From Octopus vulgaris (Eukaryota), in the NCBI GenBank assembly GCA_951406725.2, contig OX597827.1, positions 43,710,001 to 43,774,000 on the forward strand: a stretch of DNA of 64,000 bases. The letters run 5' to 3'. The notes below the pieces were generated by a model. That model worked only from the letters and a program-made list of their open reading frames with translations. It was not told where the DNA came from and made no database searches. Shown in pieces: positions 1 through 64,000 of the stretch. The translations under genes and the position numbers were made by a program. How positions within the stretch are numbered: the stretch's first letter is position 1; every line of letters starts with the position of its first letter.

Positions 1-497
1 CTGCTATAATAATTATTGAGTGGGAGAGCAGCGCATGCCGTCAAAGTTAACTTGGGGTAAAATATACGAAGCCCAATATAAATATCATGACTACCCGTCT
101 GATATGGGTACCCCAGGCAAATGTATCGCAACCACATATGCACGGCATGGTGATCTCATGTCAAGATAAACATCAGATGACCTTGCAGGTGGAGCCCAGA
201 TAGAATTTTCTTCAGGTCCCGCTCAAAAAGGTTCCTGGATAAGGTCTGTTTAAGGATGCTGAACGAAACACCCATATTTCCAGAGGTGAATCATTCAAAC
301 CTCAAAGAATACCTCTCAACACATGGTTATGATGCTCCCCACTACTTCTGCACGTGATCAGCGATGCACATATCGTCAGCCATCAAGGGACAAGCTCAAC
401 TGACAAGCAAATCTGTGGTATTGAACAGAATATTTGCTGTATCCCTTCTTTTATACCAAGACAAAATATGTACATGATACTATCATCATCATCATCA

Positions 498-553
<56 letters not shown>

Positions 554-844
554 ACACCGAAGAACACGTGATGAGGAAGGAGATGCAACGAGTGTGAGTG
601 GGAGAAGGGTAGCGGTCAGAAAGAGAGAAAACTAAAAGGAACGTTTGTATATATATGAAAAAATAGTTACCTCAGGGAATAAACGACTTTGAGTTGTTTA
701 ATGGCAAAACAAAATATATCTCTCGATACAGTGGTTATACCTGTGTTAAAAATCGATTTCGGTTCTCATGACCAGAATATTACAGCAGACAGGTATATCG
801 ATTTTATGAAAGCATATAAAGGTCGTTTAATGTATATGAATATA

Positions 845-915
<71 letters not shown>

Positions 916-1953
916 CATACGTACATACATATATATACAGATATATATATCTATTACATATGCATGTCTTTATACATTTAATATGTATGTATCTATGTTT
1001 TCAAGCAACCATGCATACACACCCACATTCACGCCCATATACATACATGCATACATATATGTATATGTACTTCAATATGATAGTGTGTGTGTGTATCTGT
1101 GTGTGTATGTGCATGTGTGAGCGTAAATTTAATATTCATTAAATATACATGTGCAATTATTATGTCTCTATCTATTTATATATTTATATATAGATATGTA
1201 TGTTTGTATGTATATATATATATATGTGTATGTGTGTGTGTGTGCGTGTGTGTGTATGTATGTATGTATGTATGTATGTATGTATGTATGTACGTACGTA
1301 CGTACGTATGTATGTATGTACGCGTATATATTTTCTGTATATGTTTACCTGCGCATGTGTTCTGCATAATTCATTAATTTATGTAAATATACAGTAAAAT
1401 TATACAGTTGTAAACATATATATAATATTGAAATGTAACGACGAATCTGCTCTAATATGAATTGAACTTCAGCCCTTATTGTCCAGTGAAATAAATATAC
1501 GAACGAAGTACGGCTATTATATTTCATCGCTTTTTGCCATTAACTCATACCTAAAATTCTAAGGTTGTAATGTGCGAGTTTTTTTAATGTCAAATACCAA
1601 CAATAATTTAATAAACTCCGTCTCCGGCAACTCTAGTTGGTAGTTTATATTCGAAACATGTTGAGCTACAAGTATAGTATGGCTTATAAAACATTTTTAT
1701 GTTTAATTTGTGAGTACAAAAGCTTTCGATTAGTACTACTATTGAGTGAGATCTACATTGATGGATTTCATTTGCGACATTTGGTCGCCATCTTTAATTT
1801 AGTTTTTTCTTGCAGAAGTTGCCGCTGTTGTTGTTGACGTTGTTCTGGTCGTTGCTGTTGTTGATGATCATGATGATGTAACACTCGTTACATCTCCTTC
1901 CTCATCACGTGTTCTTCGGTGTTATAATAATAATAATAATAATAATAATGATG

Positions 1954-2083
<130 letters not shown>

Positions 2084-2091
2084 AATCGATA

Positions 2092-2200
2092 GGCGCTTAG
2101 CTTTTTGGTTAAAGTGTTGAACTCACGACTGCGAGATCGTGGGTTCCATTCCCAGACCGAGCGTTGTGTTCTTGAGCAAAGCACTTCATTTCACGTTGTT
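2092..2200 (+). mobile_element. tRNA-derived SINE fragment (family 3)
   Basis: A/B-box-like head (tggttaaagtg...gggttccattccc) followed by ttgtgttcttgagcaaagcacttcatttcacgttg, which recurs at ~30145-30270 and ~60290-60400. Confidence 0.7.
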
Positions 2201-2549
2201 ATATATATATATATATATACGTATGTATATACATATACATGTGTATATCCTTAGCGGCATTTCTTCTCGTTTCTTACTTCCTGTGTTCAAATGCTACCAC
2301 GGCTCCACTTTGCATTTCATCCAACGGCGTCGTTAAAATCTAAGTTACCAATCAATATCGGGGAAACGATATAATTGACTACACCCCTTCACAGAATTCC
2401 AACCAATGCTAGTAACTAGTATCACATGTGATTCGCTATAGCATACCATGTGATCACAGTTTGTAATTTTTAATAGACTGTTGCCATTAGCAATCAGACT
2501 TTGGTTTTTGTCTTGCTTTCGCATCTTCTTTTTCACAACTTAGTAACAT

Positions 2550-2938
2550 TCTTCATTTCTTTATTGCCCACAGGGGGGCTAGGCATAGAAAGGGCAAACA
2601 AGGGTTTTACATCAATTACATTACATCAATTACTTTACTCTTTACAAACAGCGGAGGCGTAATGGCCCAGTGGTTAGGGCAGCGCACTCGCGGTTGTAGG
2701 AACGCGGTTTCGATTCCCAGACCGGGCATTGTGAGTGTTTATTGAACGAAAATACCTAAAGCTCCACGACACCCCGGCAGTGGGTGGGGGTGAACCCTAC
2801 TGTACCCTTATTCAATCGACCCCGAAAGGATGAAAAGCAAAGTCGATCTCGGCGGAATTTGAACTCAGAACGTAAAGACAGACGAAATACAGCTAAGCAT
2901 TTCGCCCGGTGTGCTAACGTTTCTGCCAGCTTGCCGCC
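2550..2938 (-). mobile_element. SINE family 2 copy, interrupted by a family-3-like SINE head
   Basis: 2550-2625 matches the tail and 2812-2938 the head of the full copy at 20348-20578. Confidence 0.75.
2651..2805 (+). mobile_element. tRNA-derived SINE head nested in SINE family 2
   Basis: tggcccagtggttagg (A box) and ggtttcgattccc (B box), then ccagaccg as in family 3. Confidence 0.7.
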
Positions 2939-3400
2939 TTAATTTAGCTACAATTTCTTACAGGTCGAGAAGCCTCTTAAAGATTTTCAACCGTAGCTCT
3001 TTGGCCTTGGTAAATTGCTGTTGTGGCTGTCGTTGTTGAGGCCCACGTCAGCCCTAACATTTCTGCCAGCTCGCCGCTGTACCTTAGTGACATTACTGAG
3101 ATTAAACTAGGTAGTCTGAACCGTACCAACTGATTACATTTTGGTAAGCTTAATAAAACTCATATTATTTTCATATTGAACTTCATGGTCACTCCGCTGT
3201 TTACCTGATTCAACTTTCTGTTTCATATTTTCCGTAATCGATAACATATAAGTACCAGTCAAGTACGGAGGTTGACAATAGATTTTTCTCCTACTAATCC
3301 ACGAATCCTCCATTGTTCTCCAACTATTCCGCCATTTTTATGTTGCTTAAGCAACACTTTTACAAACCACATTATGTTACATATAATGTCATTTACAAAT

Positions 3401-5037
<1,637 letters not shown>

Positions 5038-5652
5038 AGTCAATAGTTTTAAATCGTTCTTAGCTATATATATTCCATTGTCCTCTGTGTCAGTTTCATA
5101 CGGAATATATAAGATGTGAGTGACAGTGATGGTGGCGAGGCATTGTTAGAATTTTTATGGTTTCCTCTGTCTTCTCTTTTGTCATTGAATTTCTCTCGCT
5201 TGTTAACGCTTTTATTGCCACTGATCCTTCCCTCAAGTGTAGAGAGGAGAGAAAGGGAGATAACTTTAAGACAAAGTGATCTGGTTTTTTTCCTTGGTAA
5301 ATTAGTCTGGTATTCTCTGCATAATGTTTCTTTATACACCCAAATAAATATCATACATTGTTCTTTGTTGGTAACGTGAATAATAACATAAACTCGGGCA
5401 AATAAAACAAGTTGTGTATGTACGTACGTACGTACGTACGTATGTATGTATGTACGTATGTATGTATGTATGTCATTCTGTTTTATTTCAAGATTTCTTG
5501 CCAATAAAGGAAGAGCCAGTTTCTAACCAAGATCCAAGGCTCCTTCATTGGAATTTCAACATCAACAACAGGGTATTTTTGTATGCATGTATGTATGTAT
5601 GCATGTATGTATGTATGTATCTATCTATTTATCTATCTATCTATCGATCTAT

Positions 5653-5727
<75 letters not shown>

Positions 5728-7109
5728 ACTAACTATCTATCATTCTCTCTATCTATGTCTCTTCTATATATTATTATAAATCTTCCACTGAGGAGGGAGT
5801 CGCTTTCCAACAAAGATACAAGGCTTCATCTTTGGGATGTGGTTAACACAGAAAAATTCACATTTGGAACTTGAGAAAAATGTTGCATATTTTTACTGTT
5901 CCACGTACAGATTGCACTTGTAATGTGTGAATTAGCCGGTCAATTCATCTTTCTGAAAATCACAGTTTATCCAGATTCTCCTTTAAGCATTTACTATGTA
6001 TGTATGTATGTATGTATGTATGTATGTATGTATGTATGTATGTATGTATTTCTGTATTTATTTATCTATTTATTTATGTATATCAGGTCACTCTTAGAGC
6101 TATTAGTAGCGTTTAACCTGGCACAGCCTTTCGTGAGGTCGAATGAGTCTGCTTCTTAAGGGAGGGTGGTTTTCGTTGACACCCTGCAGGACGAAAAACA
6201 AGACCTGTCAAAGAGCGGATGAAGCCAATACAATCAAACAGCCGGGAGTGAGTGGTCCCTAGTTTTCGATTAGACCTCTTTCTCGGAGAAGGAAATTCCG
6301 AAATAACACCCGCCACATTGCAAAGCCGGAGATCTTGCTCTGGTTTCGGCTTTGTACGTGAGAGTTTTAGCGGTATTGGACAAGCTGTCGATGACTTCAA
6401 ATTTCAGGATGAATCGATGGATGCATGGATGGATGAATGGATGCATGGATGTTTTTGCTTTGCTTCCTTTTTCTCCAGTTTTAACTGGCCAACTGCTTCA
6501 TAGTAAGGTTGCAAAGGAAAACATACTGCTCTCTTTATCAGCCTATCCTACGAAGTTATTGCGAATATCTATAGTCCAAGAAATTGAGATCATTTGAAAC
6601 ATATAAATTATGGATATACGTTTTCTCACACAAGAACCCAAGTGCTGCAGTTGGGTTGGTATATATCCTGTTGCTCCACAACTAATAGATATGACGTGTA
6701 TCTTGATTACTAGAGTACTTCCTTTTTATGTAACCTACATAAATGTAACAACTACTTATAGGACTTATAAGACTGGAATAAGCAGATGTGTTTCAAGAAA
6801 AACAGACCTTGAATCTTAAACCTACATAGATAATATATATATTCTTTTATTCATTTATTCTTTTATTTGTTTCAGTCATTTGCATAAATGCAAAACAACA
6901 CCACGGAGGAATCGACGTAAGCTTAAATAATAATCAGCGATAGATGAACCGCGATATGGTGACGGATTACTGTATATCGGTAGTCAGTTCTATCTTTTCT
7001 ATGCAAGTGCGTTTGCTTTTGTTGTCATGAACAAACGATCATATACGTATACATATATATATATGTGTGGAGGGAGTAGTATATATATATATACACACAC
7101 ATATATATT

Positions 7110-7521
7110 TAAATAAAATCGAAATAGTATTCGAATACCGGAGGTAGAGTAATATGCTTTATTATTAAAGCTGCAAATTAGCGGCAGTTTTCTGTCTTTA
7201 CGTTCATAGTTCAAATTCCGCCGAGATCGATTTGCTTTTCATCCATTCGGGGTCGACAAATCAAGTACCACTTGCATTCTATGGTCGATCTAATCAACTG
7301 GCCTCCTCCCCAAAAATTTCGGGCCTTGTGCCGAGAACAGAAAAGATTATTAAAGCTGCAAAAATACCACAAAAATATCCCCAAAAGAATGCTACTCAGA
7401 GTTTCACGTTCGCGTTCGTCGAGCAGTTGTGATCAAGAATGGCCGACAAACCCGAACGTGAAACCTTAAGTAGCAGTCTTTTTAGGATATATTTGTAATG
7501 TTTTGCAGCTTTAGTAATAAA

Positions 7522-7527
<6 letters not shown>
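7110..7527. mobile_element. decayed fold-back element (Penelope pseudo-LTR-like) with degenerate hammerhead in each arm, interrupted by a SINE
   Basis: 7346-7428 is an imperfect inverted copy of 7437-7520; each arm carries cgaacgtGAAAc...GTAgca; flanked by (TA)n. Confidence 0.65.
7178..7345 (+). mobile_element. 5'-truncated SINE family 2 with 17-bp TSD
   Basis: attattaaagctgcaaa duplicated at 7161-7177 and 7346-7362; body matches the reverse complement of 20348-20578. Confidence 0.85.
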
Positions 7528-7566
<39 letters not shown>

Positions 7567-7678
7567 GGAGTAAACAGATATATATACCGGAGTAAACACA
7601 TAAATGTGAAACAAGGTGGAAGCAAGAGTACTCAAATACCAGTAGTAGAGTAATATGCTTTATATTTTCTAGCAAAAA

Positions 7679-7716
7679 CTGTCCGATGAACGGCAACGTG
7701 AAACTCAGAGTAACAG
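7679..7716 (+). ncRNA. minimal type I hammerhead ribozyme motif (CCGAUGA core variant)
   Basis: ctgt-CCGATGA-acg-gcaa-cgt-GAAA-ctcaga-GTA-acag: stem I ctgt/acag, stem II closed by a GNRA loop, near-palindromic stem III actcagagt. Confidence 0.7.
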
Positions 7717-7848
7717 GTTTTGTTGAATTTTCTGCTGCATTAAATAAAGTATATATATATATATATGTATGTATACACATCACACATATAAATAGATAGA
7801 CAGATAGATAGATAGATACATACATACATACATACATACATACATACA

Positions 7849-7882
<34 letters not shown>

Positions 7883-8371
7883 CACACATATATATAATAA
7901 TTATAAAAAAGCCTCCGTCGCTAATAATCAGATATGTGTTTGTACACACACATACATACATATATATTATATATATATATATACATACACATGCATCCAT
8001 AAACACAATTGTACATTCATTCATTCTTTCATACATACATACATACATACACACATACATACATACATACATACATACATACATACATACATACATACAT
8101 GAATACATACATACATACATACATACATACACACAGACATACATATAACCAGAAATCAATATCTATTCCGTAATGGCTTCAAGACTAATTATATTGACAA
8201 TATATACGGTGGTGCTCTGAATGATCGCTAATACTACAACAACAACAACAACAGCAACAACAAAATTAAACAACATAAATTATATTCGCTGGAAAGGAGA
8301 ATTATGTTTGTGTGTCACAGAGAATGACCAAGAAATCCACCACAGACAGTACAGAATGAGAAGGTATGGCG

Positions 8372-8439
<68 letters not shown>

Positions 8440-8486
8440 AACAGGGAAACAGACAAACTAGTTAGAGCAGAAATTGTTTGAATATT

Positions 8487-8553
<67 letters not shown>

Positions 8554-8633
8554 TATATGTGCATATATATATATGCTTACACACACACACACATGTATAT
8601 ATATTTGCATATATGCACATATATGTATATATT

Positions 8634-8678
<45 letters not shown>

Positions 8679-10524
8679 ATATATATGTATATATGTATGA
8701 TATAATTTATATAACCTACAATGTGATGCATGAAGTGTACGCGTTTCTAGAAGTAGATATCTATGTGCCTGAAGTTGTGTGTCTATGTATACACACGTAC
8801 ACGAACATATATATATGTAATGAATGTAAGCATGTATGCATGTACATATACATGAAAAACTACATAAATGCCAAGATATATATATGTGTGTGTGTGTATT
8901 ATATACATACATCTATACACATATATATACATATATATATGTATGTATCAAGTATATATGCACATGCACTAATGTATATATACACATGTTTGTATGTGAA
9001 TACATACATATACGTACTTATACACTTAAATAATGCATATGTACATGTAACATATACACATAACAGGCATACATATATACACAAATACATACATACCAGC
9101 CTCCATGCATGCATTCACACAAGCATACATACATACTTACATACCTACCTACCTACCTACCTACCTACCTACCTACATGCATACATACATACATACATAC
9201 ATACATACATACATACATACATACATACGTACGTACATACGTACATACGTACATACGTACATACGTACATACATACATACATACATACATACATACATAC
9301 ATACATACATACATACATACATAATTACGTACGTACGTACGTACATACATACGAATACATATAACATCGGTGATTTTTGATAGAATGTGATAGAAGTTAA
9401 TTCTGAAATCAGACATTGCAAATCTTATTTTTTAGTACAGAACTTTGCAGTTTTCTCCTCAATCTAATTGCCACATACGTTTATGCACACGTCATTGTGT
9501 CTGCGTAAACGTCTGTGCGGGTTCGCAAACATGTGTGAGCATTTACATAAGCGCCTGCGTATATAAAAATGTTTTCAACATGGCGTTGTGTCTTTACATT
9601 TGATCGCGTTTTTTTTTTTTTGTGCGTTTTGTTACGTTTCCTCGCGATGACACGAAACCTTTCCGAAATTATATTTTCTTGTTAATAGAATTAAAGCAGA
9701 GCTGTAATCTAATACATCATTACACCTTTGTATTCGTGACACTGCTCAATGATGCATGAAGCATTCTGTTTTATATATTTTACGCAAACTTTGTCTTTTG
9801 ATCTTTTATTTATTTCAGTGATAGGACTGTTGCTTTGTTTGCAGTAGCACCACATTTGGAAGGTGTTTTTAACCAAACAAAGCGACCCTCCCCTCGCCCA
9901 TTTCGGATATTTATTGTATTGGTTTGCTTTTGCCGTAAAGCTAAGTTAGAGGATCGCAAACAGACCAACACCTGGGGGACAAACACAGAGGCAAACACGC
10001 ACTCGCACACACGCATACACACACACACAAACACACACCTGTAATGCAAAAATGACATCAAAACTGACATCTTTGATTAGCATTTCTGGAAAGTCACGCC
10101 CAACAAAACGTAATTTCGACATCGAAAATTATCAGAAACACTAAACATTAATCCGAAATATTTTAATTCCGTTTTTTTTTTTTTATTGTGATGCATTTCC
10201 GTTAAAACCGAACGCATCTCCATATTTAAAGCCATTTCCGAAAGCGTTTGTGTAATGTCCTATTCTCACAGCATATCATTATTATCAAGATTATTTGCAT
10301 TGCAAATTTTTCGCTAATATCTTTGTAATACAACTCAAAGACGAGGTAAAATTGAATACAGCGTTGGTATTAATTAGCCTGGCGCTTAGAAAATGGGGAA
10401 AAGAAAAAAAATGGATATCTTTAACGTTTCGAGTAACCACCCTTCTTCTCAAATATCGGACAGAGATGTAGATAAAGGTGCGGAGAAAGAAAACTGAAGA
10501 AATATGAACTTACATTTATCCAGT

Positions 10525-10572
<48 letters not shown>

Positions 10573-11309
10573 TGTGTGTGTGCTTGTATGTGTATATATG
10601 TATACGTGTATGTGTGTGTGTCATTTTCGTTTATAGGGCTAATGACTTTCTAGTTCAAAGGGTCATTTATCTGACTATTACCATCTTATTATTTCAAGTT
10701 TGTTGGAGTTGCTTCTGTCCTCATTACTAAACACCTGTACGTCGATTCCGACGGGAGACCCCTTCATATGTATACATATATATATGTATTATTTATGTAT
10801 TGGTTTATGTCTATCACTGTTTGAGTTGCATAATAGTGGTTTTATCTCGAATTTATATTTTATATATATATATATAACCCCTTCTTGAAAACATCTAGAA
10901 CAAATACACGTACAGAAATAAATATACACCATCTAGATCAAATTATAAATGTCTAAAAGGACACAAACACACATAACTACCTCCTCAACCAGAAAGTAAT
11001 CCTTTCTCAATGTAGGAATAGGGTCAACTCACTAATAATAAATAAACCGACCTAGGGTTAGAAATAATTATTTCATCCCACCAATTAGATAGATCCAATG
11101 GACTTCTTCTGTTACTCACCGAAGAAACTCGACCTACGGAATTCCAACATATTTACCCAGACAGCAAAACCAACTTCAAGCACCTCAAACATAATTAAGA
11201 ACCCTGACAATTTATAGCAACGAAGAAACTCGAACCACGTAACACCAGGCATTTTATCCAGACAGTAAAACCAGCCTCCCAGCAAACTTAATATAATTAA
11301 TAACACACA

Positions 11310-11367
<58 letters not shown>

Positions 11368-11369
<2 letters not shown>

Positions 11370-11585
11370 TTTACTTGTTTCAGTCATTTGACTGCGGCCA
11401 TGCTAGAGCACCGCCTTTAGTCGAGCAAGTCGACCCCAGGACTTATTCTTTGTAAGCCTAGTACTTATTCTATCGGTCTCTTTTGCCGAACCGCTAAGTC
11501 ACGGGGTCGTAAACACACCAGCATCGGTTGTCAAGCGATGCTGGGGGGACAAACACAGATACACAAACATGCACACACACACACA

Positions 11586-11623
<38 letters not shown>

Positions 11624-11730
11624 CGACGGGCTATAGTAGATGACAATCACCCAAGGTCCCACGCAGTGGGATGAACCCAGAACCATGTCGCTGGTATGCA
11701 AGCTACTTACCACACAGCCACGTTTGCGCC
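11368..11730 (-). mobile_element. tRNA-derived CORE-like SINE (family 1) with internal deletion
   Basis: matches 33127-33518; the segment between two ggct motifs is missing. Confidence 0.9.
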
Positions 11731-11807
11731 TACAAAATGATGAAAAAAGACAAGAGAAACGCTACAGGTTGCATTGGCCGATCAGGTGTAAATCGCCTCT
11801 CAAGATT

Positions 11808-12236
11808 TATTCTTTTTTTAAAGCCTACATGTAGTACTTACTCTATCGGTTTCTTTTGCCGAGCCATTAAGTTGCAGGTAGGTAAACACACTACTACCGA
11901 TTGTCAAGTGGTGATGGGGGGGGGCAAACACAGACACAAAGACACACATAGATATATACATACACACACACACACATATATATATACATATATAAATATA
12001 TATATATGTATATATGTGTATGTATATACATATATATGTGTATGTATATGAGACATACATATATGTATACATATATATAGGATGGGTGTGTGGTAATTAG
12101 CTTGCTTACCAACCACATGGATCCGGGTTCAGTCCCACTGCGTGGCACCTTAGGCTACTGTCTTCTACTATAGCTTCGGGCCGACTAAAGCTTTGTGAGA
12201 GGATTTGGTAGATAGAAACTGAAAGAAGCCGTCGTA
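11808..12236. mobile_element. family 1 SINE pieces: minus-strand tail (11808-11950) and plus-strand head (12080-12236)
   Basis: similarity to the full copies at 33127 and 47980. Confidence 0.8.
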
Positions 12237-12575
12237 TATATATATATATATATATATAATTAATCAATATAGGGTGGCAAAAAATTTCGTAGAATTTTTT
12301 TGCTACCAGCGGCCTAGTGGGAAAAAATTAAATAGACATAGACCATTTACAAATTCAACAGCAAATCAAGGAACGGCCATAATAGGCCATTCACCCACTA
12401 GAAATAACAGCCAAAGCTTCAACCGCAAAACAACATCAATTCCGCAAACCAGGAGAAAATTAAAAAAACATTTACCCTGTAGTTCCTTATACGATGCACC
12501 GTTTCATCTATTGTTTAATGGTAAACTAACCTGATTAAATTAAATCAAGCTAGTCTTCCAAGCTAGTCTTCCGAT

Positions 12576-12692
12576 CTGGCTGTTCTTACTGACGAATCTA
12601 TCGGCCTATGGAAGACTAGCTTGATTTAATTTAATCAGGTTAGTTTACCATTAAACAATAGATGAAACGGTGCATCGTATAAGGAACTACAG
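12576..12692 (+). ncRNA. type I hammerhead ribozyme, copy 1
   Basis: gttctta-CTGACGA(12589-95)-atctat...atagat-GAAA(12664-67)-cggtgcatc-GTA(12677-79)-taaggaac; 68-nt stem II hairpin. Confidence 0.85.
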
Positions 12693-13057
12693 GGTAAATG
12701 TTTTTTTAATTTTCTCCTGGTTTGCGGAATTGATGTTGTTTTGCGGTTGAAGCTTTGGCTGTTATTTCTAGTGGGTGAATGGCCTATTATGGCCGTTCCT
12801 TGATTTGCTGTTGAATTTGTAAATGGTCTATGACTATTTAATTTTTTTCCCACTAGCCGCTGGTGGCAAAAAAATTCTACGAAATTTTTTGCCACCCTAT
12901 ATTGATTAATTATGAATTTTCTGGTTAATTCCGTAATGGAATCGGCGGCTTATATTTGCTGCCGATAAATTTGGCGCGAGTGCGATGATTTGAAAATTTT
13001 AGGTCAGATATTGCCGAGACAGTGATAGAAGTGCCTCGTGTAAATATCTGCTCCGAT

Positions 13058-13174
13058 CTGGCTGTTCTTACTGACGAATCTATCGGCCTATGGAAGACTA
13101 GCTTGATTTAATTTAATCAGGTTAGTTTACCATTAAACAATAGATGAAACGGTGCATCGTATAAGGAACTACAG
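13058..13174 (+). ncRNA. type I hammerhead ribozyme, copy 2
   Basis: identical by eye to copy 1, shifted by 482 nt (CTGACGA at 13071, predicted cleavage after 13161). Confidence 0.85.
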
Positions 13175-13284
13175 GGTAAATGTTTTTTTAATTTTCTCCT
13201 GGTTTGCGGAATTGATGTTGTTTTGCGGTTGAAGCTTTGGCTGTTATTTCTAGTGGGTGAATGGCCTATTATGGCCGTTCCTTG

Positions 13285-13328
<44 letters not shown>

Positions 13329-13924
13329 GTGTGTGTGTGTATGTATATACATATGTATATGTATATATATGACGATCCTCATTCAGTTTCCGTCTACCCA
13401 ATCCATTTATATGTATGTGTATGTATGTATGTATGTATGTATGTATGTATGTATGTATGTATACGTCTGAGTTCATAAAAGATGCTCTAACTTAAATCTT
13501 ACCACTTCTAACTTAAATAATTTCTTAAGTTAAGAATTTTTTTATCATTTAGTTTTTTCCTTTATATTTTCACTTAACTAAAAAAAAAAAAACTTTTTCA
13601 CATTATTAGAAACAAAAGAAAATGGCGGATCATTCTTTGGGATTTATTTTTATATTCTTCTTCTTCTACTTCTCTTACTACCGTCTCTCTCTCTCTCTCT
13701 CCTTCTTTCTCTCTTTCACTTTCTCTCTCTGTGTCTTTCTTTCTTCCTTTCTTCCTTTGTTGAACAGGTGAATGAAAATTTGATTGAACCATGGAACTGT
13801 CTGACAACATCACTTCTAAAGCAAGTTGACTGTAGTTTTGACCTTTGAAGTGGAGGAACAACTTTTGAAAAATGACGAATTACAATCAATCAACGTCTAT
13901 TGAAACAGACGAAGATGCTGCAGC

Positions 13925-13998
13925 TACTACTACTACTACTACTACTACTACTATTAGTAATAGTAGTAGCAGCAACAGTATCAGTACTAGTTGTGGTG

Positions 13999-14036
<38 letters not shown>

Positions 14037-14400
14037 AAGGTGGTAGCAGTAGCGATTATTGCAGTAATAGTAATAGTAGTTGCTGCTGTTTTGAAGTGGT
14101 GGTATTGATGGTGTTGGTGGTGGTTGTGCTGCTACTGCCGGAGATTGTGATGGTGGTAATTGCGGTGGTGTTGATGGTATTGCTGGTGGTACGGGTGGCG
14201 TTGGTGCTGGTAGTAGTAGTAGTAGTAGTCGTCATCGTCGTCGTAGTTGTTGCAGTGGTTGTAGTAGTAGTAGTAATGATGGTCGAAGCTGTAGCGGTGG
14301 TAGTAGTAGTAGTAGTAGTGGGGTTGTTCGTGGTGGAGGTGGTGGTGGTCGTGGTGGTGGTGGTAGTGATGGTATCGGTGGTAGTATTGTTGTTGTTGTT
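13925..14400. repeat. degenerate (ACT)n/(AGT)n/(GGT)n trinucleotide block
   Basis: direct reading. Confidence 0.9.
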
Positions 14401-14926
14401 TTAAATATGGTTGAGTCCTGATCCAACTGTATACTCTCCGAGCAAAGGTGTTTCCGACCGTGACTTCAACGTCTTTTTTTTTCCTGCTGTTGTATATTCA
14501 GAACTAAGTGAGGTATCGTTTCGTCTTCTTTTTTGCCTCTTTTTTTTTTTTTTTTTTCTTAAAATGTGTGGATTTAACATTTTTAAAAAAGTCGAGTAAT
14601 CACAAACAAGCTTCCTCGTTAACGTCGGTATTGTTGTTACTATTGTTGTTTGTTGTGGTACTAGTTTGGCTCCAAGTTCGCCACCATCCCCTATATCAAT
14701 GGTTCTGGGTTTTTTTCGTTCGTTCGCACGTTATGCTTTAGTTTTGAGAGAGAGAGGGTGAAGTGGAGTAAGTGAGACGTGGAATGAGAGTGACAGAATG
14801 ACTGAGAGATAGAGAGATGGAGTAAGAAGGAGTGTAAGAGTAGGAGAGAGGGGGAGTGTGAGTGAGCGAGATAGGAGATAGCCACTTCCACTAACCACAG
14901 TGTCACGTGGATAGTAGAAGTGAGAG

Positions 14927-15383
14927 GTGCTGAGTAAAAGAGAAAAGTTAGCAACTTTATTAGCGGAAATACTACCCGAAGGACAAGTAGTATTTCCACT
15001 AATAAAAACAACAAAAAGACCGGATTTAGTTCTATGGAACAGAGACCGGAGAATGGGAATTTTACTAGAACTGACAGTACCTTGGGAAGAGAACATCGGC
15101 AACGCAGAGGAACGAAAGGAGAAGAGGTATGAAAAGCTAATCGAAGAATGCAGAGAACAGGGATGGAATGTCGAATATTATCACCTGGCAGTGGGGGCTA
15201 CAGGCTTCATTGAAAAGAAAATGACAACACTTTTCAAAAGAGGATTTGTTTTCTTCTAGCCCCGAGCTGCGTAAACTAATAAGGAGAGTACAGGAGGCGG
15301 TCGAAAAAGCCAGCTTTTATATATGGCTGAAGCGGGAAGACCGAAAATGGCTTAAAAGTCATAAACACGCCGACGGGAAATAA
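14927..15383 (+). pseudogene. RLE domain / ORF C-terminus with frameshift near 15250
   Basis: ORF 14927-15259 continues in another frame as SPELRKLIRRVQEAVEKASFYIWLKREDRKW...* to 15383, a typical RLE-LINE C-terminal motif. Confidence 0.8.
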
Positions 15384-15848
15384 CATCATTAGGTGAGACA
15401 AGCTGACTGACAGGTGACGGTCGTTTAGAAAAAGTGTGGGCTAAAACTACGCGCCTTCACTAGTCAGTTAAGGTGAGACAGTGTCACGTGACAACTTGCT
15501 GGGGCTGCCTGCTGGAGCCTATGCGGCAGGTATTTAAAGGGAGAAATTTGACGTTTCAGACAGTCAACGGTTGACACTCGCTGACGATACATCGAAGAGG
15601 CCAGGGAAAAAAAAAGAAGAAAGAAGACATGCACCCAACACCAGAGCTGAAGACACCTCCGAAAGAGGGGGGGGGGCACCACATCAAAACGGTAGAGGAG
15701 TAGGGGCCGAAACCGGACGTGGTTCCTCCTGATGATGTCTTGAGCTAACTGGATCCTATAAAGGAGCTGTTGTGGTAGCAGACCACGAAACCCGGTTGTA
15801 ATTCCTGGGGAAATTACACGGTTAAAAATATTGTAAGGGGCAGGACAA

Positions 15849-15850
<2 letters not shown>
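14930..15850 (+). mobile_element. 5'-truncated non-LTR retrotransposon with restriction-like endonuclease (HERO/R4-like), with 3' UTR, ending at (TA)n
   Basis: RPDLVLW...ELTVPWEEN...ERKEKRYEKL...C...GW...AVGATGF is the PD-(D/E)xK RLE signature of early-branching LINEs; about 470 bp of UTR-like sequence follows. Confidence 0.85.
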
Positions 15851-15905
<55 letters not shown>

Positions 15906-16093
15906 TCGTGAGATATATTGTGATTGGAATTTAAATATTTAAGCAGTGTATGTTATTTTGTTTTATTTGCCATAGAATTAAAACCGCTCAAGTAAATAAA
16001 AACCTTGTGTCTATTCTCTATATCGTTTTGTGTACAGTACTTGCATATAATATAAAGTAAGATAAAATATTGCGTAAAAAGGAATATGCAATT

Positions 16094-16255
<162 letters not shown>

Positions 16256-17754
16256 CATATATATCTATCTTTTTCATTCATTAGACTACAACCATACTGA
16301 AGCACCGCGTTGAAGAATTTTAATCGAGCGATTAGATCCCAGTATTTATTCTTTTTAAACCAGGTAATTGTTTTATCGATCCGCTAGAGTACGTGGATGT
16401 AAACACAGTAACACCGGCTGTCATGCGGTGGTGGGATAGAAACACAGAAAGAAGCACACATGTACGCACACACACACACTTTCTTCTTTATGTCCCTTTT
16501 CTTTCTCTCACTCCCCCTCTCATAATTTTTGGCCCTCTCTTTCTTTAATTCCTACTTTTACTCCTCGTTTATCTCCCTTGTACCTTTGTCATTGTCCCTT
16601 CAATTTTCTCGCTTTCTTCCCCTAATCCTACAATCCCTCTGTCCCTACCCCTTTCTCCTCCTTCTACGTGACCGGTGTTCGGCCTGGCATGATCTTTCTT
16701 TCTTGGCTTGACAGCCGACCACTCACATCTCTTATGTCCATCTCCTATGTTCTTGCATCAAGGCTTTCACTCTATACACGCCAGCTCAATTTGGTTCGCT
16801 CTCAGTCGAAAGACACTTGTTGTTTGTATTTGTAATTGTATAACATGTTCTCCGTTTTTTTTTTGCCTTTGTTGTACACATTCGCTTGCTTTCTCACAAA
16901 TAAATTTAATGCTTTTAGCTTAGACTTTGGGGGGAGGGCAACCAGATTTGAACAGTCTCAAGTGTAACTCCCTGAAACTGTAAGGACAATCCGGGAACTT
17001 GACTGATGGGAGAAGGCCACGAACGACTTGTCCTTATTTTTTTTCCTGTCTATCTGTCCGGATGTTTTATTGTCCTCTATTGCGTTTTAGTTCCATATAT
17101 ATAAGCTCGTCTTCCTAGCGTCCATAATAATTTTTCCGTCGTCCTGGTTTAACAACCCTCACCGTTTGTTTTTACTGTCTTGTTCTCACTGTCCTGTTCT
17201 TGTTACCATTTTCATCCTCCGCAAAAATCCCAAATTTTATTTAATTTTCTTTGCGGGAAGGATTGTTTCAACGAAGTCGCGTATTGTCCTTGCCCTCGAG
17301 CGCGGAGTATATGAAACAGGGATAACTGATGAAGGAGAATATTCTTTATGTTGTATGTCTCGTTTCTCTGTTTGTTTTTTCGTTGCTCGAAAAAAGGTCG
17401 TTTTCTATGTTTTTGTTTTGATGCTTTCGTTTCTCATTGTGTTCAACGTTTTTTTTATGTCCTGCACCCATATATGCATGTATATATATATATATATGTA
17501 AGTATGTACATATATATCTCTATATATGTATATATGCATATATTTATATATTATTTATATTATATATATGTATGTATGTATATTAACATACATATGACAG
17601 GTTTCTTTCATTTTCCCACCACCACCACCCCCACCAGTACTACTACTACAACCAAACCACTAGACTTCATAGGCAAGTTTCCGTCTACTCAACATCACTG
17701 ATGCTATCACCGCTCCATCACCACACCCAACAACAACAATGCCACCAACACCAC

Positions 17755-17775
17755 CACTACTACTACTACTGCTGA

Positions 17776-17807
<32 letters not shown>

Positions 17808-17813
17808 ACTACT

Positions 17814-17846
<33 letters not shown>

Positions 17847-17891
17847 CACTACTACTACTACTACTGCTACTACTACTACTACTACTACTAC

Positions 17892-17926
<35 letters not shown>
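17755..17926. repeat. (ACT)n switching to (AGT)n: self-complementary microsatellite
   Basis: actactactagtagtagt junction at ~17893. Confidence 0.9.
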
Positions 17927-17927
<1 letters not shown>

Positions 17928-18255
17928 GCTTTACAGAATTAGGTAGACGAGGTTCCGTTTACCCAATTTCGCTCACAATAGAAGCTCCTCAGATGAAGTG
18001 AACCCACGATTCAAATATTCAGTCTTGTTACACACACATGCACATACTTTATCGCACTGGTTCTGCCTAAGAATTACGTTAAGGATACACGTGCCTGTAG
18101 AATATTCGGACACTAATTGGCTAATTTAGTGAGCAGTAAATTCAGTCGGCTGAGCAATTGATCACTAAATCCTCGTCGTCAATCGACTAAGATCCAACTC
18201 CCTTCTTGACCCAACGTATCATTAAATGACATTTGATAATTACTTTCCCAGCCTG

Positions 18256-18258
<3 letters not shown>

Positions 18259-18288
<30 letters not shown>

Positions 18289-18742
18289 CTTCTTCTTCTT
18301 CTTCTTCTTCTTCTTCTTCTTCTTCTTCTTCTTCTTCTTCTCCTCCTCCCCCGCCTTCTTTCTTATCCTTCTTTTCCTTCTTCTACTTCTACTTCTACCT
18401 CTTCTTCTTCCTTTGCCTCCTCCTCCGCCTTCTTTACTTCCTTCTTTTCCGTCTTCTTCTTCTCCTTCTTCTTCTTCTTCTTCTTCTTCTTCTTCTTCTT
18501 CTTCTTCTTGCGCCTCCTCCTTCCTCCTCGCTTTCTTTTCCTCCTCCTCCTCCTCCTTCTCCTACCCCTCTTTTTTTCTTCTTTCGCTTCCTCCTCTTTT
18601 TTCTCATCATCCTCTTCCACCTCAACTTCTTTTTCTTCTTCCTTCTTTTTCCTTCTCCATCTTCTTCTTCTTCCTTGACCTCCTCCTTCTCCTACTCTTC
18701 TGTCTCCTTCTTCTTTCTCTCCTCCCCCTTCTTCTGTCTTCA
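18259..18742. repeat. (CTT)n/(CCT)n polypyrimidine block
   Basis: direct reading. Confidence 0.95.
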
Positions 18743-19881
18743 TTCATTAAAACAACACAATGTCGTTTCAGGGAGATATAACCGCCATTCCTAACAGGTC
18801 GTTGAACTGCATAGTGGTTCCATTGTAGTCGTTCGTTTCCATTCTTGTAGCAAGACTGGTTACGATATTAATATGTGTAGAGGCCATTTTGATAACAATT
18901 GTATTAAACCTTCTTTTCGAGACATCATAAGGAAAGGCACGATATATTTATGATGTTTAACATAGGATTTGGCAGTGTCATAAATATTTACGTTTCAACA
19001 AACAGTGGGAGCGGTTATAAAGAGGATATGAAACATGGGGTGACAAAGGAATAAAAAAAATCTTACCATTTTATTCTGATTTATGTTCGTTTTTATATCT
19101 GCATCAACGCTGGTTTCAAATAATGTTGCATGACGGATTGTCAACAGGAAATTGTGCAGCAAATATAACAGTGAGAGAGACAGAGCGAGAGAAGTGATAA
19201 GAGAGAGAGAGAGAAAGGCGATATGAGAGAGAAGACAAAGCCATGAGATAAACCCGTTTCTTAGGCGTTTGAAGTCAATAAAATATTGATTCAGCATCAA
19301 GAATTAGATACAACGTGAGCCAGAGAGATTGAAACTCTTCAAGGTGACTTGATCTATTAGAAACAGGAGCTAAACATTCAATTAAATCAGACAGATATCA
19401 CAGGGCAAATTCGCTGATATAACCCTATAGGGTGACGATGGTGACGGTGATGGCACAGACGGTGGCGGTAACGGTAATGGCGGTGGTGGTGTTGGCGGTG
19501 ATTGTGGTGGCATTTGATCTTCTGATCGATCCGAGGGAACTATCATTCCACGTTTTATTTTTCTTTATAATTTTTTTTTTTTAATTACTGATAACATATG
19601 TCAGTTATTACTCCAGAAAGAAGTGTCTCAATTTTATCTGTGACATGGCACGATTTTGAAATTAGAATACATAGCGTTGAAACACACCGCGAGGCTTCCC
19701 TTCAACAAATCCACCAGTCCAACGGCCTGAGTTGGAACATTTTTTTTTTTATATCATCTCGAAAAGATGAAAATCAAAGTTGACCTCGACATGGTTTGAA
19801 CTTAGAGCAGAGACAGTCAGTCAAAAGCATTCTATCCAACAATCTAATGACTTTGCCAATTCGATTCCTCAAGTCATACAG

Positions 19882-19914
<33 letters not shown>

Positions 19915-19960
<46 letters not shown>

Positions 19961-20123
19961 CCCAACACCGCTTGACAACCGATGCTGGTGTGTTTACGTC
20001 CCCGTAACTTAACGGTTCGGCAAAAGAGACAGATAGAATGAGTACTAGGCTAACAAAGAATAGGTCCTGGGGTCTATTTGTTCGACTAAAGGCGGTGGCC
20101 ATACTGGAGCACCGCCTTTAGTC
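19915..20123 (+). mobile_element. family 1 SINE 3' half with a short terminal inversion
   Basis: tail sequence match; gactaaaggcggtg (20084-97) inverted at 20110-20123. Confidence 0.8.
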
Positions 20124-20347
20124 TGACCATCGTAATTTCAAAGGCATGAAACTAATAGTAGCTCGAATGTAAACCCTTTGTGCAATGTTTCGCTGTATGT
20201 AGTTATTGTTAGTACTGTTAGTGTTTAGCTGCAGGTGACGTCATGATTGATCAGAGAAGGCCTTTATATCTCTTCAACCTGGTAGGGAGATAAAAAAAAA
20301 GATGGCATGAAGTGGTTTACTGATTTAAACTTGTGCTGATTAATATA

Positions 20348-20578
20348 TATTTCTTTACTACCCACAACGGGCTAAACATAGAGGGGACAAACAAGGACAG
20401 ACAAACAGATTAAGTCGATTACATCGACCCCAGTGCGTAACTGGTACTTAATTTATCGACACCGAAAGGATGAAAGGCAAAGTCGACCTCGGCGGAATTT
20501 GAACTCGGAACGTAACGACAGACGAAATACTGCTACGAATTTCGCCCGGCGTGCTAACGTTTCTACCAGCTCGCCGCC
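20348..20578 (-). mobile_element. full-length tRNA-derived SINE family 2 with 16-bp TSD
   Basis: tgtgctgattaatata at 20332-20347 and 20579-20594; head ggcggcgagctggtagaaacgttagc...gagttcaaattcc; central gcctttcatcctttcgg-gtcgataaa resembles the Deu/Nin SINE domain (from memory). Confidence 0.9.
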
Positions 20579-21065
20579 TGTGCTGATTAATATACGTTCG
20601 TTAACACCCATCTATTTGATCTATATGTACATACAATTCATATTACTGCTCTCTTTGACCACCAAACCCCAGAAACAGCTGTAAAGAACTATCTGCATTC
20701 TCTATTATCTGCGAAGTTTGAATTATAATTTCCAGGATGTTTAACTACCTATATCTTGACAATATCTCAGCAGTGACTTTCCAGTACGAACTGGAATCCC
20801 CATAAGCCTCTTTGGGGAATCACCATAAATTCTTGCTCTGCTGATGTTTCTAGCTTTCTGATAAATCTATGTCTTTTTTATATTCACTTATAAATAATTT
20901 GACACCTTTGCAAATAACCTATCTTTTCTTTTATTGGTCTTTTATCACCTCGGCCGACATATTACCATTATCGAACTCTTAATATCCCTAATTCCGTTTT
21001 CTGCTGTTCTACGCTGGACTGTGGAACAATGTCCCATGCAACAGACTTGAATAATTAAGATCTTT

Positions 21066-21108
<43 letters not shown>

Positions 21109-22384
21109 CTCTCTTTCTCTTCCTTTCTCCCACTCTCTTAACGTGAAACCAATGGTAGCCTGGTTAACTTAAAGATAAAGAATATAAGAATATTTATCCA
21201 CCAATGCGATACAGAGGAGTCAGTCACACCGTTCGATATTAACACACACACACACACCCACACACACACGCACGAACACATACACACACGCACACACATG
21301 CACGTGCTCGCGCGCACACGCTCACGCACACACACACATACACACACATATATAAATATGTTTATGATATGATTTTCGAGAAGTAGTATAGCACTCGATC
21401 GGACAGCAGAGACCAAGTGTTATGGTGGATTCGTGGAAGCAACATTGGAAAGTTTAAATTCAGATACAACACCCATGTCTTTTAACCTTTGTATACCCCG
21501 AGAAGAAACATGTTACAACCCTCGCGGCATTAATCTGGAAACACAAGGATAAGAACATCAGCTATCACGTCAAGTGGAAGATCCTTTCTAAGACCAAACT
21601 TTATATTAACGGCAAAAAAAGATATCTGGTATACTTACTTCAAAACTATATATTTTAAAAGAATTAAGAACTTCCAGTAACTGTATAAATACCAGGTGAT
21701 AGATTTCTTTTTTTTATGTCAGCATTTTACGAAATGCTTCTTAGTGGAATTTAAGGGTAAATAACTGGACACATTATAAACCAATCCATTGTTGGCTTAG
21801 TAATTTTGATATTCGTAAAATACTTAGGGTGAATTTGATTATCTCCCTTGTATTTTTCTATGTTTTTCTCTAAATATGCTTGCTAATCCAAACGTCAATT
21901 GCATCAAACGCAGCTACTAAGCCGCCTTGTTTTTATCAGCTTGAATAATGTCGAAATAAATTAATATTTCGACCAAGAAACCCTTGGTAGCTGTGTTTCA
22001 CAACGTTTTCTTCTATTTTATATTAACATTTGTGTGTGTCAGTATGTGTGTGCTTGTGTGTGTGTTTGTATGTGTGTATGTATGTGCATGTGTGAGTATG
22101 TATGTATACATATATAGATATTTATATACATATGCACATATGCGTGTATATATACATATACATACATATACATACATACATACATACATACATACATACA
22201 TACATACATACATGCATACATACATACATACATATATATATATATACACACACACAAACACACATGTGTTTACCTGCAGATTATTCGATGTAACTCACTG
22301 GTAAATTCATTATAACTTTTAATCCTAGGGGCTAAAATATTCCGAATAAAACCCTGCAAACAGAAGCGGAAGCAACAAGGAAAC

Positions 22385-27430
<5,046 letters not shown>

Positions 27431-27512
27431 TCACTTTTTCCACTGTTTTCAATATAGATATTAACGTTGTTAGAATTATGTATACATGCATATATGTGTA
27501 TATTCATATATG

Positions 27513-27545
<33 letters not shown>

Positions 27546-27593
27546 TTATATGTGTGTGTATGCACATATAAATATGTATGCATATATATATAT

Positions 27594-27667
<74 letters not shown>

Positions 27668-27810
27668 ATGTGTGTGTGTGTGTGTGTGTATTTGAAAACG
27701 TTATGAAAAATGGTGTTGTGGATACCGGCATCTGAAACTCAGAGTTTTATCTTGACTACCGAGTAATGTAACATATGTATAGATAAATTTCCTCTATTTA
27801 CATAATATTG

Positions 27811-27895
<85 letters not shown>

Positions 27896-27899
27896 TAGT

Positions 27900-28100
27900 C
27901 AATTAAAAAACACAGAGATAAAGAAAAAAACAAACGTGAGGACGTGGTACAAGCGATGCATTAATAAGAAAGAAAGAAGAGAGTAGTTGTTTTACGTTTC
28001 GAGCATAGCTCTTCTTCGGAAACAAGAATAACAGGCCAGTCCAAAGGGACGTACGGTTATATTTCTGAAGTGACCTGGAGTAGAAGGAATGAAGAGAAAG
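27900..28100 (-). mobile_element. Penelope-like 3' end remnant with minimal hammerhead motif (27989-28023)
   Basis: minus strand gttt-CCGAAGA-a-gagc-tat-gctc-GAAA-c-GTA-aaac, preceded by FRNITVRPFGL resembling the PLE GIY-YIG C-terminal 'TLxPxGLN'; related to 58510-58645. Confidence 0.65.
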
Positions 28101-28487
28101 TGCTTTCTAGGACAGGAGTGTGTGAAGATGGTCGGTGTGTGTGTGTATGTGTATTTGTGTGTGTGTATTGGTGTGTGTGTATTGGTGTGTGTGTGTGTGT
28201 GTACGTGTGGTAACGTGTGTTTCTGCGGCAGTGACTGCATGTGTGCGGGTGGTGGTAACTGCGTGTGTGCGTGTCTGGTATGTGTCTGGTGTGTGTCTCT
28301 GTGTGTGTCTATCGTAGCTTGTGTCTGTTTGTGGTAGGATATGTGTGCGTGTCTCTTAATGTCATTCTGAGCGGTGAGCAGTTATAATGATAGCTATGTG
28401 AATGGGTGGGCATGGCGATGTGCGCGCACACGTTTGTAAACCATAAATATATGTATATATACGTATGTATATATATATATGTGTGTG

Positions 28488-28523
<36 letters not shown>

Positions 28524-28824
28524 TATACATATATAGACTATTTATATATATAATCCATATACACATATAAACCATATATACCTTTAAGCCATATACTATG
28601 TATACTTCGTATTCCGTTGTTCTTTCATTCGAATTTCTATATAAGCTCCGACACCTTGTCGGATATCTAAGTCTTTTCTCCATCGTTTGCCCTTGTGGCA
28701 AATAAAATCATCACCGCCTCCCTCGTTATCATTTTTACCAAAATAATCACCCCTCACTCCCGCCATTAACCGTCATCCATTAATCCTGCCGTTGTTGTCG
28801 CTATTGACATATTATTATTATTAT

Positions 28825-28910
<86 letters not shown>

Positions 28911-30144
28911 ATTTTGGTATTTTAAGTTGAATATGCATTGTTTTCGTCTTGGATGTTGTTGCGCTTGTATTCTTCCACGTTATTAACAATCCACACATAC
29001 AACAAACCGCCACCGCAACAGACAATTATCTCTACCATCAGCAACACTACCACCACAACTATCACAACAACAACTACCACTACTACTACTACTATTACTA
29101 CTACTACAATTACTACTTGCTGCTAACATTCACTGACCTCATTCCTTAAATTAAAAAAAAATCTGAAAATTAAAAAATAAAATAGGATAAAATAAAATAA
29201 AGACGTAAGCGAAGTGTTCCTGCGAGGCTTCAAGTAAGCAAATTGAATAAATATATTTAAAATATGGCGCTTATCATAATTCTTAATCATTGCGGTAATG
29301 AACTGTGTATGGTCTTCATTGACAACATAATGATGGTAACATCCCTCCCTAACTCCTTGCTCTTCTTTTCTTCCTCCTCCTCCTCCCTCTCCTCCATCTG
29401 TGTTACGCTCTATCACTTTCTCCCAGATTCCTCTCTCCCTCTCTGTTTCAGTATATATATATATATATATATAAGTGTGCGTATGTATGTATCCCTCTTT
29501 GTTTTTCTTCAATATATAGACACATGTAGGCTTACCCACACACATGCAGATGAAGACACATACACACTAATGTGATGCGTGTATTCTTTGTACATATATA
29601 TATATATATGAATATATGTATGCGCATATATGTAAACACACACATATGCATATGTTTAGGTACATGTATATGTGTATATATACACATATATATAAATATA
29701 CAATATACATATACAATATACATATACATATAATATGTGTATGTATGAAAGTATGCATGTATTCATGTATGAGTATTTATGTGCAAGTGTGTCTGTTTGT
29801 ATCTGTGTGTACGTGTGCTTGTGTGAGAGAAACGTGGTGAGAGAGAAGTGAGTTCGTGTGCGGGCAAATTACAGCTATGTACAGTGTTGTTAAATAAGAT
29901 TATATCGCCCAAATCATTCCGTCATTATGAGTTTTTCTGTTTTAACCCCCCACACACACACACACACTTGCATATTCATATATAAACATGTATTGATTTA
30001 TACACACACATGTTTACGTTGGAAGAATATCAGAATAACATGGCATCATTGTTGTTCTATGTGTGTCAATATAACCATTTATATACATATGCCTGTAATT
30101 ATACACATAAACATATATACACACATATGTCCCGTAATATATTC

Positions 30145-30272
30145 GTGGCCTAGTGGTTATGGTGTTTGGCTCATAATCATAATTTTGTTGGGTCGATTCC
30201 TAGACTAAGTAGCGCTGTGTGTCTGTGAGCAAAGCAAGGCACTTTATTTCACGTTGCTTCACTCTGCCCAGC
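30145..30272 (+). mobile_element. SINE family 3 fragment
   Basis: gtggcctagtggtta...gggtcgattcctagac...gagcaaagc...actttatttcacgttgc. Confidence 0.65.
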
Positions 30273-32209
30273 TGTGCCGCAACAGATGGAAAAAAAGTGA
30301 CGCGTGGAAAAAAAATGGACGACAGCCAACCGCTGAGAAATGCTGTTAGCATTGAGTGATTGCGAGAGGGTTAAAATACTTGGGCTTGATGTATTACTCT
30401 ACGATCTTTGTGATTACAGGCTCGACTAATTCCCACCATTGGTTGACATTTGTTTGGGACGTGTAGCGAAGGCATTCCATGTAGTACTATGAAATTGAAC
30501 TGCGATGCTACAGATGGAGAATGTAAACAAGGGCTATACTATCGATAGTCCCTGGAGGTTTCTGGGTGGTAAACACATGTGGTTGCAGCTTAGAGCTGTA
30601 TATCTGAGACAAACGAAAACCTACTTTGAGCACTTGATATCTGAAATAGTCTCAAGTTCTCACATTTCTCTAAAAGCCAGGCAATGAAGTTGCCAGTAGG
30701 TGAACAGTTGCATTCAGCAATGGTTTTTGTGTGGTTTTGTGAGGTTCTGTGGGAAAACTCTAGTTACTGGCGAAAACCTTCTGGATTACTTTCGACCTAT
30801 TAACTCGACAATTTTCCAGGTATGCGTGTGCTAGAAAATCCGATGGGTATTATAACCGGTTCGGTATAAAATCTATCGACATAGAAGTCCCGTCAGTAGG
30901 AATGTTAAATATCAAAGTCCATTTCCGTTAATAATTTTTACTTACTTTTTTTCTGTTCTGGTTTAAATTCGACTTCTATTTTTAGAATTAAAAAAAAAAG
31001 AACGCCAAAATCGATACCAATTTAATATAAAGTTATGAATTTTACTACTGCTGAAAAAAATTGAATCATTTACAGAAGGTTGACATATTTGTTACTAGAA
31101 ACAAATAATGTATGTCAATTTAATACATGACTTAACAATTTATAAGTTATATGTTTCATTATTTTCCTCTTTAATAGAGATGTGAATTGGAACATAGTTT
31201 GTGATCGTTCATCATTTTTTCGGAAGCAGTTAATACAATTCGTTTTGTTTTTCTAAGCCGATAGATATCAGTCTCCCATTTCAGAGAAACATTTTGAGAT
31301 TTTAATAATTCATGAGGTGCACTCAGAACAGCAAGATTCCAAACATTAAAGAATATATTCATTCTCAATATCGTCTGGCCGATTCGAATGGAAATGGCTG
31401 AACACGTGTTTTACATCATCGGAAAACGTCTCTCCTTTTAAATAATGCGTATTCATAACACATGCGATTCACCGATGTAAAGGGAGTCTATAAAGGGTGT
31501 TTCGACCTTATTCCGTGTCTCTTCAGTCAAAGCTAACATTTTGTTTTGAGAAATTTGAGAAAAAATTCAAGAATTGGGAAGATGGTAGAGGTAACTAGTG
31601 GGAAAAAGCAATAGAAATATTTTTGGTTGATTAAGAATCTTTGGAAAGGATAAGTTAGCAACACAGAATGATTAAAATTACTAAAATTAAGACTTTCTAA
31701 TTCAATACTCTGTGTCTTTGGTGTCAAGATTTTCAGTAATTTAATTTTTTAAGTATTATCTCATCGAAGGCACTGTTGAGCCTGTTAAAAATAAATTCTA
31801 AAAATCATATTTAAATTTATTTTAAGGATTGTGTGTTCATTAGATGCACTGATCCAAAACAAGTATCAAAAATTACTATTTTTCATTTAAATCAAATTTC
31901 TATTTTATATCAAAATAAAATAATCATTTATTCTGAAGTGATTAATTATTCTAAATTACAAGTAACTGAAAATATTCAAAAATATCTCAAAATATATTAT
32001 AATTTGATAAATTAATGGAACTGGGCATTAAATATTTATCATTGCCAAATTTATATGAAAAAAGTATTTTTTATTTATTTAAATGGTGATTTGCATTTGA
32101 ATTTCAATGGAACGAAATACTTCAAAAAGTTTTTCTTTTTAAATACTGAAAATTTTACAAAAATTTATTTGGTTTTGGTGGTTTTCTTTACGGTTTGAAT
32201 TTTTTATAC

Positions 32210-32432
32210 ACTCTCTTTTACTCTCTTTTACTCTTTTACTTGTTTCTGTCATTTGACTGTGGCCATGCTGGAGCACCGCCTTTAGCCGAGCACATCGAGC
32301 CCAGGACTTATTCTTTGTAAGCCTAGTACTTGTTCTACATGTCTCTTTTGCCGAACCGCTACGTTACAGGGACGTAAACACACCAGCATCGGTTGTCAAG
32401 CGATGTTGTGGGGGACAAACACAGACACACAA

Positions 32433-32482
<50 letters not shown>

Positions 32483-32646
32483 TCGACGGGCTTCTTTCAG
32501 TTTCCGTCTACCAAATCCACTCACAAGGCTTTGGTTGGCCCGAGGCTATAGTAGAAGATACTTGCCCAAGGTGCCACGCAGTGGGACTGAACTCGGAACC
32601 ATGTAGTTCGTAAGCAAGCTGCTTACCACACAGCCACTCCTACACC
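32210..32646 (-). mobile_element. full-length family 1 SINE
   Basis: tRNA-like head, ttgggcaagt CORE-like segment, internal (TA)/(TG) microsatellite, tail ending in (gagtaaaa)-like repeats. Confidence 0.92.
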
Positions 32647-32704
32647 TCTGTTTTTTTTCTGTTATTATTTTGTTTGTTTTTCTGTTGCCCTCCTCCAGAT
32701 TATC

Positions 32705-32865
32705 ATGTCTTAATGCAACAATGATTGCAAAAGATTGGGGAGAAGAAGACGCCAAACGCCATCACAAGGTTCTACATGGCAGCATCAAAGGCATCACCAA
32801 GTTGGCAACCTGATGTCAACCGTTTTTCGAAATCCTTCTTTGAAAAGACTCGCAATGTGCTCAAG
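32705..32865 (+). pseudogene. decayed histone H4 pseudogene
   Basis: codon-level match to the H4 N-terminus: MS*CNNDCKRLG/EEDAKRHHKVLHGSIKGITKLAT*C vs [37 protein letters not shown], then RFSKSFFEKTRNVLK vs RISGLIYEETRGVLK; stops, frameshift and deletion. Confidence 0.85.
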
Positions 32866-33126
32866 CTAGCCATCTGATGCCCGATTAGTCATGGTAGCCT
32901 GAAGCCTATCTCCGAACCTGGTCTGTTAGGAGACTCATGTATGCTCAAAATGTTTCATAACAATGTGGATGTGATCAACCCATTTTGATTCAAGCTGGTC
33001 AACTCATATTCACTGTTCATCTTTCTGATTTGTGTCATCCGATTCATCTGCTGCTAAGTTATTGACATTTTTTACCTTCGTCTCAGGTTCTTCGCTGTCA
33101 TTTTTATATAATTTACATATAATTTT

Positions 33127-33518
33127 GGCGCAGGAGTGGCTGTGTGGTAAGTAGCTTGCTTACCAACCACATAGTTCCGGGTTCAGTCCCACTGCGTGGA
33201 ACATTGGACAAGTGTCTTCTACTATAGCCTCGGGCCAACCAAAGCCTTGTGAGTGGATTTGGTAGACGGAAACTGAAAGAAGCCGTCGTATATATGTATA
33301 TGTATATGTGTGTGTGTTTGTGTATCGGTGTTTGTCCCCCAGCATCGCTCGACAACCAATGCTAGTGTGTTTACGTCCCCGTAACTTAGCGGTTCGGAAA
33401 ATGAGACTGATAGAGTAAGTACTAGATTTACAAAGAATAAGTCCACGGGTCGATTTGCTCGACCAAAGAAGGTGCTCCAGCATGGCTGCAGTCAAATGAC
33501 TGAAACGAGTAAAGAATA
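33127..33518 (+). mobile_element. full-length family 1 SINE
   Basis: ggcgcaggagtggctgtgtggtaag (A box)...gggttcagtccc (B box); CORE-like segment; internal microsatellite. Confidence 0.92.
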
Positions 33519-34763
33519 TCAATTAAGAAAAATTTACTCGTATATTATTGATTGAAGAAAAATAAAAATAATTTATCTAGCTTTTATATTTTCGAGCTTT
33601 GTTTTAATAAAAATTATATATTTGTCTGTAAAAAGAATTGCCTTGAAAAAGCGTTGTCTAGCAGGAAAATGCAGGAGTGACACTACTCTGCATTAATTGA
33701 ACAGAGAAAAGTATGAGACAAGAAGTGGGTGCTTTAAAATTTTGCCTCTGGACTTTAAATAAGAAAAATATTTTTGGTCTGCTTTAAATGTAAAAATATA
33801 CCCTCTTCTTTAGATTCTCACTCTCTCATATGAAGAAAATTCTACATAAAACTTCCTATATCTAATCCCTACAGAATAAACATGGCGGGTGATTGGAGGG
33901 TGTTGAAGCACTTGTATATGATGGAGGTGTAACATGTCTCCCAAAATGTAAATATGTTCACTTACTTTCTTCTCAATTTTTCCAGTTATAGTTGCGCTGA
34001 CATTCAGACATACATGAATACGATGGGGAAGAGTCTAGGTTGCACATTAACTTGTCTAGTCAATTACACTTTAACTTGTCTAGTTATTATAATCAAATAT
34101 AAGCAGCTCTATTCTGTCAGCTCAGAAACTGCGAGAGATAAATGATGAGGTTGTTTTAGCGAAGGTAACAAACTGCCAGTAAAAACTGAAATTTTTCCTC
34201 GTAAGAGACAAACTGCTCAAAATCTCTGCATATGAAATATCTGAACAATCAACGCTCTTGGACTGCGATTGGTTATTTTAGATAACCACATCCAACTATT
34301 TATTTGAGTGGTACCATCATACACCGGACGTGTATAGCCACGTCATATAAGATACCTAGAAACTCGTCTCCCAACACTCGTGACTTCTATAAAGCTTGAC
34401 CAATAAATTTGCTTTCCACAAAACTCAGCATAAACCACTGAGTGTGATGAGACAGGCACATTAGAAGGTGCTATGGAGGACAGAAAATGCCCCTTCAAAT
34501 TTAACCACAAGACCAACATGATACTTAAGGGCACCTTAGTTTTTCCCTGTAATTATTTCCCTTTTTTCTCGCACAAACCTCCGCATGAAAGGCATATTCT
34601 TTAAATTCAAATCCCAATTTCAGCTGCAATAGAAGAATTTTTTTTTCTTGTCCTTTACTTTTCACTTCTCGTCTTCTATTTTTCACTTCTTCTTGTCCTT
34701 TACTTTTCCTGACTCCCTTAAGAAAATTATCAATTCTGCGCCAATATTTTCCTGCTTGTATGA

Positions 34764-34965
34764 CGGCGTGTTGGCAGAATCGTTAGTACGCCGGACAAAA
34801 TGCTTGGAGGAATTTAGTTCTGAGTTCAAATTCCGCTGAGGTTGACTTTGCTTTTCATTCTTTCGGAGTCAATATAATAAGTACCAATTGAACACCGGGG
34901 TCAATATAATCGATTCATCCCCTCCCCCCAAATAGCTGCCCCTGTGATAAAATTTGAAACCAATA
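34764..34965 (+). mobile_element. diverged SINE family 2
   Basis: ggcagaatcgttag...gagttcaaattccgctgaggttgactttgcttttcattctttcggagtc. Confidence 0.8.
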
Positions 34966-35219
34966 TTGTTTTCCTTCTAGTATAACACAATTCACTTCGA
35001 AACTCTTTTAGTTGTTCTACGATTAAAGAAGTCTGTAGTTATGTCTGATATATATATATATATATATAAAGTGCTGCCACATGCATTTGCTGATGTTGAG
35101 AAAATCTCATCTAGCTTCTCTCTTCAGACTCTTACCTTCGGTTTTCTTCAATCCTCCTTGCTTTATACTTGTTTCTGGAGAGATTACGTCTTTTCTTTGG
35201 TGGCATATTTTTCACAATA

Positions 35220-35731
35220 TCTATATACATAAAACTCTAGTTGTGTGAGTGTCTGTCCCCTTCGATTTAGATTCCTAACTCCTCCCACATTTTGCGGTGC
35301 AGTTTAACCAAATTCGGGTATCTTATAGTCGTGATTCATATCGAGCCCGTCTGACTATTAGCACGCGTCAACGATGAGTCTACGATTTTAAAAATAATTT
35401 AACATCATTTTTTATTCCATTTTAATGCATAAAATGCATCGTGTGTCGATGGCGGCGGAGTTGGCGTCCACGCTCACAGCTGCACCTGTTTGCTTCTCCC
35501 CCTTCCCTCCCTCGTGAAGCTGTGGGGAAGAAAGTGTAAAGAAATCAACGTCGTAATGCGTTGTGAAGGAGACCAGCGTTCTTTTAGAACAACGACTTCA
35601 TGGCTCGAAGACACCAAAACAAAAATGGCTAAGAAAGCCCGAATTGGCATTTATAAGGGAAGTAACTCTCTAAAAATGCTTATATAGTTATTTCCCTTAC
35701 AAACCCGAGCAACGCCGGGCGATACGGCTAG
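35220..35731 (+). mobile_element. complete non-autonomous Helitron (512 bp)
   Basis: 5' TC start (tctatatacataaa), subterminal hairpin cccgagcaacgccggg, 3' CTAG, inserted between A and T with no TSD. Confidence 0.88.
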
Positions 35732-35916
35732 TTGTTAATAAAAAATTATGAACATAGAAAAAAATTATACATTAATCCTTATTTTTGTAAGCAGTTGTAT
35801 CCGTAAAAAAATTATTTCAAGAGAGCTGAAACTGAAAGAAGCTAAAGCGAAAAGAACAGAGAAAGAAAGTGAAAGATGTATGTACGTCTATATGAAATGG
35901 ACGTGTGTATGTGTGT

Positions 35917-35984
<68 letters not shown>

Positions 35985-36619
35985 ATGTGTGTGTGCGTGC
36001 TTGCGCGTGTGTATGTGAGAGAGAAAGAGGGTGAGAAAGAGAGATAGAGTGAATGAGTGAAGGTGTGTGTCGTGATGATTGATGTCTTTTAAGGTACACA
36101 CATATATTGAAAATGTGACGTCATCGTATAAAATCTTTACGATAATTGATTTATGGAAAAGATCATGCTAAATTTTTGAAATGCAAATATGTGAAAGGAA
36201 ATTAAGTTTAATTCGTAGCCAAAATAGTACTGAATCTTTTGATATCCCATACGTCAAAATCTATAACTCGGTTTTCGAAAGCATAAGGAATATATTATAG
36301 GACAGTATCTCATAAAAATACAGACGTAAGACCTGGTAAAAATAGCAGCCAAATCTCCCTCAAAACACCCTACTGTCTTAATCAGACAATTCTGCCTATT
36401 ATGCAGTTTGAATGAGAAACTAACTAAAGATTAAGATTATTAACCCCACAGAGAGAGGAAAGAAAAGAGACAGTATAGCGACGGTCTTGGTTGACTGTCA
36501 TCCTGTACTCTCCTTGTGGCTAGCGAAATGGTATGTTCCGGCTGTCTGAGCAACTGGTTGTTTTAATGGCAAAACAATCAGGACTCAAAGATTACAAAAA
36601 TAGCGATTCTCACTTTGAA

Positions 36620-36765
36620 GCTAACGATTTTGAAAATCTTTTTAGATTACAGGACGCCCAGCTCCCTCATGTATCCATGTTTAAAATTTCAGCGCGATTG
36701 GATTGACAGTACTCGAGTTATAAGCGCACTAACAGACAGATAGACAGAACAGATTTTATATTTTA
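36620..36765 (-). mobile_element. possible Helitron/Helentron 5' fragment
   Basis: minus strand tataaaatctgttctgtctatctgtctgt...ataactcgag...ccaatcgcgctgaaatttt, a common rolling-circle 5' pattern. Confidence 0.4.
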
Positions 36766-36821
36766 AGCTTAACAGAAACATGAACGTGTTCTAGGTGTGT
36801 ATTATCTTAAGGCTGTTAAAT

Positions 36822-36970
36822 AATACAATCGTTAGAGCGTTGAATACATTGCTTTGCGATATTCCTTTCGGTTTCCAACGCTTTGAGTTCAAATCTTACC
36901 AGATTCAACTCTACCTTTCGAATTTTCGGAGTCGATAACTAAAGTACCAGGTTTGTATGGATCGAGTCTT
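36822..36970 (+). mobile_element. old SINE family 2 fragment
   Basis: aatcgttagagc...gagttcaaatc...ttcggagtcgataactaaagtaccag. Confidence 0.65.
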
Positions 36971-37339
36971 CCCTTTCTCTATTTACTTTCGTTCTTGTCT
37001 CTCTTTCTGGAAGAAATAGGCTGTATTTATACCTGGAGGGCATTCGGTGTAAAAAGAAAAAAACAAAAAACAAAAAAAAGCTCAAGACACGCTGTATGCC
37101 ACAACAACACATCCACGATTCCATTGCATATGTTTATTTTAACATAAATGCATTGAATTATTTTAACTCAGCCTGCATCACAAAATATTAATGTATGCCG
37201 CTTCAAACACGTCTGCTTATTCATTAGACTCGCGGATGAAAATACATTTTCGTTGAATTTTGATTAAATATTCATAATTGTATATGCGTGTATGCATACT
37301 TACATGTATGCACGTAAATATATGTGCGTGTGTTCAATC

Positions 37340-37411
<72 letters not shown>

Positions 37412-38122
37412 GTATATACACGAACGAATACTCTCAACAGAAATATATCAATATATGTAGGACACAATATATAAAACTTTAGCTAATGTTCATTCATTTG
37501 AATATGTATGCATACATAAAATATGTATATATATGCGTGCGTGAAATATATATTACTATGTATGTATGTATGTATGTATGTATAAGTATGTATTTATGCG
37601 TATTATAATTAGATGTATGCATACACGGTACATATTTGGATACTCTCTTTTGTATAAGAATTTCTACAGTCTGCCTATGTATAAATGAATGAGAAGATTC
37701 CACCTTTAATATCAGATAACATATTTTTCCAGGAAAGATAAGAGGCAAATCTTTTTAAAGAATAGATGTCGTACATTTTCTGTGTTTTTTTTTTTGTTAC
37801 TTAGTTTTTTGTGTATTTTTTTTTTAATCTATCGATTTATATATTTATCTCTTCGTGTGTTAACATACAAGAAACCGAAGATCAATACCAAAACAAAAAA
37901 CAAACAAACAAAAAATCGAAGAAGGAAACAAAACCGCCGCCCCGCCCTTTGCATTCACCATTCTCACACATAACATATAAATCCTGACAATGAATTATAT
38001 ATTTGATACTATGGAATCACAGAAATGGAAACAAAAAAAAATATAATAATAAAACGAAACGGAAATAAAATAGGTATAAAAAAGAATCAACGGATCAAAC
38101 TTCTCGTATATGGTACCTGATT

Positions 38123-38145
38123 TACTACTACTACTACTATTGCTG

Positions 38146-38191
<46 letters not shown>

Positions 38192-38456
38192 TACCACCAC
38201 CACCACCACCACTACTACTACTACTACTGCAGTTGCTACTACTACAATTACTACTACTACCACCACCACCACCACACCACCACCACCACCACCACCACCA
38301 CTACTACTACTGCAGTTGCTACTATTACAATTACTACTACTACTACTACTACTACTGCAGTTGCTACTATTACAATTACTACTACTACTACTACTACCAC
38401 CACCACCACCACCACCACACCACTACTACTACTACTGCAGTTGCTACTATTACAAT

Positions 38457-38517
<61 letters not shown>

Positions 38518-38626
38518 GCAGTTGCTACTATTGCAATTGCTACTACTACTATTACTGCTACTACTACTACTAGGGCTGCTGCTGCTACAACAAAAATAAC
38601 TACTACTACCACTACTACTAATATAG

Positions 38627-38719
<93 letters not shown>

Positions 38720-38723
38720 TTAC
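38123..38723. repeat. (ACT)n/(ACC)n array with four copies of ctgcagttgctact
   Basis: higher-order unit at ~38227, 38310, 38355 and 38435, plus a variant at 38516. Confidence 0.85.
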
Positions 38724-38935
38724 TGACTGCATGTATGCCTGTTTCGATCTTCCTTGCTCCACTTCCCGCCTCCTCTTGAAAAGCGGCTGATGTCTCTGAT
38801 CGAGCAGTTTTTTTTGTCTGAAGTCAGCAAAGATCATTGACATCACGCGAGAGCGTGACAGCTTGTATTGTTTTGCGCGGCAACAAATTGTTTCGCTTCA
38901 AATTGTTCGTCCTAAATACGTGCTGTCAGATTAAG

Positions 38936-38999
<64 letters not shown>

Positions 39000-39225
39000 G
39001 AGAGGCAGACATACAGATATGAGAAAGAGAGAAATGCACGCAAGGATAAGAATGTGTTAGTGCAAGAATGTATTAACACAGTAAAATATACAAAGTTTAG
39101 ACTTGGCTTCCATTGTTGAAATTACAAAGATGTTATACAGGTTTTGTATGGTGGTGGTTTTGCGTATACTGCTGAAGTCGATGATGCAGTTACAGTTACC
39201 GTTGTTGCCACTGCTGCTGCTGCTG

Positions 39226-39293
<68 letters not shown>

Positions 39294-39429
39294 ACTTCTA
39301 CTACTACCACCAACACCACCACGGCGGCGGCGGCGACGACAACTACGAATACTAGTACGTCACGTTTGCATTCAACGATCTCGGCAAATCTTGTGTGTGG
39401 GTGTGTGGGTGTGTGTGTGTCTGTCTGTG

Positions 39430-39587
<158 letters not shown>

Positions 39588-39658
39588 TGTTTCTTTATTA
39601 GCCACACAGGGCTGCACACAGATAGAACAAATTACAAGGTAGAGCTTTTCTTTTGAAT

Positions 39659-39698
<40 letters not shown>

Positions 39699-40709
39699 GG
39701 GGAGTTTCGATCAAAAGGGATCGTAAAAGGAGAGAAGGAGGACAAAAAAAAGGGGGTTAAAAAAAGGGGGAGAGGAAAAAAAAAAAAAAAAAAAAAAAAT
39801 TGATCAATAGGGATCGTTATCACAGAAATGTCAATATGAAGTGTAAAGGGGAGGACAGGTGAGGTTTACCCGTGGAAAGAAAAGCCTACGGAAAAGACCA
39901 CGGTAACCTCGGTCAATGAAGTCACATTTTATATTTCTTTTTTTTTTTTTTTTTTTTGCAAATAAGCAACTCTCTGTTTTCGATTTCTGGGTTCATAGGA
40001 CTATGCTCAAGGTGGCTTCGTCATTCATACGTGCCATTCTTGCTACATTCACCCATCTTTTTTTAAAACATTCGCTAGACAAAACTTGCCTCTCTACTCT
40101 CACTTTCCTTTTCAAGTGGTACTTGAAGAAGTTGATGAGAGATTGACCAGAGAGGAAAGTGTTTGTCTCCAATCCTTTCAGACGCGTCCACCAGATACAT
40201 TCTTTCGCCATAGCCACAAGGATGATGAAAATAGCTCTTCCTTCCCGTTTGAAGGAAGGAGGCGTGACAATATTGACGATAGACTCAGCTGATAAACCGA
40301 CTCGTCCCACACGTGACAGCAGTTGTTCGACATAAGCCCACAGGTCGGAAATTGTTGGACACTGAACGAGTGCGTGCAGAACGGTTTCGTCGCTCTGACC
40401 GCATCTCGGGCAGGTCGGCCCCGTGTTTCTCGAGCCGTGTCTGTAGAGCTTATCCCGAACGGGTAGCGCTTCTCGGTAGCACTGCCAGGCCAGGGATCTC
40501 TGGAAGTTGTCCATGGGCCCTGGCCCGAAAGTCGTCCTGAACAGGCGGGTCAGGTACTCCTCGTCGACGTCCAGGTTCGCCCCGAGCTCGTCGTCGTACC
40601 TCCCCTCCACTAAACCCCTATAGAATGCTTTGGTTGTGTTGAAGTCACTTAAGGTCGACCCAGGACGGCAGAGTTGCTTGAGAGCAACGCGACACTCGCG
40701 GTGCCATTG
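39588..40709 (-). mobile_element. 5'-truncated Tx1/L1-clade LINE (ORF2 C-terminus plus 3' UTR) within a (GATA)n array
   Basis: ALPVRDKL...CPRCGQSDETVLHALVQC...W (zf-RVT CCHC knuckle); AATAAA at 39599-39594 immediately before (TATC)n. Confidence 0.9.
39993..40709 (-). CDS. truncated LINE ORF2 C-terminal region (zinc-binding domain), open to the stop codon
   Basis: about 238 uninterrupted codons; the N-terminal part of track ORF 39993..40871 is microsatellite and not part of the element. Confidence 0.8.
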   Translation of the reverse strand, partial: QWHRECRVALKQLCRPGSTLSDFNTTKAFYRGLVEGRYDDELGANLDVDEEYLTRLFRTTFGPGPMDNFQRSLAWQCYREALPVRDKLYRHGSRNTGPTCPRCGQSDETVLHALVQCPTISDLWAYVEQLLSRVGRVGLSAESIVNIVTPPSFKREGRAIFIILVAMAKECIWWTRLKGLETNTFLSGQSLINFFKYHLKRKVRVERQVLSSECFKKRWVNVARMARMNDEATLSIVL

Positions 40710-40733
40710 ATAGGTAGAGAGAGAGAGAGAGAG

Positions 40734-40788
<55 letters not shown>

Positions 40789-40978
40789 CCAACATGTATA
40801 CGCATACATACACATACATACGGGCATATATATATATAAAAGTGTGTGTGTGTATATATAAATATATGCATTTATATATATGTGTGTATGTGTTCGTATA
40901 TTTGTATAGGTATTTTGTATGTATGTGTGTGTATATAGATAGATAAACAGATAGATAGGTAGAGAGAGAGAGAGAGAG

Positions 40979-41033
<55 letters not shown>

Positions 41034-41180
41034 CCAACATGTATACGCATACATACACATACATACGGGCATATATATATATAAAAGTGTGTGTGTGTAT
41101 ATATAAATATATGCATTTATATATATGTGTGTATGTGTTCGTATATTTGTATAGGTATTTTGTATGTATGTGTGTGTATA
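40709..41180. repeat. 245-bp tandem duplication of microsatellite-rich sequence
   Basis: accaacatgtatacgc at 40788 and 41033; units nearly identical. Confidence 0.9.
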
Positions 41181-41689
41181 TATATGTATATATGTATGTA
41201 CGTATGTATCACTGAGTGTATGTATGATGTTATGGGAATTCGTCCATTTTTAGTAATATCTCTTGGTGTTGTCTATCTTTGAATGTTCGTGTGTCTCCCA
41301 AAGGCAAGCACTATACATACGCTCATGGTATTCTTGCGTAGGATTTTGACTATTCGTCTTTTTTTTTATATCCTTTTCATCACAGCTAACATTATGTGCT
41401 TTGAATATCCTTACATTATTGTAGGTGTTTTTTTTTTTCCTTATATGTCTTTTATTACTTATAAAAGCGGTGTATTGAATGGGCAAACATTTTATAGCAT
41501 AAGGGAAACAAGCAAGAGAGGATACGATTGCAGGATATCATGTTCACGGTAAAAAAAAAGAAAAAAAAACCAGCTACTCGTCTATCAGCAGAGAAAATTA
41601 TCTGATATTTATAATATTGTTGGTTGTATAGATGGAAATAGACGGTTTATAACAGAGAGTCAGACCCTTCTCAGTCATAAAGGCAATAC

Positions 41690-41912
41690 CAGTGGTTATC
41701 AACCTTTATTTGCTTACGGACACCTTTGATTCTTATTTTCAATGTTTTTTTGTTTTTTTTTAAAAACTCCTATTATATTTTTATAATTAAATATTATTAG
41801 AAATTCTATAAAAAATTGTTGAAATATTTTGTGTAATGTAGAAATACAGCAAATTTATTGCACATAAATTTTAACAGTAAAATTTTATACGGACTCCGGT
41901 TGAAAACCGCTA
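41690..41912. mobile_element. hAT (Charlie-like) MITE
   Basis: imperfect TIRs cagtggttatcaacc / ggttgaaaaccgcta; AT-rich interior; 8-bp TSD not preserved. Confidence 0.6.
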
Positions 41913-43054
41913 CTCTACACGAAAAGGTTAAAAGAAATTTAATTGAAATAAAAATGTAAAGACGCATCGTAAATAAGGGTAATAGAACAGAGAGATGGTA
42001 CATGAAGCATTATATTCAAATTACTAAAAATTACATTAATAAAAAAAATTGGAGACACGTTGAAAAGATGCGAATATTTTAAGATAATCTCATCAGGAAA
42101 TGTTTGTGGTTGAAAACATTTTGAAAAACATGAGCGATTTTTACTGGATATAAACGGTATTTCAAACAAGCACGAAAATATTTTGCTAGGACATGAGCAA
42201 AAAGAAATATATAAGGCTAGGGATAACCAACATCAACGGATGTTTAAACGTACTTGAATGGAACGTTGAGAAAAAATACTGAGTACAATAAATGAAACAC
42301 CGGATCAACAAGAAGAGAAAACACTGGTAAGAAACTCTCAAGAGGGATGAACTGCAGAACGTCTTCAGAGAAGATTCACCGAACTCAGGCAAGTTGTTCA
42401 GCTCTTAGTTTCTGACTCTGTTAAGGGGAAGAGCCACATCCATGCCATGACTCTTGGGTATCTTTTTGCTGACACTTTTTAGCCATTTTTATATTAGAAA
42501 CTTGTGCGTTTAAACTGCCTGGAGATTTCATCTAGTTGTAACTCCTTGCCGTTGATTCAGCTTTCAAAGTTACACTCAAAGAAAAAAATGACGTTGGAAT
42601 ATATATAACATCACTGTAAGCATGGTCCACCATTGCAGATCCCACATTATTATAAATTTCAAATTACTAGAAAGTCATTTAGGCTAATTGGGTTGTCAGT
42701 TTCTCGGAGACGCATTTGATTTGGCGATGTGGCACGCAGCCTTCAACGAACTTATAAACTGACCAAAATCAACATGTGAAAGACTGCCCTGAGGAAAAAA
42801 AATTTAATTGTCATAAACAGCAATATTAGACATCCTCCTACCCTACTCTAAAAAGAAACTTTATTCCTCTAAGTCCATTAGCAGAAGCGTGAAAGTATTT
42901 TCTTTTAAAAGAACGTGAAAGAATTTGATCTCATTCCAGAATCTATAAATAATGGCAAATAATGGGCAAAAAGACCTCTTAGATATAAAATAAGACAAGA
43001 CTTCATTCACGCTGATGCGAATAAATTTTCTAAAATGAATAGCGACGTTCGAAC

Positions 43055-43126
43055 GATTGCTTTGATCCAATGGTAGAACGCCTGTCATGTTAACAGCATG
43101 TGTAGGTTCGAGTCCCATAGGCAGCC
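43055..43126 (+). pseudogene. degenerate tRNA-like sequence
   Basis: 72 nt; acceptor gattgct/ggcagcc, D loop aatggtaga, anticodon arm ctgt-catgtta-acag, T arm gtagg-ttcgagt-cccat; several mispairs. Confidence 0.55.
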
Positions 43127-44459
43127 TTTAATGTTACTTATTTTTCTTATCCAAATAGGTTTATTAGTCCAATATTTGCATGATATTATTTCAAACTTTG
43201 ATTGCTTCAAGATCCACCATTCCAAAAAAAAAAAAAAAAAAATTACGTATATGTGTTTGTATTTGATTCTCACACTACTTTTGAACCGGTGATTGTTCGT
43301 TATGTGCTTGTAACTTAGCAGTTAAGCAAAAATCACCGATGCAGTAAGTATTTGATTTAAAATTAAGTACTGGGATCGATTAATTAAGTACATATACTAT
43401 GTGCAATAAATGATATCTGTCACTATAAATTACTTTTTATGTTGATCTTTTCTTAACGGAAGAGTAAACTATATGTGTGTGTGTGTGTGTGTGTGTGTTC
43501 ATACATACACACTCACATATATGTAGATAGGTATATACGTTAATATTTAATTCAAAATGGAGACGTGTGCCAACACTTCCATGTGGTACGCTTGTACAAT
43601 TGTGAAGATTTCTTCACATAAAACCACTGGTTGCCTTGTTAACTCACAAATCAAGAGTAATTAAATGTGTGCACACACACACACATACACACACATATAT
43701 ATATATATACACAGATGTATGGTTATTCATATGTTAAATTTTAATTTATATAAATTATTTTATGTATTGGATTAAGTCTTTCTTTGTTTGATTTGCATAA
43801 TAGTGGTTTTGTCACTAATTTGATATAATATATATATATATATATATATGTAGTTATGTATGTGTCTGCATAAGTTCAGTACCTATATACACCTGCGCGC
43901 GCGCTCAGGTGAGTGTGTGGGTGCGAGCGTGTGTATGTGTGCACGCTTTATCTGTCTGTGAATGGGGATCGTCAGAAACATAGACAGAGAGGAAGAGAAA
44001 CACAGATGCATGGAAGAAAGATTAATGCGGTTTAATGGCGTACCGGTGGTTCTAACGTGTACTAGCACCACTACAACGGGATCAATGATAATATAGACAA
44101 TAACATGTGACTGAAACAGAGCGTGAAATAGTTAAAGGCGAAATAAATTGATAATTGAATAAATAATGATTGCCAATGCTATTGTCTAGCTGCAGGTGAG
44201 CTATGATCATCAAGATATATTCATATGAGGAACGTTCCAAACTGTGACCATCCTATTTGATATTCAGACACCACAAAGCATCATTTCATTTATTCATTTA
44301 TTAATTCATTCTTTTATTTATTTATTTACTTATTTATTTATTTATTTATTTATTTACTTATTTAGTTTAGAAGATAGTAATGTGTGGTTTGAGGTAGATT
44401 TGTTTGACATTTTTAGCAGATCGGCAGAGCAAATGGTGAAGGCACTTTATAGGTTTGTG

Positions 44460-44470
44460 ATTGTTGCTGA

Positions 44471-44528
<58 letters not shown>

Positions 44529-45395
44529 GATGATGATGATGGGGATTATTATTTTTGCGGTTATTGTTTAGCACCCGGCTACACCTGCTTTCTCAGAGTG
44601 GTCCCTTAGCATCACAACAAATACATTCATCTAGATACATCTCTTAGACTGGCTTTCACAGGTGGTGGCTATCAAGGTGATTGTAGTGGTGGTGGTGGCA
44701 ATGGCAGCCATCATCCTGGTGGTGGTAGGTGGTGGTGGTAGTGGTAGGTGGTAGCGGTGATCATGCTGGTTGTGGTTTTGGTGGCGACGAAGGCGAGGTT
44801 GGTGGTGCGATCGTCCTTAGTTGGTGACAGTGGTTGTAGGATTGGTGGTGGTGATGGCGGTAACGGTGGTTGTTTTGTCGGTGGTGATTCGACGGTGATA
44901 ATAGTTGTGCTGGTAGCGGCTGTGGTTGTGGTTGTGATGATGATTCAGGTTGTAGTTGCTGCAGTGATTATACAATAATGAGGGTGGTGGTGGTGGTGGA
45001 GATGGTGATACTGATAGTCTCGGTGACGATGGTGGTGGTGGTGGTGGTGGTGGTAGTGGTGGATAGGGTGTTGAATGATCACTGCTGATTGGTGGGTGGC
45101 ATCATATTAGTTTTAGTAGTAGCTTGGAAGGTAGTACGGGCGGTGAGTGTTGCTTGATGCTCATGGTAGTGGTAGTAGTGGTGGTGGTGATGGTGGTGGT
45201 GGTGGTGGAGGTGGTAGATTTGCTGGTTATCGTGATGGTGGCTATACTGGCGTTGGTGGTGGTAGTGATGGTGGTGGAAGTGGTTGGTGATAGTTGTGGT
45301 TGTGGTGGTGGTGGTGGTGGTGGTGGATTTGATAATTACGGTTATGGTGGTCATGCTGGTGGTGGTGATGGTGCTGTTGATGGTTGTGGTTGTGG

Positions 45396-45426
<31 letters not shown>

Positions 45427-46105
45427 GATGGTGGTGGTGGTGGTGGTGGTGGTGGTGATGGTGAAGGTGGTAGTGGTGGTTGTGACGGTTTTCTTGATGG
45501 TGACGATGATGATGATGACGACGACGAAGTCTATGGCTCAAATAACAACGGTTTCACTAATGATCTTTGCAGTTTTCGATTTTGGTTTCCTATCGGTGCC
45601 GGTGAAGATTGCAAAAGAGGATTAGAAATGGTGGCGAAAGTGTTTGTTAATGGTGTTAATGACGGTGGCAATGATTACGATGGCGACGGTGGCGATTGTG
45701 GCAGCGGCGGGGATGGCGGCGATACCGGTGAAAGCGGTGAAGGCGGTGATGGCGGTGATGGTAGCGGCGGCAATGGTGATCATCATCCTCATCATCATCA
45801 CCACATGGGTGTGGTGATGATGATGATGGCGATGATGGTGAAGATGATAGTAACGACGACGATGATGATGATGATGAGGTGGATTATCACGATGATGATG
45901 ATGATAATAATAACGACAACGACGACAGTAATGATGATGATGGTGGTGGTGGTGGTGGTGGTGGTGGAACTGGTGGTGATTACGATGATAATGATAATGA
46001 GGACGATGATGCTGATCACGATGATGATGATGATGATGATAAAGGTGGTAATAGCGAGGAGGAGGACGACGACTGCGATGATGACGACGATGACAATGAT
46101 GTCAT
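44460..46105. repeat. degenerate (GTT)n/(GGT)n/(GAT)n field
   Basis: direct reading. Confidence 0.9.
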
Positions 46106-46191
46106 TATGTGTTATCGCTATTCTTCCCAAAATAAATTTGTTGTTTGCCATACACACTCATACACACACATATGTATGCATGTATATTATA

Positions 46192-46259
<68 letters not shown>

Positions 46260-46576
46260 CATATACGTTTGTGTAAAGATACATAGATATAAATGTATAC
46301 GTACATACATTATATATATATATGTGTAAAGATAGATAGATATAAATGTATACACACACACACACACACACACAATATATATATATATATTTATATACAT
46401 ATACATACACACATACATATGTATAGAAAAAAAAGATATATAGGTATATATACATACATACATACATACATACATATACACATATATATGTATGTATGTA
46501 TATATATTCATATATATAGATGAGTGTATATACATACATACATACATACATGCATACATACATACATATATTCATA

Positions 46577-46615
<39 letters not shown>

Positions 46616-47979
46616 CATTATTCCCTCACTGAAATTGGATATTTCTTATTCTCATTGTAGATTTTTATTTTTCTTAAATATGTAATTTTGCGAAGGAGTG
46701 CTGGTAATTCTTTCTCTTCTTCTTTCTCTCTATGGTCCAGTCAACTAATCAGGGCACTCTTTTTTAATTTTCTTCCGTTTCTTTTATATACGTATTTTGA
46801 TTTCTTTGTTTCCTTTTTTTTTCAGTGTATTTTTCTCTGTATTTTTTATTCTTTCTTTTTGCTGTTAAATATTTTAAGAGTGTTGCTATACAGTTTATTG
46901 GAAATCGATAGAAATAAATAGTTTCCTAAAAATAACTTAATACCGTATCGATTTCTCTGATAAGGTAGGCACAAAGTCACAGTTTTTGTTTCTTGTTTTC
47001 GTCAGGTAAGAGATAGGAGGTCTCGATATAAAACGCTTTGAACGCATTACTCGAATGGTTACTTGTCTTAGCAACATAGAAAGTTTGAAGACAAAATCGA
47101 TGGACGCTCTCGGGATTTGAACGTCAAACATTAAGAGAACATAGTGAAATACGACAAGAAAATTTTGCTTCGTGTGTTCCACCGATTCTGCCTTTCACCG
47201 TCCTATTTTCCTTTTATGGGCACAAGGTCAGAATTTTTTTTTTGTGTGTGAGAGAAAGCGAGGGAGAGTATTGATTATGTTGCTACATATGTTTGAATAA
47301 TGTGGTTGTGGTGCTGGTCGTGGTCGTGGTGGTTGTGGTCGTGGTGGTGATGGTTGTGGTGGCGTTGCTGGTCGTGATTGTGGCGGTGGTAGTGATATAG
47401 GTAGTGATGACAGAGGCGGTGTACTTGTAGGGAAGATGGTCCTGCTGCTGCAGCTGTTGCTGGTGGTGGTAGTTGTGGTGGTAGCGTTTGTGATGACGGT
47501 AATGGTAGTAGGGCCTGTAGTATTTGTGGTGGTGGTGGTCGTCGTCGTTGTCATCGTTGTGTTTTTTTTTTTTTTGGTATGGTTAGTAGTTGTGGTGGAT
47601 TTGGTTTGGTAGCGTTTTGCTTGAGGCGGTGCTGGTAGTGATTATGGTGGATATGATAATGGCGGTGCTGGTGGTGATAGTGGTTGGGGTGTGGGAATTA
47701 GTTTCGCTGGTGATGGTAGTGGCTGTCGGGGTTTTGGTGTTAGTGGTGATGGTGAAAGGTAAGAGCCGATTAGATCCTCTTTTTATAATTAAATAATTTA
47801 GTACGGAAATCCGTATTTGATATATCAGTTCATATTTGCCAAACCTCCATGTTAAGAGACATACAGTCACGCAACAGAGTCACACACTGGCATCCTGTAC
47901 ACACACACACATATATATATATACACACACATACATATATATATATATGTATGTATACATATATATATATTTATATTTA

Positions 47980-48388
47980 GGCGCAGGAGTGGGTGTGTGG
48001 TAAGTAGCTTTCTTACCAACCACACGGTTCAGTGTTCAGTCCCACTGCGTGGCACCTTTTGCAAGTGACTTCTACTATAGCCTCGGGCCGACCAGAGCCT
48101 TGCTAATGGATTTGGTAGACGGAAACTGAAAGAAGCCCGTCGCATATATGTATATATATATGTATATATATGTGTGTTGGTGTGTGTGTATGATTGTGTG
48201 TCTGTGTTTGCCCCCCCCCCCCAACATCGATTGACAACCGATACTGGTGTGTTTATGTCCCCGTAACTTAGTAGTTCGGCAAAAGAGACCGATAGAATAA
48301 GTACTAAGCATACAAAGAATAAGTCCTGGGGTCGATTTGCTCGACTAAAGGCGGTGCTCCAGCATGAAACAAGTTAAAGAGTAAAGAG

Positions 48389-48390
<2 letters not shown>
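47980..48390 (+). mobile_element. near full-length family 1 SINE
   Basis: matches 33127-33518, with a small 3' deletion. Confidence 0.92.
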
Positions 48391-48419
<29 letters not shown>

Positions 48420-48428
48420 GATTACACT

Positions 48429-48480
<52 letters not shown>

Positions 48481-48879
48481 AACCAGTGTAATCCGAATGA
48501 GGATAAACTGAAGAAAAGAACAGCTGGTTGCCGTATCAGCGTGAATGAAAATTCAATAATATATTCTTTAAAAAAAGCAATGAAACAAATAAATAACTAA
48601 AATACAAAGTGGATATATTAGTTTCACGCCTGAATGAATAGGAATTTACGACTATCCCTACGCTTCCTCTAAGGAAAAAAAGTATAAACAGGATGGAAAA
48701 GCCGAGTAAGTTGCATCGCGTATGTTTTAATTATTAGCCGTGTTGAAAAGAGAAGATTTAGCGGGGGAAAAGGCGGGAAGTAATTTTACAGTTAAGCGAA
48801 AGGCAATATAGGAAAGTAAAGTGCGAACGACTGTGTAAGAGTTTGCGCCGTTTTGTTTAACGTATCTTTTATTTTCTGT

Positions 48880-49068
48880 CTCTTTACTTCTTTCAGTTAT
48901 TGGACGGCAGGCATGATGGAGCACCGCCTTGAAGGGTTTGTCGAACAAGTTGACCCCAATACGGATCTGCTTTTTTTTAAGCTTGGTATTTACTACATTG
49001 GTCTTTAAGTTACGGTAACGTAAACAAACCGTCACCTGTTGTAAATCGGTGGTGGAAGAAACACACAA
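48880..49068 (-). mobile_element. diverged SINE tail related to family 1
   Basis: tttcagttattggacggcaggcatgatggagcaccgccttgaag; similar old copies at ~9790-9990, 16290-16450 and 56215-56375. Confidence 0.6.
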
Positions 49069-49115
49069 CACAAATATATGACAGGTTTATATATATATAT
49101 ATATATAAGTATATA

Positions 49116-49205
<90 letters not shown>

Positions 49206-49280
49206 TATGTCTATGTGCGTGTATGTATTTGTGTGTGTACATATAACTGTGTGTACGTATATATATATATATATATATAT

Positions 49281-49796
49281 TAAGCAATTAAGGGTTTAGC
49301 AACGAATTGCCTCACCACACACCGAATTTAGAAATAGCAGTCAAAGAGTTATAGCTATTCTTTCTACTAAAAGGGAGATCTCAGTAAAAATACAGCACTT
49401 GAATGGCAAACACAGACAGGTAAGAGAGAATGAAATGACGGCAATCTATCATACAATTTTAAGTCACCTACGGACGTACGTTTCGAAATCAAGTTTTAGG
49501 AAAGCATAAGAATTAGATAATTCTACCTTACCCAAACTTCTTTTCTCATCAGCGTAGGATACTACAATTATGAATAATTGTATATTAAATTTTGAGATCT
49601 CCCTTTTAGTAGAAAGAATAGCTATAACTCTTTGACTGCTATTTCTAAATTCGGTGTGTGGTGAGGCAATTCGTTGCTAAACCCTTAATTGCTTAGTATT
49701 ACTTAAATTTTCCTCGAATGAGGCTTTTACATGCCGAAATCTACTTGGTGTAATTAATAATTATTCCAAATTAATTAATTTCACCCTTTATTGTTA

Positions 49797-49800
<4 letters not shown>
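49281..49800 (-). mobile_element. non-coding fold-back element (Penelope pseudo-LTR / retrozyme-like) in (TA)n
   Basis: 103-bp inverted repeat 49281-49383 / 49593-49695, identical by eye; hammerhead in the spacer; (TA)n on both flanks. Confidence 0.85.
49467..49558 (-). ncRNA. canonical type I hammerhead ribozyme
   Basis: minus strand cctacg-CTGATGA-gaaa...tttc-GAAA-cgtac-GTC-cgtagg: 6-bp stem I, G-C closed 61-nt stem II, palindromic acgtacgt stem III, GUC site. Confidence 0.92.
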
Positions 49801-49864
<64 letters not shown>

Positions 49865-50713
49865 AGTGTATGTGTGTTTGTATATATATGTGTGTGTGTG
49901 TATGTATGTATACTTCACTTAACGATAGCATTATCAAGCCCTTTAGAAACTTCTCTCTAAGCAACAATAGATCGCCTACTACAAGCTATTTCTGCTCAGT
50001 TGATCATACCTCTCACAAGTTCTTCGTTTCACAGTTTTGTCTCATTCATTTCCCGCTTCAACTTGAGCAACATCTCATCTTTTAACTCAGAACATTTTTT
50101 TCGTATTATTTAATCTTAGCTGACGATGGCTATTTCAATCCTCGTATTCGGCAGTCTGTGCTTATGCGCAAGCAAACCATTTGGGGCTGTCATATCCGCG
50201 TATGTGTAAGGCACACACACATGGTAACGGTGACAATTAAAGATTATTGCTGAGCTTATGACAGCGTTGACCAGTTTTAGCCTGTTAGTTTGCTGTCTGT
50301 AGTTGAGTCCCAGCCAGTACGATCTTTTGTCAGTTGATCCAATCTATCAGTGGTGTGTGTGTGTGTACGTGTGTGTGTGTATGTGTGTGTGTGTGTGTTT
50401 GTGTACGTGTGTGTGTGTGTGCTTGTGTTTGTATGTGTGTTTGCGTTTGTGTGTGTTTGCATATCTGTGTGTATGTATGTGTGTACAGATATGCGGCAGT
50501 TCTCTGAAGATTCTCCGTCTCCCAAATCCCGCATACAATTCCACTTACAATGTATTGATCAACTCGAGACCGGAGTGGAAGTCACTTGTTGAAGGCGCCA
50601 TACAATTGAATGACATTTGGAAACACGTGATTGCAAAACGAATTTCCCAAACCCGGCTGTCATTCCTGCACGAACTCTTCATAGACATCTAACAATTTGT
50701 GCGTGCATGTGTT

Positions 50714-50756
<43 letters not shown>

Positions 50757-51837
50757 GAGAGAGAGGAGAGATAGAGAGAAGGAGAGAGAGAGAGAGAGAG
50801 AGTATGTGTTAAAATGTACACAGAGACAAAGAGTCCGAGTAAAAGTTGTGTGGTGGTCTCTGTCCCCAAATAATTACAGGGAAGTCTTTGGATTAGTATA
50901 CTTTCGTAAACAGTGAGTTTAAAAAGAATCTTATTTTTAGGGTCCGTTGCTAGATTTCTCTTAGATTCCTCTAATTTCTCTAGCTTCGACAGAGAGAGAA
51001 TATTTCTTTTCCCAATACAGCATACATTTAATTTCTCAGAACACGGGAACTGTTCTTGTCATATAACGAGTGGACCCGTTTACGAACGACAATTTGGTGG
51101 GTAATCGAAAACATTACCAATTATATAAGATGCGAGCGCTTCACGGCACAATTGAATTATGAGGCAATGTTTGATTGTTGATTCTTCTAAACACAGAGTT
51201 TTAAAGATTAAAGATTCCGTTTAAAGTATTAGCTAACAGATTGGCTCGTGGCTCTTTTGAAATTCTGGGAAGATTTATGTAGTACAATTTCCGTTTCATG
51301 TTGATATGTCGTTGAAAGAGTTGAGTGTGGATCTGTTTTCGATGGAGTTCGTTCCGAACGAAATTACATCAGTGGCAAATGTACGTAAAACTATTTATTA
51401 TCGGTACTTAGCGGTATATCAGAGAGTTTTTCTGGTTCTGTTAGTGTCTTCAAGAATTAAATAGTCGGAATTATGGCATGACGTATGCTTCATAGATAGA
51501 TAGACAAAGAGAAAGAGAGAGAGAGAGAGAGATAAAGAGAAACAGAGAGAATGGCTACCTAACGGAAACGTGCAACAAAACTGCTACCAAATCTACAACC
51601 ATCTCTATTACCACGACTACTACCATCACCAGCACCACCACCATTACCACCGCCACTACTACCACTGCTATTATTACCACAAACAATAACGACAGCGTTG
51701 ACAATATCAGTAAGAGAAGCACTAATGAGGTAAGGCATATTATACGTGTGTGTATGCGTGTATGTATGTGTATAGATAAAAACAGATATAAACATATATA
51801 CATATATATGTATATGCACATATATATATATATACAT

Positions 51838-51894
<57 letters not shown>

Positions 51895-51960
51895 CATATA
51901 CATATATATATACATATATATATATACATATATATGTATATGCACATATATATATACATG

Positions 51961-52028
<68 letters not shown>

Positions 52029-52247
52029 CATATATAATGTCCGTATCCACTGCATGCATCACAGATTAAAAAGAATCGTTAAAGGCAGGGAAATAACCGA
52101 AGCTGATTTTTATTATCTCAGTTCTACATGACAAGACTGAAATACAGCATTTTAATGCGCACTAAACAAACACACAAATCAAGCACACACATACACACAC
52201 ATTGACAAACACACACACACGTTTATACCAATACACATACACACACA

Positions 52248-52308
<61 letters not shown>

Positions 52309-52521
52309 TTATATACATACATACGGGCAATGATACGTAGAAATGAATATAAACATATCGTTTGCAAGAGATCGCGTAAGACTCATTTAAAGCGACCGTG
52401 TGTTGTATGTGCGTGAAGTTTCCTATTGATATGCTGATACGCTGCAACTTAAAACTTTGCGTTTGGAAGCTTTTCCGAGATATTTAGACGTGTGATATAT
52501 GTACGTATGGACATACATACA

Positions 52522-52611
<90 letters not shown>

Positions 52612-52615
52612 TATC

Positions 52616-52651
<36 letters not shown>

Positions 52652-52753
52652 TACATATAAAAATGATGTATAAATATGTACTGTATATATATATACATAT
52701 ATATATATATACATATATACATATATATACATATATATATATATATAAAATAC

Positions 52754-52808
<55 letters not shown>

Positions 52809-52931
52809 AGGGTACTACTATTCATAGATACCACACGCTAAAGAGGGACCAATGCGGTCAAAACTACTAAAATAAACAAAATTTTACCGAATGCAAAACT
52901 TCAAAGCAAATCATTTAAAAAAAAGAATTTT

Positions 52932-52977
<46 letters not shown>

Positions 52978-53129
52978 GTTTGTATATATATCTTTTTATA
53001 TATCCATATTTTTATATATCTATATTTTTAAATATAGGATAAAATCTTTATAAGAATTTATCAAGTGGTTAGCGTGAAAAACTTCATAAAAGAAAAATCC
53101 ACCAATTTTTCTCTTAAATATATTTATTT

Positions 53130-53223
53130 ATATTATATAGAGGGCATTACTATACATTACTATACTTTAAGAGTCCTTCCTATCGTATGGCATTTATGTT
53201 TAGTAATGCCCTCTATATAATAT
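53130..53223. repeat. 23-bp perfect inverted repeat in TA-rich context
   Basis: atattatatagagggcattacta / tagtaatgccctctatataatat; related diverged copy at 52808-52850. Confidence 0.75.
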
Positions 53224-53264
53224 CTATATCTATATCTATATATACGTACATGTATGTATGACTG

Positions 53265-53308
<44 letters not shown>

Positions 53309-53312
53309 ATGA

Positions 53313-53363
<51 letters not shown>

Positions 53364-53504
53364 TATAAATATATATACATAGTTATATAAATACATATGT
53401 GTTCGTACGTGTGTGTGTTTGTGTGTTATCGAACACACATATATAATGATGCATGTGCGTTGCCAGTTCGCCGGTCGGCTGCAACTCGACGGCTTATCAG
53501 CATC

Positions 53505-53610
<106 letters not shown>

Positions 53611-53647
53611 TAGATATAGATACAGATATATATACATATATACATAG

Positions 53648-53708
<61 letters not shown>

Positions 53709-54549
53709 CATCCAATGACTCATGCGCATCAATATGTGTGTGTTATAATTATGCATGTATATGCTTATGCGCATGCTTACATTTAAGTTTTAAGTGCCGT
53801 GTGTACAGATAAATGGTCGTATGTATACACGAATGGATGGACGGATGAATCGATGGATTGATGGATCAATAAATGACTACGGATGAGCATAGAGGTGAGA
53901 AGACGGTCGATTGTCGATTTACTGGCCAATGGCTTGCATCTTCCTGCTGCATTGTCGTTATGTGTATAGATTAAAACACCCGAACGAAGGACGATGTTAA
54001 AGTGACTTTAAAGAAATACATACTTGTTTGGTCAAGCTTTATGAAAACACAAGTTGCATTTGTCCAGAGGAAGATGAGGATGGAAAGAGAGGTAATATTG
54101 TCCAACGAATTTGGGTCAAGTCGGATGCGACAAGCAAGAAGCGAGAGGCGAGAAGCGAGAATGGTGTCTGTGAATGCACTTCTAGGCTGTAATACACGCC
54201 TGCTTTCGAAAAGATAATTTGGTATACTTGGGGGTGCTTTAATTGGCCCTAAATAGCGGTGTTAAAATCTGGAGCCTCTAACATAATTGTATACTGTCTA
54301 CTCTATTACTGATTTTCCATTCGACTGATTTCCGCATAAACCTTTGCAGTGTTCTAATTTTATCGGTTTATATGACTATACAGGTGAACGTCGAATCGAA
54401 AATCTAGTAGACAACAATCCTCGACCCCGATAGATTTTTCACATCGAAAGAATATTCTTTTTTTTTTTTTGTTATTTTGTAACGTGTCCCTGAAATTTCC
54501 ATTCATCCAACACTCCGATGGTAATAATATATTTATTATTATTATTATC

Positions 54550-54709
<160 letters not shown>

Positions 54710-55499
54710 TCATATACACACAATAGATTACACCGATGGAAAATAAAAGTTCATAACATCGGGCAATAACAAGTAACCTTAGATGTCAAGAACCCTCCAA
54801 AGTCGGACAAAATGGTCAGCGGCATTTCTTCAGTTTTTTACGTTCTGAGTTCAAACTCCGACTTTGCCGTTCATCCTTCTGGGGCTGATAAAATCTACAC
54901 CAGTGTAGCACTGGGGTTGTTGCAAAAATTTCTCCCCCTGTGTAGAAATTTGAAACCATTAGCAAAATCGAGAAAACATCAAAGAAAAATACCTTGCAGT
55001 GGTTGATCAGGGACTTTAGGTTCTGAGTTCAAACACCCCACGAAATCAACTTTTCCTTTCACCCCTCTTGATATAAGCGAAGAAATATTTTATCCATTAT
55101 AACACCTACTGCAGCACTTGAGATACACAATGTAGCATTAAAACGTATGCTTTACTTCTAGCGCACTCCTCACTTTGACCAAGCACTTATATTGAACACA
55201 CATTTACAATATAATGTTTCGTTAAGAAGCTACGAGAGAGCCTTACAATGAGACCCCATTGTGCTGAATTCAGCAACCAATTAACCACAAGTCTAACACT
55301 ACCGTCTTGATATTCGAGACGCACCGATAATGTATCCATAGATATGCTATTTCTGGAAGAAAACAAGACGTGTTCGTCACGGCAAAAACGCCCTGATTAT
55401 ATTACTCTGCTCAGAGATAAATAGAACCTAAACAATAATTTCTTTTCTCTAATTTTTTTTTCACAAGTACAGCAATTTTGATCGACCTCTCCCTTCGAA

Positions 55500-55672
55500 G
55501 AAGAGAAAAGTGTAGATTACACCGAAGCCAGTGTTCAACTGCAACTTATTTTATTGATTCCGAAACGATGAAAGGCAAAGTTGATCTCGGCTGAAATTTG
55601 AATTCAGAAAGTAAAAAATCAGAAGAAATCCGGCAAAACATTTTGTCCGGTGTGATACAATTTCTGCCAACT
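55500..55672 (-). mobile_element. diverged SINE family 2
   Basis: gatgaaaggcaaagttgatctcggctgaaatttgaattcagaa; another old copy on + at ~54805-54960. Confidence 0.7.
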
Positions 55673-56063
55673 TTGGTTTCAAATTTTGGCACAAGGCCAG
55701 CAATATCATGGGGTGGGTGGATTAGTGTTAGATTTTACTGACCCGGAAAAGATGAAAGGTAAAGATCACATTGTTTGCATGGTAGAAGTAGCAGGTCAAA
55801 TCAACCTATGATGAGATCCATGACTTAACTAGAGAAGAGGTTGTTGTGCTTTGTACTCTGGGCTTCTATGCTGTTTCCGTCAACTCAGATTCACTTACAA
55901 AGTACGAGTCGACTGTACTATAGAAACGTTATTGAACTCAGGATTTCGTGGTTGTGAAGTGAACTTCTTAACCAGTCAACAATAGTGCACCTACAGTCGG
56001 ATATCATATATACATACATACACACACACACACACACATACACACGCACACACACACACACAA

Positions 56064-56097
<34 letters not shown>

Positions 56098-56102
56098 TTC
56101 AC

Positions 56103-56385
56103 TCTTTTACTGGTTTCAGTCATTTGACTGCGGCCATGCTGGAGCACCGCTTTTAGTCGAGCAAATCGACCCCAGGACTTATTCTTTGTAAGCCTAGTAC
56201 TTATTCAGTCATTAGATTACAGCCATGCTGGAGCACCGCCTTCATTAATTTTAGTCGACTGAATAAACTCCAGTGTTTTTTAAGCATCATACTTATTCTA
56301 TCGATATCTTTTGCCAAACCACTAAGTTACGGGGACGTAACCACACCACCACCGGTTGTCAAGTGGTGGTGGACACACACACACA
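56103..56385 (-). mobile_element. two adjacent SINE tail fragments (family 1 and a relative)
   Basis: cagtcatttgactgcggccatgctggagcaccgc-like sequence at 56117 and again at ~56206. Confidence 0.8.
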
Positions 56386-56415
56386 CTCAAAGTTATATGT
56401 ATACATATATTTATT

Positions 56416-57084
56416 TATAAAGGGTCGTTGGTAAGGCCAAAACAATGCGAAGTAAATGCAAGGTAAATCACAAGAAAACAAATATGTGATTTAATGTAGA
56501 CTTACCTTGTATTCAATATTTCAGGTTTATGACCCCATTTTCAAGAAATTGACGAATGTTGCCGATGTGCATGAGTGTGAGCGTGTGTGGAGGGGACATG
56601 CGCAGGAAGTGTTGCTATATGAGATCATCTGTGGCAAAAGTGGCTCATCCTACATAAGTACCACGACAAGAAAACTGCATATACGCATTAAGGAACACAT
56701 GCAGACAGACACTTCCGTGAAGAAACATCTACGGAAATGCCAGACCCGGGAATTCACAGTGCACATCAAGACAACAGAGCGGAACAGGGGCAACCTTAGA
56801 ATCTCTGAGGCCATCCACATACACCAAAAGAATCCCAAGATCGACAACAGAAGAGAGTTACAGGAAGTTAGCTGGTTGCTATAGCAACACCTTCCCGCGC
56901 ATATCCACTCCACACATGCTCACACACAGGCACATCGGCAACATTCAACTATTTCTTGAAAATGGGGTCATAACCCCGAAATATTGAATACAAAGTAAGT
57001 CTACATTAATTCACATATTGGTTTTCTTGTGATTTACCTTGCATTTACTTCGCATTGTTTTAACCTTACCCACGATCCTTTATA
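56416..57084 (+). mobile_element. truncated Penelope-like element: GIY-YIG fragment between inverted pseudo-LTRs
   Basis: 56416-56619 is a diverged inverted copy of 56880-57084; the right arm has a degenerate hammerhead ttc-TTGAAAA-tgggg-tcataa-cccc-GAAA-tatt-gaa (56953-56988). Confidence 0.88.
56618..56884 (+). pseudogene. Penelope GIY-YIG endonuclease C-terminal fragment
   Basis: YEIICGKSGSSYISTTTRKLHIRIKEH...LRISEAIHIHQKNPKIDNRRE matches the PLE pattern YxIxC..C..YIGxTxRxLxxRxxEH...EAxxI...PxIN. Confidence 0.85.
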
Positions 57085-57266
57085 CACATATATAGTCTAC
57101 ACAATGCTTCGTAGTAATATTCCATTATATATATATATATATATATATATATAAGAGATAATGGTGTCATTGAGACCCAAAGGTGTCAGGTAATGCTGAA
57201 TAAGTGCTAAAGACAGACCATAGTTAAGTTCCAGATTCGGTAATATTACAAATACAGGGTTCAACG

Positions 57267-57597
57267 TTGGGCAAGTGTCTTCTACTATAGCCTCGGGCCG
57301 ACCAAAGCCTTGTGAGTGGATTTGGTAGACGGAAACTGAAAGAAGCCCGTCGTGTATATGTGTGTATGTATATGTTTGTGTGTCTGTGTTTGTCCTCCCA
57401 ACATTGCTTGACAACCGATGCTGGTGTGTTTACGTTCACCTCACATAGCGGTTCGGCAAGAGAGATAGATAGAATAAGTACTAGGCTTACAAAGAATAAG
57501 TCCTGGGGTCGATTAGCTCGACTACAAAGGCGGTGCTCCAGCATGGCCGCAGTCAAATGACTGAAACAAATAAAATAAAAAGAAAAAGAATAAAGTA
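57267..57597 (+). mobile_element. 5'-truncated family 1 SINE
   Basis: starts at ttgggcaagtgtcttc; rest matches the full copies. Confidence 0.9.
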
Positions 57598-58422
57598 ACA
57601 CACATGTTTATATGGCTTGTGACAACAGGTCTGCAGGATCAAGGCTTTCCTAGGGCTAAGCAACAACAACAACAACAATAACAACTGCAACAACTAATTA
57701 AACACTAATATGAATTCTAATTGTTTTTGAACATTTATTTTGCTTTATAGTCTATAAAACTAATTCCTCTTTTTCCAAACATTTTGTTTTTACTTTTTAA
57801 GTATTAACTGACTATAATAATATTTATTCTTTATGATAATTAAATTAGTTTTCTTTAATATAATATAATATAAAATTATATTATACATACCCGCACACAC
57901 ACACACATATATATATATATATGTATATCTTATTTTTTTTAATTGATTAATTAATCAATAAAAAAAACTGAACTTTGAAAGTGAGAAAGAACATGTAATT
58001 AACAACTAATAGCGATATTCATTCTTCCCACAAATTTTTAAATTAATGTTTTAATTAAGTAATTAAATACAATTTTAAATTTAAATCTTGTTTTGTTTTT
58101 ACATGAGAAAAACGTACCAGGTTTTAGCAAATAAAACAAACGTTCAGTGTGTGCGTATATGCATATATATATATATATATACATGTTTGTATGTATGGAT
58201 GGATGTATGTATCTATGAATATGTAGGGAGGGGCGTGTGTGAGTCTGCTCAAGCAAGCCTTTAAAAATAAATATGTAGTTTATATATATTTTGTATAAGG
58301 TGGTTGACATATTTGTGTATGACCGACTAACATCATTACATAAATTTGTATATACGTACATGTTCCTACGTATAAATGTTTTTTTATGAATATTATTTGT
58401 TTATATATATATATACATATAC

Positions 58423-58459
<37 letters not shown>

Positions 58460-58460
58460 C

Positions 58461-58507
<47 letters not shown>

Positions 58508-58645
58508 GTTAACCCAAACATGAAAATACAAAGAGAAAACACAACAACGAGAGGACGTGGAACAAGTATAGTTTATTGGAGGCTCAGGAAAAGAAAGAAA
58601 GGAAAATTTAACGTTTCGAGCGGAGCTCTTCGTCGGAAACATAGG
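58508..58645 (-). mobile_element. Penelope pseudo-LTR-like remnant with minimal hammerhead motif (58606-58638)
   Basis: minus strand ttt-CCGACGA-a-gagc-tcc-gctc-GAAA-c-GTT-aaa; same family as 27900-28030; between (TA)n tracts. Confidence 0.65.
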
Positions 58646-59994
58646 AATATATATATATTATAAATATAATACTTTGATACGTCGCAGTATGAGTTTAATT
58701 CGTTCAATGACCGAGCTCGTCTTACGATTTACTCGTTTTACAAATCAAATTTCATCAATGGAATTAACAAAAAATATCATTAATTGGTTCCAGTCCCCCC
58801 AAAACACTCAAAAATAATTTTTTGAATTTTAAAACTGAAAATGTATAGTGAGAAGTAAAATGACAATTATAAAAAAGAGAATGCAAAAGACAATTATAAA
58901 CTGGTTTTATTAACTGAATTACCTTAAAGATTGGGACAATTTGTGTGCCCGTAATGCAGATTTCCTCTCGTACTTTAAGACAAAAATTCGCACGAATCTC
59001 GGCTTGTACAACAAATTACTCGTGCAATGGGGCACTCGTTCTGCGAGCTTCTACAGTATATGTATGTATGTTTATATATATGTGCGTATGTACATGCACT
59101 TATGTAGACTTAAATATATTTTAGTCGGGCATAGAAAAGTATGTAAAGCCTCTTACACAAAATATATATAAATCACACACACGCACACACATATACACTT
59201 ACAGATACATAGACACACAGACACACAAACACACGCACACACAAACACACGCACACACGCACACGCGCGCACACACACACATGTATAAATTCTTCTTACG
59301 TTTTTTTTATGCCTTTCATATTGTCGACTCCTAATTTAGAAAAAGGATATAGCAATATTGTGATTGACGTTGTTGCATGTCCCCATGTCGACCCTGATGA
59401 GACAGATATATGAAAAATTCATTCCAACCATGCCCATCCTGTCTTTAAACTATGTACACAGTACTCAGGAATGCATCACCCAGTCTTATTTATATTTTGG
59501 CAGTCGGATGCTATTTGAGGGAAATTTGGCTTCTATTTATAGCATGTCAAATGAGTACAAAGACGCTCATATATAGACCCCTAATATTATGATGAAATAG
59601 AGTGATAGACTTCCCGGCTTCAACCTTGCTGCATCGGCCGCAAACCCAGGTATCACCGCCCCTAACGCAGAAGAGATAAAGATAAAAAGATTTAAAGGAG
59701 CCTGACTGGCCGGTCGCCACCAAAATCTCAGGTGTCTTCGGATCTGCACTGCTGATTTCCTACACAAAATCAGGATATTAGTAGCCTATCTCAGAAATAA
59801 GTCCTGCTATTTGAGATAGCTGCAACAGCATGTGCTGCCGGTCATTCACCGTGACAACGTCTTTGCAATCCTGTCTGCGATGTACGGCTTATTTAATGCA
59901 GTTGATTTCTAAAAGGAATGAAAATAGTCATAAAAATTCATTATCAACAACTACAAATTTTACGAACTTCTTAATAACTAAAAGATATTTATTT

Positions 59995-60140
59995 GGCGTG
60001 GCTGTGTAGTAAGAAGCTTGCTTCCCAACCTCATGGTTCTGGGTTCAATCCCTCCACGTGGCACCTTGGCATGTGCCTTCTACTATAGCGTCGGACCGAC
60101 CAAAGCTTTGGGAGTGGATTTACTTAAACAGAAACTGAAA
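59995..60140 (+). mobile_element. family 1 SINE head
   Basis: ggcgtggctgtgtagtaag...gggttcaatccc...ggcaccttggc...ctactatagc. Confidence 0.8.
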
Positions 60141-60289
60141 CACACCAATTGTTCTGGGGTGTACAACCGTTACTCTCTTCCCACCATTTTCTACTGCTTA
60201 ATTCTTCTTTTTTATTCTCTATCTTTGTTTCCTTCGTGAGGTAGTTTTGGGGGGTTTTTTTCTGGATAATTTAACACGTTGCACAGTGT

Positions 60290-60410
60290 TTAGGATCGTG
60301 GGTTCGATTCTCAGACCGAGTGGCACATTGTGTTCTTGAGTAAAACACTTCATTTCACGTTGCTCCAGTCTACTCAGCTGCAAATGGGTAACCCTGCAAT
60401 GGACGAACCT
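60290..60410 (+). mobile_element. SINE family 3 fragment
   Basis: gatcgtgggttcgattctcagaccgag...ttgtgttcttgagtaaaacacttcatttcacgttgctcc. Confidence 0.7.
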
Positions 60411-60886
60411 TCAAAACGGGAGTGGGATTTTGCTGGCCTGCTTACGGGGTAGCATCGTACGAAAGCTAAAATGATGACAACAACATCCAGTGATCTGATC
60501 GGTGAGATACGAAACAGGATTATAAATTTGAGATTGCAATTCAGGAAATGTAAAAAAAAAAGATGCTTAGCATTCCTAGATCGAGATATGTTTTATTTTT
60601 ACTTAATAGAAAGGCCTTGAAAAAGGTGTAGTTGCTGATATCTCACTCCTTTTAGAAATCAACAGCATTATATACGCCATGACTTGTGTATTAACTATTC
60701 TATGAGGTGAAATATTGCACTAAGGAGGAAGATAATTACAATCTGCAGGGGATTCACGAAATACTTTTATATAAGCGTGTGTATGTATGCATCTGTATGC
60801 GTGCAGATTTGTGTGTACGTGTGTATGGGTACATAAGTATATAATTAAATAAGTATATGTATGTATGTATGTATGTATATATATAT

Positions 60887-60962
<76 letters not shown>

Positions 60963-61223
60963 CAGACTCGTTCTTTCCATTATATACCTTCATTTCGTCT
61001 TGTCCGATTGAAATGCCAGGAGTTCTTTCCCTTGCGCCTTTTGAGATTAATTCTCTTTCACCTCCTCAACATCATCAATATCATCAACATTAGCAAAATC
61101 CTAATCATCATCATCGTCATGATCATCAACATCATTATCATCATCATCATCATCATCATATTTTGTTCATCATTTCCTTCATATATATTATCAACATCAT
61201 TTACCTCCCCCTCACATCATCAT

Positions 61224-61306
<83 letters not shown>

Positions 61307-62114
61307 ATCCGCAGTCACCACCTTTCCCAGTATCATCATCATCATCGTCTACACCACGTATGGCACTTCATTTTCATCTACATAATCAGAATTATTTAAC
61401 CACCTCTTTGCATCATCATCATTACCATCATCGTGCTCATCATCACCATCCGCCATCATTGTCATTATCCTCTTTATCACCACTACTACCATCACTACCA
61501 CATCATCATCATCGTCGTCGTCGTCGTCGCCATAGTCATCCTACCCGTCATAGCCATCACGATCATCATTGTGATCATCAAGTTACTATGACGAATGCTC
61601 TATGGAACCGACAAGCAATTCACCGAAGCAATCCCGGGCGAAATTCGATCTTGAATGTTCTTTTCACTAAAGATCGATCCTCCAACTCCTGGTAACAAAC
61701 CTAAACAAACCCAAAGGAGCAACCACCGCGTAACCATTCGATAAGCTAGAAATAACAGCCAGATCTCGCCCACAAAAAAGAAACCTAGAGTCTTCGATTA
61801 AATAACAGCCACGTTAAATAATGTTGATTTCTATTCGACTGAAAAGGTGAGGTGGCCACGGTTACAATGCTTTTGATCAATAAGTCTGCACAATCAAGGT
61901 CCACCTGGTGTTTAACAATAACAACATCAGCATACATTTCTGCATCCTATTCACTCTACCCGTATGTAGTTACTATAGCGTTGTATGATCCACCCGCATC
62001 GACTTCATCTCTACGTTCTTTTCTATGATGTCAGTTACTAATGTAGCTAGGGCCGCTCACAACAATTTGTGTTTCTTTTAGCATAGCAAATTCAATAATC
62101 TAGCCCTTCTATTA

Positions 62115-64000
<1,886 letters not shown>

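What the first reader, a model, noticed from the sequence alone, without database searches (positions are those of the whole stretch)
49281..49800. Fully canonical hammerhead in the loop of a perfect 103-bp inverted repeat
Seen: the minus strand has every conserved core nucleotide (CUGAUGA, GAAA, GUC), a 6-bp stem I, and a self-complementary ACGUACGU stem III. Established: palindromic stem III is the signature of animal type I hammerheads that cleave as dimers. The sequence is largely unrelated to the 12.3-kb element, yet the layout (fold-back, no ORF, TA flanks) is the same, so this is a second independent family. Identical arms suggest recent insertion.
Basis: partly seen in the sequence, partly recalled or inferred. 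Interest (0 to 1): 0.85.

Follow-up and report, generated by a model that had tools for sequence, protein, structure and literature searches.

The report
Folded-back copy of ribozyme retrotransposon
This is one folded-back copy of a young family of hundreds of small non-coding mobile elements, whose RNA carries a hammerhead predicted to cut itself and is likely copied into TA repeats by a Penelope-like enzyme starting at two fixed points; the kind is known, but its strict two-ended pattern offers a test of how such enzymes integrate.

Summary
In detail: perfect 103-bp arms and a complete type I hammerhead core, predicted cut 49473/49472. But the fold-back is not the element. The element is a 583-nt non-coding tandem unit with one hammerhead, with 549 exact core matches in the genome, inserted in (TA)n with 5' truncation: a non-LTR retrozyme, i.e. 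a non-autonomous Penelope-like element (PLE). The window copy is a head-to-head insertion joined at a 6-nt microhomology; 33 of 70 sampled insertions are inverted, at scattered points. RNA 3' ends sit at two sites about 105 nt apart (A, B). 31 of 33 inverted copies have one A and one B end, none AA or BB, and both arms share private variants. Autonomous Hydra-like and Neptune-like PLEs in this genome follow the same rule in small samples. Compensatory changes support stems I and II. Likely mechanism: a PLE protein primes both target strands, one at each start site, on a circular or uncut multimeric RNA. Cleavage, expression and the driving PLE are not shown. The class, inverted layout and 'tail' are published. 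New: this family, a tail three times longer, and the counted A+B rule.

The parts
49258..49280 (.). Left (TA)n tract, target site; any duplication cannot be read
49281..49598 (-). Inverted segment (RNA sense on minus): unit 458-583 running through the hammerhead cut into unit 1-192; its RNA 3' end is site A, at 49281 against the TA tract
49281..49383 (-). Left arm of the 103-bp inverted repeat (unit 90-192)
49467..49558 (-). Type I hammerhead: stem I 49558-49553/49472-49467, CUGAUGA 49552-49546, extended stem II 49545-49485, GAAA 49484-49481, palindromic stem III 49481-49474, predicted cut 49473/49472
49593..49598 (.). 6-nt microhomology at the inversion junction (fits unit 458-463 antisense and unit 90-95 sense)
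49593..49802 (+). Sense segment, unit 90-299; its RNA 3' end is site B, against the right TA tract
49593..49695 (+). Right arm of the inverted repeat (unit 90-192)
49650..49738 (+). Predicted RNA domain closed by a 10-bp stem (49650-49659 with 49729-49738) that encloses site A; kept with compensatory changes in sister families
49696..49802 (+). 'Tail' between sites A and B, present at this end only; holds a conserved hairpin (49747-49785) just before site B
49803..49861 (.). Right (TA)n tract

Best explanation
The locus is one head-to-head, 5'-truncated insertion of a 583-nt non-coding tandem unit that carries a hammerhead predicted to self-cleave, a non-LTR retrozyme likely mobilised in trans by a Penelope-like RT/GIY-YIG protein. 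Shown from sequence: unit, copy number, (TA)n targeting, two fixed RNA 3' ends (A about 192-202, B about 288-306 nt after the cut), scattered 5' ends, one A plus one B end in inverted copies, read-through across the cut site. Inferred: (1) tandem copies are transcribed and the hammerheads pair through ACGUACGU and cut as dimers, giving monomers that may be circularised; (2) a PLE protein, most likely of the Hydra-like families and probably as a dimer, binds the structured A-B region and nicks both strands of a (TA)n tract; (3) one target end primes cDNA at A and the other at B, on a circular or uncut multimeric RNA; (4) the two cDNAs stop at random points and are joined by microhomology or short fillers. 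The 103-bp arms are simply the stretch copied by both cDNAs.
For: Tandem 583-nt period. 549 exact matches of the core 21-mer and 1221 of a 24-mer near site A, controls 0. First 100 of those 1221 hits, in genome order = 70 insertions: 33 inverted, 37 not; inverted ends 31 A+B, 0 AA, 0 BB, 2 other; uninverted 27 A, 9 B, 1 other; TA-rich flanks at 83 of 103 RNA-3' ends but 10 of 37 5' ends. If ends were drawn independently, 31 A+B has chance 6e-14 to 5e-10. Same rule in the 545-nt family (6 of 6 pairs), the 12.3-kb family (2 of 2), autonomous Hydra-like 899-aa (5 of 5) and 778-aa (3 of 3) and Neptune-like 781-aa elements (2 of 2). Arms of one insertion differ by 0.71 against 3.33 mismatches per 76 nt between insertions (14 of 33 measurable; 0 of 20000 permutations); successive tandem units by 0.78 against 6.2 per 185 nt (9 arrays). 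Hammerhead: 108 of 108 cells paired, 3 of 12 pairs changed on both sides in 9 chosen variants; core mismatch 1.9% against 8.5% elsewhere in 63 segments anchored outside the core, p=0.02; 9 of 17 distinct stem III hexamers palindromic, 1 in 16 expected. Intact PLE ORFs, many in TA tracts and several with similar hammerheads, exist in the genome. Published: inverted 5'-truncated copy and one-ended tail in PLEs (PMC8557442, PMC3846280); both strands cut and extended, two RT starts bounding the tail (PMC11167929).
Against: No autonomous element sharing this unit's sequence was found among the PLE loci held, and hammerhead likeness to the Hydra-like families is marginal (12-34 of 300 shuffles reach the score), so the driver is inferred. 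The monomer's lowest-energy fold is non-catalytic (-25.5 against -22.3 kcal/mol). 5' ends do not pile up at the cut (1 of 103 within 5 nt), so nothing in the insertions shows that cleavage happens; in PMC11167929 hammerhead mutants still inserted in vitro and the two strands showed no difference in start site; in the 2026 preprint 8 of 9 tested retrozyme dimers did not cleave. Covariation rests on few independent changes among related sequences. Arm identity could also come from two RNAs of one source locus or from gene conversion.
Confidence: 0.8

Rival explanations
1. Same element class, but the inversion arises by self-priming or fold-back of one nucleic acid (for example on an antisense template, as proposed in PMC3846280), or one end is made by endonuclease resolution of the intermediate, not by two target-primed cDNAs.
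For: PMC3846280 reads head-to-head repeats as self-priming; PMC8557442 ascribes the tail to endonuclease resolution. One template lineage for both arms fits. Several 5' ends cluster at unit 104-107, beside a short hairpin.
Against: Junctions are scattered and the two cDNA ends are unrelated positions (458 and 90 here), mostly with short overlaps or fillers rather than a palindrome; both A and B occur alone as 3' ends of uninverted copies (27 and 9 of 37); two RT starts and extension of both strands were seen in vitro for another PLE (PMC11167929).
Confidence: 0.15
2. The hammerhead is a weak or dispensable passenger: the template is the uncut read-through of tandem copies, no circle is made, and arrays grow by copying arrays.
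For: Non-catalytic monomer fold preferred; no pile-up of 5' ends at the cut and segments up to 1160 nt read across it; hammerhead not needed for insertion in vitro (PMC11167929).
Against: Core, stems and stem III palindrome are kept across subfamilies and distant families; units fold below all shuffles or by 4 sd or more; circular RNAs are shown for coral, mussel and axolotl retrozymes (PMC7229834).
Confidence: 0.3
3. A MITE or fold-back DNA transposon with 103-bp terminal repeats and TA target duplication that happens to carry a hammerhead (closest to the first reader's picture of a fold-back family).
For: Perfect arms, no ORF, TA flanks.
Against: The right arm is not terminal; 37 of 70 insertions have no inversion; arm length and junction vary; head-to-tail arrays and 5' truncation are common.
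Confidence: 0.02
4. The driver is the abundant intact Neptune-like 781-aa element rather than a Hydra-like one.
For: Many intact copies, TA-targeted, and it obeys the A+B rule in 2 of 2 pairs.
Against: Its A-B offset is 35 nt, against about 105 in the retrozymes and about 155 in the Hydra-like families; no canonical hammerhead or DNA similarity to the unit was seen in its repeats.
Confidence: 0.2

Closest known systems
Non-LTR retrozymes of animals (Cervera and de la Pena 2020, PMC7229834; Li et al. 2026, bioRxiv 10.64898/2026.07.22.740005)
   Same: Non-coding tandem unit, GC 36%, one type I hammerhead per unit, dispersed monomers to multimers, short palindromic stem III, co-occurrence with PLEs.
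   Different: Unit 583 nt (above the 170-400 nt of the 2020 paper, within the 51-972 of the preprint); ~60-nt stem II region; about half of the insertions inverted; strong (TA)n targeting; circular RNA and cleavage not shown here. 'Inverted' has 0 occurrences in the 2020 main text.
Penelope-like element pseudo-LTR insertions with inverted 5'-truncated copy and one-ended 'tail' (PMC3846280, PMC8557442, PMC11167929)
   Same: Head-to-head inverted layout, 5' truncation, two alternative 3' ends, AT-rich targets, hammerhead upstream of the ends.
   Different: No ORF; tail about 105 nt instead of 30-40; the one-A-one-B pairing is counted here (31 of 33), whereas the passages I read say only 'often' or 'optionally'.
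Hydra clade of PLEs (PMC8557442, section 11)
   Same: Resident 778- and 899-aa ORFs have RxRW, DKT, C-terminal CxxC and CxH motifs, canonical-type hammerheads with long stem II and palindromic stem III, (TA)n insertion, long A-B offset.
   Different: These two lack the CxCX5C linker that their database relatives have; no sequence homology to the unit's A-B region; clade placement not tested with a tree.
Newt and axolotl satellite hammerheads that cleave as dimers (PMC4209133, PMC7229834)
   Same: 6-bp stem I, 4-bp stem II, 1-2-bp stem III with palindromic loop.
   Different: Loop II replaced by a long extension; tertiary loop I-II contact not evident; Rfam models do not match.

Membership tests
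Type I hammerhead ribozyme | Conserved core CUGANGA, GAAA, NUH with three helices, stem I open | tested here: met
Type I hammerhead ribozyme | Compensatory changes in the stems | tested here: met
   3 of 12 pairs changed on both sides, 108 of 108 cells paired, 9 chosen related variants; few independent events
Type I hammerhead ribozyme | Match to an Rfam hammerhead model | tested here: not met
   no hit at gathering score or E<=10; the long stem II is the likely cause (inference)
Type I hammerhead ribozyme | Self-cleavage, as a dimer | not testable with these tools
   only energies: monomer prefers a non-catalytic fold, palindrome duplex -9.8 kcal/mol
Non-LTR retrozyme | Tandem units, each with a type I hammerhead; no ORF; low GC | tested here: met
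Non-LTR retrozyme | Dispersed multicopy family with signs of retrotransposition (fixed 3' ends, 5' truncation) | tested here: met
Non-LTR retrozyme | Expressed as linear and circular RNA | tested here: inconclusive
   no RNA holder listed; only contigs could be laid
Non-autonomous Penelope-like element | Partial tandems, inverted 5'-truncated copy, one-ended tail | tested here: met
Non-autonomous Penelope-like element | Sequence homology to the pseudo-LTR of an autonomous PLE | tested here: not met
   none among the PLE loci held; only the best 59-150 of thousands of candidates were scored per search, so a parent is not excluded
Non-autonomous Penelope-like element | Intact PLE RT/endonuclease available in the genome | tested here: met
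MITE / fold-back DNA transposon | Fixed terminal inverted repeats on all copies | tested here: not met
Hydra clade (candidate driver, 778/899-aa ORFs) | RWK-like and DKT motifs, CxxC and CxH in the endonuclease, CxCX5C linker, hammerhead, (TA)n | tested here: inconclusive
   all seen except the linker; no tree built; no Pfam hit, though many relatives carry PF26215

The most novel reading that the evidence does not exclude
A Hydra-like PLE dimer holds one retrozyme RNA circle through a ~200-nt structured signal and starts reverse transcription at two fixed points about 105 nt apart, one on each strand of a cut (TA)n tract, so that both ends of an insertion are made in one coordinated reaction. 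The signal is portable and works in trans without the ORF, which gives a minimal substrate for solving PLE integration and a natural (TA)n-targeted RNA-to-DNA insertion cassette.
Probability: 0.35. Interest if true: 0.7.

Novelty: new member of a known kind. Interest (0 to 1): 0.42.

Why it matters
How Penelope-like elements build their tandem and inverted insertions is stated as unresolved in PMC8557442, and the 2026 preprint names the retrozyme mobilisation mechanism and the invertebrate case as open. This family gives hundreds of young, short copies whose ends can be counted. They carry the PLE integration signature (two starts, one at each end of inverted copies) in an element with no ORF, which is mechanistic support for PLE-driven retrozymes in an invertebrate, and they point to a small structured RNA signal and to intact candidate enzymes for an in vitro test. 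For annotation: such fold-backs will be mistaken for MITEs.

Tried and rejected
Rfam: no family at gathering score in the window; at E<=10 only microsatellite-driven miRNA and other chance hits. Search for a parent PLE: GIY-YIG family search, Hydra-like RT queries and the window's own PLE fragment gave 110 loci plus 43 longer stretches; unit-like DNA near ORFs (L038, L133, L252, L356, L024) proved to be separate insertions bounded by TA, and in the 722-aa family a passenger in the 3' region. A motif seen upstream of unit position 105 in one other organism's contigs had 0 matches in this genome. Expression: no RNA holder listed; four contig sets laid on the unit, three only guessed to be RNA, cover all 30 bins but cannot show strand, ends or circles, so this is evidence neither way. 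PDB sequence search with the 778-aa ORF: nothing; Pfam: nothing for the 778/899-aa ORFs or the window fragment. Test for 5' ends at the cut site: negative. Some apparent 5'-end peaks (84, 476) are alignment breaks in older subfamilies. The 23 A+B pairs under the 594-nt reference include 583-family copies and are not counted as independent. Earlier scan notes: three look-ups, nothing. MITE, chance motif and host-gene regulatory hairpin were considered; the first two are rejected, the last was not tested.

Full report
Observation. The arms at 49281-49383 and 49593-49695 are a perfect 103-bp inverted repeat around 209 nt, and the minus strand holds a type I hammerhead with 6-bp stem I, CUGAUGA at 49552, 4-bp stem II, GAAA, palindromic ACGUACGU and a predicted cut after 49473. 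A strict scan finds 3 motifs in the window against 0 in each of 100 shuffles. Rfam does not see it; the stem II region is 61 nt long, unlike the small-loop canonical form. The monomer prefers a non-catalytic fold by 3 kcal/mol, while the palindrome could pair between two copies at -9.8, as described for animal type I motifs that cleave as dimers (PMC4209133).

What the element is. A search of the 2.8-Gb genome gave 155 matches from 40 scored of 2315 candidates, the best at 89-100% identity. Many stop at the window's junction and continue into other sequence; L013 shows a head-to-tail unit of 583 nt, cut to cut, 36% GC, longest ORF 49 aa. Exact patterns give 549 matches for the core and 1221 near the 3' end, controls 0; these are lower bounds and not copy numbers. 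Sister units of 594, 602 and 545 nt are clearly homologous; units of 535 and 482 nt (the 12.3-kb element) are not significantly alike to it overall, though alike to each other. The 545-nt family forms arrays of up to 12 units whose 231-nt query region is identical. The host is probably an octopod: the closest named relative of a resident PLE protein is from Argonauta hians. This is inference only.

How the fold-back arises. In unit coordinates the window copy is antisense 192 to 1, through the cut to 458, then sense 90 to 299, joined at a 6-nt microhomology. Both outer ends are RNA 3' ends. I mapped the first 100 of the 1221 hits in genome order, 70 insertions: 37 are uninverted (3' end at site A 27, site B 9, other 1) and 33 inverted, of which 31 have A at one end and B at the other, none AA or BB, 2 other. 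TA-rich flanks lie at 83 of 103 3' ends and 10 of 37 free 5' ends. A partly overlapping set of 60 loci chosen by the core motif shows the same picture. 5' ends are scattered, only 1 of 103 lies within 5 nt of the cut, and segments up to 1160 nt run across it, so the template is a circle or an uncut multimer. In 14 of the 33 inverted insertions where both arms cover unit 110-185, arms differ by 0.71 mismatches against 3.33 between insertions and share private variants; successive tandem units differ by 0.78 against 6.2 (9 arrays). One template lineage per insertion follows; one molecule does not strictly follow, since two RNAs of one source locus or conversion would look the same.

Structure under selection. 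Nine hammerhead variants that I chose for their differences keep all 12 pairs, three by changes on both sides. In 63 segments anchored outside the core, core sites differ at 1.9% against 8.5% elsewhere (p=0.02). Nine of 17 distinct stem III hexamers are palindromic. The A-B region has a consensus fold across six related sequences, with a 10-bp stem that encloses site A and a hairpin before site B; 7 of 33 pairs show double changes, covariation term -0.97. These sequences are related, so the support is moderate.

The driver. The genome holds intact PLE ORFs: a two-ORF Neptune-like family (781 aa, RT and GIY-YIG by Pfam) and single-ORF Hydra-like families of 778, 899, 727, 838, 842 and about 722 aa. 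The 778- and 899-aa families carry hammerheads of the same build upstream of the ORF start, end in (TA)n and obey the A+B rule in 3 of 3 and 5 of 5 pairs with a ~155-nt offset; Neptune obeys it in 2 of 2 with 35 nt. No autonomous element shares the unit's sequence, and hammerhead likeness to the Hydra-like ones is marginal. I favour a Hydra-like driver on the long offset and the hammerhead build, but this is not shown.

Mechanism. Likely: tandem copies are transcribed; hammerheads cut as dimers and monomers may circularise; a PLE protein binds the A-B structure, nicks both strands of (TA)n and primes one cDNA at A and one at B; the cDNAs stop at random and are joined. Shown are the ends, junctions, arrays and conservation; every biochemical step is inferred. 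Against: cleavage leaves no trace in the insertions, hammerhead mutants still inserted in vitro for an Anolis PLE and start sites did not differ by strand (PMC11167929), and 8 of 9 Xenopus dimers did not cleave (2026 preprint).

Comparison with print. Six searches. Non-LTR retrozymes, their PLE origin, the inverted 5' copy, the 30-40-nt one-ended tail and its identity with two RT starts are all published. In these searches I found no description of this family, of a ~105-nt tail or of a counted one-A-one-B rule; subscription papers, unread supplements and repeat databases could hold them. L1 twin priming, which this resembles, is recalled and not read; there the two segments do not overlap.

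Verdict. A real and young member of a known class. Interest 0.42, mostly for the clean two-ended rule and the in vitro test it opens.

Noticed in passing
window 12256-13288: Second retrozyme family, 482-nt unit with two hammerheads (12589, 13071); inverted insertion with a B end on the left and an A end on the right; similar to a 535-nt unit in L002 (score 97, shuffles max 49).
   Followed up: partly
window 56406-57094: Fold-back (204-nt arms, 90%) around a GIY-YIG-like ORF end (56495-56884): an old truncated PLE; 150 matches from 1783 candidates, many with stops. No Pfam hit.
   Followed up: partly
G000:C1:71597071-71603307; L294-L323: 545-nt sister family, very young: all 40 scored hits identical over 231 nt, arrays of up to 12 units.
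   Followed up: partly
L358-L361, about 350-550 nt past the ORF stop: All 4 of 4 copies of a ~722-aa Hydra-like family carry the same A/B fold-back fragment of a 545-like unit in their microsatellite-rich 3' region: a retrozyme insertion spread by an autonomous element.
   Followed up: partly
L121, L124, L138: Abundant intact Neptune-like element with an upstream 479-aa ORF of unknown function; TA-targeted, no canonical hammerhead found, 35-nt tail.
   Followed up: partly
L274, L277: Hydra-like 778- and 899-aa ORFs lack the CxCX5C linker yet insert in (TA)n, against the proposed link between that linker and microsatellite targeting.
   Followed up: partly
window 39993-40871 (-): Open frame with a CxxC...H...C stretch that looks like the end of a LINE protein (likeness recalled, not tested).
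   Followed up: no
window 32235-33513 and 47979-48366: Dispersed repeats in opposite orientation, 80-88% alike, probably SINE-like.
   Followed up: no
window 12973-12981; L002 unit: The 482- and 535-nt units share a TTTGGCGCG word that resembles an E2F site (motif recalled).
   Followed up: no
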